Part shown: one piece after another, positions 1 to 64,000 of the stretch
Numbering within the stretch: position 1 is the first letter of the stretch
Layout: each line of letters starts with the position of its first letter
Origin: Chthoniobacterales bacterium
GTDB lineage: Bacteria; Verrucomicrobiota; Verrucomicrobiia; Chthoniobacterales; Chthoniobacteraceae
Reading direction: 5' to 3'
DNA: 64,000 nt
Assembly (NCBI GenBank): GCA_038207335.1
Contig: JBBQZX010000026.1
Coordinates: 1-64,000 of the forward strand
Program-made: the position numbers and the translations under genes
Notes under the pieces: model-generated
What the model saw: the letters and a program-made list of their open reading frames with translations, nothing else
Told to the model about the DNA's origin: nothing
Database searches by the model: none

Positions 1-56
1 CTCCACCTCGCGGTGGCGTAAACACTCTCGCTTGTAGCGGAAGGTGCCGTTCCCGG

Positions 57-1127
57 CTACAGCGCGCCTGTCTTCAGCCGGAAATAGCGCAGGTGCTTCA
101 CATTGCGGAACGGACTGGGGCCGAGCTCGCGGCGCTGGAGATTGCCGCGTCCACCGCTGCCCGCAGGCGTGTCGTGCGAGATGAGTTCGCGCAGGTCGGC
201 GACGAATGCAGGGTCGTCATACGAATGCCCGAGCTGGCTGGCAAAGGAACCCGACACGTCGATCATGTCGATCTTTCCCGGCGCACCGCCTTGCTCCGCG
301 ATGTAGCCGAGTTCGCGATGATCTCCGCGCCCGAAGCCGGTGATCTGGAGCGCCGCCAGCACCGTGGATTCCAGCAGCCCGAGCCGCTGGTGCCCGCCGT
401 GCAGCAAGCTCGAAAGCCCCAGCGCGCGATCTTTCGCCGAGACATAGATCGTGAGATGGCCGACCAGCGGCAGGAACCGCTCGACGTATTGATCGAAAAG
501 GCCGCGGCCAATATCCGGCGCGAGCAGGATGACGTGGTCGGCGAGCTTTTCGCGGCGATGCGGCTCGCCGGCATTCGCGAGATCGGCGAGAGAGCGGACC
601 AGCGCGCGTGCGCCCATCGAGTGCGCCACGAGGTTTAGCTCGGCGCGCTCCTGCCTGCACACCCGTGCGAGCGCTTGGAGAAATGGGGCGAGCCGCTGCT
701 GTGTCCACTCGGCGTTTTCCTCATCGGCGAGATAGGAAAGCAGCGTCCCCTGCGCGGGCCACGAGTAGGCCACGGAAACGCCGCGCATTTCTCCGCCGCA
801 CGTCACCAGCTCGAGATCGCCCGCGAGCTGCGCCGTTTTCCGCACGGCTTCATCGAAGGTCGTGTTGTAGCCGTGGATGAAGACGAGCACCTGCCGCGGC
901 CTGCCAGCGCGCAGCGGCGGCGCCGAGCGAATGGCCGGGCGCAGCCGCGTTTCCACAAAGGCCGCGATCTCCGCATCCGTCCGGCGCAAGGCATTCGGGC
1001 GCGGCCCCTCGGCGGATTCGTTCTGCTCGTGCGCGGGTGTGATCGCGATGGCGGCGTCCACTTTCCCCAGCCGATGCCCCGGCCCGAGCGTGACCCGCTC
1101 CCAGCCCAGATGCAGCCCCGGCGGGTC
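57..1127 (-). CDS. Alpha/beta hydrolase (DUF900-like esterase/lipase), probably 5'-truncated
   Basis: FIHGYN oxyanion motif, YSWP, nucleophile elbow AHSMG, LLAPDI and late GHSY. The first ~19 aa of the 1187 ORF are just the antisense of a different gene fragment. Confidence 0.75.
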   Translation of the reverse strand, partial: DPPGLHLGWERVTLGPGHRLGKVDAAIAITPAHEQNESAEGPRPNALRRTDAEIAAFVETRLRPAIRSAPPLRAGRPRQVLVFIHGYNTTFDEAVRKTAQLAGDLELVTCGGEMRGVSVAYSWPAQGTLLSYLADEENAEWTQQRLAPFLQALARVCRQERAELNLVAHSMGARALVRSLADLANAGEPHRREKLADHVILLAPDIGRGLFDQYVERFLPLVGHLTIYVSAKDRALGLSSLLHGGHQRLGLLESTVLAALQITGFGRGDHRELGYIAEQGGAPGKIDMIDVSGSFASQLGHSYDDPAFVADLRELISHDTPAGSGGRGNLQRRELGPSPFRNVKHLRYFRLKTGAL

Positions 1128-1128
1128 C

Positions 1129-1342
1129 GAGCACTTTCGACTGATGATCAACTGCGCGGAGATTTGCCAGACGAGCGCGAATTTCATGCTGAGCGGCTCG
1201 GAGTTGCATCATCTCACTTGCGGCGTTTGTGCAGAAGTGTGCCGGCGTTGCGCGGAGAATTGTGCCCGGCTCGGCGAGATGGATGAGTGCGTGGAGACAT
1301 GCCGCCGTTGTGCCGAGACTTGCGGGAAGATGGCGGGCGTAA
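1129..1342 (+). pseudogene. C-terminal fragment of a four-helix-bundle Cys-rich copper-storage protein (Csp3/DUF326-like)
   Basis: EHFRLMINCAEICQTSANFML...CGVCAEVCRRCAENC...CVETCRRCAETCGKMA, 11 Cys in CxxxC/CxxC spacing. The N-terminal helix is missing and the expected stop (TAA 1340-1342) is out of frame by 1 nt. Confidence 0.7.
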
Positions 1343-1353
1343 TCCGGCTTTCG

Positions 1354-1563
1354 ATGGCTGCTCACAACATTCTCGCGGGAGCGGCTCTCACAGTAGTCTG
1401 GAGTTTCGTGGGCTGGATGATTGCGCATCATCGGCGGATCGAACGCGAGCTGGTGAAGGACGAAGCCATGCCGCGGCCGGGTCCTCGCGCCAACCCGTTG
1501 GTGTTGCTGGGTTTTATCCTCACCGCCTCCACTGGCTGGATGCTTTATTTGGTTTTTCACTAG
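1354..1563 (+). CDS. Small two-TM membrane protein
   Basis: ATG at 1354; hydrophobic segments ILAGAALTVVWSFVGWMI and PLVLLGFILTASTGWMLYLVF. Confidence 0.5.
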   Translation: MAAHNILAGAALTVVWSFVGWMIAHHRRIERELVKDEAMPRPGPRANPLVLLGFILTASTGWMLYLVFH

Positions 1564-2697
1564 GATAGATCCGATCGATGCCCCGGCGCGACTCTCGGAG
1601 GCCGGATTTGAAATTGCCAAGTGTGTGGATTTGGAGATTTGGACGATGCCGGCATGTGCAGTTCCTGCGATCAAGCCAGACCGTTGACGTCCATTAACCT
1701 TGCCAGGGACTTCGCGATTCTCGCGATCGACCGGCCGGCGCTCGCGCCACGAACCGCTGCTTGCTCGACCCACGGCGCTCCTGAATCGCGCCTCCCGCAC
1801 TTGCACCGGGCAGATCGAATCCACACGTCTCTTCACGACGCCCTCGAAGGAATCGCAGCCGATTGCCCAGTTCGCCTCTCGGAACCGATGGTAGATCCTC
1901 AACCATCAACGGAATCTTCGACGTTTACACTCAGCGCGAGGCAAAAGGCGTTGATGGCCCTGAACGCGTGCTTTCGCCCGTAAACTTCGCATCACAGGGC
2001 AGCCGCAATTCTATCAGTCGCCGCTGCTAGCTCAGCACACCGAGTTCCGGCACGAAATCGAGCACGACGAACGCGCCGCGTCCTTCGCTCCAGCGTCTCG
2101 CAATCGGCCCAAACGTGCTTGCGACGGGCGAGCTTGGCTAGGGTCGCCAGCGCAGGCTGATCCTGTCTCGGTTTCACGGACAATGTCTGGGTAGACGAGG
2201 CACGGGAAGTTTAGTGGTGGGTCTTCTCGAACTCCACAGGTGATTGATACGGTGCATCTTTTTGCGCGCAATGTTGCAAACTCGGGCGGCCTATCTTCAG
2301 CCTGTGCGGCTCTGCCGAAGACGTTCACCAAGCATTCAGCCGACATGTTTCGAGCCTCCTTTTCTCGCGCTCCAGCTCACGCGATTCCAGTTTGTTTTCC
2401 TGGTTTGATGGCATCGAGAATTCGACGAAATTACCCTGAATAAATACCCCAAATAAATACCCCGCTCCGAAAAATTGGGGCCGTTTCGGGTCGTTCGCGA
2501 CCAATCAGTGCCGCCAACAATTTCCTTTTTACAGAGTCCGCGGGAGCTGGGGCCACTCCTGTCCAAATGGGTCCAAAACACCCTATCGAATTTCAAGACC
2601 GGCTCCACTGCCGCAATTCCGTCAACGATCCGAAATTTGACGGGCCTCGGAATTTTTGCGAATCAAACACCAGAATTTTTAGGAATGGGACACAATT

Positions 2698-2770
2698 TGT
2701 GGGACAATACAGAGGCAGAACACCAAATTCCCAAGCTGCATACGAGGGTTCGATTCCCTTCACCCGCTCC
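2698..2770 (+). pseudogene. Degenerate tRNA-Gly(CCC): intact 3' half, decayed 5' half; contains the left att site
   Basis: TTCCCAAGCTGCATACGAGGGTTCGATTCCCTTCACCCGCT (2728-2768) is a canonical tRNA-Gly 3' half. The 5' strands of the acceptor and anticodon stems do not pair. Confidence 0.8.
2742..2769 (+). repeat. att core, left copy
   Basis: Identical to 9281-9308; T-arm plus acceptor 3' strand of tRNA-Gly. Confidence 0.92.
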
Positions 2771-2808
2771 CACCCTGATAGATACAGGGTTTCCGGTCGA
2801 TTTCGGGG

Positions 2809-2832
2809 CTGTGAACAGTCCGACTGTGAACA
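2809..2832 (+). repeat. Putative integrase arm-binding sites (CTGTGAACA x2), left end
   Basis: CTGTGAACA at 2809-2817 and 2824-2832; same pair at 9184-9204. Confidence 0.7.
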
Positions 2833-3041
2833 AAAACGAGAACAATTTGGGATGTTTTCCGCAGTTGTGCGCGGACGTTCGCGACAATTTCCGATTGCGG
2901 CTGCGAACCGCGCGCAAGATTCGGAATGTAAGGTTACGGACTCCACAGTGAAGGCAAACCGCGACCTGTCGCGGCAAGTGCCGAGGCTCAGAAATTCGCA
3001 GCCATTCGTTCGCGGCGATACGCTTGGAAGCCGCTCGCGGG

Positions 3042-3066
3042 GAATCTTCGATTGAATCGAAGGTTT
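3042..3066. repeat. Element palindrome copy 1 (CTTCGAT-N3-ATCGAAG)
   Basis: GAATCTTCGATTGAATCGAAGGTTT, a variant of GAACCTTCGATTTAATCGAAGGTTC. Confidence 0.8.
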
Positions 3067-3137
3067 GCAGCGGTCGGAACGTTTGCCCGTCCCGACTCGT
3101 TGTTGACTACTGAACCCAACGGTTGCATGATCGTTTC

Positions 3138-3320
3138 GTGAGCAAACCGAAAAAGGCAAAGACTTCCGAAAGGGCTGCGTCGCCCGGAACTGTCATCGCC
3201 GCGAAGATTCGTGCGATTGCCAACAAGCTCCCCGATGACGAGCGCGAGTCGTTGATGGCGGATGCAATGCGGCTCATTTACGGGGCCGAAGACAAAACGC
3301 TTCGTGCTCATCGCGGCTGA
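3138..3320 (+). CDS. Putative antitoxin (60 aa) of the PIN-domain toxin
   Basis: Small ORF (GTG 3138) overlapping the start of the downstream PIN gene; basic N-terminus, helical C-terminus. Confidence 0.6.
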   Translation: MSKPKKAKTSERAASPGTVIAAKIRAIANKLPDDERESLMADAMRLIYGAEDKTLRAHRG

Positions 3321-3795
3321 TACCAACGTCCTGTTGGACTTGGCGTTGGATGTTGAGGCGGTCGTTGATGCTGTGGCGACGATTCGGAAGCGTTTGCCAG
3401 ATGCCCGGCTGGTAGTGCCGCCGACGGCCATTCACGAAGTGGCGCTTGCGGCCCGCAGCGGAGAAACCGAGCGCATTCGCAAGACCGCCGTGCGCGCTCT
3501 TTCGCATCTTCGCGGTTGGGGATTTGAGCCGCTGAATCTCGTCCCGGTTGGGCATGGCATCGTCGAACGCATTGCCGACGAAATACGCCGCATAAATTTG
3601 TTGCCCGCAGAGGAAAGGAACGACTCGTTAATCATTGCGGAAGCGGCCTTGTTGGGATGCGGGATGCTGTTGAGCACGGACGCCCATTTTCGGGGAATTG
3701 ATTTTCAGCGCCTCACGCTTCTCTTGCAGAACTTCGACGTTGCGGCCCCGGTAATCGCCACCCCGCGAGAGATCGTTCGGAAGTTTTTCCGCTGA
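3304..3795 (+). CDS. PIN-domain (VapC-like) ribonuclease toxin
   Basis: N-terminal LIAADTNVLLDL, internal HE, ERNDSLIIAEA and LLSTDAHF provide the conserved acidic PIN residues; likely GTG start at 3304. Confidence 0.85.
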   Translation: MLIAADTNVLLDLALDVEAVVDAVATIRKRLPDARLVVPPTAIHEVALAARSGETERIRKTAVRALSHLRGWGFEPLNLVPVGHGIVERIADEIRRINLLPAEERNDSLIIAEAALLGCGMLLSTDAHFRGIDFQRLTLLLQNFDVAAPVIATPREIVRKFFR

Positions 3796-3987
3796 TTGGC
3801 CTAATCCTGCCTCTCCCAAACCGACGAATGGGCGCGGCACGGGGCCGTTAAAGGCGATTGTAGCCGTTTTGACGACTGGCGAGGGTGCCGACAGGGAAAA
3901 GACGCTTTGAGCCCCGCATTTTACGGCTTTTTTCAACGACGCCCGCGACGGCCCGACGCGCAAGCGAACCCTTCCCATTCGGCGGCG

Positions 3988-4013
3988 AAATCTTCGATTT
4001 TTATCGAAGGTTC
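3988..4013. repeat. Element palindrome copy 2 (4-nt spacer)
   Basis: AAATCTTCGATTTTTATCGAAGGTTC; abuts the xre stop codon. Confidence 0.75.
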
Positions 4014-4275
4014 AAGTCCCCCCGGCGAGGAAGCGTTTCACCTTTTCCGCGGTCGGAAACAATTCCTCCATTTCCACGCGCAGAATCTTGGCGATGACGA
4101 ACAGTTCAGCGTCGCTCACTTTCTTAATTTGAGATTCGATTTTTGCGAGCGCAACGCGGCCCCAATCCAAGCCCGCCAACTGTAGGCGAACGGCAAGCTC
4201 CGCTTGACTCAACTCGCGTTGAGAGCGGATGCGGCGCACTTGCGGCCCGACAACGTTGCGCACCTTTTTTGGCAT
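4012..4275 (-). CDS. Xre-family HTH transcriptional regulator
   Basis: NVVGPQVRRIRSQRELSQAELAVRLQ...ALAKIESQ...DAELFVIAKILRVEMEEL is a typical HTH_3 pattern. Confidence 0.88.
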   Translation of the reverse strand: MPKKVRNVVGPQVRRIRSQRELSQAELAVRLQLAGLDWGRVALAKIESQIKKVSDAELFVIAKILRVEMEELFPTAEKVKRFLAGGT

Positions 4276-4355
4276 TGTTCCACGAATGGAACTTGACCGT
4301 AGGAAAGCGCGCCGAGCAGGGTTGTTCCACCCGTCGAACTAATTGCCGGGATGCG

Positions 4356-5573
4356 ATGCCGATGAACTCAACTGTGCAACAGGGTGCGACGGCACTCTTG
4401 GGAGTGTCGTTTCTGTTCGTGCTTTTGCTGGTAGGGCGCGGATGGACGCGCCGAATCGCAAGGCGCGCCGAACTGCGGGGCTGTTCGCGGCGTGCCAATT
4501 TGACCGCCCAAATCTTGCGCGGCGTCACATGGCGAATGGCGTTGCTCGTCTTTATCGGAACGCCCGCGCTTCTTGCGTTCGCTGGCGGCACCCCTGAAAG
4601 CGCGGCGCGACTCGCAGGGGGCGGTTTGGGCATGGGCATTGTCCTATTCCCCTTCGTTGTTTTCAGTCTGTGGCAGGTTGCCCGCCGCATTTCGGCAGGC
4701 ACATTCCGGGCGCAGAGAATCGAAGCTCACGGGGCAGCAGTCGATTCAGCGGAATCACCTTCCTCCGATTCAATTCGCGCGGGTCTCGCTCATTGGCGGC
4801 TTGCGCCGACCGTCGTTGAGGGAATCACCCTCGCTTGCGTCGCCGTCGCTGCCCTTGGTCTTTGGAGAGCGCAGGTATTGCCCCAAAAAAAGCCGCTTCT
4901 GGCTCAGTCCGCGTTTTCTGCCGTCACACCCGTTCCGTTCAGACCGGCGCGGTCGCTGAAAGAAAATTCAATCCCGTTCAGTCTTCCCCAAGAAGCCATT
5001 GATGAAGCCGCGAAAGATCAATCCCGCACGGAACAATACATTCAGCGCGTCGAGCGCAGGCTGCCGCGAGGAGCATCGGTGCTACGACTTTTCGAGGAAC
5101 AAATGCGGGCGCATGAGCGGGCCTTGAACGATCTAGTCGCGGCAACATCGGAATTCATTGCGCTCGTTGAAGGCGCAGGGGGAAAGTCATTGAATCGGCG
5201 CAACAGATTCCTGTCGCTTTGTCGTCGTATGAAGACCGGAGGCGCGGCGGTTTGTGCCACGCTGGAAGCCTATCACGGGGCTCAAATCGCCGCATACAAG
5301 GCGGAACCCCGATATAGCGAAGCAGAACGAACCGCCATTCAAAGCAGGTTGCAAATCAGCTACGATCTAGGCCGGGTTTGGGGGCAAAAGGCGGCGGTAG
5401 TAGGGGAAGCGGGCGAAGCATGGATAAAGGCAGACGGCATGGGCTTGGGGTTGGTCGGCTCCGAAGAGGAAGAATTCACGGCGCGATGGAATGCTTTCGC
5501 CGAAGCACATTCGGCATTCGTTGAACGCGCAAAGGCGGTTCAAGAAGAGTCTGCGAGGCTGCAAAAAAAGTAA
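4356..5573 (+). CDS. Hypothetical membrane protein (about 4 TM segments plus a helical soluble C-terminal domain)
   Basis: Long ORF divergent from xre; hydrophobic segments in the first ~170 aa; start placed at ATG 4356 or 4362. Confidence 0.65.
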   Translation: MPMNSTVQQGATALLGVSFLFVLLLVGRGWTRRIARRAELRGCSRRANLTAQILRGVTWRMALLVFIGTPALLAFAGGTPESAARLAGGGLGMGIVLFPFVVFSLWQVARRISAGTFRAQRIEAHGAAVDSAESPSSDSIRAGLAHWRLAPTVVEGITLACVAVAALGLWRAQVLPQKKPLLAQSAFSAVTPVPFRPARSLKENSIPFSLPQEAIDEAAKDQSRTEQYIQRVERRLPRGASVLRLFEEQMRAHERALNDLVAATSEFIALVEGAGGKSLNRRNRFLSLCRRMKTGGAAVCATLEAYHGAQIAAYKAEPRYSEAERTAIQSRLQISYDLGRVWGQKAAVVGEAGEAWIKADGMGLGLVGSEEEEFTARWNAFAEAHSAFVERAKAVQEESARLQKK

Positions 5574-5601
5574 GAGGCAAGCACCCGTGGCTTCCTCGAA
5601 T

Positions 5602-5808
5602 ATGGGCTTCCTGATTCCCATTAAAGGCAGGCGCTTTTTGCCGCCGGACAGCGAAACCGCCGAAGCATTGCTAACGCAGCTCACAGAGTTTCACCGGGTG
5701 AGCGCCGGGGTGCTACATCGCGGGCCGGAACACGTAGCCAAACAGACAGTGCTCGCGGATGCAGTCTTGCGAGCGCTCATTGCGCATTGCAAAAGTAACC
5801 GCCCTTGA
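5602..5808 (+). CDS. Hypothetical protein (68 aa)
   Basis: ATG 5602; stop overlaps the TTG start of the next ORF (TTGA coupling). Confidence 0.45.
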   Translation: MGFLIPIKGRRFLPPDSETAEALLTQLTEFHRVSAGVLHRGPEHVAKQTVLADAVLRALIAHCKSNRP

Positions 5809-6065
5809 AAAAACTGAGAACCAATCCGCTCGTGTCCAAGGATGGCGCGCCTTTGGTGTCGTTGAAGATCGGCGACATATCGGCGGAATTGTCAGCATCG
5901 CAAGCCGAAGAGATCGCAGAGGCGCTTTTCCGCGCGGCAACCGCGGCGAGATATGAAGCGGGGATGATTGAGTTGCTTGCGGAGAAAGGCGAGAGCGGCA
6001 AAGCCGAAGCGGCAGTAGCAAAACTTCGCGCTAAGATCGAACAGCGCAGGACGGCGCGTAATTGA
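5805..6065 (+). CDS. Hypothetical protein (86 aa, helical)
   Basis: Protein-like composition (ELSASQAEEIAEALFRAA); coupled to the upstream ORF. Confidence 0.55.
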   Translation: MKKLRTNPLVSKDGAPLVSLKIGDISAELSASQAEEIAEALFRAATAARYEAGMIELLAEKGESGKAEAAVAKLRAKIEQRRTARN

Positions 6066-6083
6066 CTCCCGACTGTGGAGTTT

Positions 6084-6108
6084 GAACCTTCGATTTAATC
6101 GAAGGTTC
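6084..6108. repeat. Element palindrome copy 3 (perfect)
   Basis: GAACCTTCGATTTAATCGAAGGTTC, identical to 7897-7921. Confidence 0.9.
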
Positions 6109-6228
6109 GGGTTCTTCCTCCAATCCGGGCATAGGTATCCATTGAACTCGCAGGGGCATAGCCCGCGAGTCCGCGGTTTCACCCGCCCGGAATGTCCGGG
6201 TTCCGAGTGCGCGGTGCGCCGTCTCTCT

Positions 6229-6687
6229 TTACCGTATCCGTCGGTGTCGAAGAAAATCGACGACGGAACGCGAGAGCGTCGGCATCATTGTTTCATCGTC
6301 TCTGATTCGCCCCGATTTGCCGTAGCAAGGGAGCACTTTCAGGACGTAATGCACTCCCCCGCGTGAGTGGCAAAATTTGGTAATGCGAGCGTGTCCTCCG
6401 CCGCCTCGCAGCCATAGCGCGTTCGCCCTGCGGCAGAACCCAATCGGAAGATCGCCAAGCCCCGCAACAAGAACGTGGTAGTGCAGATTTTCGTCCGTCG
6501 CACCCGTCTCGAAACGATAGCAGAAAAGAAGCTTTCGGATATGAATGCGACCCTCAGCAAGCTGGCGCAGCCAAGTGAAGACCATCACCTTCCGCCTCCA
6601 TGCAGGAATGCGTGATGACTTAAAGGTGAGGGTAGCGAAAATCTGCCAAGGGACTTCGCGCAGTCGGAATGCTTCTGGTAGAGGCAT
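6229..6687 (-). CDS. Minimal HUH endonuclease, rolling-circle replication initiator-like (152 aa)
   Basis: RCR motifs in the correct order: motif I FATLTF, motif II (E...)LHYHVLV, motif III HYVLK. Confidence 0.78.
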   Translation of the reverse strand: MPLPEAFRLREVPWQIFATLTFKSSRIPAWRRKVMVFTWLRQLAEGRIHIRKLLFCYRFETGATDENLHYHVLVAGLGDLPIGFCRRANALWLRGGGGHARITKFCHSRGGVHYVLKVLPCYGKSGRIRDDETMMPTLSRSVVDFLRHRRIR

Positions 6688-6806
6688 GGAGCCGGTGTGT
6701 TTCCGCGGCGCAGGCGTCGAGTGACGCTTGTGCCTTCCAGCTTAGAGCGCTAGTATCCCGATGCTTCAAACCGGGGCCGCGTCGGCGCAAGCTGGCGCGG
6801 CTCTTT

Positions 6807-7088
6807 TTACGCAGCTACCGCTTTAGCTTTGGCGGGGCGAACGCAGTTGAGGGGCGTCGAGTCTTTTAGCCTGCGGTCAATATAGCCGAGCACACTATCA
6901 GTGAGAAAAACGCGCTTTCCCTTCTTACCCGGTGCGCCAAGCGTCAGGCTTTGGATGTCGCCCGATGTCGCGAGCAAGTAGGCCGTCGTCCTGCCAATTC
7001 CAAAGTTCACTTCCAAGGTGTGAAAGTCGAGCACGGCAGGAAGGCGGGCCGGGCAAGAAGCGTTGCTCAATACGTGGGTGTTCGTCAT
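6807..7088 (-). CDS. Excisionase/AlpA-like small HTH DNA-binding protein
   Basis: FGIGRTTAYLLATSGDIQS...GKRVFLTDSVLGYI resembles MerR-like winged HTH recombination directionality factors. Confidence 0.7.
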   Translation of the reverse strand: MTNTHVLSNASCPARLPAVLDFHTLEVNFGIGRTTAYLLATSGDIQSLTLGAPGKKGKRVFLTDSVLGYIDRRLKDSTPLNCVRPAKAKAVAA

Positions 7089-7160
7089 GGTGCGTCGTTG
7101 TAGCCCGCATCTTGCGCCCGCATAATTGGCAGGAAATCCCTATGGGATTAAGTGACGCAG

Positions 7161-7859
7161 CTATTTGTAGAAGCTGGCTAGGAAGGCTTCCGCCTTGGCA
7201 ACAGCGCGACTGACATTCCGCGCGTCCATCTTGATTTCTGTAATTCTCCGTGCCGAACGGCGGCAGCATTTGGCGTGGCGCGATAGGCGAAGGATTCTCA
7301 GATGATTGAGAAGATCGTCAGGACTGCCTTTACGCCCCCGCGGCTTACGATCGGAAACGTTCTGTGGCTCTCTATTGTTGAGAAGCCACGACTTGAACCG
7401 CTCAGTTAGTTCATCGTCTGTCCAAGCCCAAGTCGAAATTGGAAACGACACAGTAGTTAGCTTCGCGAGTGGCAGGGAGGTTTTCTTTTTTTTTGCTAAC
7501 GAGATTCCGTCTTCGATGCCTCTCCAATTCACAATTTCCATCGCCCGCGCCCGGCTGGAAATGGGAATGCACGACCAAGGCACTTTCGGAAAAGATTCAC
7601 AGGCCGCAATGATTCTGACGGGTGAAAATCCGAACCGTTCAAGTGATTCGCGCTCATGCGGTGCATCGCATACCGACGTAAGAAGGTCACGAAAGCCCGG
7701 CCATGACTTGTTTGATGCGAAATGCTTTCGCCAAATGAGACGGTCTTGAATGGCTGCGCGGCTCTCCCGTGCATACTCGTAATAGAGGCAAACCCAACGT
7801 TGCTCTTCCGGCACGTCATCAAAACACCACTCAGGCCGCGGAAGATCGTCGGCCTTCAT
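7161..7859 (-). CDS. Hypothetical protein between integrase and xis-like gene
   Basis: 232-aa ORF co-oriented with int; N-terminal CLYYEYARES, basic C-terminal region. Confidence 0.7.
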   Translation of the reverse strand: MKADDLPRPEWCFDDVPEEQRWVCLYYEYARESRAAIQDRLIWRKHFASNKSWPGFRDLLTSVCDAPHERESLERFGFSPVRIIAACESFPKVPWSCIPISSRARAMEIVNWRGIEDGISLAKKKKTSLPLAKLTTVSFPISTWAWTDDELTERFKSWLLNNREPQNVSDRKPRGRKGSPDDLLNHLRILRLSRHAKCCRRSARRITEIKMDARNVSRAVAKAEAFLASFYK

Positions 7860-7896
7860 TGCAGCCCTCTTCCCTTGTCGCCGGACGCTCCAATGC

Positions 7897-7921
7897 GAAC
7901 CTTCGATTTAATCGAAGGTTC
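7897..7921. repeat. Element palindrome copy 4 (perfect)
   Basis: GAACCTTCGATTTAATCGAAGGTTC. Confidence 0.9.
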
Positions 7922-7950
7922 GTTCCCATTTCTTGTTGGTGTCGCGGCCA

Positions 7951-9165
7951 CTATGCCGACAAGCGGATATTTCCAACCGCCATTCGCAACGCGGCAATGT
8001 CAGCCGTGATGTAACCGGCGTGCGTGTCGGCGTCAGCGTGCCCGGTGATTGCGCGAGCGATTTCAGGATGCACGTTCGCACAGGCCAGTTGCGTCGCCGC
8101 GAAGTGGCGTAGGCTGTGAAAGCTCTTCTTGCTGACTGTCCGGCCCCGCCCTTCCTTGTCGGCTTGGCGCGCTACACCCGCGGCGACCTTCGCTCTCTCC
8201 ATGAGTCGTTTGAAACTCATGCTCAGGCCGGATTTACCGGTTCCCGCCTTGTGAGCCAAGGTCGGAAAGATCGGTGCCGCGGCGATGCCACGCGGCTGTT
8301 CCGTGAGCCATTCGGCGAAGGCCGGATGGACAGGCAGCATCAACGCGGCCCCTGTCTTCGCCGTCTTCAAGCGAATAATGCCGCCGTCGCAATCGACATT
8401 GCGCCATTGCAAGCGAGACGCATCCATGAGTCGAAGGCCGGTCGTCGCCGCCAAAACAATGAGCCCTTTCCAGTCGCCTTCGGCAGCATCAATCAGCGTC
8501 TTCACTTCGCCAGCGGTAAAAGGCTGCCGTTTCACATCCTCTTTATCCTCGCGAAGCGGGTTCACCCCGATGAAGGGATTGCGGCCAAGATGCCCTTGCT
8601 CGACTGAGTCTTGGTAGATGCCCCGCAAAAGCTTGACGGTTTGATTGACGGTGCGCGCGGCCAAGCCTTCGATTGCCAGTCGGTCACGAAAGCCAACGGC
8701 GTCGCCCTTCGTGATGATTTCCAACGGCTTGTCGGCTTTCCGGCCAAGGTAGGTGAGCCAATCGCGGCATACTTGGTCGTATTTCCAGCGTGAGCGCTCT
8801 TTCACCGCGCCGTTTTTGCTCGCCTGCCACATTTTGCACCAAGCGGAATTCGTGACGGCATCAAGCCGTTCCTGCCCCGCTGACACAAGGATGTCATTCA
8901 TCAAGTCGCGAAAGCTTGCCGCATCCAAACGCCCGGCAACGGCAAGCTGCGTCGCTCGCTGCATTCCGTCCGTCACCCCTGCGAGGGAAGCGCTTTGCCC
9001 TCGCTTCGCCCGCTCATCCCCGGCTTCCAGTTCAAGCCGGTCTGCAATTCGCTGCGCGTCAGCCTCGTTGGTCGTTTTGGTCGTCACCTTCCGCCGCCGA
9101 CCATCGGCAGAACGGTAGCAGGCGAAGAAGAAGCGGCTTTCGGGATGTCGCCAAAGGCTTGCCAT
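7951..9165 (-). CDS. int: Tyrosine recombinase/integrase
   Basis: Catalytic set present: TGLR, KT.KT, FHSLRH, TGH, terminal Y (HAGY); N-terminal arm-binding-like segment. Confidence 0.95.
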   Translation of the reverse strand: MASLWRHPESRFFFACYRSADGRRRKVTTKTTNEADAQRIADRLELEAGDERAKRGQSASLAGVTDGMQRATQLAVAGRLDAASFRDLMNDILVSAGQERLDAVTNSAWCKMWQASKNGAVKERSRWKYDQVCRDWLTYLGRKADKPLEIITKGDAVGFRDRLAIEGLAARTVNQTVKLLRGIYQDSVEQGHLGRNPFIGVNPLREDKEDVKRQPFTAGEVKTLIDAAEGDWKGLIVLAATTGLRLMDASRLQWRNVDCDGGIIRLKTAKTGAALMLPVHPAFAEWLTEQPRGIAAAPIFPTLAHKAGTGKSGLSMSFKRLMERAKVAAGVARQADKEGRGRTVSKKSFHSLRHFAATQLACANVHPEIARAITGHADADTHAGYITADIAALRMAVGNIRLSA

Positions 9166-9183
9166 AGGAGTTGATCAGGTTTG

Positions 9184-9204
9184 CTGTGAACAGAACTGTG
9201 AACA
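9184..9204 (+). repeat. Putative integrase arm-binding sites (CTGTGAACA x2), right end
   Basis: CTGTGAACA at 9184-9192 and 9196-9204. Confidence 0.7.
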
Positions 9205-9280
9205 AGTGCAAGTGTTCGCGGTGGTTCTCAGTCATTCACGTAACAGAGTAAAGCAAATTGATTCACCGCAAGCAATCGAA

Positions 9281-9308
9281 ACGAGGGTTCGATTCCCTTC
9301 ACCCGCTC
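9281..9308 (+). repeat. att core, right copy
   Basis: Identical to 2742-2769. Confidence 0.92.
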
Positions 9309-9622
9309 TCATCCAGATAGACCAAGGCTCCGGACCAATAAGCCTTGAGACTAAAAACGCGGTTTTTGAACCTATTGACGCCACCCCTTGACCTCGTGAA
9401 GCGGTCCCTGAGCCTCAGTTGGACTCAGAGATGGAGTTCCCCATGCCCGGAGCCGCAATGCCGCAGCCTCGGCACGTCCTCGCTGGATCCAGCGGTGCGA
9501 CGGCGAGGCTTGTCTGGACAGTGAACGCGTTCAGGGACCTCGTCGCTGGAGCGCGATTTCCAAACGGCGGTTGGCAACGCGGAAAGCGCGGGTCGGCGCG
9601 GAAAAGGCGGCGACGAAGGGGC

Positions 9623-10906
9623 TTACGCCGCGTCTTTGTCCTGCTTGCGCCGGATGAGCGGCGGCTTTTTTCCCTCGACGACCGCGCGGTTAATCGTGAC
9701 GTCCGCCACATCGTCGCGGCTCGGGACTTCATACATGAGGTCCAGCATGATCCGTTCGAACATCGACCGCAACGCGCGCGCGCCGGTGCCTTTGGTCACG
9801 GCTTGCTCAGCGAGAGCGCGAACGCCGTCTTTGGTGACGTTGAGGGTGACGCCTTCCATCGAGAGGAGCTTGGAGAATTGCTTCACCATCGCGTTCTTCG
9901 TGTCGGTCAGGATCATCACGAGTTCGTCTTCCGTGAGCATGTCCAGCGCGGTGACGACCGGGAGGCGGCCCACAAATTCCGGGATCATGCCGAACGAAAG
10001 CAAATCCTCCGGTTCGGTGAAACGGATGGCCTCGCTGGCTGGAATCTCTGCCTCATTTGCCTCGTGCGCAGTGACTCCGAAACCGAGGACTTTTTTGCCC
10101 ATGCGCTTTTGGATCATCTTATCCAAGCCGACGAATGCGCCGCCGCAGATGAAGAGGATGCGCTCGGTGCTGACCTGAATGTATTCCTGGTGCGGATGCT
10201 TTCGCCCGCCCTGCGGCGGCACGTTGCAGACGGTGCCCTCTAGGATTTTCAAGAGCGCCTGCTGGACGCCTTCGCCGCTGACATCGCGGGTGATCGAGAC
10301 ATTATCGGTCTTCCGCCCGATTTTGTCGATTTCGTCGATGTAGATGATTCCGATTTCCGCGCGCTTCACATCGTAGTCGGCGCTCTGAAGCAGACGCAGG
10401 ACGATGTTTTCCACATCCTCGCCGACGTATCCGGCCTCGGTCAGCGTGGTGGCGTCCGCGATGCAAAATGGCACGTCGATGATGCGCGCGAGGGTGCGGG
10501 CGAGCAGCGTTTTGCCGGAGCCAGTCGGGCCGATGAGCAAGACGTTGCTCTTCTCGATCTCGACGTCGGCGAGCGGGTCCATCGTGACGGAGGCATTCGC
10601 GCCGAGCGTCTGGTTGTGCAGGATGCGCTTGTAGTGGTTGTGCACCGCGACGCTGAGCACCTTCTTTGCCTTCTCCTGGCCGATGACGAACTGGTCGAGC
10701 TGCCGCCGGATTTCGATCGGCTTCGGCACGCGCAGGTTGGTCGATTGCTTCTTGGCGTCGTCGTTGAGTTCCTTGTCGAGGATGCCTTTGCACACCGTGA
10801 TGCAGCTGTCGCAAATATAAACGCCGGGCCCGGCGATGAGCTTTCGGACTTCCGCGTGGCTCTTGCCGCAGAAGCTGCACATGGTGAGATTGGAAGCGCG
10901 CGCCAT
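9623..10906 (-). CDS. clpX: ATP-dependent Clp protease ATP-binding subunit ClpX
   Basis: CSFCGK...CDSC zinc finger, GPTGSGKT Walker [18 protein letters not shown] loop; start at MARASN. Confidence 0.98.
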
Positions 10907-11036
10907 AGTTGAGTAGGTCGGAGAGTGAAAAACCGGAGGGTAGCAATGCCTCAAACGAGCGGAGAAATCAACGAACAAGCCGCCGAATTTCGCGCCCTCG
11001 CGCGCAGGACGCGGTCAATTCCCCGCCAGAGCCAGG

Positions 11037-12221
11037 CTATCCGCCCTCGCTCAGCCGCTTTTTCGGCGCATCGAAAAGCATCGCGTGGGCGTCCGCCAAA
11101 ATGCCGGGAATCTGCTCCGCGAAAGGATGGGCGGGCAGCGCGGCGCTGATTTTAGATGCGTCGAATGCCGCTGCATTTGCGCCCGGAAACCAGTGTCCGG
11201 CCTCGCCCATCAGGTTGTAGCGCATCTTGCCCCACTCGATCAGGTCGAGCGCCTTAGCGAACGTCCACAGCCGCACGATTTCCTGCACATTCACCTCGCC
11301 GGGAATCGCGTCGAATTCCGGCAAATCCTGCATCCCGCCAGCGCACCACTCCGCGCCGAGCACGCGCTCCATTTCCGCTCGCAGCCGCGCTGCGATCGGC
11401 GCGGTGATGGTCTCAGCGTCGTCGTAGTGCTCCAGCGCCGCGACGTGCTCGTCGAAATCCGACGGCCGCGCCGCGCCGACGCTGAGCGTGTGAATCTCGG
11501 GGCGCGCGAGGCAGTAGAGGTCATTGAAAGCGATCGGCGAGAGCGGCGCGCAAAGCCCCGTCAATTTAGTCGGAGGGTGGTAAAGCATCCCTCCTTTGTC
11601 CGTCGGGCTGATGATGAACACGCCCATGTCCCGCGCCGTCGCCGCCCGCACCGCCGCCCAGTTGTAGTCGTTCACGAAATACCAGTGCACGTTCACGTAA
11701 TCGAACTCGCCCGTCTCGACCACGCGCAGGATCGTGTCGGGCGTGCCGTGCGTGGAAAATCCGATGAAGCGGCAGCGCCCGTCACGCTGGAATCGGCGCG
11801 CCGCCTCCATGCAGCCTCCGGGCCGGAGCGTCCAGTCGAGCAGCTCCGCGTTATTGATTCCGTGGATCGAGAGAAGATCGACATGATCGAGCTTCAGCAT
11901 CCGCATCGAAGTCTCGAATTTCTCCACGAACTCCGCCGCGCTTTCCGTCGGCGAGACTTTCGTCTGCACGATCATTTTCTCGCGTGGCAGCTTCGGCAGC
12001 AGCCAGCCGAGCTGCATTTCGCTCGATCCATATCCGCGCGCCGTTTCGATGTGATTGATCCCCAGTTCCAGCGCACGCAAGACAGTCGCCTCCAGGTTGC
12101 GCTGATTTTCCTCCGGCACATCCTCTGGCGCGCAGTCGTCCCACTTGTGCTGATATCGCATCCCTCCGCACGAAAAGACGGGCATCTGGAGTTCTGTGCG
12201 ACCGAAGCGGCGATATTTCAT
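11037..12221 (-). CDS. Aldo/keto reductase
   Basis: MKYRRFGRTEL...GINHIETARGYGSSE...FIGFSTHG. Confidence 0.92.
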   Translation of the reverse strand: MKYRRFGRTELQMPVFSCGGMRYQHKWDDCAPEDVPEENQRNLEATVLRALELGINHIETARGYGSSEMQLGWLLPKLPREKMIVQTKVSPTESAAEFVEKFETSMRMLKLDHVDLLSIHGINNAELLDWTLRPGGCMEAARRFQRDGRCRFIGFSTHGTPDTILRVVETGEFDYVNVHWYFVNDYNWAAVRAATARDMGVFIISPTDKGGMLYHPPTKLTGLCAPLSPIAFNDLYCLARPEIHTLSVGAARPSDFDEHVAALEHYDDAETITAPIAARLRAEMERVLGAEWCAGGMQDLPEFDAIPGEVNVQEIVRLWTFAKALDLIEWGKMRYNLMGEAGHWFPGANAAAFDASKISAALPAHPFAEQIPGILADAHAMLFDAPKKRLSEGG

Positions 12222-12273
12222 TGCGCGGATTTTCACCGTGCGCCCGCCGCGGGCAACGAAGATCGTGTCGGAA

Positions 12274-13020
12274 ATGCGCATCGTGCTGCTCGCACTTTTC
12301 ATCGCCATCGCCGCGCTCGCCGCGTGGTACATCACAGCGAGAAACGCCGACGATTGGGAAATAATCGACGCTGCCGGGCGAATCGCACGTGCTCGCAAAG
12401 CCCGCGCAGGCTTGATCTCCGAGCGGTTCAAGGCCGCAGGTGTCGCATATCCGCCGCGCGAGATTTTCCTGCGCGCCTTCAAGCATGAGGCCGCGCTCGA
12501 GCTTTGGGCGCGGGACAACCGCGCCGCATTTACGCTCGTCGCGACCTACCCGATCCTCGCGTCGTCCGGCGTGCCGGGACCGAAGCGCAGGGAAGGGGAC
12601 CGGCAGGTGCCGGAGGGCTTTTACCGAGTCGATCGTTTCAATCCCATGAGCGCATATCATCTCTCGCTCGGCCTCGATTACCCGAATGCCGCCGACCTCA
12701 GACGTTCCGATGCCGCTCGCCCCGGCGGCGACATTTTCATCCACGGAAAAGCCGTCACGATCGGCTGCATCCCAATCGGCGACTCCGCGATCGAAGAGCT
12801 GTTCCTGATCGCGCTCGACGCTCGCGATGCCGACCAGCGCGACGTCAGCGTTCACATCTTTCCCGCGCGGATGAGCGGCCCGGATTGGGAGATATTTTTA
12901 AAACGTGAAATCGCCCGCGATCCAGCTCTGGCGGGCTTTTGGCAGTCATTACGGCCCGACTACGAAGCCTTCGAGCGCGATCATCGCACGCTGGAAAAAG
13001 CGCCCATCGCAGTCGATTGA
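12274..13020 (+). CDS. L,D-transpeptidase family protein (YkuD/YafK-like)
   Basis: N-terminal anchor; GPKRREGDRQVPEGFY, LGLDYPN, IFIHG...TIGC catalytic motif. Confidence 0.9.
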   Translation: MRIVLLALFIAIAALAAWYITARNADDWEIIDAAGRIARARKARAGLISERFKAAGVAYPPREIFLRAFKHEAALELWARDNRAAFTLVATYPILASSGVPGPKRREGDRQVPEGFYRVDRFNPMSAYHLSLGLDYPNAADLRRSDAARPGGDIFIHGKAVTIGCIPIGDSAIEELFLIALDARDADQRDVSVHIFPARMSGPDWEIFLKREIARDPALAGFWQSLRPDYEAFERDHRTLEKAPIAVD

Positions 13021-15432
13021 ATCCTACCTATCGACGCACTCCTCAACAGCCTCGTTATTCCCGATCTCTGGCAGCAGGACGCCGTCCATGCGTTGCGAGC
13101 CGGGCGCGATGTCGTCGTCCACGCGCCAACCGGCGCGGGAAAGACTTACATTTTCGAGCTGCTCTATCCGGCATTGCGCGGGCAGGCGATTTTCACCGTG
13201 CCGACTCGCGCACTCGCAAATGACAAGCTCGCCGAATGGCGCGCGCGCGGCTGGGACGTGGGCATCGCGACCGGCGATCTCGCGCTGCGGCTCGATGCGA
13301 AAGTCGTCGTCGCCACGCTCGAAACGCAGAAGGGAAAATTCCTCCAGCGCACCGGACCGCGCCTGCTCGTGGTGGATGAATATCAGATGATCGGCGATCC
13401 GGTGCGCGGGGTGAACTACGAGCTCTCGCTCGCGCTCGCCCCGGCCGGGACGCAGCTCCTGCTGCTCAGCGGTAGCGTGGGAAATCCCGCGGCGATCGTC
13501 GATTGGCTGCGCCGCATCGGGCGCGACGCCGTGCTCGTGTCGCATGCCGAGCGACCCGTGCCGCTGGAGGAAATCGATTTCGGATCGCTTCCAAATCGAG
13601 CACCTGCGGGCCTTCGCGGCTGGTGGCCGCGTCTCGTGGCAAATGCGCTGCGCGCCGATCTCGGCCCCATCCTGCTCTTCGCCCCGCGCCGAAATGCCGC
13701 CGAGGAACTTGCGCAACAACTCACCGCCGCGCTGCCGCCCGACGAGCCTCTTACGCTCACGCCCGATCAGCAGCTCCTAGCCGGCTCTCGCCTCGCCCGG
13801 CTGCTTCATGCGCGCGTGGCCTTTCATCACAGCGGCCTGAGCTACGCGCAGCGCGCCGGGCTCATTGAGCCGCTCGCGAAAAATGGACAGCTCCGAGTGG
13901 TGGTAGCGACGATGGGACTCGCCGCTGGGATCAATTTTTCCATGCGATCGGTCGCGATCACCGGCACCACTTTCAAGGCCGGAAATTTCGAGCGCCAGGT
14001 CGCGCCGGATGAGCTGCTGCAAATGTACGGACGCGCCGGACGCCGCGGCCTCGACGAAACGGGATACGCGCTCGTGACGGAATCGCCGCGCCTCCACGAT
14101 GCCCGTCCGCGCCTGTTGCGTCGGGCATCTCCGGTCGATTGGCCGACGCTGATCGCCGTGATGCAGGGCGCGTATGAAAGTGGCGCCGAGCCGTTCGAGT
14201 CCGCGCTCGAGTTGAATCGGCGGCTCTTCACGCCGGTCGAAATCCCGCTCGGAGTCGAGCACTCGCGCGGGACCGGAAAAATGCCGTGCGGCTTCTCCGT
14301 GGACATGGAGCGCGCACGATTTGCGCGCCGCGGAGTCGTCGAAATGCTCAACTCGCGCGGCGAATGGGAGAGCCGCCCGCGCGACCAAATCGACGCGCCC
14401 CTCGGCGACGCGCTCGTGCAAGAACACGGACGCTGGCGTCCCGCACTCTCATTGGCTCGCAGCCTTCACGGAGTCGGCATCGGCGGGCTGTGCAAGCTCG
14501 CCGAGGGGAACGAAAAGCGATACGGCCGCGAAGTGCCCGTCGGCATACGTCGCGGCGACGGCACGCTGGCGCTCGCCCCGTCGCTGCGTCGCATTTTCAA
14601 GCGACCGCGCATCGACGAAGCCGCGCTGCAAAACGAAATCCTCCCTCGCCTCATAGAACTCTCGGGCACCGGCGCACACCTCGCCGCGCTCGTCCCGCGC
14701 GGCGAGCAGCTCCTCGCGCGATTCCGTTTCGACGAGCTTCCCGTCCGCACGTGGATCGACTCGTACGGACGCGCGATCATCGACCCGCCCGAACGTCGCG
14801 AGCTGCCCGAGCCGTGTCGCGCCTGCGTCGAACTGCCGTGGTGTACCGGCGTCGAGATCACTGCCTCGCCCGCGCACGCTTGGCGGCGGCTTGGCCTCAT
14901 CGAGCCCGGCGGGGTGCCGACGCGGCGCGGGAGCATCTTCAGCTTCTTCCAGCATGGTGAAGGCCTGGCCGTGGCCGCCGCTCTGGAGGACGAAAGCTAC
15001 CCGATCGACGACCTCATTTTCGACCTCGCGAATCTCCGCGCCGGCCCGCGTTTTGGGGGCGATGAATCACCATTCGGCGGGCGGCTCGGCGCGCTCTGCC
15101 AGCAAATCTACGAGCGCGCTGACCTGCCAGGATATTTGGAAATGGGCGTGCCGATCGCATACGGCGCGGGAGCCAGCGAGGTCGTGCGCGAGATCGTGGA
15201 GCACCAGACCGTACGGCAGAAACTGCTCACCGATTCGCTCCGGCAGGGCGACCTCGATCGCGCGATCATCGAGTGGCGCAGTCTTCTGCGCCACATCGTT
15301 TGGGCGCCCGCGCACGACTGGCCGCGTTGGGCTGCGCTGCAATCCGCGGCAGGGCGTTTCGTCGAGCAAATCGTCTCGCCCGCAAACGCCGATTTTCCCC
15401 CGCTCACCGCCGCACAAAGCCGGCGACTGTAG
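13021..15432 (+). CDS. DEAD/DEAH-box (Ski2-like) helicase; start codon uncertain
   Basis: Q-motif PDLWQQDAV, APTGAGKT, DEYQ, HHSGL, GINF, QMYGRAGRRG. Confidence 0.9.
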   Translation: MLPIDALLNSLVIPDLWQQDAVHALRAGRDVVVHAPTGAGKTYIFELLYPALRGQAIFTVPTRALANDKLAEWRARGWDVGIATGDLALRLDAKVVVATLETQKGKFLQRTGPRLLVVDEYQMIGDPVRGVNYELSLALAPAGTQLLLLSGSVGNPAAIVDWLRRIGRDAVLVSHAERPVPLEEIDFGSLPNRAPAGLRGWWPRLVANALRADLGPILLFAPRRNAAEELAQQLTAALPPDEPLTLTPDQQLLAGSRLARLLHARVAFHHSGLSYAQRAGLIEPLAKNGQLRVVVATMGLAAGINFSMRSVAITGTTFKAGNFERQVAPDELLQMYGRAGRRGLDETGYALVTESPRLHDARPRLLRRASPVDWPTLIAVMQGAYESGAEPFESALELNRRLFTPVEIPLGVEHSRGTGKMPCGFSVDMERARFARRGVVEMLNSRGEWESRPRDQIDAPLGDALVQEHGRWRPALSLARSLHGVGIGGLCKLAEGNEKRYGREVPVGIRRGDGTLALAPSLRRIFKRPRIDEAALQNEILPRLIELSGTGAHLAALVPRGEQLLARFRFDELPVRTWIDSYGRAIIDPPERRELPEPCRACVELPWCTGVEITASPAHAWRRLGLIEPGGVPTRRGSIFSFFQHGEGLAVAAALEDESYPIDDLIFDLANLRAGPRFGGDESPFGGRLGALCQQIYERADLPGYLEMGVPIAYGAGASEVVREIVEHQTVRQKLLTDSLRQGDLDRAIIEWRSLLRHIVWAPAHDWPRWAALQSAAGRFVEQIVSPANADFPPLTAAQSRRL

Positions 15433-15500
15433 CCGGGATCGGTGATCGCCCGGGCGACGATCGCGAGCCTCGTCCAGTCGGGATCACCGATCCCGACTAC
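15429..15500. repeat. Inverted REP-like pair between convergent genes
   Basis: GTAGCCGGGATCGGTGATC ... GATCACCGATCCCGACTAC; related GTAAGCCGGGATCGCTGATCCC at ~54212. Confidence 0.65.
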
Positions 15501-16291
15501 AGCGCACACGCTGCATCGAGCATTTTGAAAACGCCGGGTTCGACCGCGCGGAGATAGCCTTCCGAGTCGCGGCTCCAGATTTTGCGCAACGTCTCCAGAT
15601 GATCCGTAGGCAATTCCTCGGGTCGGGCGGGCAGCGCGGAATCGAACGGGAGTTCGAGCGTGATCATCGCTGGCGCGCTCCCATCCGCGTAGCGCAAGCC
15701 GTAACCGCACCACTGCCCAAGCGAGCCGGGACACGCGGCGTATGTTTTCTGCAAGCGGCGTTTCCCGCGCCCAAGTTCGGTCACGCGCAGCCGGTATGGC
15801 CGCCTCTCATTTTCTTCCAGCGAATCCCACATCGCCTGCGCCAACTCCGTGGACTGCGCGCCGTCGGCGTCGATCTCCGCGAGCGCCCAGTGGAGACTCA
15901 CGATTTTCGCGGGCTCCGCCTTGAGAATGAAATCGCGCAGCGCACGGCTCTCCATCTCCGACCACGGCTCCGGGCCCGATGGCTCCTCGCTGTCCGCGTG
16001 CCAATTGGTCCCGCAGTTCCGATTCAGATCGACGCCGCGCGCGTTGTAGCGCGAGTTCCGCGCCGCGCTGTCGGGATTGCATAGCGGCAGAGCGAAAACC
16101 GCAGCCTCGAACATTTCCAATCGGTTCGCCGCGAATTTTTCGACCAGTGAAATCGTCGCCTTCTCATCGCCGTGCATCCCGCCGACGAGAAACGTCGAGC
16201 CACCACGGCCATCGGACATCGCGCGATGGTTTGCGAAAATCGTAAGGTCGCGTCCTTCGATGGAGCGGCCGATGCTGCGGCTTTCAAGCAT
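15497..16291 (-). CDS. M14 zinc carboxypeptidase (MpaA-like murein peptide amidase)
   Basis: GGMHGDE (HxxE), NPD, RYNARGVDLNRN, SLH, ITLELP. Confidence 0.85.
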   Translation of the reverse strand: MLESRSIGRSIEGRDLTIFANHRAMSDGRGGSTFLVGGMHGDEKATISLVEKFAANRLEMFEAAVFALPLCNPDSAARNSRYNARGVDLNRNCGTNWHADSEEPSGPEPWSEMESRALRDFILKAEPAKIVSLHWALAEIDADGAQSTELAQAMWDSLEENERRPYRLRVTELGRGKRRLQKTYAACPGSLGQWCGYGLRYADGSAPAMITLELPFDSALPARPEELPTDHLETLRKIWSRDSEGYLRAVEPGVFKMLDAACAL

Positions 16292-16337
16292 TCACTTTCC
16301 TGCAATGCCCTCACTCCGCATGAAAGGCGAAAATGCG

Positions 16338-17069
16338 TTAGCGAGGCGCAGGACTGTTGCTCCGCCCGACCGATCCATTGCCTGTCGCACGGCCGTCCGC
16401 CTTCGTCGTAATATCGTTGTCAGTCGCCGCTTTCGACCCCGGTTGCGTGGTGATGTCTTTGTCCGTCCGGGCCTTCGAACCAGGTTGCGTCGTGATGTCG
16501 TGATCGGTGAGCGCTTTCGATCCCGGCTGTGTGGTGATGTCGTTATCAGTGCGCGCTTTCATCCCCGGCTGAGTGGTGATGTCGTTGTCGATTCGTGCCT
16601 TCGATCCCGGCTGCGTCGTAATATCACCGTCGGTCAATGCGGGATTCGCGAGCGGGAGCGTGGCGCGCGGTGTGGGGATGAGCGGCGCTGTTGGAAGCGT
16701 TCCCGGAGCTGTGACCACTGCGGGGGCGGTCGCATTCGGATCGGCGATCGAGACTTTGCTCACGACCAGTCGCCCGTCGCGAGTCGCGTAGTGAACCGTG
16801 ACTGGCATATCTGCACGGATCGTGGCGAATGTCGCGGGAGTGCCGTCGTTTGTCTGCACGGTCGCTTCACTCAACCCATAAAATGTGATCGGCCCGCGCG
16901 TTTGCTCCGAAAAGATCGTCATCGCACCGTTCTTGGAATCCACCGTGATCACTTTTCCAGTTGAGACAGGCGCACTTGGTGATGATGCGACAGGAACGCT
17001 GACTTGCGCCTGAAGAGTTGAGCCGATGGTCAGAGCGAAAATGGCGCAGAGAGTGGAAATGGTTTTCAT
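16338..17069 (-). CDS. Secreted hypothetical protein with a 14-aa tandem repeat tail
   Basis: Signal peptide MKTISTLCAIFALTIGSTLQA; OB-fold-like beta region; C-terminal repeats. Confidence 0.8.
   Translation of the reverse strand: MKTISTLCAIFALTIGSTLQAQVSVPVASSPSAPVSTGKVITVDSKNGAMTIFSEQTRGPITFYGLSEATVQTNDGTPATFATIRADMPVTVHYATRDGRLVVSKVSIADPNATAPAVVTAPGTLPTAPLIPTPRATLPLANPALTDGDITTQPGSKARIDNDITTQPGMKARTDNDITTQPGSKALTDHDITTQPGSKARTDKDITTQPGSKAATDNDITTKADGRATGNGSVGRSNSPAPR
16404..16634 (-). repeat. Coding tandem repeat, 42 bp x 5.5 (TDxDITTQPGSKAx)
   Basis: Five full units and one partial unit with synonymous variation. Confidence 0.9.
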
Positions 17070-17231
17070 AGAAAGCAGCGGTTTGGATTTAGAGGGCACA
17101 GGTACGGATCGAAATCACGCACACCCTGAATCGTCGCGCTCGCCGCCAGCGGACGCCCGCGGAGCCTCATCCGGACGGGCGACGATAAACCCAAGTAGCG
17201 CCAATGCCATGGGAGGCGCCATGCCGGAATG

Positions 17232-17280
17232 AGAAAAAAATTGCCCCGCGCGGTCGGCGAAGCCGGTTCCGCGCGGAGCG
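17232..17280 (-). terminator. Probable intrinsic terminator downstream of pyrB
   Basis: Minus strand: GCTCCGCGCGG-AACCGGCTTCGCCGA-CCGCGCGGGGC followed by AATTTTTTT. Confidence 0.55.
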
Positions 17281-17407
17281 CTCCACCCCTGGAGAATTTC
17301 CCTCAGTCGAGGGCTGAAATTTGAAATTCACTGTTCACCGCAGTCAGCAAATCCGCAAGTGGGGCCGTCCCCTAGCGATGGATGAGGGAACGCACCGCGC
17401 CCCGACT

Positions 17408-18364
17408 TTATCGCACCGCGCTGCGTGCGCCGGCACAGAGATAGAGCACCGCCATCCGCACCGCGAGGCCGTTGGTTACTTGATCCAGGATCACCGATCG
17501 CGCGCTGTCCGCGAGGTCGCTGTCGATCTCGATCCCGCGATTGATCGGCCCCGGGTGCATGATGAGCGCGCCCGGTTTCAGCCGCTCCGCGCGCTTTTTC
17601 GTGAGACCGAAAAGCGACGTGTATTCGCCGAGCCCTGGAAAATATTCCTTCCGCTGCCGCTCGTGCTGGATGCGCAAAAGATTCACCACATCGACCTCCG
17701 GCAGCACCGAATCCAAATCGTGCGACACCTCCACGCCCATCTGCTCGAACGTCCGCGGCACCAGCGTGCTCGGGCCGACCAGCGTCACGCGCGCGCCGAG
17801 TTTCAGCAGCGCGTGGATATTCGACCGCGCTACGCGGCTGAACAAAATATCGCCGATGATCGCGACGTGAATCCCCGCAATGCGTCCCAGCTTTTCGCGG
17901 ATCGTAAATGTGTCGAGAAGCGCCTGCGTTGGGTGCGCATGCGCCCCATCGCCCGCATTGATGATGCTCGCCTCCAGCCGCTCCGCGAGGAACTGCGCCG
18001 CGCCCGCCGAGCTGTGCCGAATCACGATAATGTCCGCATGATTCGCCTCCAGAATCTTCGCCGTGTCCTTCAGCGTCTCGCCCTTCACGAGGCTCGATGT
18101 GCTCGCGGAAATATTGATCACATCCGCGCTCAGCCGGATTGCCGCCAGCTCAAATGAAGTCCGCGTCCGCGTGCTCGCCTCCACGAAGAAATTCACGAGC
18201 GTCTTACCCCGCAATGCCGGCACCTTCTTGATCTCGCGCGTCCCGACCTGCTTGAAGGCCGCCGCCGAATCGAGAATGTGCGTGATCTCCGCGGCGCTCA
18301 GCGGCTCGATCCCGACGAGGTCCTTGCGCGTCCACTCGGTGTCGGTTGTGAGTTCGGGAGGCAT
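17408..18364 (-). CDS. pyrB: Aspartate carbamoyltransferase catalytic subunit
   Basis: [39 protein letters not shown]. Confidence 0.97.
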
Positions 18365-18389
18365 CTTTAATTTCGTGGAAAATCGCGCC

Positions 18390-18974
18390 TCACGCGTGCT
18401 CGAGCCAGACTGAATCAGGCACGCCATCCAGTGCCTCCAGCCGCACGAAAACACGCTCGCCCATCTGCGTCGGCAGATTCTTCCCCACGAAATCCGCGTG
18501 GATCGGCAGCTCCCGATGACCCCGGTCGATCAGCGCCGCGAGCTGAATCTGCGCGGGCCGTCCAAAGCTCGAAAGCGAATCCATCGCCGCCCGGCAGGTG
18601 CGGCCGGAAAAGAGCACGTCATCCACGAGCACGAGCCTCTTGTCGGTGAGTTCGGCAGGCAATTCCGTCGGCTGCATCGCCCACATCCGGCGCCGCGTGT
18701 GCAAGTCATCGCGATGCATCGACACATCGATGATCCCCGTCTCGATGCGCACCTTTTCAAACTGCCCGATGAACCCCGCCAGCCGCCGCGCCAGTTCCAC
18801 ACCGCGCGATGGAATGCCGACCAGCACGACTTTTTCCAGCTCCGGATTCCGCTCGATGATCTCGTGCGCGATCCGCTTCAGCGCGCGCTCGATCGCCATC
18901 CCATCGAGGATCAGCACCGCTCCCGGCGACGGGGCACCGGGCAGCGTGGTAGAGAGTTTTGTGTTGTCTGGCAT
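18390..18974 (-). CDS. pyrR: Pyrimidine operon regulator / uracil phosphoribosyltransferase
   Basis: [44 protein letters not shown]. Confidence 0.96.
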
Positions 18975-19010
18975 TTCCTTCGCGACCTCGCGGGATCGCA
19001 TTTAAAGGGC
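18975..19010 (-). promoter_or_regulatory. PyrR-binding RNA leader overlapping the pyrR ribosome-binding site
   Basis: Minus strand CCCTTTAAATGCGATCCCGCGAGGTCGCGAAGGAA-ATG matches the CUUUAA ... RUCCNGNGAGGY PyrR binding-loop consensus. Confidence 0.85.
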
Positions 19011-19023
19011 TTGCGGGCGTCGC

Positions 19024-19239
19024 TCAGTTCTCTCCGAGCGGACGATGCCGCTGCGTGCGCCACGTCGAGCGGTGCTTCACGATCCAGTCGAGCAGCGCCT
19101 TCTCAAAGCCGATGTCATGTCCCGCCTTCTCGCTCTCGATCCATTTGTGGCGCAGGATTTCCTCACGCTCGGCGAGGAATTCCTTGTAGAGCAGCGATTC
19201 GGTGACGAGGTCGGAGTCGTCGTCGTTGGTTGGGCTCAT
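19024..19239 (-). CDS. Small conserved protein (DUF4032-like)
   Basis: EREEILRHKWIESEKAGHDIGFEKALLDW motif. Confidence 0.8.
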   Translation of the reverse strand: MSPTNDDDSDLVTESLLYKEFLAEREEILRHKWIESEKAGHDIGFEKALLDWIVKHRSTWRTQRHRPLGEN

Positions 19240-19282
19240 GGAGGGGAGGGAGGTAAGCGAATTCATAAGCAGACTCAATGCC

Positions 19283-20332
19283 TTATGCAGTCAAGGATTC
19301 ACGCAATTGTCGCGCAATTTTTTCGAACGTCTTCGCCACCGCACCCTCCGGGTCCGCGATCGTCACCGGCAAGCCCCTATCCCCGCCCTCCCGCGTCGCC
19401 ATGTCGATCGGGATCTGCGCGAGCAGCGGCACCTTCAGCCGCGCCGCCTCCCTCTCGCCTCCGCCGCTTCCGAAAATATCATACCGCACCCCATCACTCG
19501 GGCACAGGAAGTAGCTCATATTCTCAACAAGCCCCAGCACCGGCACATTCACCTTCTGAAACATCGTCGCCGCCTTCCGCGCATCGATCAGCGCCACCTC
19601 CTGCGGCGTCGTCACGATCAGCGCCCCCGTCAGCGCCACCGTCTGCACGATCGTCAGTTGGATATCACCCGTCCCCGGCGGCAGATCGAGTATCAGAAAA
19701 TCCAACTCGCCCCACTCCACCCATCGTAGGAATTGCTGCGTGTACTTCGTCACCATCGGCCCCCGCAGGATCGCCGGCGACGCATCATCGATCAGGAAAC
19801 TCATCGACATCAGCCGCACCCCATGCCGCTCCACCGGCGAAATCCGGTTCGTCTCCTGATCCGCCATCGGCCGCTCCGTCGTCCCGAACATCAGCCCCAT
19901 ACTCGGCCCGTACAAATCGCAATCGCACAGCCCCACCGCCGCTCCCCCCTGCTGCAGCGCGATCGCCAGATTCGCCGCCACCGTCGATTTCCCCACGCCC
20001 CCCTTACCACTCGCCACCGCGATCACGTGCCGCACCCCCTCGATCTGCGAAGCCCCACCCGCCCCACCCGCCGTCGCCGGCCCCGCAGGCGCTTGGATAT
20101 CGATCCGCACCACCACATTCCCCACCCCCGGCAGCCCGCGGAGCGCCGCCTCCGACTCCTCCTTAATCGCCTGCGGCACCTTCGCATCCGCCGTCGTCAG
20201 CGTCATCTGCACCACCACCTCCGACCCATTCACCCGCACATCCTTCACCAGCCCAAACGACACGATATCCCGGGTAAACCCCGGGTATTTGACAGTGGAA
20301 AGTCTCTCTCTGACGTCTTCAGGCGTGATCAT
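19283..20332 (-). CDS. mrp: Mrp/NBP35 (ApbC) Fe-S cluster carrier ATPase
   Basis: VASGKGGVGKST, DLYGPS, LRGPM, DLPPGTGD, TTPQ, VENMS. Confidence 0.95.
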   Translation of the reverse strand: MITPEDVRERLSTVKYPGFTRDIVSFGLVKDVRVNGSEVVVQMTLTTADAKVPQAIKEESEAALRGLPGVGNVVVRIDIQAPAGPATAGGAGGASQIEGVRHVIAVASGKGGVGKSTVAANLAIALQQGGAAVGLCDCDLYGPSMGLMFGTTERPMADQETNRISPVERHGVRLMSMSFLIDDASPAILRGPMVTKYTQQFLRWVEWGELDFLILDLPPGTGDIQLTIVQTVALTGALIVTTPQEVALIDARKAATMFQKVNVPVLGLVENMSYFLCPSDGVRYDIFGSGGGEREAARLKVPLLAQIPIDMATREGGDRGLPVTIADPEGAVAKTFEKIARQLRESLTA

Positions 20333-20833
20333 GCGGGCGCGCACTCTCCGCAAAAAATCTCGAAAGTCGAGAAACCCCGTTCCAAAAAAATCCCGTCTCT
20401 CCTCATCACTCGTCCATCCCTCCGCGCAGCCCCTGCGCAACGCCACCGCCCCATTCATTCGGGGTAAAAATCGCACTCTTTCGGCTCCATCGCAGCTTGA
20501 GGCTCTCGGAAAGCATCCACAGACCCGGCCGCCCCCGCTTACCCCAGGAAATGCCCGGCCCGCCCTTAAAAAACGAAGCCAAAAAATGGCAATCCGTGAC
20601 TAGGGAAGCCGATCCGTGACCGAGGGAAGCGCCTCGTGCCTAAAGAAAGCCGCTATTCGACAAGAGCTTCCTATAACATGAACAAGAAAAGCCTCCTTAC
20701 GACGTAAATCCGCACCCTCCGCCTTTCCTTTGTAACACGGCTTTGGCATTGCCCGCCAGTCTGCGCCCACTCGGAAGGCACCCTTATGTCCACGCTTTTT
20801 CCGCGCCGCCACGCTTGATCTCCTCGAGCCGGA

Positions 20834-21784
20834 TCAACGCGCGGCTTTTCTCCAGCGCTCGCAGAGATCGCGCGCCGCATCCGGCCAGCTTGGAAATTCA
20901 AAGCTGAAGCCTTCCTGCAGCAGCCGACCCGGAACCACGCGCCGGCTCTTCAAAATCAGTTCCGTCTCCGTGCGCAGAAAAATCGCGCCGATCTCGAGCA
21001 TCCACGCGGTTGCCGGCAGTCCTAATCGGATGCCCCACGACTCGCGCAAAGCCCGCATGAACTCGGCATTCGGCAGCGGATTTGGAGCGGCGAGGTTCAC
21101 AGGGCCGGAAATGTCTTCTTGCTCGATGAGCCAGCGGATCGCGCGGACGAAATCCGCTTCGTGAATCCAAGAAACGAACTGCCGGCCATCGCCCGACTGC
21201 CCGCCTAGGCCAAAGCGCACCAAGCGCAGCAGCACATCGAAAACTCCGCCGGGGTCGGGGCTCATCGTCATCGCAGACCGAAGCACGACTTTACGCGTGC
21301 GTGACAACGGGCCAGCTTCCTCCAACTCGCGCTTTGCCACGTCGATGCTGAAGCGCCACATATCCGGCGCGTCAGCTTCCGATCCACCGAGAATGCCGGT
21401 CGCCTCGTCGTTGGGTGCATCGTAACGATGCGCGTAAACAGTGGCCGTTCCTGCCTGCAGCCAGACGCGCGGCGGGCGCACTGCCCTTGCGATCGCCTGT
21501 CCGACGATGCGATTGGAATCCACGCGTGATTCGAGAATAGCGCGGCGATTCTCGGGCGTGTAGCGGCAGTTGACGTTCTTGCCCGCCAAGTTAATGACCG
21601 CATCCGCTGTCTCCAACTCCGCAGTCCAAGGGCCATGAGTGCGAGCGTCCCACGCGGCAACGCGCCACGGACGGTTCGATGAAGGATTGCGGCTGAGTTC
21701 GATTACTTCGTGGCCTTCTTGATGAAAAGTGCGCGCGAGTAAAGCGCCGACCTGTCCAGAGCCGCCGGGAATAACAATTTTCAT
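20834..21784 (-). CDS. NAD-dependent epimerase family (TIGR01777/YfcH-like)
   Basis: GGSGQVG Rossmann motif, VINLAG, GDGRQFVSWIH, VVPGRLLQEGFSF. Confidence 0.9.
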   Translation of the reverse strand: MKIVIPGGSGQVGALLARTFHQEGHEVIELSRNPSSNRPWRVAAWDARTHGPWTAELETADAVINLAGKNVNCRYTPENRRAILESRVDSNRIVGQAIARAVRPPRVWLQAGTATVYAHRYDAPNDEATGILGGSEADAPDMWRFSIDVAKRELEEAGPLSRTRKVVLRSAMTMSPDPGGVFDVLLRLVRFGLGGQSGDGRQFVSWIHEADFVRAIRWLIEQEDISGPVNLAAPNPLPNAEFMRALRESWGIRLGLPATAWMLEIGAIFLRTETELILKSRRVVPGRLLQEGFSFEFPSWPDAARDLCERWRKAAR

Positions 21785-21870
21785 GCGGGGCGGCGTCCCG
21801 ACACACTACTTTTGTAGTGCCGCTCGCCGTGTTCGCTCAGCACCTCCAGGGCGTTTGCGAAAAAGCAGCG

Positions 21871-22575
21871 TCACTCGTGCTCCACGCCGCTGATCTCGAG
21901 GTAGGTGGGGGTGCGGTCTTTGCTGGTGCCGGGGGTGGCGGCTTCGATGCGGAGTGTCTTGAGGATCCATGCGCCGTCGATCTTCTGGCCAGAGATGACT
22001 TTGAAGCGGCGGGCGAATTTTCCGGCGCGGTCGAAGGCCTCGGCCTGCATGAGTGCGCCGCTGTCTTTGTCGATCCAGAGCATCACGTGGCCGTATTGTG
22101 AGTCGTTCTTGGATGGCGGCTCGGCGCGGATGATCCAGCACTTTCGCAGGAGGAGGATCTGCGAGCCCTCGACGGTGGGGTCGGGCCAGTAGAGGAACTT
22201 CATGGCAAGATCTTCGTAGCTGATGTCGGTGTCCCGGACGGGGGCGTCGAAGCGCGCGGCGCTGACCTTTTCGGTGCCGCCGCGGGTGATTTCCTCGAGC
22301 CGGGAGCTGCGGTCGAGGAGGCGGAGCTGGATGGTCTGGGGGGGGGTGGTGAATTCGTAGCGGATGGTGGTGCCGTCGATGACCATGCGGAAGGGAAGGA
22401 CCTTTGAGCCGTTGCGAAGGCGGCCGTTGAGGGTCTGGTGCTGGGCGGCCTGGGCCATGCGGACGGTCTTGAGGATTTCGCGCGCGTCGGGCGTGGGCTC
22501 GGCGACCGCGAGGCCGCTCAGGCACAGGCCTGCGAGGAAAAACAAACGCTGCTTTACAGCGCGGTGAGTGCTCAT
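21871..22575 (-). CDS. LolA-like outer-membrane lipoprotein-sorting protein
   Basis: Signal peptide; TDISYEDL and SQYGHVMLWIDK motifs. Confidence 0.75.
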   Translation of the reverse strand: MSTHRAVKQRLFFLAGLCLSGLAVAEPTPDAREILKTVRMAQAAQHQTLNGRLRNGSKVLPFRMVIDGTTIRYEFTTPPQTIQLRLLDRSSRLEEITRGGTEKVSAARFDAPVRDTDISYEDLAMKFLYWPDPTVEGSQILLLRKCWIIRAEPPSKNDSQYGHVMLWIDKDSGALMQAEAFDRAGKFARRFKVISGQKIDGAWILKTLRIEAATPGTSKDRTPTYLEISGVEHE

Positions 22576-22602
22576 AACGTCGGGACACTCCGCCATTCCC
22601 GA

Positions 22603-23280
22603 ATGGACCAAAAGCTCCTTTTTCTCATCAATCGCGAGTGGATAAATCCGACGCTCGACCGGGTGATGACGATCGCTTCGAGCTTCGATGTGTGGCTGCT
22701 GCCGCTGCTTGTGCTCTTGGTGTGCGTGGGATGGCTTGGGGGTTTCACGGCACGGGCGTTTTTGATCACGGCGGCGCTGGTGGTGGCTGTGAATGACGGG
22801 TTGGTGTCGAACACTTTGAAGAAGCTGGTGGATCGGCCGCGGCCATTCCAATCGCACAATGATGTGCGGCAACTGGATCTGGCGAAGGCGCGGCCGCGCA
22901 TCCTGGCGCTGGGTGCGCCGCTGAAGATCAAGCTTTCGCGTGCGAATCTGGACGACGTGGATGGCCGGAGTTTTCCCTCCTCGCACACGATCAACAACTT
23001 CTCGATTGCCACGATTTGCGCGGCATTTTACCGGCGTTGGGGCTGGCTGGCGTTTTTCCCCGCGGCGGTCGTCGGCTACTCGCGCATCTATACTGGCGCG
23101 CATTGGCCGAGCGATGTGCTGACCACGATCCCCCTCGCGATCGGCTCGACGCTGCTGCTGCTGGCGCTCTCAGAATGGCTCTGGCAAAGGATCGGCGGGC
23201 GATGCCTGCCGCGCGTGGCCGCAGAGCACCCGTCACTTTTCCACCGCGAGGCATCGCTGAATCGGAGCGCTGCAGTATGA
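22603..23280 (+). CDS. PAP2-family membrane phosphatase
   Basis: KKLVDRPRP, SFPSSH, SRIYTGAHWPSD. Confidence 0.93.
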   Translation: MDQKLLFLINREWINPTLDRVMTIASSFDVWLLPLLVLLVCVGWLGGFTARAFLITAALVVAVNDGLVSNTLKKLVDRPRPFQSHNDVRQLDLAKARPRILALGAPLKIKLSRANLDDVDGRSFPSSHTINNFSIATICAAFYRRWGWLAFFPAAVVGYSRIYTGAHWPSDVLTTIPLAIGSTLLLLALSEWLWQRIGGRCLPRVAAEHPSLFHREASLNRSAAV

Positions 23281-24977
23281 CCCCGCGTCGCTGGCTTTTC
23301 CTCTTTCTCGCGCTGCTCACGGCGCTGCGGCTGGTCTTCATCGCGCAGGCGGAGCTGACTCCCGACGAGGCGTATTACCAGATGTGGAGCGAGCGGATGG
23401 ACATTTGCTTTTACAGCAAAGGCCCCGGCGTGGCGGCGACCATCTGGCTGGGGACGCATCTTTTCGGCGTGAATGAATTCGGCGTTCGCGTCTTCAGCCC
23501 GCTGCTCGCGCTGGGCACTTCGCTGCTCATGTTCTCCTTCGCCCGCCGGCTTTACGGCGAGTCCGTCGGCATCTGGACCGCGCTCGCGATCAATGCCGTG
23601 CCGATCTTCAACGCCGGCAGTCTGCTGATGACGATCGACCCGCTCTCGATCTTTTTTTGGACTGCGGCGCTCTACACATGCTGGCTGGCGCTGGAGCGAA
23701 GTCCGGAGTTCAGCCGCTGGTGGCCGATTACCGGTGGGCTGATCGGGCTGGGGTTTCTCTGCAAATATACGAACGCAATGGAGCTGCTCAGTATCCTGCT
23801 CCTGCTCGCGTTCACGCGGAAATTCCGCCGCGAGCTCGCGCGCCGCGGCTTCTATACGATGCTCGCGGCATTCGTGCCCTTCACGCTGCCCCCAATCATC
23901 TGGAATGCCCGGCACGACTGGATCACGCTCTCGCACCTGAGCGCGCGCGGTGGCTTGCAGAAGGCGTTTCACCTCGATCCCAAGGAGTTCTTCAGCTTCT
24001 TCGGGGTCCACTACGGCGCTTACTCACTACTCCTTTTTTCCGCGATGATCTTCGCTGTGATCTGGGCGTTCCCGCAGGCCAAACATCACTTCAAACCGCG
24101 TTTCCTTCTCGCCTTCACGCTTCCGCTATGGGTCCTGTATCTATGGCTCTCGCTCAAGCAAGCGGGCGAGGCAAACTGGACTGCCCCCGCGATGGTGAGT
24201 CTTGTGATACTCACTGTGGCAGGATGGCGTGAGGTCGTGAAACGAGCCGTACTCATGAGTGCCATTCTCTTAATCGGAGGCGCTGGCGTGGCTCTCTTCA
24301 AATTGCCGATTCAGATGGGGGCGACCGTCTCAGTTATTGCGTGTGGCTGCGCCTACCTCCTTGCTTCCATCCGAGATCGGGAAGGACTGTCTGCGTTTGT
24401 CGCGCTATCGGTGGGGATCGTTCTTTCAGTGCTCGCGCTCGACACGGACTTGCTGCGAATCGCCGGGGTCCCGCTTCCGTACAGCGCCGACCCGAGCAAA
24501 CGGTTGCGCGGTTGGCGCACTTCGGCGGGGGAAATCGAGCGGGTGCGCGCTGAATTCGAGGCGAAGACCGGCAAGCCCGTGTTCATGATTGCGAACACGT
24601 ATGGCGTCGCGGCCGACCTCGCTTTTTATCTCAAAGACAAACGCGCCGAAGGGCCGGGGCATCCGCCGATTTACTTTCCGGAATCGCCGGCGATAGAGAA
24701 CCAGTTCTCGTTTTGGCCGCGCTACGACGAGTTCATCAGCGTGCCGCGCGATCAGCTCCCGGACTCGTATTACACGGAGGAGCAGGGGATCAATCCGTTC
24801 CACGGGCGCACTGCGCTTTACGTCACCGACCGGGCCGAAGAGCGCGTGCCATCGACGCTGAAGAGCGGCTTCGAGCGAACAGAGATGATCGCGTGCATTG
24901 ATCAGTCTCGGCGGGGGCTTCCGCTGCGGCAGTGGCGTGTCTTCGCGTGCTACAACTATCGCAGCGCGTCGTTGTGA
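23277..24977 (+). CDS. ArnT/PMT-like (GT-C) membrane glycosyltransferase
   Basis: PDEAYY, YSKGPG, GFLCKYT; many TM helices; ATGA overlap with the PAP2 gene. Confidence 0.88.
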   Translation: MTPRRWLFLFLALLTALRLVFIAQAELTPDEAYYQMWSERMDICFYSKGPGVAATIWLGTHLFGVNEFGVRVFSPLLALGTSLLMFSFARRLYGESVGIWTALAINAVPIFNAGSLLMTIDPLSIFFWTAALYTCWLALERSPEFSRWWPITGGLIGLGFLCKYTNAMELLSILLLLAFTRKFRRELARRGFYTMLAAFVPFTLPPIIWNARHDWITLSHLSARGGLQKAFHLDPKEFFSFFGVHYGAYSLLLFSAMIFAVIWAFPQAKHHFKPRFLLAFTLPLWVLYLWLSLKQAGEANWTAPAMVSLVILTVAGWREVVKRAVLMSAILLIGGAGVALFKLPIQMGATVSVIACGCAYLLASIRDREGLSAFVALSVGIVLSVLALDTDLLRIAGVPLPYSADPSKRLRGWRTSAGEIERVRAEFEAKTGKPVFMIANTYGVAADLAFYLKDKRAEGPGHPPIYFPESPAIENQFSFWPRYDEFISVPRDQLPDSYYTEEQGINPFHGRTALYVTDRAEERVPSTLKSGFERTEMIACIDQSRRGLPLRQWRVFACYNYRSASL

Positions 24978-25027
24978 GCCGCCGCCAAACCGCTTCCATT
25001 CTCGGCGCGCGCCGATAAAAACAGCGG

Positions 25028-25735
25028 ATGATTTCCGTCGTGATTCCGCTCTACAACGAGGAGGACAATGTCCGCGCACTCCAGCAGGAGCTCACCTCCG
25101 CGCTCGCCGGAATCCCGCACGAGATCATCCTCATCGACGACTGCTCCAGCGACCAGACTCTCGCGCGGATCGAGCGCACGCCAGAGACTCGCGTGCTCGA
25201 GTTTGAAAAGAACACCGGCCAGAGCGCCGCGATGTTTGCCGGAATCCGCGCTGCTCGCGGCGAGGTGATCGTGCTGCTCGATGGCGATCTGCAAAACGAT
25301 CCCGCCGACATCCCGCGAATGCTCGCCGAAATCGAGCGCGGCGCGGACCTCGTCTGCGGCTATCGCGCGAACCGCAAGGACACGCTTTCAAAAAAGCTGA
25401 CGAGCCGCGTGGCAAATGCGGTGCGAAGCCGGTTCACGCGCGACGGCGTGCGCGACACGGGCTGCACGCTGAAGGCAATGCGGACCGTATGCCGCGAGGC
25501 GCTCGTGCCATTTTACGGGATGCACCGCTTCATCCCCGCGCTCGTGAAAGGGCTCGGGTACAAGCTCGTCGAGATGCCGGTAAATCATCGCCCGCGCACC
25601 GCCGGCGTGAGCAAATACGGGTTCGGCAACCGCGCAATCAAGGCGACGATGGACATGTTCGCCGTCCGCTGGATGCTTTCGCGCCAGCTCAAAATCCGCA
25701 TCAAGCCGGAAGCCGAACTCAGCAGCCCGGGCTGA
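25028..25735 (+). CDS. GT2 polyprenol-phosphate glycosyltransferase (ArnC/DPM1-like)
   Basis: SVVIPLYNEE, IDDCSSD, LDGDLQNDP, DTGC, GMHRFIP. Confidence 0.92.
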   Translation: MISVVIPLYNEEDNVRALQQELTSALAGIPHEIILIDDCSSDQTLARIERTPETRVLEFEKNTGQSAAMFAGIRAARGEVIVLLDGDLQNDPADIPRMLAEIERGADLVCGYRANRKDTLSKKLTSRVANAVRSRFTRDGVRDTGCTLKAMRTVCREALVPFYGMHRFIPALVKGLGYKLVEMPVNHRPRTAGVSKYGFGNRAIKATMDMFAVRWMLSRQLKIRIKPEAELSSPG

Positions 25736-26843
25736 CGATCCGCGCCACGCGGCGACCGATGCCGGTGAAGATTTCCCACGGGATGGCCCCGGCTTTTTGC
25801 GCGAGTTCCGTCGCGGAAATCTCGTCGTTGCCATCGCGCCCGAGCAGCACGACTTCCTCTCCCGCCTGCACCCCGGTGAGGCCGGAGCAATCGACCATAA
25901 TTTGATCCATGGTGACGCGACCAAGCACGGGGCAGCGTTTGCCGCGAATGAGCACCTCCGCATCGCGCCCCGTGAGGTGCCGCTGATAGCCGTCCGCATA
26001 CCCAACGGCGAGTGTCGCAACGTGCATGGGATGCTTCGCCGTGAAAGTGCGCCCGTAGCTCACCGTGCGACCCGCGCCGATCTCGCGGACGAGCGTGACG
26101 CGGGTCTTCCATGTCAGCACGGGTTGCAGGCGCGGCTGAAATTCTGCGCGCGGGGAGCACCCGTAAAGCATGAGTCCGGCGCGCACCATGCCGCCGCTCT
26201 CCGGGCCGAATACGATGAGCCCCGCGCTGTTCGCGATGTGGCTCACCGCCCCGGAAACCCCGCCAGCACCGCATTCCGAGAGCAACGCGCAGAAGCGCGC
26301 GTGCTGCGTCTCGGTGAAACGATCATCTTCATCGGAGACCGGAAAGTGCGAGGCGATGCCGGTGACTTCGATCCCCGGCATCGCGACGATTTCTCGCAGG
26401 GCCGCGAGCGCCTCCGCCTGCCAGACGCCAATGCGGCCCATGCCCGTATCGATGTTGAGGTGAACCGGCACCCGCTTCCCTGAAGCAGCGAGCGCGCTGA
26501 AAGCAGCGGCTTCCTCGACAGTCGAAATCGACGGCAAAAAGCCGCGCGCTACGATATCCGCGCGCTCGGCGGGCAGTGCGGGGGAGAGAAGATGGATCGC
26601 GCGCGAACCAGCCTCGGCGCTGATCTCGCAGGCCTCCTCGAGATTCGCGACGCCGAACATTTCCACTGAATCCACGAGCGCGCACACCACCGGCAGCACG
26701 CCGTGGCCGTAAGCATCGGCCTTCACGATCGCCATAATTTTCACCACCCCCCCGACGCGCGCTCGGACGGCGGCAGCATTGTGGCGCAGTGCATCCAGAT
26801 CAATCTCGGCCCAACAGCGGTGATTCGTGGCGGAGATCTTCAC
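25719..26843 (-). CDS. alr: Alanine racemase
   Basis: AIVKADAYGHG (PLP lysine), DTGMGRIG, VSYG, GYADG, GRVTMDQ. Confidence 0.96.
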   Translation of the reverse strand: MKISATNHRCWAEIDLDALRHNAAAVRARVGGVVKIMAIVKADAYGHGVLPVVCALVDSVEMFGVANLEEACEISAEAGSRAIHLLSPALPAERADIVARGFLPSISTVEEAAAFSALAASGKRVPVHLNIDTGMGRIGVWQAEALAALREIVAMPGIEVTGIASHFPVSDEDDRFTETQHARFCALLSECGAGGVSGAVSHIANSAGLIVFGPESGGMVRAGLMLYGCSPRAEFQPRLQPVLTWKTRVTLVREIGAGRTVSYGRTFTAKHPMHVATLAVGYADGYQRHLTGRDAEVLIRGKRCPVLGRVTMDQIMVDCSGLTGVQAGEEVVLLGRDGNDEISATELAQKAGAIPWEIFTGIGRRVARIVSPGC

Positions 26844-27033
26844 GAAGCGAGTGATTGAGCGGACGGGCGGAGGAGAATTGCGTGCAAAATGATCGTAAAA
26901 TCGATGCGGCAGGTCCGCGAAAGGCATGTCATTTCAACAATTCGCGCGATCTTCAATCCCGTTCCCGCGAGCTCTGTGCTTGAATTTCGCGTGCCTGCTT
27001 CTATCAACGCACGCCGACTTTCTCATTCGTATT

Positions 27034-27777
27034 ATGCCGAAACATTGCTTCTCACTACTCGCCGCGCTTCTGCTCACGAGCGTCGCCACTTTCGCTGCGG
27101 AGACCGCGCCCCAGACGCCAATGCTTCTCGCGAAAAACACGATGGCGTCCGCAACTCCGAGTGAAAGCGACGCACCGAAAAAGCCTGGGTTTTTCAAGCG
27201 CGTCTTCGGCGCGAAGCCTGTAGCGACGCCGATTCCCATCGAGAAAGCGACGCCGAAGCCGCAGCGGACAACGCGCAAAACGCGCCCTACGCCAGCTGCG
27301 CACAATGACGAGGAGGATGCGAAGCCGACGGTGGAAAAGGATGACAAGAATGAGGATAAAAAGGGCGCGGAGTCCGCTGACTCCAAACCGCCAGAACCGG
27401 AGAAGCCTGCACCGTCCGCGCCGGAAGACGCCAAGCCGCCTGCGCCGGAGAAGCCACCTGTCGAATCCAAGCACGGCAAAAAAGGCGCGCCTCCAGTGGC
27501 GAAGAAGACCGGGAACACGCCTCCTGAAGGATTGGATGCCGAGGGCTTGGAGAAGTGGAAATACAACGATGCGAAAGCGAAAGCACTCGAAGATCCCGAG
27601 ATCGTGGAATTGAAACACAAAGCGGACGCGACGCCGGATGAAGCAGAAGGCCGGAAAGCCCTGCGCGCCTACAATCGCGCGCTTTACAACAAGATGCGTC
27701 GGATCGATCCGAGCATCAAAGACCGCATCGACCGGATAGAAGCGGGTGTGATGAAACGCCTCGGCGGCACGGAGTAA
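27034..27777 (+). CDS. Secreted hypothetical protein, Pro/Lys/Glu-rich linker plus helical C-terminal domain
   Basis: Signal peptide MPKHCFSLLAALLLTSVATFA; low-complexity middle region. Confidence 0.75.
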   Translation: MPKHCFSLLAALLLTSVATFAAETAPQTPMLLAKNTMASATPSESDAPKKPGFFKRVFGAKPVATPIPIEKATPKPQRTTRKTRPTPAAHNDEEDAKPTVEKDDKNEDKKGAESADSKPPEPEKPAPSAPEDAKPPAPEKPPVESKHGKKGAPPVAKKTGNTPPEGLDAEGLEKWKYNDAKAKALEDPEIVELKHKADATPDEAEGRKALRAYNRALYNKMRRIDPSIKDRIDRIEAGVMKRLGGTE

Positions 27778-27780
27778 AAG

Positions 27781-28488
27781 TCAGCGCGCGGCGACCGCGA
27801 TTGCCGGCTTGGCCGGGCCAAATCGCTGCGTTTGCACGGCGTCGGCGATCGCGCCGGCGAGCTTTTCCCGGTAGCTGCCGACCGAGCATCGGCGGCCCTC
27901 CGCGGGATTGCTGAGGTATCCGCACTCGACGAGGACCGCCGGGAATTCGTTCAGTTTCAGCACGCGGAAATTTGCGAGCCGGATGCCGCGCGACGACGCA
28001 CCCGGCACTGCCGAAACGCTCGCGAGAATCCGTCGCGCGAGATCGTGCGAGGCGGGCGATTTGTAATAGACCTCCGTGCCATGGATCGCGCGCGCCGGAG
28101 AGTCGTTGAAGTGGATGCTCACAAAAATCGCGTTATTCTGCCGATTCGAGATGCGGGCGCGCTGGTTGAGTTCGATGAATTCATCCCGACTTCGAGTGAG
28201 CACAGTGCGAAACCCATCCGCGCGCAACTTCACATCTAGCTGCCGTGCAACTTCCAGTGTCGCGTCCTTCTCTGCGCCGCTCCACCGTGACCGCGTGCCT
28301 GAGTCATGCCCGCCGTGACCGGCATCGATGACGACGGTGTGAAAAGTGTGGCTCGTGTCCTTCACCTGCGTCCCCGCGCAACCGCTCATCAGCGCCGCGC
28401 CGAGCATCGCTAATGCGAGGGCGAGGCGGCTCCGCTTGCTATCGCCGGATGCGTCCGGGATCTTCGCTGCGATGATCGATGGCTTCAT
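27781..28488 (-). CDS. N-acetylmuramoyl-L-alanine amidase (Amidase_3), probable lipoprotein
   Basis: [28 protein letters not shown]; lipobox LMSGC. Start uncertain. Confidence 0.92.
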
Positions 28489-28495
28489 TTTCAGG

Positions 28496-30709
28496 ATGTG
28501 GAAATTTGCGGTCTTACTCATCGCAGCCGCGATAGCATGTCAAGCGGTCGAACCCGCAAAGCCCATGAATACAGCATCTCCAGCCGCCCACACGAATCAT
28601 CTCGCGGGCGAGAAGTCGCCGTATCTCCTTCAACACGCGCAAAATCCTGTCGATTGGTATCCGTGGGGGCCGGAGGCCTTTGACAAGGCGCGCCGGGAGG
28701 AAAAGCCGATCTTTCTCTCGGTCGGATATTCGACCTGCCATTGGTGCCACGTCATGGCGCACGAGTCATTTGAAAACCCGGAAACCGCGGCGCTGATGAA
28801 CGAGAGCTTCGTGAACATCAAAGTGGATCGCGAGGAGCGGCCCGACGTGGATCGTGTTTACATGACTTTCGTGCAGGCAACGACAGGCGGCGGCGGCTGG
28901 CCGATGAGCGTTTTTCTCACGCCAGATTTGAAGCCGTTTCTCGGCGGCACCTATTATCCGCCCGAGGATCGTGGCGGGCGCCCGGGTTTCCCGACCGTGC
29001 TAAAACGCATCGCCACAGCGTGGAAAAGCGACCGCAAAAACATCATCGAGCACGGCAACACAGTGGCTGAGCAGCTCCGTGAATATGCGGGCGCGAGCGC
29101 TCCAACGGAGACGCTCGAGGCAAAGGCCGCGATGGCTGCAGCGCTGGATCAGCTCGCGAAATCTTTCGACGATGAGTGGGGCGGCTTTGGCGATGCTCCG
29201 AAATTTCCGCGCCCGGTTGCACTCAATTTTCTCTTCCGCGCTTTTGCTCGTGAGGGCGCCGATTCGCGCGATGGAAAAGCCGCGCTTGGGATGGCGACGG
29301 AGACGCTGAAAAAAATGGCTGAGGGCGGGATGCACGATCATCTCGGAGGCGGATTTCACCGCTACTCAGTCGATCGTTTCTGGCACATCCCGCACTTTGA
29401 AAAAATGCTCTACGATCAGGCGCAACTCGCATCGTCGTATCTCGACGCGTTCCAAATCACACACGCGCCGGACGATAAAAAAGTCGCGCGCGACATTCTC
29501 GATTACGTGCAGCGTGACATGACGGACAAAGGGGGCGGATTTTACTCCGCAGAGGATGCCGACTCGATTCTGGAGCACGGAAAACCGGAGCACGGCGAGG
29601 GTGCGTTCTACGTTTGGACGAAGTCCGAAATCGACCGCGTGCTCGGCCCCGATGCCGCGTTATTCGATCGTTTCTACGGCGTGGAGCAGGATGGCAACGC
29701 GCCGCGCGGCAGCGATCCGCTCGGCGAATTCAGTGGGAAAAACACGCTCATCCAGCGGCTCACGGTCGCCGATGCGGCGAAGCTGTTTCGGAAGTCGGAG
29801 GAGGAGATTTCCAAGTCGCTCGCGGAGAGCCGGAAGAAGCTCTTCGACGTGCGCGTGAAGCGTCCTCGGCCGCATCTCGACGACAAGATCATCACGTCGT
29901 GGAATGGGCTGATGATCTCCGCTTTTGCCCGCGCGGCGCAGATTCTCGAAGACCCGCGGTATCTCGAATCGGCGCAGCGCTCGGCGAAATTCATCCGCGA
30001 GAATCTGTGGAAAGGTGGCGCGCTGCTCCGCAGTTTTCGCGACGGTGCCGGCGATGTCGGCGGATTTGCGGACGACTACGCGGCGCTGACCCAAGGGCTG
30101 CTTGATTTGTATGAAGCCGACTTCGATGTCGCGTGGCTGCAATGGGCGATGGAGCTTCAGAAAAAGCAGGACGAGCTTTTCCTCGACAAGAAAAACGGCG
30201 GCTACTTTGGCGTGCAGGCGGACGCGCCGCACATCCTCATTCGCATGAAAGAGGACTACGATGGCGCGGAGCCTTCGCCGAATTCCATAGCCGCGATGAA
30301 CCTCCTGCACCTCGCACAAATCACCTCCGATTCCGCGCTCCACGAGCGCGCGATGAAAACCATCGGAGCCTTTGCCGATCAGCTTTCCCGGGCGCCGACC
30401 GCGCTGCCGCAGATGCTTTGCGCCGTCGATGCGTCGCTTTCAAAGCCGAGGCAAATCGTGATTGCCGGAGCGCGTGACGACGCGGGGACGCACGCGCTTT
30501 TGCGTGAAGTCCACGCGCACTACATCCCGAACAAACTCGTCCTTTTCGCGGACGGTGGCGCGGGGCAGAAGTGGCTCGGCGAGCGGCTGGAATTCATCCA
30601 GACCGTCGCACCGATCGACGGAAAATCGGCGGCGTATGTTTGCGAGAATTTCGTCTGCCAGCTCCCGACGACGGACGCGGAAAAGCTCCGCGAGCTGCTG
30701 TCCAAGTAG
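28496..30709 (+). CDS. Thioredoxin-domain protein (YyaL/DUF255, SPATA20-like)
   Basis: [42 protein letters not shown]. Confidence 0.95.
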
Positions 30710-30726
30710 CTGAGTCCAGTGCGCGG

Positions 30727-31668
30727 CTACCGCGGCGGACCGCCGACGTAGTTCACGCTCGCCGCGACTTTCAGAGCGGTCGCCGCGCCGTCCTCGATTT
30801 GCGGCGCGCCGAGGAATGTCCGATAAAACAAGACGCCCGCGTTTTTCAGGGCGCCGGTGACTGCGGGTTTTCCGCGGATGATCGGCACAGCAGCCGCGTA
30901 ACTGAGCAGAGGGATGCGACGCGGTGCCTCACCCTGCACACCCGCGATCACGATTTGCGGCGTGATATTCAAAATGAGCGCGCCTCCTGCCAGCTCAGCG
31001 CTCAACCGCAGCTCCGTCCCCGCCGCGCTCCACGCGGGCTCCGAATTGTCGATCGCGTGCGACTTTAGTGCCAGCGCCCGGAGCGCACCGATATCCGTGA
31101 CCTCCCGGACCACCGGCACATCGACTGGCTTGCCGACCACTAGCGATGCTGAGACCCGCCGCGCGACTGCGTTCTCCTGCCGCCGTTCCACAATCTCGGA
31201 CCCCACATCCGAGCCGACCGGGCGCGGACGGTCGAAATGCGGTGTGCTCGGGATGACCGTCACGCCACCCGATCCGTTCGCGATGATACGCGGCGGATCG
31301 TATCGCGAGGGCACCGGGATTCCCGTCTCCTCCGATGGCGTACGCGGCGCGGGACGCCGCACCGTGCGCTCCGTGAACGTGAGGAAATTCAACTCGACCG
31401 GCACGAGTGCGGGGGCCATTTCCAACTGCGTGAGCACGCGCCGGGCGGCCTCGATATTCGCGGGCGTGTCCGTGATACGCACCGGCCCATCGACACTCAC
31501 GTATCGAAATGTCCCCTGCGGTGAAAGTGCCTTGCGGACCGCAGGCGCAACCCAGCCGAGCGGCAGAAATCCGACCTGCACGTCCTCCGTTCGCACGGGT
31601 GCCGCCCCGTTTCCGGCCACCGTCAGGCTGCAGAGAGCGGACGCGAGCAGCAGCGGGAGCGCATTCAT
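30727..31668 (-). CDS. Secreted hypothetical protein
   Basis: Signal-peptide-like MNALPLLLASALCSLTVAG; long ORF with coding-like composition. Confidence 0.6.
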   Translation of the reverse strand: MNALPLLLASALCSLTVAGNGAAPVRTEDVQVGFLPLGWVAPAVRKALSPQGTFRYVSVDGPVRITDTPANIEAARRVLTQLEMAPALVPVELNFLTFTERTVRRPAPRTPSEETGIPVPSRYDPPRIIANGSGGVTVIPSTPHFDRPRPVGSDVGSEIVERRQENAVARRVSASLVVGKPVDVPVVREVTDIGALRALALKSHAIDNSEPAWSAAGTELRLSAELAGGALILNITPQIVIAGVQGEAPRRIPLLSYAAAVPIIRGKPAVTGALKNAGVLFYRTFLGAPQIEDGAATALKVAASVNYVGGPPR

Positions 31669-31829
31669 CCGTGAAGGTTTCGTCATCGCGCCGCGTCGGT
31701 CAAATTTCGAAGTCAGACTCACTCAGCTTGCCGATGGGAAGAGTTGTATCACGGCTCGGAGCTCGCGGTTGCAACGGAGCTTGTGCTTTTCCCGGTTGCC
31801 GGGCAGAAAACCGCTCCCCAATCCCCATT

Positions 31830-32582
31830 ATGAAATCCCACGCGTTCGTCGTTGCCTCATGTCTCCTCACTGCCGTCGCTTTTGCGGCGGAGCCGCCCGC
31901 AATCCCTGCGGAGCCGATCGCGAAAAAGAAGGAGCTGCTTTTCTCGGATGATTTCGAGGGGACGACGACGGATAAGCGGTGGCATAAGGTGGTGGCGACT
32001 TTCGCGGTGGAAAATGGGGCGTTGAAGGGGACGCAGACGCGGACGGAGAATGTGCCGGCGACCGATGGCAAGCCGGAAGTGACGGCGCATGCGGCCGTGC
32101 ATGGGCTGGAGCTGCCGACGAAGAATAGTGTGGTGGAGGTGAAGATTCGCTTCGAAGGAGCATCGATGATCGATGTGGAGTTCGACGACCGCGCTTTTAC
32201 CGGATCGCACTACGGGCATCTGTGCCGGGCGCAGGTGCGGCTGGACAAGGTGACGATCGTCGATGAGCGGGACGGCTCGCAGAGCAATGCGCTGATCGAG
32301 TTGAAGAAGGATGCGGTGGCGAACAAGGCGGCAATCGGCAAGCTGTATGCGGAGCACAGCGCGAGTTTCCCGGCGAAGTTGGAGGCGGGGAAATGGTATA
32401 CGATGGGGGTGGAGGTGGCGGGGGATGAGATGCGGGTGACGATCGATGGGAAGCCGGCGGGGTTCTTGAAGTCGGCGGGGATTGGCCATGAGACGAAGTC
32501 GAAGATCGAGCTGGGAGTGGCGGGGCACGATGGGCTTTTCGACGATATAAAGGTCTGGAACGCAGAGCCGGTGAAACCCTAA
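31830..32582 (+). CDS. Secreted ConA-like beta-sandwich protein
   Basis: Signal peptide; LLFSDDFE...VENGALKG...GKWY...VTIDGK...FDDIKVW. Confidence 0.75.
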   Translation: MKSHAFVVASCLLTAVAFAAEPPAIPAEPIAKKKELLFSDDFEGTTTDKRWHKVVATFAVENGALKGTQTRTENVPATDGKPEVTAHAAVHGLELPTKNSVVEVKIRFEGASMIDVEFDDRAFTGSHYGHLCRAQVRLDKVTIVDERDGSQSNALIELKKDAVANKAAIGKLYAEHSASFPAKLEAGKWYTMGVEVAGDEMRVTIDGKPAGFLKSAGIGHETKSKIELGVAGHDGLFDDIKVWNAEPVKP

Positions 32583-32606
32583 GGCGCACTTTTTCCTCTC
32601 ACTGTC

Positions 32607-33506
32607 ATGAATATCCAGACTCGCCGCAGTTTCCTCGGGCTCACTCTCGCCGCGCTGCCGGGTTCCGCGCTGTTATCTTCTGCTAGCCGCCTCCTCGGCG
32701 CGGATTCGGCTGCGAAGCCGGACTCGAAATTTGCCGGAGTGCAGATCGGAATCAATGTGCCCTACAGCTTCGCGAATGCGAAGATGAGCGGAGACGAGAT
32801 TTTAAAAGATGTCGTGCAGCTCGGGCTGAGCGGGGTGGAGCTGCGGACGCAGCCGGTGGAGGCGTTTCTGGGAGCGCCGGAGGGGAAGCGCAGTGACTGG
32901 CGGAAGTCGATGTCGATGGATCGCGTGAAGGAGTTTCGCACGCAATGGGAGACGGCCGGCGTGCTCATCCAGATCGTGAAGGTGGACGGGGTTTTCAAGA
33001 TGTCGGACGACGAAATCGACTACGCTTTCAATCTCGGGAAGGCGCTGGGGGCGCGTGCGCTGTCATCGGAAATCTCGCACACGGAGGCGGAGCTGAAACG
33101 GGTGGGGAGTTTTGCGGACAAACACGAGATGCTGATCGGGTATCACGGACACGGAACGACGAAGCCGGAGGATTGGGAGAAGGCGTTTGCTGTAGCGAAA
33201 TACAACGGGGCGAATGTCGATCTCGGGCACTTCGTGGCGGGAAACAACACGTCGCCGGTGCCGTTCCTGAAGAAGTATCACGAGCGGGTGACGCATGTGC
33301 ATTTGAAGGATCGGAAGTTCAACAACGGGCCTAATACGCCGTTTGGGGAAGGGGATACGCCGATCGTGGAGGTGCTGCGGCTGATCCGGGATGAGAAGTG
33401 GCCGATTCAGGGGACGATCGAGTTTGAATACAAGGTGCCACCGGGCTCGGACCGGATGAAGGAGATCGCGCGGGCGATCAATTACTGCCGCGAAGCACTG
33501 GTGTAA
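32607..33506 (+). CDS. Tat-exported sugar phosphate isomerase/epimerase (TIM barrel)
   Basis: TRRSFL Tat motif; YHGH, DLGH, HLKD, IEFEY metal ligands. Confidence 0.88.
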   Translation: MNIQTRRSFLGLTLAALPGSALLSSASRLLGADSAAKPDSKFAGVQIGINVPYSFANAKMSGDEILKDVVQLGLSGVELRTQPVEAFLGAPEGKRSDWRKSMSMDRVKEFRTQWETAGVLIQIVKVDGVFKMSDDEIDYAFNLGKALGARALSSEISHTEAELKRVGSFADKHEMLIGYHGHGTTKPEDWEKAFAVAKYNGANVDLGHFVAGNNTSPVPFLKKYHERVTHVHLKDRKFNNGPNTPFGEGDTPIVEVLRLIRDEKWPIQGTIEFEYKVPPGSDRMKEIARAINYCREALV

Positions 33507-33596
33507 TTTTCGCCGCGGGCTGGAGGCTCTCGCGGCAGATGAGCGTTTTGAGCGCGTTCGCGCCAAAGCGAATCGATCGCGGTGCTGCAGATTTTT

Positions 33597-33621
33597 TGTA
33601 ACCTCGTCTGCGCCGCTCGTC
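33597..33621 (+). promoter_or_regulatory. Possible ECF-sigma promoter (TGTAAC-N15-CGTC) upstream of the kinase-ECF operon
   Basis: AAC/CGT ECF-type elements ending 13 bp before the ATG; spacing slightly short. Confidence 0.35.
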
Positions 33622-33634
33622 AGGAAGCGGGTGT

Positions 33635-36445
33635 ATGCAAAACTCTCCCGAAATTTGTCCGCACTGCCGCGCGCCGATTCCCGCCGATGCGCCGGGCGGC
33701 TTGTGCCCGTCATGTGTGCTGTTCGCCGCGGCGCAAACTGGCGATGCAGGCCCAGCCGGCACTGCTCCGACGCTGGAGGAAATCAGCGCGGCCTTTCCTG
33801 AACTTGAGATCCGCGAACTGCTAGGGCTCGGCGGCATGGGCGTCGTGTTTCAGGCACGCCAGCCGCGACTCGAGCGGCTCGTCGCGCTGAAGATTCTGCC
33901 GCCGACGCTCGCGCTACAGCCGGGCTTTGCCGAGCGCTTCACGCGTGAGGCGCGGGCGCTGGCGCGGCTTAATCATCCGCACATCGTAGCGGTGTACGAT
34001 TTCGGAGAACGTGCCGGTTTTTACTACCTGTTGATGGAGTATGTGAACGGCGTGAATCTGCGGCAGGCGATGCGCGTGGGCGTGACGCCGGAGCAGGCAT
34101 TGTTGCTCGTGCCGCGCATCTGCGAGGCGCTGCAATTTGCGCACGACCACGGTGTGTTGCATCGCGATATCAAGCCGGAAAATATCCTGCTCAGCACCAA
34201 TGGCGTGCCGAAGCTCGCCGATTTCGGCATCGCGAAAATCGCCGGCGAAGTGGCTGGCGTCACCGGGCTCACGGCCAGCGGCGCGCAGCTCGGTACGGCG
34301 GCTTACATGGCTCCCGAACAGATCGAACATCCCTCGACGGTCGATCACCGCGCGGACATCTACAGCCTCGGCGTGGTGCTTTACGAAATGCTGACGGGAG
34401 AACTCCCGCTCGGTCGATTTGCGGCGCCTTCGGCAAGATCGGCAGTCGGACCAGACGTGGACGACGTGGTCCTGCGCGCGCTGGAAAAAGAGCGCGAGCT
34501 CCGCCAGCAAAGCGCCACGGAGATGAAGACCGAGGTCGAGCACGCGAGCGCGGACGAAAAGAAGCGCACGCCCGCGTTGCCCTTGATGCAGTTGCCGTCG
34601 AGAGACCTCCCGTGGTCGCGTGCAGCGATGTGGGGCGCAGCGCTCGTCGCGGCCAGCATCCCCGTTGGCGGCATCATCGGCGCGATCGTTCGCAGCATCG
34701 TGAATCCATCCATCGACAGCGGGAGCCAGCTCAATGGCCCGATGGCAGGCAACATAATCATCTTCGGCTTCGTCTTCGGGCTCGCTGGCACGATTCTCGG
34801 CTGGAAGGCCGTGAGTGATGTGCGCTATCACCGCGGCCAACTTCGCGGCGGCGGCACGGCAGTTTTTGCGTCGCTCGCGCTGCCGGTGCTCGCGTTGCTA
34901 GTGACGGTCTTCGCAAATTTCACCGACATCCAGAAGGCGATCAGTCCCGGCGAGGATCGTCTGGCCGGCACCATCGTCGCCATCCTGGCCGTCATTGCTG
35001 CTTTGATCGCCTCCATTTTCGCCGTGAAGGCCTTGTGGAGTTCCGTCCACGGCGGCCCGATAGGCGGGCCGCTGCGGCGGGACTTTGGATTGCGAGGAGA
35101 GGACGTTAGCGCCTCGCAAGTCGGGCATTTTCCCAGCACTTCCCCGGCCGCCGGGAACATCTGGTCGCACCGGCTGCTCTTCCTGATCATCGGGCTGGTG
35201 GCGCTGCCATTCGTCGCCATCATGGTGTCATTGATCGCGTGGCGGCTCACTAACTTGAGCAACGAACTCGGTGCAATGCAGAGCCGGATGCTGATGACGG
35301 GCTTCGCGCTTCTCCCCCTCCTCATCGGCGCGACGATCTGGTTTCTCTATCGCCGCACCCGCCCGCGGCCTCCGGCGCCGGGCGAAGCCGCGCTTCTGAG
35401 TCCATGGCCGAAGCGCATTTTCCTGCTCATCGTGGCACTCGTGGTCGTGCCCGTCGCCTTCATCCTGCTTTGGCTCGTTGTCCCCTATTTTGCAATGCGA
35501 GGCGCTCCGATGCCGACGACGACCATGCCCGTGGACGCCGCTTCGGTGGACGTGCATTACGGCAAGCCCGATCCCAGCGCCCCGGGCGTGCACAAAGTCA
35601 CGCTCAATTCCCGCACGCCCTACGGATGGGTCACCGATTTTTCCTTTCGCATCCGTGACGAGAAAGGCGAACGCGAGTTGCCCGCTGCAAGCGAGATCGT
35701 CGCCCAACCGCAGGCATCCCAATCTCGCCATGCAGCGGAGGGAAATGGCGAGGTGGAGTTGGCATACTCCGTCCGCGATATGAAAGACGGGTACTTTCGA
35801 CTCGACGCCAAAGTGAGCAGGGGCCACGCCGACCTGGTTTCCAGCGGATTTTCGAGTTCTACTCCTTTCCAGTGGGCGGCAAGTCCGGCGCGAACCGAGG
35901 CTTACGGCTTCCAAATCGCCGCAACGCCATTGCGAGTCGCCTTCCTCCGCGGGCTGCCCTCCGCAGCCGAAGGTGCGACCAAGCCCGAAGCGGAAATGTT
36001 CATCATGGTGAAATCCCGCCCGATGAACGTCCGCGAGAAGTCCGAAGGTTTCCGGGTATTCAACGGCGAGGATCGCTTTGAAAAACTCATCCCCTTGCGA
36101 GTGCGGCAGGACGAAGCCATCCAGCGCACCGAACAGCAGCTCGATGAAACCCGCGCGCGCATCAAGGCTGGCATTCCGACCACGAAGTCGTTGAAAACCG
36201 CGGAAATGGACCTCGCCATCGCCGAAGCCCGCGGCGACGAAGTGAAGATCGCGGAAACACGAGTGAAATTTGCGACGTTGGAACTCTCCCTCGCGAAAGC
36301 GGAGGTAGAAGCAGGTAAGAAGGCTCCATCCGTGGCGCTCGAAGCGGAACAGGTGCTCAACGCCGCGCGTCTGCAACTTGAGCAAGCACGCAAAAAATTC
36401 CGCGTAGCAGATGACGCTGCTTTGGAAAGGCCGACCGCCAGATGA
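33635..36445 (+). CDS. Membrane Ser/Thr protein kinase with N-terminal Zn ribbon
   Basis: CPHC...CPSC, GLGGMG, VALK, HRDIKPEN, DFG, YMAPE; multiple TM helices; coiled-coil C-terminus. Confidence 0.95.
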   Translation: MQNSPEICPHCRAPIPADAPGGLCPSCVLFAAAQTGDAGPAGTAPTLEEISAAFPELEIRELLGLGGMGVVFQARQPRLERLVALKILPPTLALQPGFAERFTREARALARLNHPHIVAVYDFGERAGFYYLLMEYVNGVNLRQAMRVGVTPEQALLLVPRICEALQFAHDHGVLHRDIKPENILLSTNGVPKLADFGIAKIAGEVAGVTGLTASGAQLGTAAYMAPEQIEHPSTVDHRADIYSLGVVLYEMLTGELPLGRFAAPSARSAVGPDVDDVVLRALEKERELRQQSATEMKTEVEHASADEKKRTPALPLMQLPSRDLPWSRAAMWGAALVAASIPVGGIIGAIVRSIVNPSIDSGSQLNGPMAGNIIIFGFVFGLAGTILGWKAVSDVRYHRGQLRGGGTAVFASLALPVLALLVTVFANFTDIQKAISPGEDRLAGTIVAILAVIAALIASIFAVKALWSSVHGGPIGGPLRRDFGLRGEDVSASQVGHFPSTSPAAGNIWSHRLLFLIIGLVALPFVAIMVSLIAWRLTNLSNELGAMQSRMLMTGFALLPLLIGATIWFLYRRTRPRPPAPGEAALLSPWPKRIFLLIVALVVVPVAFILLWLVVPYFAMRGAPMPTTTMPVDAASVDVHYGKPDPSAPGVHKVTLNSRTPYGWVTDFSFRIRDEKGERELPAASEIVAQPQASQSRHAAEGNGEVELAYSVRDMKDGYFRLDAKVSRGHADLVSSGFSSSTPFQWAASPARTEAYGFQIAATPLRVAFLRGLPSAAEGATKPEAEMFIMVKSRPMNVREKSEGFRVFNGEDRFEKLIPLRVRQDEAIQRTEQQLDETRARIKAGIPTTKSLKTAEMDLAIAEARGDEVKIAETRVKFATLELSLAKAEVEAGKKAPSVALEAEQVLNAARLQLEQARKKFRVADDAALERPTAR

Positions 36446-37188
36446 ATCCGAGCGCACGCACGTCCGCCTTTGCCGTCACGCGCTGGACCCTCGTTGCGCA
36501 GGCGAAGGGCGATGACGCGGGCGCACGGAACGCACTTAGCGAACTGTGCGCTGCGTATTACGAACCCGTTGTCGCTTTTCTCCGCGCCGAGGGCCGCTCG
36601 GACGATGTCGCGCGCGATCTCGCGCACGGTTTTTTTGCCCGCGTGCTCGCGGGAAAATCGCTCGCTGGTGCGGACTCGGCGCGCGGGCGATTTCGCAGCT
36701 ACCTACTCGGAGCGGTGAAACATTTTCTCGGAAACGAGCGTGCATCTGCCGCGGCGGAGAAGCGCGGAGGCGGCGCGGAACCTGTTCCACTCGAGCGCGA
36801 CGAGTCGGAGGAAAACGACGGAAGCGTCGAAATCCCAGCGCCGCCGGGCGTGCGCGCGGATGAGGCATTCGAGCGCCAGTGGGCGTTGACGATCATCGCA
36901 CGCGCTCTCGAAATCGTCGGAGATGAGATGCGCGCGGCGGGGAAGAGGGCGCATTTCGACACGCTCAAGCCGTGGCTCGTCGGCTCAGGCGCCGATACGC
37001 CTGCGCTTTCGCAATTGACCGTTGCGCAAGCACTGGGGCTGAGCGAGGGCGCGGTGAAGGTCGCGATACACCGTCTTCGCCAGCGTTTTCGCGCAGCGGT
37101 GAAATCCGAGATCGCGCAGACCGTCCCCGCGGATGCGGATGTGGACGACGAACTGAATCATCTCGTCGCGGTGCTCGTTCGCGGGTAG
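36442..37188 (+). CDS. ECF RNA polymerase sigma factor (kinase-associated type)
   Basis: FAVTRWTLV, YYEPV, ARDL, GRFRSYL, SEGAVKVAIHRLRQR; ATGA overlap with the kinase. Confidence 0.9.
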   Translation: MNPSARTSAFAVTRWTLVAQAKGDDAGARNALSELCAAYYEPVVAFLRAEGRSDDVARDLAHGFFARVLAGKSLAGADSARGRFRSYLLGAVKHFLGNERASAAAEKRGGGAEPVPLERDESEENDGSVEIPAPPGVRADEAFERQWALTIIARALEIVGDEMRAAGKRAHFDTLKPWLVGSGADTPALSQLTVAQALGLSEGAVKVAIHRLRQRFRAAVKSEIAQTVPADADVDDELNHLVAVLVRG

Positions 37189-37277
37189 CGATAACGAAGA
37201 TCGTCGGCTAACGGTTGCACGATACAACACGACCGATCATGCCAATGATCCACGCAGATCGGTCGCACGGTATATTG

Positions 37278-37658
37278 CTACTTCCCCTTCACGATCGTCG
37301 GCACGAAATCCACGACGATCGCGCTGTCGAGAATCGGGCCGAGCAGCGCAACGAATGCCTTGTGCGCCGGGTGCACTAGATACGCATCGCGGTCGGCGGC
37401 GTTCTTGAAGGTCGCGATCCAGCAATGCGTGTAGCCCTCGTCGTGGCCTTCAGTGCTCACGTTTGTGCCATATTCCAGCGACTCGACGACCGGGATCTTC
37501 CCGCCAAGCGCGGCGAATTCATCGACGATCTGTTTCACCTGCTCCGCCGTGGCGTCGGCTTTGAATTTGAAATGAACGACGTGTCGGATGGGACCGTCGG
37601 CGGCGAGAGCTGAGGCTGATATCATGGCGATGGCGGCGAGGAGGGTGAGGAATTTCAT
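37278..37658 (-). CDS. Dabb family stress-responsive A/B barrel protein
   Basis: IRHVVHFKFK, YGTNVS, GYTH, YLVHPAH; signal peptide. Confidence 0.9.
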   Translation of the reverse strand: MKFLTLLAAIAMISASALAADGPIRHVVHFKFKADATAEQVKQIVDEFAALGGKIPVVESLEYGTNVSTEGHDEGYTHCWIATFKNAADRDAYLVHPAHKAFVALLGPILDSAIVVDFVPTIVKGK

Positions 37659-37748
37659 GGAGCAGGTGTTGCGGGAAGCCGTTCCGCTGGCAAGGCATTC
37701 CGCGATACTCCGAAACTTCGATGTTCGTCGTTCGCCATTCGATGCTCG

Positions 37749-38786
37749 ATGCTTCCACACGTGCAACATCTCACCGCCATCCCCGCTACTGACCCGCTCG
37801 AAATCTACCGCGCCCGCGACGGCATTTATGGCGTCGATCTCCTCGCCGCCGGTATCGCGCATCTCGATTTTTTCACATGGCTCGCCGATCACCCAGCGAC
37901 GCTCGGTTCGCTGTGCGCGCATTTTGAAATCAAAGTTCGCCCCGCGGACGTGATGCTCACGCTCTTCACCGCGATGGGTCTGGTGACACAGGCGGGCGGC
38001 TGCTTTCACCTCACGCTCCGCGCACGCGAGCATCTCGTCGCCGGCTCGCAGTGGTATCTCGCGCCCTACTACGCCGCGTTGAAAGACCGTCCGCAAACGC
38101 TCGACATGCTGCGCGTCCTGCGCACCGGCAAGCCCGCGAACTGGGGCAGCTACGACGCAGACGCATGGGCGCAGGCGATGGAAAAACCCGAGTTCGCGGC
38201 GCAGTTCACCGCCGCGATGGACTGCCGCGGCGTCTACCTCGGACAGGCGCTCGCGAAAAAGGTGGACCTCTCGGAGAGCCGTGCGCTGCTCGATATCGCG
38301 GGCGGCTCAGGCATCTACGCGTGCTCACTCGCCGCGCATTTTCCCGAGTTGCGCGCTACCGTTTTCGAGAAGCGGCCTGTCGATCGCATCGCCCGCGAAG
38401 CCATTGCGAGACAGGGTTGCAGCGAGCGCGTCGATGTGGTCGCGGGCGACATGTTCGCGTGCGAGCTGCCCGGCGGCTTCGACACGCATCTCATCTCGAA
38501 TGTCCTTCACGATTGGGACGAGCCGGTGGTCCGCGACCTCCTCGCGAAATCTCACCGCGCACTCGGGCCAGGCGGTTTGCTCGTCGTCCACGACTGCCAC
38601 ATCAACAAAGAAAAGACTGGCCCGCTACCGGTCGCGAACTACTCCGCGCTGCTGATGCACTCGACTGAGGGCAAATGCTATTCGCTCGGTGAAATGGCCA
38701 CGTATCTCAACGACGCCGGATTCGAGTGGATCAAATTCGAACCGACTGCTGCCGACCGTAGCTTCATTCTTTCGAGGAAAATCTGA
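37749..38786 (+). CDS. SAM-dependent O-methyltransferase
   Basis: N-terminal dimerisation region; LDIAGGSG, AGDMF, SNVLHDW. Confidence 0.9.
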   Translation: MLPHVQHLTAIPATDPLEIYRARDGIYGVDLLAAGIAHLDFFTWLADHPATLGSLCAHFEIKVRPADVMLTLFTAMGLVTQAGGCFHLTLRAREHLVAGSQWYLAPYYAALKDRPQTLDMLRVLRTGKPANWGSYDADAWAQAMEKPEFAAQFTAAMDCRGVYLGQALAKKVDLSESRALLDIAGGSGIYACSLAAHFPELRATVFEKRPVDRIAREAIARQGCSERVDVVAGDMFACELPGGFDTHLISNVLHDWDEPVVRDLLAKSHRALGPGGLLVVHDCHINKEKTGPLPVANYSALLMHSTEGKCYSLGEMATYLNDAGFEWIKFEPTAADRSFILSRKI

Positions 38787-38848
38787 GACGCGCCCGGCTC
38801 TTGATCTTCCATCCAAGCCGAATGACTCTCCCGCTACTGATCCACCGT

Positions 38849-40144
38849 ATGAAACGCGTTTTCGTCTCGTTTGCCGTTCTCCTTGCCATCTCCTCCACCA
38901 CACTCGCGGCGATCAAGTCGGAGGCTCCCGACTACTTCGCCCGCGCTCAGGACGCGATCTCGCGTCGCGACTTCGATTCTGCCCTGAACGCGCTCGATTC
39001 CGCTTTGAAAGAAGCGCCGGACAACGCCACGGCGCGGCTCTGGCGCGGGCGTTTGCGCGCGGATCGCGGCGCATTCGATCGCGCGCTGGAGGACTTGGAC
39101 GAGGCTGTGCGACTCGCTCCGCAAAGCGCGGAAGCGATCGCTGCACGCGGATTCGTGAAGCAAAAAAAAGGGGACGCCGACGGCGCGCTCGCCGACTTCG
39201 ACAGCGCGCTGCGAATCGATCCCGCGAACGATCTAGCGCTCTACTGCCGCGGCCTGCTGCACGGTGGTGCGGGGCAGTTGCAGGCCGCGCTTGGTGATCT
39301 CAATGCCGCGCTCGCCGCGAATCCGCGTAACTCTGCGGCGCTTGCGTCACGCGGCCAAATCCACCTCATGCGCCAGGAGATCGACGAAGCGACTGCGGAC
39401 TTTGAGGCGTGTCTCGAAATCGATCCGAAGGATCCCGCCGGATTCACCGGCCGCGCTGCGGCGGAATTTGCAAACGGCGACTACGAAAAAGCAGCCACCG
39501 ACTACACGGAGGTCATCCGGTTGCTGCCCCAGGATTCGCGTCCCCTTGCGCAGCGCGGCTACGCGCGAGCGGCTCTAGAGCAGACCGACAAAGCGCTCGA
39601 AGACTTCGACGCCGCCTTGAAACTCGACCCGAAAGACACCGCCGCGCTGATCGGGCGCGCCGGGATTCGTCGCGTACAGAAAAAGCTCCCCGAGGCGGTC
39701 GCGGATTACACCACGATCCTCGCCAGCGACGCCCGCGACCTGGGCGCTCTCATGGGCCGCGCCTCCGCGTTCTATGTGATGGGCGAACTCAAAAAAGCGA
39801 CCGACGACTATGCCGTCGCTATCAAGTCCCGCCCGGACTTTCCGCAGGCATGGAACGACTACGCATGGCTCCTCGCCACGGCGAAAGACGACGCCGCGCG
39901 CGATGGGAAAACCGCCGTCGAATACGCGACAAAAGCCTGCGAGCTGACCGACTGGAAAAACGGCGCATATCTCGACACGCTGGCCGCCGCAAACGCCGAG
40001 AAGGGCGACTTTGAAGCCGCGCTAAAGTGGCAAAACGAAGCCGTATCCGCCTCCGGCACCGAGCTCGAAGAAGTGCAGGCGGAAATCAAAAGCCGCATCG
40101 AACTTTACCAACAGAAAAAGCCCTACCGCGAAGAGCCGAAGTAG
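38849..40144 (+). CDS. Secreted tetratricopeptide repeat protein
   Basis: About 9 TPR units (A..RG......A..D...AL..DP); C-terminal AWLLAT...YLDTLAAA. Confidence 0.92.
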   Translation: MKRVFVSFAVLLAISSTTLAAIKSEAPDYFARAQDAISRRDFDSALNALDSALKEAPDNATARLWRGRLRADRGAFDRALEDLDEAVRLAPQSAEAIAARGFVKQKKGDADGALADFDSALRIDPANDLALYCRGLLHGGAGQLQAALGDLNAALAANPRNSAALASRGQIHLMRQEIDEATADFEACLEIDPKDPAGFTGRAAAEFANGDYEKAATDYTEVIRLLPQDSRPLAQRGYARAALEQTDKALEDFDAALKLDPKDTAALIGRAGIRRVQKKLPEAVADYTTILASDARDLGALMGRASAFYVMGELKKATDDYAVAIKSRPDFPQAWNDYAWLLATAKDDAARDGKTAVEYATKACELTDWKNGAYLDTLAAANAEKGDFEAALKWQNEAVSASGTELEEVQAEIKSRIELYQQKKPYREEPK

Positions 40145-40176
40145 CACCGGGTGGCGCACTCGGGACGCATCCTTTC

Positions 40177-40638
40177 CTAAAGAGGTAACCTTTGTGCCTG
40201 ACGGCAGCCCATCGTGAGCAACACGTTGGCCCAGAGGGATTGGTCGCCGGTTTGGATTGTGAGGACGTGATCGGGGGACTCGACGAATTTGTAGAAGTCC
40301 CATTTCAGGATCGGCTCGAGCGCGAGTGTGACGCCCGCTTCGCTGAGGACGGTGCGGTATTCGTTCCAGACTGGCGGCTCTCCCGCGGCTGCGTAGGAGT
40401 CATCGGGCGGGATGCCCATCGTGTTCACACGGTCGATCGGAACGGCGCTCAGAATCGCGCGGAGGACTTGCGCGCAGGTCACCAAGCCGGGTGAAAGATT
40501 GAGGCAGACGACCTCGGAATTCGGTCCGCGCTTTGTGGACGCGGGGTAATTTCCATCGGCGATGAGGATCGCGGAATGATGCCCGGCGCGGCCGAGCACG
40601 TCGTTGATTTTCGGATGAATGAGCTGGTGCTTGAGCAT
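40177..40638 (-). CDS. RbsD/FucU family sugar mutarotase
   Basis: GHHSAILIADGNYP, FY, IQTGD..WAN. Confidence 0.88.
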   Translation of the reverse strand: MLKHQLIHPKINDVLGRAGHHSAILIADGNYPASTKRGPNSEVVCLNLSPGLVTCAQVLRAILSAVPIDRVNTMGIPPDDSYAAAGEPPVWNEYRTVLSEAGVTLALEPILKWDFYKFVESPDHVLTIQTGDQSLWANVLLTMGCRQAQRLPL

Positions 40639-40640
40639 GG

Positions 40641-41447
40641 TCAGTGGCCGCGAACGTAGTGTGCAAAAGCTTTCGCGGTCTGCGCGGCGGCGGCGTGAGA
40701 GTCGGGAAGAGGAAGAATTTCGGCGGAAAGGTAACCGTCGTAACCGATGTCGTGGAGCGCTTGCATGATCGGCGCGACATCGGTGTGGCCGAACCCGATC
40801 GCTCGACGGTTGCTGTCGGCAAAATGCACATGTCCGATGCGTTTCGCGGCGACTCGGAATGCGTCCGGAATTGACGATTCCTCGATGTTCATGTGAAAGA
40901 GGTCGGCGAGCAGTTTGACGTTCGGAATGCCTGACTCGTCGAGGAACGCAGCCGCGTCTGCGACGCGATTAAAGAGGTTCGTTTCGTAGCGGTTGAGAGG
41001 CTCGAAGAGCAGGGTCGTGGTGCTGGCAGCGAGATCGGTGAGTGCGCAGCGAAGCCAGTCCATCGCTTGATCGCGGGACACCTCCGGTTCCACGCGGCCC
41101 TGCATCGAGCCGATGATCGCTGGGGCATGGAACTGCGCCGCAATCTCGATGATCGAGCGGATGAAATCGCGAGCCTGCGTACGGATCGCCGCGTCGGGAT
41201 GGCAAAGGTGCCACTTGTTCACGACCCAGCCGCCGCCTGTACCGATGGCCGCGACGGCAAGCCGATACCGCTCGCACAGCGCGCGGATTTCATCGACCGG
41301 AATCGCGGAGGCGGAGGCGGGGAAAATCTCGACGGCATCGAAGCCGAGCGCGGCGGCTTGCGCGAACGCATCGGCAAGTCCGTCCCAAAAAACGAACGGT
41401 CCGCCTTTCGCCTGCGGCACGAGCGAAACCGTGATCGCCGACTTCAT
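40641..41447 (-). CDS. Sugar phosphate isomerase/epimerase
   Basis: EPLNRYE, DLFHMNIEE, HVHFADSNR, SAE. Confidence 0.9.
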   Translation of the reverse strand: MKSAITVSLVPQAKGGPFVFWDGLADAFAQAAALGFDAVEIFPASASAIPVDEIRALCERYRLAVAAIGTGGGWVVNKWHLCHPDAAIRTQARDFIRSIIEIAAQFHAPAIIGSMQGRVEPEVSRDQAMDWLRCALTDLAASTTTLLFEPLNRYETNLFNRVADAAAFLDESGIPNVKLLADLFHMNIEESSIPDAFRVAAKRIGHVHFADSNRRAIGFGHTDVAPIMQALHDIGYDGYLSAEILPLPDSHAAAAQTAKAFAHYVRGH

Positions 41448-42697
41448 TCGCCGATGAAAAGCGGCCGTAAGTGGCGTTGGTACAAGTTCTCCGTGACATT
41501 GCGCGCGACGACTTCCTCGTTGGCCTTCAGCAGATCGAGGTAACGCGCGCCTGCCTTCGCCGCGAGTTTGAAGGAAACGTGGAGCAGTTGCCGGAAGCTG
41601 GCGTTGAAGAGCGGATGCTGCTGATCGTGTCGGAGCGCGCCGGTGTATTGCTCGCTCGTCCAGCCGGCGACTTCGTCCGCGGTCGGGAGTCTTGCGCGGT
41701 TGATGTCGATCACGGACGCGTACGGCGCGGTTAGCTCGTCCACATGCTCGATCGCGTAGGCGTAGATTTCTTTCGCGAAACCGAGCGCGTCGCCGCCGGC
41801 TTCGGCCAGACCGATGAGCTCTTCGAGCCATGTCGTTCCGGCGGTTTTGAGATGCAGCCCGGCGTCGAAATCCGAGAGCGCGTGGCGGATGATCGGGTAG
41901 AGCGAAAACTTGTCGCTGCCGGAGTGGACACTGAGTTTCAGCGTCGCGGGCAGGCCGTATTTTTCGATGGCAAATGCGATGACCGCGAGGTCGTCATGGA
42001 ACTCTTTTTCGAACTGCGCGAGGTCGCCGACGTAGTCTACGCCTTTGTTGAATCGACCCGTGAATTTCGGCGCGATGGTCTGCGCCGGGATGCCTTCGTC
42101 GGCGATCGCGGCGAGGATCACCAGCAGCTCCGGCGGCGTCTGAGGTGAGTCGGTTTCATCCATTGAAACCTCGGCAATCATCGCGTCCACGCCTTTCTGC
42201 TCGACGACGTGGCGGTAGATTTTTCCCGCGTCCTGGACGGCGAGGAGGAACTTCTCCGCGATGCGCTGCACCTCCTGGCGCGTCGTGTGAAAAGGCGTAG
42301 CAATTTTCGGAATCTCAATCGTCCCGATCAGCTCGGGATGCCGATCCACAAAGGCTTTCACGGCTTCCGCACTCGCGGGCTGCCCGATGGAATCGGCGAC
42401 ATCGAGCGTGAAGAAATCCGAATGCGGAATGAAGCGATCGACGGTCTCCAGTCGGATATGGTCGGCATCGACGTGCCATCCTTTTTCCCAGTCGAGCGCC
42501 TCCACCGCAACCCGCGCGGCGACGAGCACGGATGCCGGCTCGGACCCGATGAACGTGTGCTCGCGATTCGATTTATTCCAGACGGGCACCACCTCGACGC
42601 CGTCTTTCGAGAGAAGCTGGCACGCGCGAAGTTGGGCTTTCGCCTGATGAGCAAAACGGTCGCCGACGCCAATCGAGAATTTTTCGAGCGCCAGCAT
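41444..42697 (-). CDS. uxaE: Tagaturonate/fructuronate epimerase family protein
   Basis: GVGDRF, DADHI, EVSMDET, KGVDYVGD, HSGSDKF, HLKTAGTTWLE. Confidence 0.85.
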   Translation of the reverse strand: MLALEKFSIGVGDRFAHQAKAQLRACQLLSKDGVEVVPVWNKSNREHTFIGSEPASVLVAARVAVEALDWEKGWHVDADHIRLETVDRFIPHSDFFTLDVADSIGQPASAEAVKAFVDRHPELIGTIEIPKIATPFHTTRQEVQRIAEKFLLAVQDAGKIYRHVVEQKGVDAMIAEVSMDETDSPQTPPELLVILAAIADEGIPAQTIAPKFTGRFNKGVDYVGDLAQFEKEFHDDLAVIAFAIEKYGLPATLKLSVHSGSDKFSLYPIIRHALSDFDAGLHLKTAGTTWLEELIGLAEAGGDALGFAKEIYAYAIEHVDELTAPYASVIDINRARLPTADEVAGWTSEQYTGALRHDQQHPLFNASFRQLLHVSFKLAAKAGARYLDLLKANEEVVARNVTENLYQRHLRPLFIGE

Positions 42698-42699
42698 TT

Positions 42700-44040
42700 T
42701 CAGAGCGGTTTGATCGACACGTCGCGAAACATCACGGGATCGTTGTGCCCCGCGAAGCCGAAGAAGCCGCTGGTGCGGTCTTTGCCGGGATGGGCGCTGT
42801 GGGCCATGACGGCGGTCATGTCCACGGTGCTCAGGTCGGTGTCGAGGATGACGGTGCCGTTGAGTTCGACGCGGATGGTCGAGCCTTTGATCGTCACTTC
42901 CTGGAAATTCCAGTCGCCGATTGGATGCTGGTATCCGCGTTGCGCGGCGACCATTCCGTAGGCCGAACCGTGGGCCTGCCGGGGGTCGATTTTGCCGCGC
43001 ACTTTTTCGTAATTGTCGTCGAGCACCTGCAGCTCGCACATGCCCTGATAGGCGGTGTCCCCATTGAGCGCGCAGCGGATGGCGAGGCCGTTGTTTCCGC
43101 CGGGCGGAACCTTGAATTCCAGCCGTGCGACGAAGTCCGCGTATTCGTCCTTGGTCAGCAGATTTCCACCTTTGCCGGGTTTGCAGCCGATCGCGCCGTC
43201 GCGAACTTCGTAATTGTCCACGGCACCCTGCCAGCCTGCGAGGTCCGTGCCATTGAAGAGCGATTTGAAGCCCGCATCCGCGCCGTGGCTGGCGAGGATT
43301 TTGTTCGCTTCGTCGCTGCCGATTTCGCGGATGAAAATGTTGCGCCATTTGATCGAAGCGCCGTGCGTTTGCAGGCAGATCGGACCGCGCGGAAGGATCG
43401 GAGTTTTGCGGTCGTAGTAATTTTCGAGGGTTGCGTGATCGACGACGAGTTGGTCGTTCAGCCAGACGCTGACGCGCGCTCCGACCATGAGCACGCGGAA
43501 GTGGTTCCACTCGCCGGATGGCTTGTCCGCGAGCACCAGCGGATCTTTACCCGGCGCGCCGGGCGAGTTGTTCCAGAGCCCGCCGCTTCCTTTGTCCGCG
43601 CCGTTCTTGAATTCGCGGGCGTTGGTGTGATCCCAAATCTGCACCTGCGGGACGTTGCGGAGATAAATTCCCGAGTCGCCGAGCGGGGCCATGTTGTAAT
43701 CCACGAACAGCTCGAAGTCGCCGTATTCCTTCTCGGTCGTCGCGTAGTCGCCCTTGCCGTCGTTGAGCAGTTCACCGCCTTCCGCCTTCCAGTGTTCGTG
43801 CATCGTCGCGGTCCATTTTTCGATCTGCGCGGCACGGGTGGCGTCGTCCATCGCCGCGAGTTTCCGTGGATCGAAGGTGCTGCCGCCCCGCCAGCCGGTG
43901 AGGTCGGTGCCGTTGAAAAGCGCGGTGAAGCCCGCGGGTGGTGCGGTCTCCGCGCGGACTGAAAACTGCAGCGAAACCACTGCCAGAGCGGTGGCGAAAA
44001 CATGGGAAACGAAACGGCGACGGAGCAGGGGAATTTTCAT
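42700..44040 (-). CDS. Tandem DUF1080 (3-keto-disaccharide hydrolase-like) protein
   Basis: Two LFNGTDL.GW ... ELQV/QVQI ... GEWN/GDWN ... FRNI/FRDV-type domains. Confidence 0.88.
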   Translation of the reverse strand: MKIPLLRRRFVSHVFATALAVVSLQFSVRAETAPPAGFTALFNGTDLTGWRGGSTFDPRKLAAMDDATRAAQIEKWTATMHEHWKAEGGELLNDGKGDYATTEKEYGDFELFVDYNMAPLGDSGIYLRNVPQVQIWDHTNAREFKNGADKGSGGLWNNSPGAPGKDPLVLADKPSGEWNHFRVLMVGARVSVWLNDQLVVDHATLENYYDRKTPILPRGPICLQTHGASIKWRNIFIREIGSDEANKILASHGADAGFKSLFNGTDLAGWQGAVDNYEVRDGAIGCKPGKGGNLLTKDEYADFVARLEFKVPPGGNNGLAIRCALNGDTAYQGMCELQVLDDNYEKVRGKIDPRQAHGSAYGMVAAQRGYQHPIGDWNFQEVTIKGSTIRVELNGTVILDTDLSTVDMTAVMAHSAHPGKDRTSGFFGFAGHNDPVMFRDVSIKPL

Positions 44041-44339
44041 AAGTCGGCAAAAGGTTGAACGCCCCGCGCCGTCCCCGGCGAGCAAATTGAAGAGAGCCAG
44101 CCGCTTCGCAAAATATGGGAGCAGCTAAGCTTCAAAGCTTATCATTCTGAGTGCCTACGAAGAATCTCCAGCCTCTGTCTTTCTCACGCGCTCGAAGTGA
44201 AAGGTACAGAATTGCGATCTTTCGCTGGCTCAAGATGACGGGCTTTTCCAAGTGAGCCATCACCAGTTCCGGCGAGTCCGCGCCCGCTTGCCCGACTCCA
44301 CGTCCGCACGGAGCTCACGCCGGCCTCGCCGCCGCGCGA

Positions 44340-47300
44340 TCAAGCCACTTCGACCGCGTGAACGTCGGGAGTCGGTCCGACGGCAAAGGAGTCCTGGACG
44401 GCAGTTTTGCTGCTGAACGCGAATTTTGTGCTGCCGACTTTGAGGGAGCCGATCTGCTGGGCGCTGAAAAGAAATGTGCTGCCTGGGACCGCACCGGGCG
44501 CGCCCGAGATGCCGGCAGTCACGCTGATGCTGGCGATGCGGGAAACGATGGCCGCATTCACGTCGGCAATCGCGGTGCCGTCGGGCTTCACGCCGGCGAG
44601 GACGTTGCTCCGCGACCAACTTCCTTTCGCCACCACCGCGCCGATTTGCACGTCGGAGCGGAGCGGCGAAAGGCTGGTGCTGTAGCCGGCGAGGAGGTCG
44701 AGGCGGGACACGTCGCCGCTGACGGTGAGCGATTTGATCGCGTTGGCTTTCGACGAGGACGCCGGCGCGGCCAGACCTTCGGCGACTATGTGGACATTCG
44801 CGGTGGCGGCGCCGCGCACGTCGCCGGTGATCTTGATCGAACTTAGCGTGGAGCCGCTGAAGATGCCGGTGAGCGTGTTGCTCCCGCCGAAGAGCGAGCC
44901 GCTGATCGTGATCGCGCCGATGGTGCCGAGGTCGCTCATGCCGAGGTCGGCAAAAATGGACCCGGCGTAGTCTCCCGAGCCGCCGATCAAGTCGCCGCTG
45001 ATTTTGACCGACGCGATGTTCCCACCCGCCGTAATGCTGCCGGACTGCACGCCGCTGCCACCGTAAACGCTGCGGCCGATCGTCACCTTCCCGATGCTGG
45101 TCGGGCTCTCGATGTTGCCCGTGTCCGGGCCGGAGCCGCCGTAAAGCGAGCCGCTCACGGTGATGTTGCCGATCTTGCCGAGCGCCGCGACGCAGGCGGA
45201 ATCCTCCACGGTGCCGCCGCGGACATCGCCCTTGATGGTGACGCGGCTGAGATCGACCGTGGCGCTGAGCGCGGCGGCGTTGCCCAGACCGATGATCGAG
45301 CCGCCGATCGTCGCCTTGGCGAGCGTGCCGAAGACAGCGAACCCGACGCCATTCACGTCGGTCGCGACGGTGAGCTTCGAGACTTTCCCGAACAGGTTGC
45401 TCTGCGGCGAAGTCGCTCCAGTGCTTGATCCGCGGCCCCCGAGCGAATGCAACGTGAGCGTGCCGACCGCCGCCACCGTCGCGCTACTGCTGCCGCCTGC
45501 GATCACGCCCACGTCGCCGGGCGTCGTCACTTTCGTAAGATCGACGCCCGTGAAATCGATCGCGCCGATATCCACGAACCCGTCGCCGCCATTCGCCGAG
45601 CTGCGCGCCGCAGTGATCGTGAGGCTCGCCTTCTTCCCATTGAAATCCGCGTCGTTGGCGAGATTGATCCGCCGGAGCTGCCCGCTGGTCGCGTCGGGGA
45701 ATTCAAAGTTCGCGAGGTCGAACTTGCCCTTGTCCGTCTTGATCGTCACGAGGTCGCCGTCCACGTCGGAGAAGGTGAAAGTCTTGCCGTCGGCGGAAAG
45801 GACGCGCTCGCCACCGATGAACGGCGTGAAAGCGACGGGCGGGAGCGGCGCAGCAGCGTCGAGCTCACGCACCCGGAGGTCGAAAGTCGCGCCGACGTTG
45901 AACTCATCCTCAGCCGTGTTCGACGCGGTCGTCTTCGTCAGCGGGAAGGTCGCCTTGCCGACCTTCAGCGACCCGATTTGCTCCGCCGTGAAGGCGTAGC
46001 GATCCGAGCCGCCGTCCGTCCCGCGAGCTTCGCCGGTGATCGCGATGCTCGCGATTTTCGTGAAGATGGACGCGCTCACGCCGGCGATCACGCTGTCGTC
46101 GGGCGTGCCAAATTTCCCATCCATGCCCGGGTTCACGCCCGCCGAGATCGAGCCGCCGATCCAGTCGCCTTTCACCACGACTTTTCCGATCTGCGCGTCG
46201 GCGACCAGCGCCGCACCCGCCGTGTCAAAGCCCGCGATGACTCTGGCAAAATGCACGCTGCCGGTGACGGTGAGACTCTTCAGCGTGGAAGACTTGGCGT
46301 CCTTGCCGGAGCTGATGAATGCAGGGTTCGCAGCCGATCCGAAGACGCTGCCGCCGACCGTCACCGCGCCGAGCGAGCCGCCCGCAAAGACGCCCGTGCG
46401 CCCGCTCGTGCCGCCATCGAGATTGCCGGAAATGGTCACGTTGCCGATCGCGCCGAGCGACTTCACCGAGCCGGAAAAGTCCCCCGCGCCGCCGATCAGA
46501 TTGCCCGTGATCTTCACCGAACTGATCGCGCCCATCGCCGAGATGCCGCCGCTCGCGGTCCCGCCGTGCACGTCGTGCGAGATAGTCACCGCGCCGATCG
46601 TCGAGCCCGAGATGAGCGTCGCGCTATTCGCCCCAGTCCCGCCGAAGATCGACCCGCTCACCTTCACCTTGCCGATCGACGCACCCGTGATCGATGCCGA
46701 GCCCGCGCCCACGCCGCCGAGCAGATTCCCACCGATCGTGGTCGTCCCGATCGAGCCTGCCGCGATGACCGACCCGCTGTTCGCCGTCGCGCCGCCGATG
46801 AGCGAGTGACTGACCGTCAGCGTCCCGATCTTGCCATTCACCCCCGTCACATTCACGAACGCCCCGTCGATATCCGTCGTCACCGCGAGCTTCGTCAGCG
46901 GCCCGTTGATATCACTCTCCAGCGACCCGCCCACGCCCTGCGTCGTGAGCCCGTAGCGCCCGAGCGAATTCACCGTCAGCGTCGTGATCGCCGCCTTCGT
47001 CGAGCCCGTCCCCGCGTCGATCTGCCCGAGATCGCCCGACACCGTCACCTTCCCGAGATCGATCCCGTGCGCGTCGATCGCCCCCACATTCACCAGCCCG
47101 TCCCCGCCCAGCGGCCCCGGCTTCGCAGTGATCGTGATCGTCGCCCCCGTGTTGTCGTAGTCCGCGACCCCATTCCCCAGGCTCAGGTTCAAAAGCTGGA
47201 GCTGCTTCCCGCCCAGCACCGCCCCCGGCGCGCTCGCGAGCAGGAATTCCGCGGGGTCCAGTTTCCCCTTCGTCGTCTTCACCGTCACGATGTCGCCGTC

Positions 47301-48872
47301 CACGTCCGTGTAGGTGAAAGTCTTCCCGTCCGCCGACCCGCTCAGATTCGTGCCGAGGACGATGAAAGCCTTCTCCGCGACCTGCCCGCTCGGCGGGATC
47401 CACGCCGCGTCGTCGAGCCCGTCGCCGTTGATGTCCCCGATGAAGTTGAAGGTGCCGTAATTATGCAGCGTCGGCGTGATGTCCGGGCGAAAGAGATACG
47501 TCCCGCTGCCCTTCGTGCTGTTCAGGGTGTAGAGGCCGCTCTTCTGCGTGCCGTTGTAAATGGCGAGAGTCCCCGCGCCGTCCAGATACGCCAGGTAATC
47601 CGTCACGCCATCGCCATCGAAATCGCCCGGATCGTAGAACAAGTCGGAGATGCCCCCGTTGCCGTAGGGATTCCTGCCGTCCGGCCCGACCAGCACCTGC
47701 CGCGTCAGTGTCTGCGGCTTGGTAAAAGGATTCGTCGAAAAGCCCGACCCGCTGTTCTTCGCCCACACGAAGCCCTCCGTCTTTTCGGGAAAGCCGAAAT
47801 TGAAAGGAATCCCGAGATCGAGCTTCCCGTCGCCGTCGATGTCACGCAGCACGACCTTGCTCCCCACGAAATATTGGTGCGGCGTCGTCACCGTCGGGAT
47901 GTCAAAGCCCTGCGCCGCCGTGAGCGTCACCACATTCAGCACCGCCGTGCTCGTCGTCTGGCCGAAGACCACCGTCGTGTGCAGCGTCCCCCCATTGGGC
48001 AGATTCCCCACGCCAATGTCGTCGCGACCGTCCTGATTCACATCGCCGATGAAGCCCACGCTGGCCCCGATCCTGTCGTTCGACTTACTCGACGCGATCA
48101 GAAAGCCGTTCGTGCCATTGAGCGACGCCGTCGAGAGCGTCGGCGTGAAAGCGCCCGTATGCCCGAAGATCACGAACACCCCGCCCCCGCCCGTCTGCAC
48201 GAATGCCGACACATCCGGCGCGCCCACCAGGATATCCGCAAAGCCATCACCATTGTAATCGCCGCCCTGTCCCTCACCCAGCAGCACGCGCCCGCCCACC
48301 ACCGTGCCCACCCCGCCCGGGAAGCTGCGATCGTCCCCCGCGATCTTAAAGCCATTCGTCCCATTGAGCCCCCCGATATTCTGCGTGGCCGGCAGCGCCG
48401 CGCCGCCAAAGAACACATACACCTCCCCATCCCCGCCGCTCCCAGTCGATGACGCACCGATCACGATGTCATCGAAGCCGTCCCCATTCACATCCCCCGC
48501 GCTCGCCACCGCCTTGCCAAAGCCGCCGCCCTTCCCACCGATCAGCACCCCGCTCGTCCCCAGCGCATCGAGATTGATATTCACCGGAAACCCACCCGGA
48601 CGCCCCCAGATCACCGCCACCAGCCCCTGATTCCCGGGGCTACTATCCGCATGACCGGTATCCGAGCCGATGAGAAGATCATCGTATCCGTCCCCATTCA
48701 CATCCCCGCCATTGGCGATCGCCGTATAGCCCGGTTGAAACGCCTGTGTATCCACGCCCCCAGTCACCGTGAAGCCATTCGAGCCATTGAGCCCGAGTAG
48801 CGAGAAAGTCGTAAAAGCCGGAGCGATACGGGTCTCGAGAGGTTCGATAAAAGTGCGGCGGCGTTGGATCAT
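44340..48872 (-). CDS. Large extracellular protein: FG-GAP repeats plus duplicated beta-helix-like modules
   Basis: N-terminal RRTFIEPLETRIAPA; GDVNGDGxDD repeats; two SADGKTFTxxDVDGD modules followed by IGxVTIxGxLxGG repeats. Confidence 0.9.
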   Translation of the reverse strand: MIQRRRTFIEPLETRIAPAFTTFSLLGLNGSNGFTVTGGVDTQAFQPGYTAIANGGDVNGDGYDDLLIGSDTGHADSSPGNQGLVAVIWGRPGGFPVNINLDALGTSGVLIGGKGGGFGKAVASAGDVNGDGFDDIVIGASSTGSGGDGEVYVFFGGAALPATQNIGGLNGTNGFKIAGDDRSFPGGVGTVVGGRVLLGEGQGGDYNGDGFADILVGAPDVSAFVQTGGGGVFVIFGHTGAFTPTLSTASLNGTNGFLIASSKSNDRIGASVGFIGDVNQDGRDDIGVGNLPNGGTLHTTVVFGQTTSTAVLNVVTLTAAQGFDIPTVTTPHQYFVGSKVVLRDIDGDGKLDLGIPFNFGFPEKTEGFVWAKNSGSGFSTNPFTKPQTLTRQVLVGPDGRNPYGNGGISDLFYDPGDFDGDGVTDYLAYLDGAGTLAIYNGTQKSGLYTLNSTKGSGTYLFRPDITPTLHNYGTFNFIGDINGDGLDDAAWIPPSGQVAEKAFIVLGTNLSGSADGKTFTYTDVDGDIVTVKTTKGKLDPAEFLLASAPGAVLGGKQLQLLNLSLGNGVADYDNTGATITITAKPGPLGGDGLVNVGAIDAHGIDLGKVTVSGDLGQIDAGTGSTKAAITTLTVNSLGRYGLTTQGVGGSLESDINGPLTKLAVTTDIDGAFVNVTGVNGKIGTLTVSHSLIGGATANSGSVIAAGSIGTTTIGGNLLGGVGAGSASITGASIGKVKVSGSIFGGTGANSATLISGSTIGAVTISHDVHGGTASGGISAMGAISSVKITGNLIGGAGDFSGSVKSLGAIGNVTISGNLDGGTSGRTGVFAGGSLGAVTVGGSVFGSAANPAFISSGKDAKSSTLKSLTVTGSVHFARVIAGFDTAGAALVADAQIGKVVVKGDWIGGSISAGVNPGMDGKFGTPDDSVIAGVSASIFTKIASIAITGEARGTDGGSDRYAFTAEQIGSLKVGKATFPLTKTTASNTAEDEFNVGATFDLRVRELDAAAPLPPVAFTPFIGGERVLSADGKTFTFSDVDGDLVTIKTDKGKFDLANFEFPDATSGQLRRINLANDADFNGKKASLTITAARSSANGGDGFVDIGAIDFTGVDLTKVTTPGDVGVIAGGSSSATVAAVGTLTLHSLGGRGSSTGATSPQSNLFGKVSKLTVATDVNGVGFAVFGTLAKATIGGSIIGLGNAAALSATVDLSRVTIKGDVRGGTVEDSACVAALGKIGNITVSGSLYGGSGPDTGNIESPTSIGKVTIGRSVYGGSGVQSGSITAGGNIASVKISGDLIGGSGDYAGSIFADLGMSDLGTIGAITISGSLFGGSNTLTGIFSGSTLSSIKITGDVRGAATANVHIVAEGLAAPASSSKANAIKSLTVSGDVSRLDLLAGYSTSLSPLRSDVQIGAVVAKGSWSRSNVLAGVKPDGTAIADVNAAIVSRIASISVTAGISGAPGAVPGSTFLFSAQQIGSLKVGSTKFAFSSKTAVQDSFAVGPTPDVHAVEVA

Positions 48873-49019
48873 GAGGGTAGTGTTTTGGGGGTTTTGAGAA
48901 AAATTCGCACGATCCTGAGAGCGAAGCGGCCGCAGGAATCGGCGCGACTTAGGCGAACCGAAAGCCCATGTCAACGGGGACTGTCCACGCCGGGTGTCCT
49001 GTCCTCCATTCTGGCCCGG

Positions 49020-50630
49020 CTACCCTGCCGTGAGGGCGGCGCGCTCGTTGCCGGTGGTGCCGGTCTTTTCGAGGAAATAGTCGTAGCCGCCGGAGTACGG
49101 GGTGACTTGCCCGGCGTTCACATGCAGCACTTTCGTCGCGAGTTTTCGGATGAAATGCACGTCGTGCGAAATGAACATGAGCGTGCCTTCGTACCGCTCC
49201 AGTGCGAGGATGAGCGACTCGACGGTGTGGATGTCGAGGTGCGTCGTCGGCTCGTCCATGAGCAGCAGATTCGGCGGATCGACGAGAAATTTGATGAGGT
49301 TCAGCCGGCTCTTTTCGCCGCCGCTGAGGACGCCCGTTTTTTTGTAGATTTCCTCTTTCCGAAAAAGGAACGACCCGAGAATGCCGCGCGCCTCTTCCTC
49401 TCGGATCGTCGGCGCGCTCGCCATCACCTCCTCAAGCACGGTTTTGTCGGCGTCGAGGGTCTCGGAGCGGTGCTGGCTGAAATATCCGATTTTCGCGTTG
49501 TGCCCGAGTTTGCGTTCGCCTTTTTGAAACTCGACGACGCCGGCGAGGATTTTTAGCAGCGTCGATTTTCCCGCGCCGTTTGGTCCGACGAGGACGGTGC
49601 GTTCGCCGCGTTCGATCGTGAGGTCCAGGCCCGCATAAACTTTGTTCGCGCCGTAAGCCATGTGGATGCCTTCGAGCGAAATTGCGCGCTGACCGCCGCG
49701 CGGCGGCTGCGGGATTTGGAAGCGGAACGGCTTGCGCGGCGGCGTCGGTTTTTCGATGAGCTCCATGCGCTCGATTTGTTTGAGCTTGCTCATCGCCTGC
49801 GACGCTTTCGACGCGACCTGCCGGAAGCGGTCGTAGAATTCGCGCAGCGCGGCGATCTCCTTTTGCTGGTTTTTGTAGGCGGCGTTCTGCTGTTCGTAGT
49901 TCGCCTCTTTTTTCTCGAGAAAGGCGGAGTAGTTGCCGGTGTAGGGCACCAGTTTTTGCTCCGCGATCTCGTGCACGCTCTCGACGATTTCGTCCATGAA
50001 CTGCCGATCGTGCGAGATCATCAAAATCGCGCCGGAGTAGGTCTTGAGATATTCCTGGAGCCAGAGGAGTGACAGGAGGTCGAGGTGGTTCGTGGGCTCG
50101 TCGAGCAGGAGAAGATCGGGTTCCATCACGAGCAGCCGCGCGAGGTGCGCGCGCATGATCCAGCCGCCGCTGAGCTCCTTGGCTTTTCGTGAAAAATCGG
50201 TTTCGCGGTATCCGAGGCCGCGCAGGATTTTCTTCGCCTTCGCCTCGACTTCCGGGTTGCTGAGCGCCTCGTGCTTCGCGTGAGCCTCGAGATATTCCGG
50301 CCCATCGACGGTGCCGGCTTTTTCGAGTTCGTGCAGTTTGGTTTCGAGCGCCTGCAGGTCGCCCGCGCGGCCGGTCGCGACATCCATCACGGTTTCTTCG
50401 CCGACGGTTTCACTCTCCTGCGGAAGATATCCAACCATCGTCCACTCGTCGCGCTCGATCGCGCCGGAGTCGGGCTCGTCGGTCTTTAGAATGAGGCCGA
50501 AGAGCGTAGATTTTCCCGCGCCATTCGGCCCAACGAGCGCAACGCGTTCGCCGTAGTTGACGGTGAGCGTGGCGTTTTCGAAGAGCGTGCGGCCGCCGAT
50601 GGTTTTGCGTAGATCGCGGATCGTGAGCAT
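49020..50630 (-). CDS. ABC-F family ATP-binding protein
   Basis: Two ABC domains (GPNGAGKST, LSGG, DEPT), inter-domain linker, no TM segments. Confidence 0.95.
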   Translation of the reverse strand: MLTIRDLRKTIGGRTLFENATLTVNYGERVALVGPNGAGKSTLFGLILKTDEPDSGAIERDEWTMVGYLPQESETVGEETVMDVATGRAGDLQALETKLHELEKAGTVDGPEYLEAHAKHEALSNPEVEAKAKKILRGLGYRETDFSRKAKELSGGWIMRAHLARLLVMEPDLLLLDEPTNHLDLLSLLWLQEYLKTYSGAILMISHDRQFMDEIVESVHEIAEQKLVPYTGNYSAFLEKKEANYEQQNAAYKNQQKEIAALREFYDRFRQVASKASQAMSKLKQIERMELIEKPTPPRKPFRFQIPQPPRGGQRAISLEGIHMAYGANKVYAGLDLTIERGERTVLVGPNGAGKSTLLKILAGVVEFQKGERKLGHNAKIGYFSQHRSETLDADKTVLEEVMASAPTIREEEARGILGSFLFRKEEIYKKTGVLSGGEKSRLNLIKFLVDPPNLLLMDEPTTHLDIHTVESLILALERYEGTLMFISHDVHFIRKLATKVLHVNAGQVTPYSGGYDYFLEKTGTTGNERAALTAG

Positions 50631-50691
50631 GTGACTTGGGATTAAAAAACGGGCGGGTTCGTTAGCGTCGGATCGGTCGGAGCGCCAGCGA

Positions 50692-51651
50692 TTATCCCGC
50701 GTGGTCGCTGAGGAACTCGACAACGCGGCGTTCGGAGTAGCGTTCGAGGCCGTTTTTTAAATCGAGGAAACCGACGTGGCCGCCGGATGCGGGCGCTTCG
50801 AGATAGAAAGCGGAACTCGCCTCGGCTTCCGGAAATGGGAAGCACTCGGGCGCGAGGAACGGGTCGTTGGCGGCGTTGAGCAGCAACGTCGGCAGGGTAA
50901 TTCGTTTCAGAAACTGGCGCGCGCTGGACTGCGCCCAATAATCGGCGGCGTCGCGAAATCCGTGCAGCGGCGCGGTGTAGCGGTCGTCGAATTCCTGAAA
51001 GCTGCGAATCTTCCGCGCGCCAGCGGCATCGACTTCGCCGGGAAAACGAAGCGCCTTCGCTTCGATTTTCGCGACGAGCGTAGTGAGGAATCGCCGCAGA
51101 TAAATGCGGTTCGCCCATTCGCGATCAAGCTTTCGCGCGCTGGCGGCGAGATCGACGGGCGCGGAAATTGCGGCTGCGGTGACGACCGCCGGATGAGGCG
51201 GAGATTCGCCGAGATATTTCAACGTGAGATTTCCGCCGAGACTGAAACCGACGAGCGCGATGCGCGAATACGTCGCAGCCGTGGCTTCAATGACGAGACG
51301 CAGATCACTCGTCGCGCCGCTGTGGTACAAGCGCAGCAGGCGATTAGGCTCGCTACCGCAACCGCGGAAATTCCAGGCGAGGACATCCCAGCCGGCTTTT
51401 GAGAGAGCCGCCGACATTCCGCGGACGTAGTCATTTTCCACCGATCCCTCTAGGCCGTGAGAAAGGATCGCGGTGCGTGCGTGGCCACCGCGGAGCCAGT
51501 GCAGATCGAGAAAGTCGCCATCTTCCAACTCCATCCGCTCGCACTGGAAAACGACTGAAAGACGGCGCGGCAGTAAGACGGGCAGGATCGTCTGGACGTG
51601 TCCATTCAAGAGAAGTGCGGGCGGGTGAAATCGGGAGCGGATGACGGGCAT
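50692..51651 (-). CDS. YheT-like alpha/beta hydrolase
   Basis: HGLEGS, NFRGC, GFSLGG, NDPF, GGHVGF. Confidence 0.92.
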   Translation of the reverse strand: MPVIRSRFHPPALLLNGHVQTILPVLLPRRLSVVFQCERMELEDGDFLDLHWLRGGHARTAILSHGLEGSVENDYVRGMSAALSKAGWDVLAWNFRGCGSEPNRLLRLYHSGATSDLRLVIEATAATYSRIALVGFSLGGNLTLKYLGESPPHPAVVTAAAISAPVDLAASARKLDREWANRIYLRRFLTTLVAKIEAKALRFPGEVDAAGARKIRSFQEFDDRYTAPLHGFRDAADYWAQSSARQFLKRITLPTLLLNAANDPFLAPECFPFPEAEASSAFYLEAPASGGHVGFLDLKNGLERYSERRVVEFLSDHAG

Positions 51652-51773
51652 GCAGTGAGGCGAGAGTGTGAGCGCGAGGTGAGGACTCTCGACGAGGCGC
51701 GGCGGACCGGGAGTAGAATTTGGTCCGCGACGCTTTTATTTCCTGAAGTTTTGCTCCACTCTCGCTGCAGAAC

Positions 51774-53786
51774 ATGCCTGCCACTTCCCCCGAACGGCTC
51801 CGTGTCCTCTTGATCGAGGACGATCCGGGAGATGGTTTTCTGCTTCGCGAAATGGTGGAGCACGAGCCGCTCTCGCGCTTTCGCGTGACGCAACACGTCG
51901 AGCAACTCGCGCCCGGGATCGAGTTCTTGAAAGCTGGACTGGCGGACATCGCACTGCTCGATCTTTCGCTACCGGACAGCCGCGGGCTCGAGACTTTCCG
52001 CCGCGCGCACGACGCCGCGCCACACGTGCCGATCATCGTGCTGAGCGGGCTCGACGATGAGGAAATGGCGCTGCAGACCGTCCATCTCGGCGCGCATGAA
52101 TATCTCGTGAAAGGGCGCATCGATGGCTATTTGCTGCATCGCGCGATGCGATACGCGATCGAGCGGGCGCGTGCCGAAGCGGCTCTGGCAAAGGAGCGTG
52201 AACTTTTTCGCACTCTCTTCGACAACTTGCCGGACCGCATTTATTTCAAGGACGAGAAGAGCCGATTTCTGCGGATCAACCGGGCAATGGCGGCGCTTTT
52301 CAATGTGAGCAACGTCGAGGATGTGAACGGGAAGACGGACGCGGATTTTTTTGGCGGAAACCACGCGGAGGAGGCACTGCTCGACGAGATGCAGGTGATG
52401 GCAACGGGCGATCCGATGTTCAACAAGGTCGAGTTTGAATCCACCGCGACGGGGGCGCGCTCGTGGGTGCTCACGACGAAGCTGCCGCTGCGTGATCACG
52501 AGGGACAGGTGATTGGGACGTGCGGGATCTCACGGGAGATCACGCAGCTCAAGGAGATGGAGGAGCAGCTCGCATCCGAGCGGAATTTACTGCGGAGCTT
52601 CATCGATAACCTGCCCGACCTCGTCTATTTGAAAGACGCGCAGGGCCGGTATTTGCTGGATAATCTGGCGCATCAACGATGGCTCCAGGCGAGCGATGAG
52701 AGGGAAGTGCGAGGGCGCACGGTGTTCGATTTTTACCCGGACGAGATCGCGCGCGCTTTCCAAGAGGACGACGAGAGAATCCTGCAATCGAACGAGCCGC
52801 TGCTGAATCGCGAAGAGCGAATCATCGGACCGGATGGGAGCCAGCGATGGATGCTCACGGCGAAGGTGCCATGGCGCGGCGAGGACGGCTCCGTGCACGG
52901 ACTCGTGTGCATCTCGCGCGATGTGACGGAGCAGAAGAAGGCTGAGGAAGAGCTTCGCCAGGCTTACGCGGAGCTCGCTCTCGGGCGCGAAGAAGTGCTC
53001 GCAGCGATGGAGAAGATGCAGTCGGCACACCAGGAATTGCACGAGGTGCAGCTCCAGCTCATCGAGGCCGAGAAGATGAAATCCATCGGGCGGCTCGCAG
53101 CCGGCATCGCGCATGAGGTGAAAAATCCGCTCGCGGTGCTCGGCATGGGTGTCGAATTCCTCGACTGTCAGACTTTCGCGGAAGATCCCTCAGTGCGCGC
53201 GACGCTCACGGACATGGCGGACGCGGTGCGCAGGGCGGATTTGGTGATTCGCGGGTTGCTCGATTTTTCCGCGCCGAAGCGGCTGGAGGTGAAGCCCGAG
53301 GATTTGAATGTCATCATCGACCGCGCGCTCACGCTGGTGCGGGGCGAGATGAAAGGAATCGAAGTCATCCGCGAGGCGCAGCCGACTCTGCCGCCGCTGA
53401 ATGTCGATTCGGGCAAGATTGGGCAGGTGTTCATCAATCTGCTCACGAATGCGATCCACGCGATGCCCGACGGCGGGACGCTCACCGTGCGCACATATTC
53501 AAAGCAGCTCACTGGCATCGGTGCGAATATCGGACAGGGACGTGGCGACTGGTTTCGCGTCGGGGAGTCGATCGTGGTGGCGGAGATCGACGACTCCGGG
53601 CACGGCATTCCCGATGAGACCCTCACGAAAATTTTCGAGCCGTTCGTCACCACAAAGCCGACAGGCAAGGGGAGCGGGCTCGGGCTTTCTGTCGTGAAGA
53701 CCATCGTCGGTCTGCATCACGGCACGATCGATATTCGAAATCTGCCGGAGGGCGGCGTGCGCGCGACGGTGATGTTTCAGGCTTGA
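51774..53786 (+). CDS. Cytoplasmic hybrid sensor histidine kinase (REC-PAS-PAS-HisKA-HATPase)
   Basis: LLIEDD...LLDLSLPD; two PAS/PAC domains; AHEVKNPL; NAIHAM, DSGHG, GSGLGL. Confidence 0.95.
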   Translation: MPATSPERLRVLLIEDDPGDGFLLREMVEHEPLSRFRVTQHVEQLAPGIEFLKAGLADIALLDLSLPDSRGLETFRRAHDAAPHVPIIVLSGLDDEEMALQTVHLGAHEYLVKGRIDGYLLHRAMRYAIERARAEAALAKERELFRTLFDNLPDRIYFKDEKSRFLRINRAMAALFNVSNVEDVNGKTDADFFGGNHAEEALLDEMQVMATGDPMFNKVEFESTATGARSWVLTTKLPLRDHEGQVIGTCGISREITQLKEMEEQLASERNLLRSFIDNLPDLVYLKDAQGRYLLDNLAHQRWLQASDEREVRGRTVFDFYPDEIARAFQEDDERILQSNEPLLNREERIIGPDGSQRWMLTAKVPWRGEDGSVHGLVCISRDVTEQKKAEEELRQAYAELALGREEVLAAMEKMQSAHQELHEVQLQLIEAEKMKSIGRLAAGIAHEVKNPLAVLGMGVEFLDCQTFAEDPSVRATLTDMADAVRRADLVIRGLLDFSAPKRLEVKPEDLNVIIDRALTLVRGEMKGIEVIREAQPTLPPLNVDSGKIGQVFINLLTNAIHAMPDGGTLTVRTYSKQLTGIGANIGQGRGDWFRVGESIVVAEIDDSGHGIPDETLTKIFEPFVTTKPTGKGSGLGLSVVKTIVGLHHGTIDIRNLPEGGVRATVMFQA

Positions 53787-53840
53787 GCCTGAGCGAGCAC
53801 GGCCCTTCCATCCTCACCCGGCGCTCAACTCACCCTCACT

Positions 53841-54215
53841 ATGGAAAAGAAACGTGTATTTATCGTTGACGACGAATCGGGCTTCACGCGGCTCATCAAA
53901 CTCACGCTCGAAAAATCGGGCAAATATACCGTGCTTGAGGAAAACGACGGGACGAAAGCCTGGCTGGCGGCGCGGGAATTCAAGCCAGATATCATCTTTC
54001 TCGACATCGTGATGCCGAAGATCGACGGCGGCGACGTGGCGCAGCAGATCAAGTCGGACCCCGCGCTGGCGCATGTGCCGATCGTATTTCTCACCGCGAT
54101 CGTTTCTGAAAAAGAGGGCGGCCACACAATCGGGGGATTTCCGTTTGTCGCAAAGCCGGTGAGCATTGCCTCAATCACGAAGTGCATCGCGGAGCAACTC
54201 GGCGAGTCGGTGTAA
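53841..54215 (+). CDS. Single-domain response regulator
   Basis: IVDDE, FLDIVMP, FLTA, AKP. Confidence 0.93.
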   Translation: MEKKRVFIVDDESGFTRLIKLTLEKSGKYTVLEENDGTKAWLAAREFKPDIIFLDIVMPKIDGGDVAQQIKSDPALAHVPIVFLTAIVSEKEGGHTIGGFPFVAKPVSIASITKCIAEQLGESV

Positions 54216-54425
54216 GCCGGGATCGCTGATCCCATCACGGTTTGCGGGCGTTGCGCTTTCCCGGGATTCGCCGAAAATCGCATCTCTCGTGTCGCAGTCC
54301 ACGTCTCGCCGGCACGCGGCACATATCAACGCCGCACCCGCGTTTCTCGCGACCCTCTCCAGCAACCTGCGGCCCGGATGTTTCTAACATTGCACGGGCC
54401 GCGCGCTTTGCTCTCGCACCCAATC

Positions 54426-55712
54426 ATGAAAACCCCAGCACTGCAGCGCGTTGTCCCCCCAGTCACCGTAGCCTTTTTCGCCATCGTCCTCGGCGGCATT
54501 TCCGCGCTCGCCGCGGAGCCTGCGCTCACATTGAAAGACAACGACGTGTGGGTCATGGCCGGCGACAGCATCACGGCGCAGCGCCAGCACACGAATTTCA
54601 TCGAGGCCTACTACCAGACGCGCTACCCCGCGCTGCATCTGCATTTCCGAAACTCCGGTATCGGTGGCAACCGCACCGGAAATATCCTCCAGCGCTTCGA
54701 CTACGATGTCGCCGCGTGGAAGCCGACGATCGTCAGCATCGAGCTCGGCATGAACGACGTGAACAACGGCGACGACCCCGCCGCCTACATCGCCGGTATC
54801 CGCGAACTCATCGGTAAAATCCGCGCAATCCCCGCGCAGCCGGTGCTCATTTCCTCGAGCCCTGTCGATGACGGGAGCTTGATGGACGATTGGAAATCCG
54901 ACCGCTGCCGCCGCCTGCATCCTTACACCGAAGCGCTTCAAAAACTTGCTGCGGAGGAGAAAATCGTATTCGCCGATCAGTACCATCCGCTGCTGAAGGT
55001 GTGGGGCGAGAATCGAAAAGCCGGTGCGGAAGCGGCGGCGAAAGCGGCGACTGGAACTCCGGCCCCCGCGACGGTGGATGCGAAAGGCAAGCCAGTCATC
55101 CCGGCATCGCTGATTCCGCTCGGTGGGGATACGGTGCATCCTGGACCGGTCGGGCAATACACGATGGCCTCGGTGATTTTAGAGGGGCTGAAGGCGACTG
55201 GCGACGTGAGCTCCGCGGAGCTTCATGCGGATGGCAAAGTGGTCTCTTCGAAAGGGTGCAAGATCAGCGATGCGAAAGCGGCTGCGGGCAAATTGAGCTT
55301 CACGCGCCTTGATGAAACGGGGCCGTGGCCGATCCTGCCCGCCGCGAAACCGGCGATCAAATTGCGCCCGGAAATCCTGTCGCGTTCCCACTACATGCTG
55401 CGCGTCTCGGGACTTCCCGATGGCGGCTACCGCGTGAGCATCGACGGAAAGCCGGCGGGCGTCGTCGATGCAAAAGAACTCGCGGCTGGGTGGAACATGA
55501 CCACGGCATTCGACGACCGCTCAACTGCAATTCTCGCACTGATCGGGAAGTTGCAGGGCAAACTCAACACCGATTGGCGCGATGCGAGCAAGACGAAGGA
55601 CCCGGACAAACTCGCGGCCGCACAGCAGGCCATCGATGCCTGCGAGGTGGAAATCCGCACGGCGTGCCAGCCCGCGCCGCTGCATTTCGAGATCGAAAAA
55701 GAGGCTCGCTGA
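54426..55712 (+). CDS. SGNH/GDSL hydrolase
   Basis: GDSIT, SGIGG, GMND, DTVHP blocks. Confidence 0.9.
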   Translation: MKTPALQRVVPPVTVAFFAIVLGGISALAAEPALTLKDNDVWVMAGDSITAQRQHTNFIEAYYQTRYPALHLHFRNSGIGGNRTGNILQRFDYDVAAWKPTIVSIELGMNDVNNGDDPAAYIAGIRELIGKIRAIPAQPVLISSSPVDDGSLMDDWKSDRCRRLHPYTEALQKLAAEEKIVFADQYHPLLKVWGENRKAGAEAAAKAATGTPAPATVDAKGKPVIPASLIPLGGDTVHPGPVGQYTMASVILEGLKATGDVSSAELHADGKVVSSKGCKISDAKAAAGKLSFTRLDETGPWPILPAAKPAIKLRPEILSRSHYMLRVSGLPDGGYRVSIDGKPAGVVDAKELAAGWNMTTAFDDRSTAILALIGKLQGKLNTDWRDASKTKDPDKLAAAQQAIDACEVEIRTACQPAPLHFEIEKEAR

Positions 55713-56732
55713 CTAATCGCGCGGAGTGACTCCGAGGCCGGGGAATGCCGATGGAGACAGGATTCCGCGGTTGAAGGCCCAGCCGCGAAATGGGTCGTCG
55801 CGAAGCAGCCACGCACCGTCGAGATCAGCGAAATCCGTTTTCTGCGCCACTGCCGCGCCAGCCGCGATGAGGATGCTGCTTTCCAACATGCAGCCGACCA
55901 TCGTCCGCAGTCCGAATTCGCGTCCGCGCCGCGCCATCCGCACCGCGGGCGTGATTCCGCCACATTTCACGAGCTTGATATTGAAGCCGCCAAACCGCTC
56001 CGCGACGCGCTCGACATCGGCATCCAACACGCAGCTTTCATCGGCGAAGATGGGCGGTCCGCCTGCGACTCTCGGGACGCGCGAATCGTTCTCGGGAAGG
56101 AACGGCTGCTCTATGAACGCGACATTCAGCGCTCGCAATTCCGCCGCGAGCGCAGTCAAGTCGTGCGCGCCCCACGCGCAGTTTGCGTCGACTGCGATCA
56201 CCGCGCCGCTCGCCGCGCGCACGCTTCGGATCGGTGTGAGATCGGCGGCTGCGTTTGATTTGATCTTGATCATCGGAAAGCCCCGCAGCTCGGCGATCTT
56301 CTGCTGAAGCTCTTCCGCGGTCGATAGGCCGATCGTGCAGAACGTCGGGATCGCGCGCGGATGCGCGCCCCACGCGAGTTCGCTGACGCTGATCTTCTCC
56401 CGTTGCGCGAGCAAATCCCACAGCGCCAGGTCGATCGCGCACTGCGCCGCGCGGGACGGCGCGACGATCTCCCAAACCTCCTCCCACACGCGCGAAATAT
56501 CCTCGACGGATACGATTCGAACCTCGCTCACGAACTTCTCCGCAGCCGAGAGCGCGGCCAGCACGCTTTCCGCAGTCTCGTTGTAAAATGAGTTCGGCGA
56601 CGCTTCGCCGCGTGCAATCACGCCGTCGGATTCCAATTCGACGAAGACATTCCGTACCGCCGAACGCCGTGCCCGCGCGATCCGAAATTCCTGACGCGGA
56701 TGAAGCTCTCGAATGGACGCGCTGAATTTCAA
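55713..56732 (-). CDS. Dipeptide (L-Ala-D/L-Glu) epimerase, enolase superfamily
   Basis: KIK, DAN, EQP, ADES, NIKLVKCGG, GCMLES, DLDG. Confidence 0.9.
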   Translation of the reverse strand: MKFSASIRELHPRQEFRIARARRSAVRNVFVELESDGVIARGEASPNSFYNETAESVLAALSAAEKFVSEVRIVSVEDISRVWEEVWEIVAPSRAAQCAIDLALWDLLAQREKISVSELAWGAHPRAIPTFCTIGLSTAEELQQKIAELRGFPMIKIKSNAAADLTPIRSVRAASGAVIAVDANCAWGAHDLTALAAELRALNVAFIEQPFLPENDSRVPRVAGGPPIFADESCVLDADVERVAERFGGFNIKLVKCGGITPAVRMARRGREFGLRTMVGCMLESSILIAAGAAVAQKTDFADLDGAWLLRDDPFRGWAFNRGILSPSAFPGLGVTPRD

Positions 56733-56762
56733 GTGGGACGAGTTCCGGGAGAGGAGCGCGAG

Positions 56763-56834
56763 AGGCGGGGGGGGGAATCGAACCCCCGAATGCGGCTTTT
56801 GCAGAGCCGAGCCTTACCACTTGGCTACCCCGCC
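56763..56834 (-). tRNA. tRNA-Cys(GCA)
   Basis: GGCGGGG/CCCCGCC acceptor stem, anticodon arm CGGCT-CTGCAAA-AGCCG, GGTTCGATTCC T-arm, U73; CCA not encoded. Confidence 0.95.
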
Positions 56835-56934
56835 ATTTTTGCGAGCGGATGACGTACCCGACGTTCCCGCGCTCGTCAACGCGATTGCTGGCGCGATCCG
56901 CTTTCCCGGCCCATCTTCCCCGCTCCCCGGCCTC

Positions 56935-58653
56935 GTGAACGACTCCCACATTTCCACCCCGCGCCTCTTCCGCATACTCCTCTGGGTGCAGTGGCGCTCG
57001 TTGAAAGCACGGCTCGCCGGCATTCAGCGCGAGTCGCCGCTCATGCTCATCGTGCTAGCGTGTTTCGTCGCCGGGTATGTCGGCGTCGGCTTCTGGCTGC
57101 TGCGCTCGGGGCTCGGGCTGCTCTACCATTTCCCCATCGTCGGCAGCCTGCTTTCGCAGCGGATTCTCTTCCTCGTTTTCGCCTTCTTTTTCGTGATGCT
57201 CGTCTTCTCGAACATCGTCATCGGCTACTCGACGCTCTTCAAAAATCGCGAGACCCAGTGGCTCCTTTCGCTGCCCGTACCGCACCGAAATATCTACCGC
57301 TGGAAATTCCTCGAAGCCCTCTCCATCTCGAGCTGGGCGCTCATTTTCCTCAGCGCTCCGATGATGCTCGCGTATGGCCGCGTCCACGATGTCCCGCTCA
57401 TTTTCTACGCGCAGGCTGCGCTCGTCTTCCTGCCATTCGTCACGATCCCCGCGCTGATCGGCTCGTGGATCATTCTCTTTTTCGTCCACGTCCTCGCGCG
57501 GCGCGGTGTGAAAAAAATCGCCCTGGGCACCGGCGCGCTCGTCCTGCTGGTACTCATTTTTTCTGTGAAGCCCGCGAGCGACCTCGACGCCACGAGCGCG
57601 CAGGACGTCCTCTCGCTCGACCAGCTCCTCCGCCACACGCGCCTCAGCACGAACGCCTTCCTCCCGAGCGCTTGGATGGCCAAATCCGTCATCGCGTGGG
57701 GCGAGGGCCTCGGCACGCAGGGCGCGTTTTATTTCCTCCTGCTGCTGAGCAATGCCCTCATGGGATTGCTCATCGGCTTCGAGATCATGGGCCGCTTCTT
57801 TTTCAAAAGCTGGACCGCCACGCTGAGCTCGCGCGCCGAGCGATTTCAGCGGCGCGCCGAGGCCATGCGCCTGCGCGGCGAACGGCGTTCGCTGCTTGAA
57901 ATGGTCGCCGGCCTCCTCCGCATCTTCTCGCAGCCCACTGCCGCGCTCGTGCTGAAAGACGCCCGCCTTTTCTGGCGCGACCCCGCGCAGTGGATCCAGT
58001 TCATGATCTTCTTCGGCCTGCTCTGCATCTACGTGCTGAACCTCCGCAACGTCGCCTTCGATTTCCAAACCCCGTTTTGGGAAACCACCATCAGCTACCT
58101 GAATCTCGGCGCCTCCGCCCTCACGCTTTCCACGCTCACCACGCGCTTCGTCTATCCGCAAATCAGCCTCGAGGGCCGGCGCCTCTGGATCATCGGCCTC
58201 GCCCCGATGGGCTTGAAAAAGGTGCTCCTGCAGAAATTCTGGATGAGCTCCGGGGCCGCCATGTGCGTCACCGTGAGCCTCATGATCGCGTCGAGCGTCA
58301 TGCTCCATCTGCCCGCGCTGAAGGTCGTCTTTTTCTCCGGCTCGATCGCCCTGATGAGCGTCACCCTGAGCGGCCTCGCGGTCGGCCTCGGCGCGCTCTT
58401 TCCGAACTTCAAGGAAGACAACCCCACGAAAATCGTCAGCGGATTCGGCGGCACGCTCTGCCTCGTCGTCAGCTTCATCTACATCGCGCTCTTCATCGCC
58501 CTCGCCGCCCTCCCCGACCTCCGGCTCGTCATCAAAATCCCATTTCCGATGCCCGATTGCATCGCGATCTGCCTCGCGATCTTCCTCAGCGCCTGCGTGC
58601 TCATCCTCCCCCTCGGCGCCGCCATCCACCGCGTGCGCACGCTGGAGATTTAG
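56935..58653 (+). CDS. Putative ABC transporter permease
   Basis: About 12 TM segments; LLSLPV, KDARLFWRD, ISLEGRRLW motifs. Confidence 0.8.
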   Translation: MNDSHISTPRLFRILLWVQWRSLKARLAGIQRESPLMLIVLACFVAGYVGVGFWLLRSGLGLLYHFPIVGSLLSQRILFLVFAFFFVMLVFSNIVIGYSTLFKNRETQWLLSLPVPHRNIYRWKFLEALSISSWALIFLSAPMMLAYGRVHDVPLIFYAQAALVFLPFVTIPALIGSWIILFFVHVLARRGVKKIALGTGALVLLVLIFSVKPASDLDATSAQDVLSLDQLLRHTRLSTNAFLPSAWMAKSVIAWGEGLGTQGAFYFLLLLSNALMGLLIGFEIMGRFFFKSWTATLSSRAERFQRRAEAMRLRGERRSLLEMVAGLLRIFSQPTAALVLKDARLFWRDPAQWIQFMIFFGLLCIYVLNLRNVAFDFQTPFWETTISYLNLGASALTLSTLTTRFVYPQISLEGRRLWIIGLAPMGLKKVLLQKFWMSSGAAMCVTVSLMIASSVMLHLPALKVVFFSGSIALMSVTLSGLAVGLGALFPNFKEDNPTKIVSGFGGTLCLVVSFIYIALFIALAALPDLRLVIKIPFPMPDCIAICLAIFLSACVLILPLGAAIHRVRTLEI

Positions 58654-58996
58654 GGAAAGTCGGCCGCGCACGCCCTCGTGCGCGTTCGGAGTTTCGGAGG
58701 GATTTCGCGCGTGACAGGCGGTTTCGGAGGCGGGTAGGGTATTTCCGCAGAGATGCGGGAGGATTTTCAACATCGAGGTGGTCGAGCGGCTTTGCGCCCG
58801 GAGGGGTTCGCGATTTCCCCGGTTCGTTCCTGCGGGTCAGGTTGGCGATGTTTGGTCGGAATGCACCATCCTGCTCGGGAAAGATGCTGCCGTCCGAACG
58901 GATTTTGCGGTCCTGCTGGCGCGGTTTTCGCGATTATCCCGTTCACAAATGTAGGGTGATTTTGTGGGTTGAAGCGTAGGCGTCACTCGCCTGCGT

Positions 58997-59122
58997 TTAC
59001 TTTGTCGGCTTCGCCTTCTGGCCGACTGGCTTGCTGACCTTCTTCGGCTTCGTCGGCTTAATCGTGAGCGCGCGGCGCATGATCTCGTCGAATCCAAGCG
59101 GTTGCGGTGTTTTTGATTTCAA
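58997..59122 (-). CDS. Small basic IS passenger peptide
   Basis: TTG start; LGFDEIMRRALTIKP followed by a Lys/Pro-rich tail. Confidence 0.4.
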   Translation of the reverse strand: MKSKTPQPLGFDEIMRRALTIKPTKPKKVSKPVGQKAKPTK

Positions 59123-59243
59123 GAATTCAACATACCCGAAAGCTACGGCGGCTTCCACTTCAAACTGCGCTGCCCTCTCATTCCATGTGATACTGTTTTT
59201 TTTCTGCTTGCGTGCTACTTCGGGGCAAGCTATTCGTGCTTCC

Positions 59244-59687
59244 GTGATCACTGCTGAAATTATCAAATCCGAAATTACCGAACTCGATCTGAAACTCTCC
59301 GCGATGGAGCCACTTCGGAAGCGCCGGGACGCGTTGAAGAACCTTCTGGAAACCTACGGCAACGACGAAACTCAACCTCGCTTGCTCGACGCTCCGAGCC
59401 TAGCGCCATCTGAACGCTACAAGTCGCTCGGAACGACACAAGCAATGATGGAGTTCCTGCGAGACTCGCCGGGCGCATATTTCAGCCCGCGTGACATCGG
59501 GAAGGCGATGCTGGCTGGGGGACACGAATCCAAGTCGCCGAACTTTTTCAACATCGTTTACACGATCTGCAAGCGAAAGGGTGAAGCTGGCGATTTCGAG
59601 GTTGCGGAACGCAAAGGGAAAAAAGTTTTCCGACTTCCATCTCAACCAGCCGCAACGACCTCGGCGCAACCACAGGAAGGAAGGTGA
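59244..59687 (+). CDS. IS passenger protein: coiled coil plus probable winged-helix domain
   Basis: Heptad pattern IKSEITELDLKLSAM...LKNLLE, then AMMEFLRDSPGAYFSPRDIGKAMLAGG...VYTIC...GKKVFRL. Confidence 0.7.
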   Translation: MITAEIIKSEITELDLKLSAMEPLRKRRDALKNLLETYGNDETQPRLLDAPSLAPSERYKSLGTTQAMMEFLRDSPGAYFSPRDIGKAMLAGGHESKSPNFFNIVYTICKRKGEAGDFEVAERKGKKVFRLPSQPAATTSAQPQEGR

Positions 59688-59901
59688 AACAACACGTATG
59701 AGCAACCAAGCATACGCAGAAATCTGCGAGCACGGTGACGGCGACACGCCGCCGCCCCAACACCCGGCGCGATTGAGAGATCGACGCTGCGCGCCGGGAA
59801 AGAAACAGCCGATTGACCTAAAGCAACTTTGAACGGCGCAATGGTCAATCGGCTGGAAACTCGGATCGTCGGGCGAGGGGAAACCCCGCCTTGAACCCTA
59901 A

Positions 59902-59999
59902 GCAGGCGTGGCGCAAATGGAAGACGCGGAGGACTTGGAATCCTCTGGGTGCCTCTGATCAGGAATACACCCATGCGAGTTCGACTCTCGTCGCCTGCA
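59902..59999 (+). tRNA. Non-standard tRNA: Leu-type class II body with TGG (Pro) anticodon
   Basis: Acceptor GCAGGCG/CGCCTGC + A73; D-arm TGGCGCAAATGGAAGACGCG; anticodon arm GAGGA-CTTGGAA-TCCTC; variable arm TGGGTG-N16-CACCCA; T-arm GCGAG-TTCGACT-CTCGT. Confidence 0.85.
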
Positions 60000-60051
60000 A
60001 CCTCAACGTCGAATTTTAGCACTAAAAGTCAACGATGAATTGCAGCACGCT

Positions 60052-61032
60052 TCATTTCTGCTCCGCCAAAGGCTTGTATGTGAGGCGTTTGCCTTCGACT
60101 TTTTTCAGTCCGGCAACCGTGCGCTCTCCGTCTGAAACCTTGCGGTGATTCCAGCGGAAATCGAATTCTGCAACGTATTTCGGCAGGTGCTTTTTGGAAA
60201 TGTGGTGGAAATTTCCGGCGATTCCACGCCGCAAAAGGCTGAATGAGCTTTCCGCGTAGTTTGTCGTGACAACCTCGCCGTCCGCCTCGATGCGGTGATA
60301 CTCTCGCTTGCCGCGCAGCTTTGCGTGACGCACTGACTTGTGGACGAACTCTTTCGGTAAATTGATGTATGGCCGACTCTCATCGGTGTTGACCGTCGAT
60401 CCCGCTTCGACGTGATCTTGCACGGCTTTGTGCAATCCCTTGGCCGTTACTCGGTCAAGAACGACGGTTCGCCGGGTTCCAGTGGAACGCTCCACAAGCG
60501 CCACAACGCATGATTTTTCGGCGTGCGCTCCCGGACCGCGAAACTTCGCTTTTGTGCCGATATAGCACTCATCGACCTCGACGATTCCCGAGAGTTTGCC
60601 CTCGAAAATTGGATCGGTCATTGCGTGCCGAATCCGATGCGACATGAACCACGCTGTTTTGTAGCTTCCGAGACCAAGATGCCGTTGAAGCTGCTTTGCG
60701 CTCATGCCTTTTTTTGCGCCGCAAATCAGATACCAAGCAACAAGCCAGATGTTGAGCGGCACATGCGAATCCTCGAAAATCGTGCCGACCGTCACGCGGA
60801 ATTGTTTCGTGCATTGAGCGCATTGCCGAATCCCGACGCGGATTTTTTTTGCCGGATTTGATTTGAGATTCCAAAAGAGAAGCTGATCACTGTTTCCGCA
60901 ATGAGGGCACACGACGCCATTCTCCCACCGAATCGACTCCAAATATTTGATCGCCGTCTCTTCTGTGGAGAAGCGCAACATGATTTGCGGGAGCGTCAAA
61001 TCCTCTGGCGTTGGAAGCAATTTCGTCTTCAT
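60052..61032 (-). CDS. IS1595-family DDE transposase
   Basis: Zn ribbon CPHC...CAQC, HTH, catalytic EVDE, NTDE, TNYAES; YVAEFDFRWN. Confidence 0.96.
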   Translation of the reverse strand: MKTKLLPTPEDLTLPQIMLRFSTEETAIKYLESIRWENGVVCPHCGNSDQLLFWNLKSNPAKKIRVGIRQCAQCTKQFRVTVGTIFEDSHVPLNIWLVAWYLICGAKKGMSAKQLQRHLGLGSYKTAWFMSHRIRHAMTDPIFEGKLSGIVEVDECYIGTKAKFRGPGAHAEKSCVVALVERSTGTRRTVVLDRVTAKGLHKAVQDHVEAGSTVNTDESRPYINLPKEFVHKSVRHAKLRGKREYHRIEADGEVVTTNYAESSFSLLRRGIAGNFHHISKKHLPKYVAEFDFRWNHRKVSDGERTVAGLKKVEGKRLTYKPLAEQK

Positions 61033-61544
61033 GGAATCAAAATTCCATTTCTCTCAACATTTGTCAAGGGGATAATCGCGGCGGTTTTGCAACGGTACGG
61101 CTGTAAGGGCAGAAATCTGACACGACAACCGCACCAACACTCCTATTTCGTCATTTTTTCCCAAAAAAGCTGGCGAACCCGTGTGGTTTGATGTGCGCTA
61201 TTTAGCCCCTTAACGTGCGGGGAGCGGTGCTGTTGGCGCTGCCGATTGGATATGCTCGCGTATGTCTCGCGATACATCGGGCGAGTATGCTTAACGCCCC
61301 GTATGTGCATTTCTTTTATGTCTTCGGAGCGATGGAATGCTTCGTCTTCATCGACCCGATAACTGCGTCGCCTATCGGTGCGATTTTGTCGATCATTCCT
61401 TTGATTGTGGGGCCGCTAGTGATCTTAGCGAGTTCCTGCGTGATCTTCCGGCGGCACCGGAATTCCCGGTTTCACTCCGTTGCATTTTGGTGGGGAATGG
61501 CCTTATTTCACGATGTCCCTTCTGGAGGACCATGGCGCGTCCTT

Positions 61545-61898
61545 TTACTCGAAGTAGGTGTCCTCGTGGCTGTAGGGCGGGGCGCAGGGACAGAGGAAGC
61601 GGAGGGGGGTGGTGGCGGTGATGGTGTGCCGGGCGCCGGGCGGGATGAGGATGGCGTCGCCCGGGACGACGGGGCGGTGTTCGCCGTCGAGCTCCATGGT
61701 GCCGGTGCCGCTGAGGAGGAAGTAGATTTCCTCGCTAAGCCGGTGGTAGTGCCGCTGTGTGGATGCGCCGGCGGGGAGGGTGGCCTCGGCAAGGCTCTGG
61801 TGGGCGACGGGCGCGTTGGTGTGGTCGAGGATGCTGCGGATGGTGGACCCATCGGCGGTGGTGAAGGGCGCCTGCTGGTCGATGAGGCGGATGGTCAT
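61545..61898 (-). CDS. Cupin domain protein
   Basis: HYHRLSEEIY...G.G...IPPGARH. Confidence 0.9.
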   Translation of the reverse strand: MTIRLIDQQAPFTTADGSTIRSILDHTNAPVAHQSLAEATLPAGASTQRHYHRLSEEIYFLLSGTGTMELDGEHRPVVPGDAILIPPGARHTITATTPLRFLCPCAPPYSHEDTYFE

Positions 61899-61994
61899 GG
61901 GAAGGCGCGTGATTTTCGACGGAGCTCGGGGTGGGCGGGACCGACACGCGGGACGCGTTGCGCTACCGGAATTCCGCGGCTTGCACTATTAGGC

Positions 61995-62759
61995 TCACCG
62001 CGTGGGCGAGTAGTCGGTGGGCTTGAGGAAGAGGGATTTGACGCCGTCGGGGAGGGTGAGTGAGCCGCCGCCTTTTTGCTCGGAGGCGGCTTTGGCGGCG
62101 ATCCAGTCGGAGTCGGCGCGGAAGTCGGCCCAGGATTTTGTGGCGGCATCGGCGCTGGCGTGGGCGATCATGTAAACGAGGGTGTCGGCGGCGGCGGGCT
62201 GGCCGGGGAGGAGCTGCCAGTAGAAGAGGTTGGTGATGCCGTGCTTCGCGAAGAGGGACATGGTGTGGTCGCGGAAACGGGCGTGGAGGAGGGGGAGGTT
62301 GTTCGGCGTGGTGGTGTAGATGCGGCGCTCGAAGACGCGATCTTCACCGGGTTTGGAGGGCTTGATCTCAGGCGAGAAGTCGGTCGCTGACATGAAGAGC
62401 TGATCGACTTTGGTGACGAGCTTTCCACTGACCTCGGATGCGCTCTGGGCCTGCTTCCAGTCGGGGTCGGACATGAAGGCTTTCCATGAGACATCGCGCG
62501 CTTCGCGGCTGGGGTAGGCGAGGACGTAGATGAGGACGTTGTCGGTGTTCTCGATAGGGACCCAGTAGCCGATGTTGGTGATGCCGTGCTTTTCAAAGAG
62601 CGCCATCGTGTGGTCGCGGAAGCGGGCGTGGAGGGCATCGAGCTTGCCCTCGGCGGCGTGGTAGGTGCGCATTTCAAAGACGCGTGTGTCTTTGTCGGCG
62701 GCGACGAGGGAGGCGGTCGCGGTGAGGAGCAGGGCGGCGAGCAGGGCGAGGGATTTCAT
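61995..62759 (-). CDS. NIPSNAP family protein (two domains), secreted
   Basis: FEMRTY...RFRDHT..LF.KHGI repeated twice; signal peptide. Confidence 0.9.
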   Translation of the reverse strand: MKSLALLAALLLTATASLVAADKDTRVFEMRTYHAAEGKLDALHARFRDHTMALFEKHGITNIGYWVPIENTDNVLIYVLAYPSREARDVSWKAFMSDPDWKQAQSASEVSGKLVTKVDQLFMSATDFSPEIKPSKPGEDRVFERRIYTTTPNNLPLLHARFRDHTMSLFAKHGITNLFYWQLLPGQPAAADTLVYMIAHASADAATKSWADFRADSDWIAAKAASEQKGGGSLTLPDGVKSLFLKPTDYSPTR

Positions 62760-62833
62760 CGCCGTGATGATGCACGCCGGGCGCGGGCGAGGGAAGCGCC
62801 GCGGAGGGGAAAGGGAGGCGGAGCTTTACGGGC

Positions 62834-63175
62834 TCAGTCGAACCACTCGTCGGTGGGGTCGAATGCGGGGATGGGGATGTTGAGGACTTTCAACTTTCCA
62901 ATGGCGCGGTGACGGCAGCCGGGCTGGATCATGATGGAGGTGAGGGGGCGCACGGGGATCATCTCGCCATCGAGCTCGAGGAAGCCTTCGCCTTCGAGGA
63001 TGACGTAGAATTCGGTGAGCTTTTTGTGGTAGTGGGCGCGGGCGTCTTCGGCGATTTCGACGAGGTGGACGGTGGCGAGCGGATTCTCGGGAGTGGCGAA
63101 TCCGCGGCGGCTCCAGCCGCAGGGACAGCGCACGGGATCGAGGGTGTCAAGCTGAGTGACGGTGTACGGTTTCAT
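62834..63175 (-). CDS. Cupin domain protein
   Basis: HYHKKLTEFY...EGEG...IQPGCRH. Confidence 0.88.
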   Translation of the reverse strand: MKPYTVTQLDTLDPVRCPCGWSRRGFATPENPLATVHLVEIAEDARAHYHKKLTEFYVILEGEGFLELDGEMIPVRPLTSIMIQPGCRHRAIGKLKVLNIPIPAFDPTDEWFD

Positions 63176-64000
63176 GGTGAAGTTTGGACGGCGGCGGGAG
63201 CGCGGGAATTCAGGTGCTGGATTTTCGGGAAGGTGCGGAGAGCGTGTTGGAGTGCGGCGGGTGGCGCCGGAGCGGGAGAGTAGCGGAGTTGAATATAGAG
63301 ATGCGCGATTTTGCGAATGGAATCGGCGTGGAGCGGGAGTGCGGTCGCGGCGCGGATGGAGAAGTCGAGGGGGCCTTCGCCGGGCGCGCGCGTGAGTCCT
63401 GCGGAGGCGAGCTTTTTACAAAAACGAGCATAGGCCCGCGCCGCGGCATCGGTGGAGGAGCGCGCGGGCAGGCGAAGCCAGAGCGCGATCGCGGCGAGGA
63501 AGCAAACGACGCCGAGCCCGCACCAGAGCAGGATCGCGGGCCAGTCGCGATCGGTGAAGCCGAGGAGGCCGAGGAAGCTGCGCTGGCTTTCGTCGTCGAA
63601 GTTCAGGACGTGGAGATCCCATTGGTAGTTCAGGTTGTCCCATGTGAGCCGCAATGCGTTCAGAATCGCGCCGAGGCCGGGGGTGCGCGCGGCGAGATTC
63701 GGCGGGACGGCGGCGCTCGCGGGATGCGATTGGAGGAAGGATTCCATGCCTTCATTGAGGCGGTCGGGGGCGATTTGATTGAGCGCATCGATGCGCAACC
63801 AGCCTTCGCCGTTTCGCCAAACTTCGCACCATGCGTGGGCGGCGGACTGGCGGACGATGAGGTAGCTGCCCGCGACTTCGCCGCCGTGGTAGCCGATGAC
63901 GATGCGCGACGGAATGCCGCCGAGCCGCATGAGCGTGGCAAACGCAGCGGCGTAGTGCTCGCAGAAGCCGGTGCGATTTTGGAAAAGGAAATCATCGAGC
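63172..64000 (-). CDS. Transglutaminase-like (TgpA-type) protein, 5' part outside the window
   Basis: GFCEHYAAAFATLMR...PSRIVIGYHGG...AHAWCEVW...WLRID catalytic triad; C-terminal TM and DUF4129-like tail. Confidence 0.9.
   Translation of the reverse strand, partial: LDDFLFQNRTGFCEHYAAAFATLMRLGGIPSRIVIGYHGGEVAGSYLIVRQSAAHAWCEVWRNGEGWLRIDALNQIAPDRLNEGMESFLQSHPASAAVPPNLAARTPGLGAILNALRLTWDNLNYQWDLHVLNFDDESQRSFLGLLGFTDRDWPAILLWCGLGVVCFLAAIALWLRLPARSSTDAAARAYARFCKKLASAGLTRAPGEGPLDFSIRAATALPLHADSIRKIAHLYIQLRYSPAPAPPAALQHALRTFPKIQHLNSRAPAAVQTSP

Follow-up and report, generated by a model that had tools for sequence, protein, structure and literature searches.

A tRNA gene with a leucine-type body and the proline anticodon UGG lies inside a complete IS1595-family element of a Chthoniobacterales bacterium, and in related elements the anticodon of such tRNAs co-varies with a single codon near the end of the transposase gene, here called the gate, i.e., the codon at +2 to +4, counted from the Tyr of the KRLxY motif near the C-terminus. 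The tRNA belongs to a widespread, apparently undescribed family, and comparison of the elements makes us lean, with considerable reserve, towards a role in which it inserts leucine at the gate codon and thereby activates the transposase. The window, that is, the whole analyzed stretch of 64,000 nucleotides (contig JBBQZX010000026.1, positions 1 to 64,000), contains the following features of the element.

58929..61080, no strand assigned: complete cargo-carrying IS1595-family element, 2,152 bp (TIR pair 20/22 identical, plus an 8-bp target-site duplication, TSD)
58921..58928, no strand assigned: left target-site duplication, 8 bp, identical to 61081-61088
61081..61088, no strand assigned: right target-site duplication, 8 bp, identical to 58921-58928
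58997..59146, minus strand: small ORF rich in Lys and Pro, with an uncertain start, of a kind common to tRNA-bearing and tRNA-less elements
59244..59687, plus strand: 147-aa coiled-coil and winged-helix protein, candidate repressor (AF2 fold; no Pfam match)
59902..59999, plus strand: class II tRNA with leucine-type body, UGG anticodon, A37, and long stem-bulge-stem variable arm
59936..59938, plus strand: UGG (proline) anticodon, shared with at least 108 well-formed genome matches
59946..59974, plus strand: long variable arm, its outer and inner stems separated by a 4-nt bulge on the 3' side
60052..61032, minus strand: IS1595 transposase, 326 aa, Zn ribbon and DDE, KRLTY-K-P-L end (Pfam PF12762, PF12760)
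60070..60072, minus strand: candidate gate codon Pro321, CCT, followed by Leu322 (from comparison with related elements)
61006..61014, minus strand: codons 7-9 of the transposase, CCA-ACG-CCA, with two conserved CCA near the start

All features of the IS1595 family are present, namely, the Zn-ribbon and DDE transposase, the TIRs, and the 8-bp TSD. The small ORF, the 147-aa gene, the tRNA, and the convergent 326-aa transposase follow each other in this order, with 52 bp between the tRNA and the transposase stop. The element is present in a single copy in the host genome, its GC content being about 53% vs. 62% for the host. The AF2 model of the transposase has a pLDDT of 91.6, with residues 310-326 devoid of secondary structure in the monomer; a search for a solved IS1595 transposase structure returned zinc fingers only. 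A promoter scan of the element found no sigma-70-like promoter. Three inverted repeats, at 59763-59798, 59806-59855 (13-bp arms), and 59872-59890, are located between the winged-helix gene and the tRNA, and are possible operator, attenuator, or processing signals. Small Lys/Pro-rich ORFs occur in most elements and form at least three sequence clusters, one of them almost confined to tRNA-bearing elements (16 out of 17).

The tRNA is the 7/5 cloverleaf that the earlier note had described inside IS1595, with UGG at 59936-59938. The acceptor stem (59902-59908/59992-59998, 7 bp, G1:C72, C2:G71) is followed by U8 and G9, the D-stem GCG/CGC has C13 and A22 unpaired, and the D-loop reads A14 A15 A16 U17 G18 G19 A20 A20a G21 A22. 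The anticodon stem has 5 bp and the loop is CU-UGG-AA, with A37; the variable region at 59946-59974 comprises 29 nt with U48 or 28 nt without it; the T-stem has 5 bp, including G49·U65. A73 is at 59999, and the CCA end is not encoded, the next bases being ACC. With the Rfam tRNA model, the gene scores 46.8 bits (gathering score, 29; E-value, 7.8e-7). ARAGORN, which had been expected to report a Leu isotype with a Pro anticodon, missed the gene with default settings and misfolded it at a lowered threshold. Minimum free energy folding gives the cloverleaf, at -37.9 kcal/mol (z = -1.89), and 7 out of 200 shuffled sequences are equally good; the cloverleaf is accepted because covariation in the family settles what this fold shows weakly. 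Contigs assembled from one sequencing run with this DNA contain no variant at a depth of about 16.5. Since the genome itself may have been assembled from this run, the check for error rests on the homologues, and sequencing error as the origin of UGG is rejected, as homologues have the same anticodon.

The body carries the tRNA-Leu determinants A73, A15:U48, G18 G19, and A20a, and lacks the leucine anticodon (A35), having UGG instead. In the leucine register of the variable arm, one unpaired base precedes U48, and here the arm consists of U44, the stem, A47, and U48. The determinants of bacterial tRNA-Leu given in PMC9976931 include A15:U48, G18 G19, and A20a, and agree with the family features A73, U48, and the leucine register of the variable arm. 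The molecule does not resemble P-type tRNA-Pro, with G1:C72, A15:U48, A37, and the 29-nt variable region vs. C1:G72, G15:C48, G37, and a short loop, respectively.

To characterize the family, GTDB genomes were searched with a pattern combining the Leu-type D-arm with UGG, which yielded at least 119 matches, 108 of them well formed among the matches listed; 13 out of 145 pattern matches with broken stems are left out of the tRNA counts. According to record titles, the well-formed matches listed come from Acidobacteria, Proteobacteria, Planctomycetes, Verrucomicrobia, Actinobacteria, Chloroflexi, and other groups. Among the matches listed, an IS1595 transposase is found nearby in 56 out of 77 genome loci with flanks, and is absent from the available flanks in the other 21; it is nearby in nine out of 24 loci on viral contigs (ten by HMM). 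In 38 distinct elements, the tRNA lies within TIRs bounded by a TSD; a further 22 distinct elements with defined ends have no tRNA. Such tRNAs are rare: 401 genomes of the phylum contain two true matches with any non-A35 anticodon, both with UGG, one of these being the window copy. No match to the family was found in plasmids. The tRNA is convergent with and downstream of the transposase in 30 out of 56 cases, the remaining 26 having other orientations.

The leucine-like D-arm alone was rejected as proof of leucine identity, as in phages it is found on tRNAs that have G73 or C73 and whose Asn, Ser, Gln, and His anticodons are cognate. Hence A73, U48, and the register of the variable arm were counted separately: these features, none of which was imposed by the search pattern, are present in 127, 129, and 121 out of 129 distinct family members, respectively. 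The pattern did impose A15, G18, G19, and A20a. G1:Y72 is found in 118 out of 129 members and C1:G72 in ten. Every stem shows many pair types in the 129 members, the pairing rates being partly circular due to the stem filter, and 16 long-arm members fold into a cloverleaf in which 15 out of 24 pairs have two-sided changes. Thus, compensatory changes in all stems support purifying selection, in agreement with the earlier argument from intact pairing against decay; likewise, the family determinants together with the TIRs and TSD bear out the reading of a leucine-type body with a proline anticodon in a mobile context. Long variable arms are present in 41 out of 129 members, many of them with the stem-bulge-stem structure seen at 59946-59974. 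Among the 108 listed matches, 64 have A and 42 have G at position 37, so that A37, correctly noted for this tRNA, is not universal in the family. None of the 129 members shares C13 with the window copy, their base at this position being A, G, or U.

In loci chosen by transposase similarity alone (79 metagenomic loci and relatives), leucine-type bodies carry UGG (L015, L033, L063, L073), UUA (L034, L057), or CUA (L059, L077), and none with a leucine anticodon was seen. This comparison of stems and anticodons in related IS1595 elements, which the earlier note had proposed, rules out a private mutation.

Several other unusual tRNAs were observed. Phage contigs (viral loci L092-L211 and L405-L463), without IS1595, contain A73 Leu-body tRNAs with UGA, UCC, UGC, UGU, UUC, UCU, AGA, UUA, and CUA anticodons, as well as class II tRNAs in which Asn, Gln, His, and Ser anticodons are cognate. 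IS1595 elements of the host family contain class I UGG tRNAs (L005:3050-3124, L007:65-137, L012:1645-1720, L465:3199-3275) with G1:C72, U73, and an unusual T-loop, whose acceptor resembles that of host tRNA-Thr. An additional unusual tRNA-like gene accompanies the main one at L240:3915-3988, L227:4081-4152, L248:4096-4169, L290:4087-4159, L059:1316-1383, L245:1756-1846, and L063:1996-2088, with anticodons GCU, GUU, UUG, UUU, and GCC on mismatched or reduced bodies.

The main observation concerns the gate. The anticodon/gate pairings seen are UGG/CCA, UUA/TAA or TAG, CUA/TAG, and AGG/CCT. In the site counts, which leave out six transposases with internal stops, duplicates, and six sequences from another subgroup or incomplete, and which do not allow for phylogeny, 41 out of 51 UGG elements with a leucine body (including the window copy) have CCA: 37 at +3, one at +2, and three at +4. 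The remaining ones have CCT (two, the window copy and L220), TAG (one, L240, a mismatch left by the rule), or other codons (seven), and all these seven have CCA in the N-terminal (I/L)-P-x-A-C helix. Six UUA elements have TAA (four) or TAG (two), all at +3, both CUA elements have TAG, and the single AGG element has CCT. A stop at +3 is present in eight out of eight elements with stop anticodons vs. one out of 51 UGG elements (Fisher test, 4e-9, the statistic ignoring kinship). Four stop-gated elements run on into similar basic read-through tails. The transposases of L057 (UUA/TAA) and L077 (CUA/TAG) are 92% identical, codon and anticodon having changed together, and the gate classes interleave on a transposase tree built without the last 12 columns. 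In a new set of eight elements from the host family, all three with CCA at +2 carry a UGG tRNA inside the TIRs, and the other five have no UGG tRNA (two of these lack a parsed motif); the closest of the new elements (63% identical), whose tRNA has a long arm and A37, is among the three with CCA. Taken together, the codon-anticodon match is strong comparative evidence. The earlier note had proposed Pro-to-Leu mistranslation but overlooked the gate codon of the transposase, which co-varies with the anticodon and is the likely target.

The bias is specific to one codon: CCA accounts for 0.31 of Pro codons per transposase in UGG elements vs. 0.13 in tRNA-less ones (p = 1e-11), seven other NNA codons show no difference between the same sets (p = 0.21-0.98), and the extra CCA codons cluster immediately behind the KRLxY motif at the C-terminus. 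General codon bias was rejected, as only CCA is raised, with no clear increase in the small ORFs or in the upstream genes, where it makes up 0.20 of Pro codons. The +1 frames after CCA gates are short and not conserved, so that the suggested promotion of +1 frameshifting by the tRNA was discarded; no support was found for the nuclease decoy or integration signal suggested along with it. Suppression of stops inside cargo genes was rejected as well, as no fused cargo ORF is evident in four elements and the signal is at the transposase stop. Three loci with UGU, UGC, and GGA anticodons on leucine bodies (L421, L137, L138) have in-frame Leu and no clear matching site. Side observations are a near-invariant CCA in the (I/L)-P-x-A-C N-terminal helix (L213, L219, L224, L230, L233, L235, L243, and relatives), where it encodes 23 out of 24 prolines of the column, and a ParA-like ATPase gene in both amber-suppressor elements (L059:1579-2613, L077:3734-4873).

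Relatives without a tRNA (n = 60) frequently reach leucine in a different way. Leu in the +1 frame is found at exactly +3 in 31 of them, vs. one out of 54 UGG elements; no other offset between -3 and +7 has it in more than six. The +1 tails of these 31 elements have a median length of 25 aa and 27% K/R, and T or V comes next in 24; L067, L070, L072, L080, L085, L400, L401, and L402 are examples of what is apparently an unannotated C-terminal frameshift. Five elements have Leu in the -1 frame (L082 and L084 according to their translations, the other TCA cases by inference), two have UGA at +2, and two have in-frame Leu. Nine keep CCA at +3, eight of them in one clade and five TIR-complete with no tRNA in cis; these would need a tRNA in trans, or their CCA has another cause. 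Five plasmid elements of the subgroup in cultured bacteria have no tRNA and show +1 Leu (three), -1 Leu (one), or in-frame Leu (one), a sixth belonging to another subgroup. The different forms of recoding (UGG/CCA, stop, +1, and -1) would thus all arrive at one Leu-hydrophobic end. UGA at Y+2 was observed in L467, L032, and L393, followed by Leu in the first two (UGA-C context), with no tRNA inside; UGA-C at the transposase end is possibly a further gate, working by leaky read-through. The rare ATA at Y+3 is seen in L011/L395 and L466, also with no tRNA inside, and Rfam found no tRNA in the eight UGA- or ATA-gated loci scanned. UAU is the commonest anticodon among allo-tRNAs according to PMC5389517.

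The window transposase ends with Y-K-P-L, and 89 out of 120 nearest proteins end with x-P-L. Pro321 is CCT here and CCA in seven related Y-K-P-L elements with a parsed C-terminus (L007, L012, L014, L015, L464, L465, L468). For this clade, the claim narrows to Pro at +2 needing replacement, as Leu is already at +3, and leucine itself may not be essential in the host-family clade, given the class I Thr-like UGG bodies in three elements. The conserved CCA codons 7 and 9 (CCA in nine and eight out of 15 nearest homologues, respectively) may be further targets. The credible Pro genes in 41 host-family genomes are UGG and CGG only, with no GGG (a divergent GGG gene could escape the pattern); hence UGG should read CCU in this family by wobble. 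With no credible tRNA-Pro(GGG) gene found in these genomes (G000 and 40 others of the family), four-way wobble by UGG is implied in a high-GC lineage.

The 147-aa protein upstream of the tRNA has no Pfam match; its AF2 model (pLDDT 87.7) has a coiled-coil and winged-helix fold, for which the fold search gave only weak winged-helix matches, e.g., Fur (E-values about 0.006-0.03), and the Atlas clusters are unnamed or HARE-HTH-like. A co-oriented candidate ORF lies just upstream of the tRNA in 76 out of 111 loci, many encoding coiled-coil and winged-helix or DUF5343 proteins. A profile of 37 upstream proteins matches 16 out of 38 tRNA-bearing elements, where it is circular, and none of 22 tRNA-less ones. 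From this arrangement we infer that the winged-helix protein may repress the tRNA. Among the cargo, PIN-type pairs occur in eight out of 22 tRNA-less elements, and no PIN or PIN_10 was found among the scanned ORFs of the 38 tRNA-bearing elements (108 out of 116 selected ORFs were scanned), which carry other TA-type genes (Panacea, ParE, NYN), the two sets being sampled differently.

These data suggest the following scheme. The element-encoded leucine-type tRNA with the proline anticodon would be expressed, receive its CCA end, and be charged with leucine by LeuRS; it would then insert Leu at the proline gate codon near the transposase end, in the window copy reading CCT321 by wobble. The form with the non-proline tail, unstructured in the monomer model, would be the active transposase. 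The winged-helix protein would repress the tRNA, so that transposition, together with collateral proteome-wide Pro-to-Leu errors, would take place only upon induction. A role of the tRNA at the gate is proposed because the anticodon co-varies with the codon and the tRNA is conserved inside the TIRs, and its activating effect on the transposase seems to us slightly better than an even bet. With similar caution, we would favor the more general view that a large IS1595 subgroup locks its transposase with a "wrong" gate codon (CCA, TAA, TAG, CCT), the tRNA under its own repressor being the key. It is also somewhat probable that locks by codon are interchangeable with frameshift or leaky-stop locks, and that induction would transiently change the genetic code of the host.

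The choice between leucine and proline depends on charging. The host already has five Leu (CAA, CAG, GAG, TAA, TAG) and two Pro (TGG, CGG) tRNA genes, and thus filling in for a missing isoacceptor was rejected; its own tRNA-Pro genes have C1:G72 and G37. The tRNA bears G35, G36, and A73, the bases on which E-type ProRS relies. The G72C substitution costs 135-fold with P-type and 9.6-fold with E-type ProRS (PMC11229370, Table 1). The argument that G1:C72 excludes proline charging is weaker here, since the host ProRS is E-type only and proline charging is possible. Among 50 hosts selected from the genome loci, 16 have E-type and 33 P-type ProRS above the cut-off, two of them both, and P-type-only ProRS coincides with a G1:Y72 tRNA in 25. 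If the tRNA were charged with proline, or if the amino acid were irrelevant, it could relieve stalling at rare CCA codons and so raise the yield or stability of the transposase. The E-type ProRS, the frequency of CCA (0.84% of codons in long host ORFs), the conserved CCA pairs near the transposase start, the C1:G72 minority of the family, and the Thr-like body serving some elements agree with this; however, it accounts neither for the elements that have a stop codon or a +1-frame Leu at this site nor for the near-perfect retention of leucine determinants, and the 25 P-type-only hosts speak against it, so that we consider it unlikely. An equally improbable role is that of a toxin or abortive infection system, with the winged-helix protein repressing a mistranslating tRNA that arrests growth upon induction, a role put forward for allo-tRNAs, and the codon match being a by-product. 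The regulator-then-tRNA layout indeed mirrors the antitoxin-toxin cargo of sister elements, PIN pairs are confined to tRNA-less elements in the scanned ORFs, the module is also found without IS1595, and induction of allo-tRNAs killed E. coli (PMC5389517). Yet such a role does not predict the site-specific match or the paired swap of TAA/UUA to TAG/CUA, and the other TA-type genes of tRNA-bearing elements weaken the cargo argument.

Even if the gate operates in the family, the window copy may be attenuated or drifting, its tRNA barely acting on its own transposase. This is suggested by CCT in place of the CCA of the seven relatives, the single copy, and the unique C13; but all stems, the TIRs, and the TSD are intact, L220 also combines UGG with CCT, and CCU is a UGG-read codon in a family with no credible tRNA-Pro(GGG), which makes drift rather improbable. 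Least probable is a function outside translation, in which the loop pairs with the codon off the ribosome (T-box-like, or as antisense of the convergent transposase mRNA) or serves as a nuclease decoy. The convergent downstream position in 30 cases and the conserved bulged variable arm would fit it, whereas the 26 other orientations, the position of the matched codon in frame at a fixed site of the protein, and the read-through and +1 tails, being protein-level signals, do not.

If true, this would be a new way to control transposition, with a sense codon deliberately re-read. What natural mistranslating tRNAs such as allo-tRNAs and tRNA-ProX do for their hosts is not known, and the present family would offer a purpose, a target codon on the same element. 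The C-termini of many IS1595 transposases would be wrongly annotated, with read-through and +1 tails overlooked, annotation tools would miss such tRNAs or label them tRNA-Pro, and nature would provide Leu-inserting suppressors of the missense, amber, and ochre types, some of them with long bulged variable arms.

Passenger-carrying (transporter) IS1595 elements were reportedly described by Siguier and colleagues in 2009; they share the transposase, TIRs, 8-bp TSD, and passenger genes with the window element. In Streptomyces, the bldA tRNA-Leu(UAA) controls TTA-containing genes, that is, a regulated tRNA gates genes by one codon, as proposed here; that tRNA is cognate and chromosomal, whereas the window tRNA is mobile and non-cognate, its match being with the transposase of the same element. 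In the searchable literature (titles and abstracts), no IS1595-borne tRNA or tRNA-gated transposase was found, and the tRNA family, the codon-anticodon match, and the recoding lock are apparently undescribed.

The closest analogs are allo-tRNAs (Mukai et al., 2017, PMC5389517; also treated in PMC7609411), in which the long-variable-arm body and the anticodon disagree, with many anticodons including UUA, and which mistranslate in E. coli and are located near toxin-antitoxin and transposon-related genes. They differ in having an 8/4 or 9/3 structure, a tRNA-Sec-like D-arm, mostly Ser or Ala identity, and G73 or U73, vs. 7/5, a 3-bp D-stem, and Leu for the window tRNA; their supplement has no UGG row, and the passages available describe no codon match to a neighbor gene. 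The tRNA-ProX of Streptomyces and Kitasatospora (PMC10404621; see also PMC11415595) is a natural dual-identity tRNA with variable anticodons that mistranslates sense codons. It is the reverse of our case, having a C1:G72 Pro body, a non-Pro anticodon, and an adjacent ProRSx, for which the window tRNA has no counterpart; the words transposase, mobile, and UGG are absent from the available text of that paper. Finally, IS1, IS3, IS5, and IS630 limit the active transposase by recoding, namely, by programmed frameshifting (PMC5009743, whose searchable text does not include IS1595). These elements fuse DNA-binding and catalytic ORFs using host tRNAs, whereas the proposed IS1595 gate would act at the extreme C-terminus with the element's own missense or nonsense tRNA.
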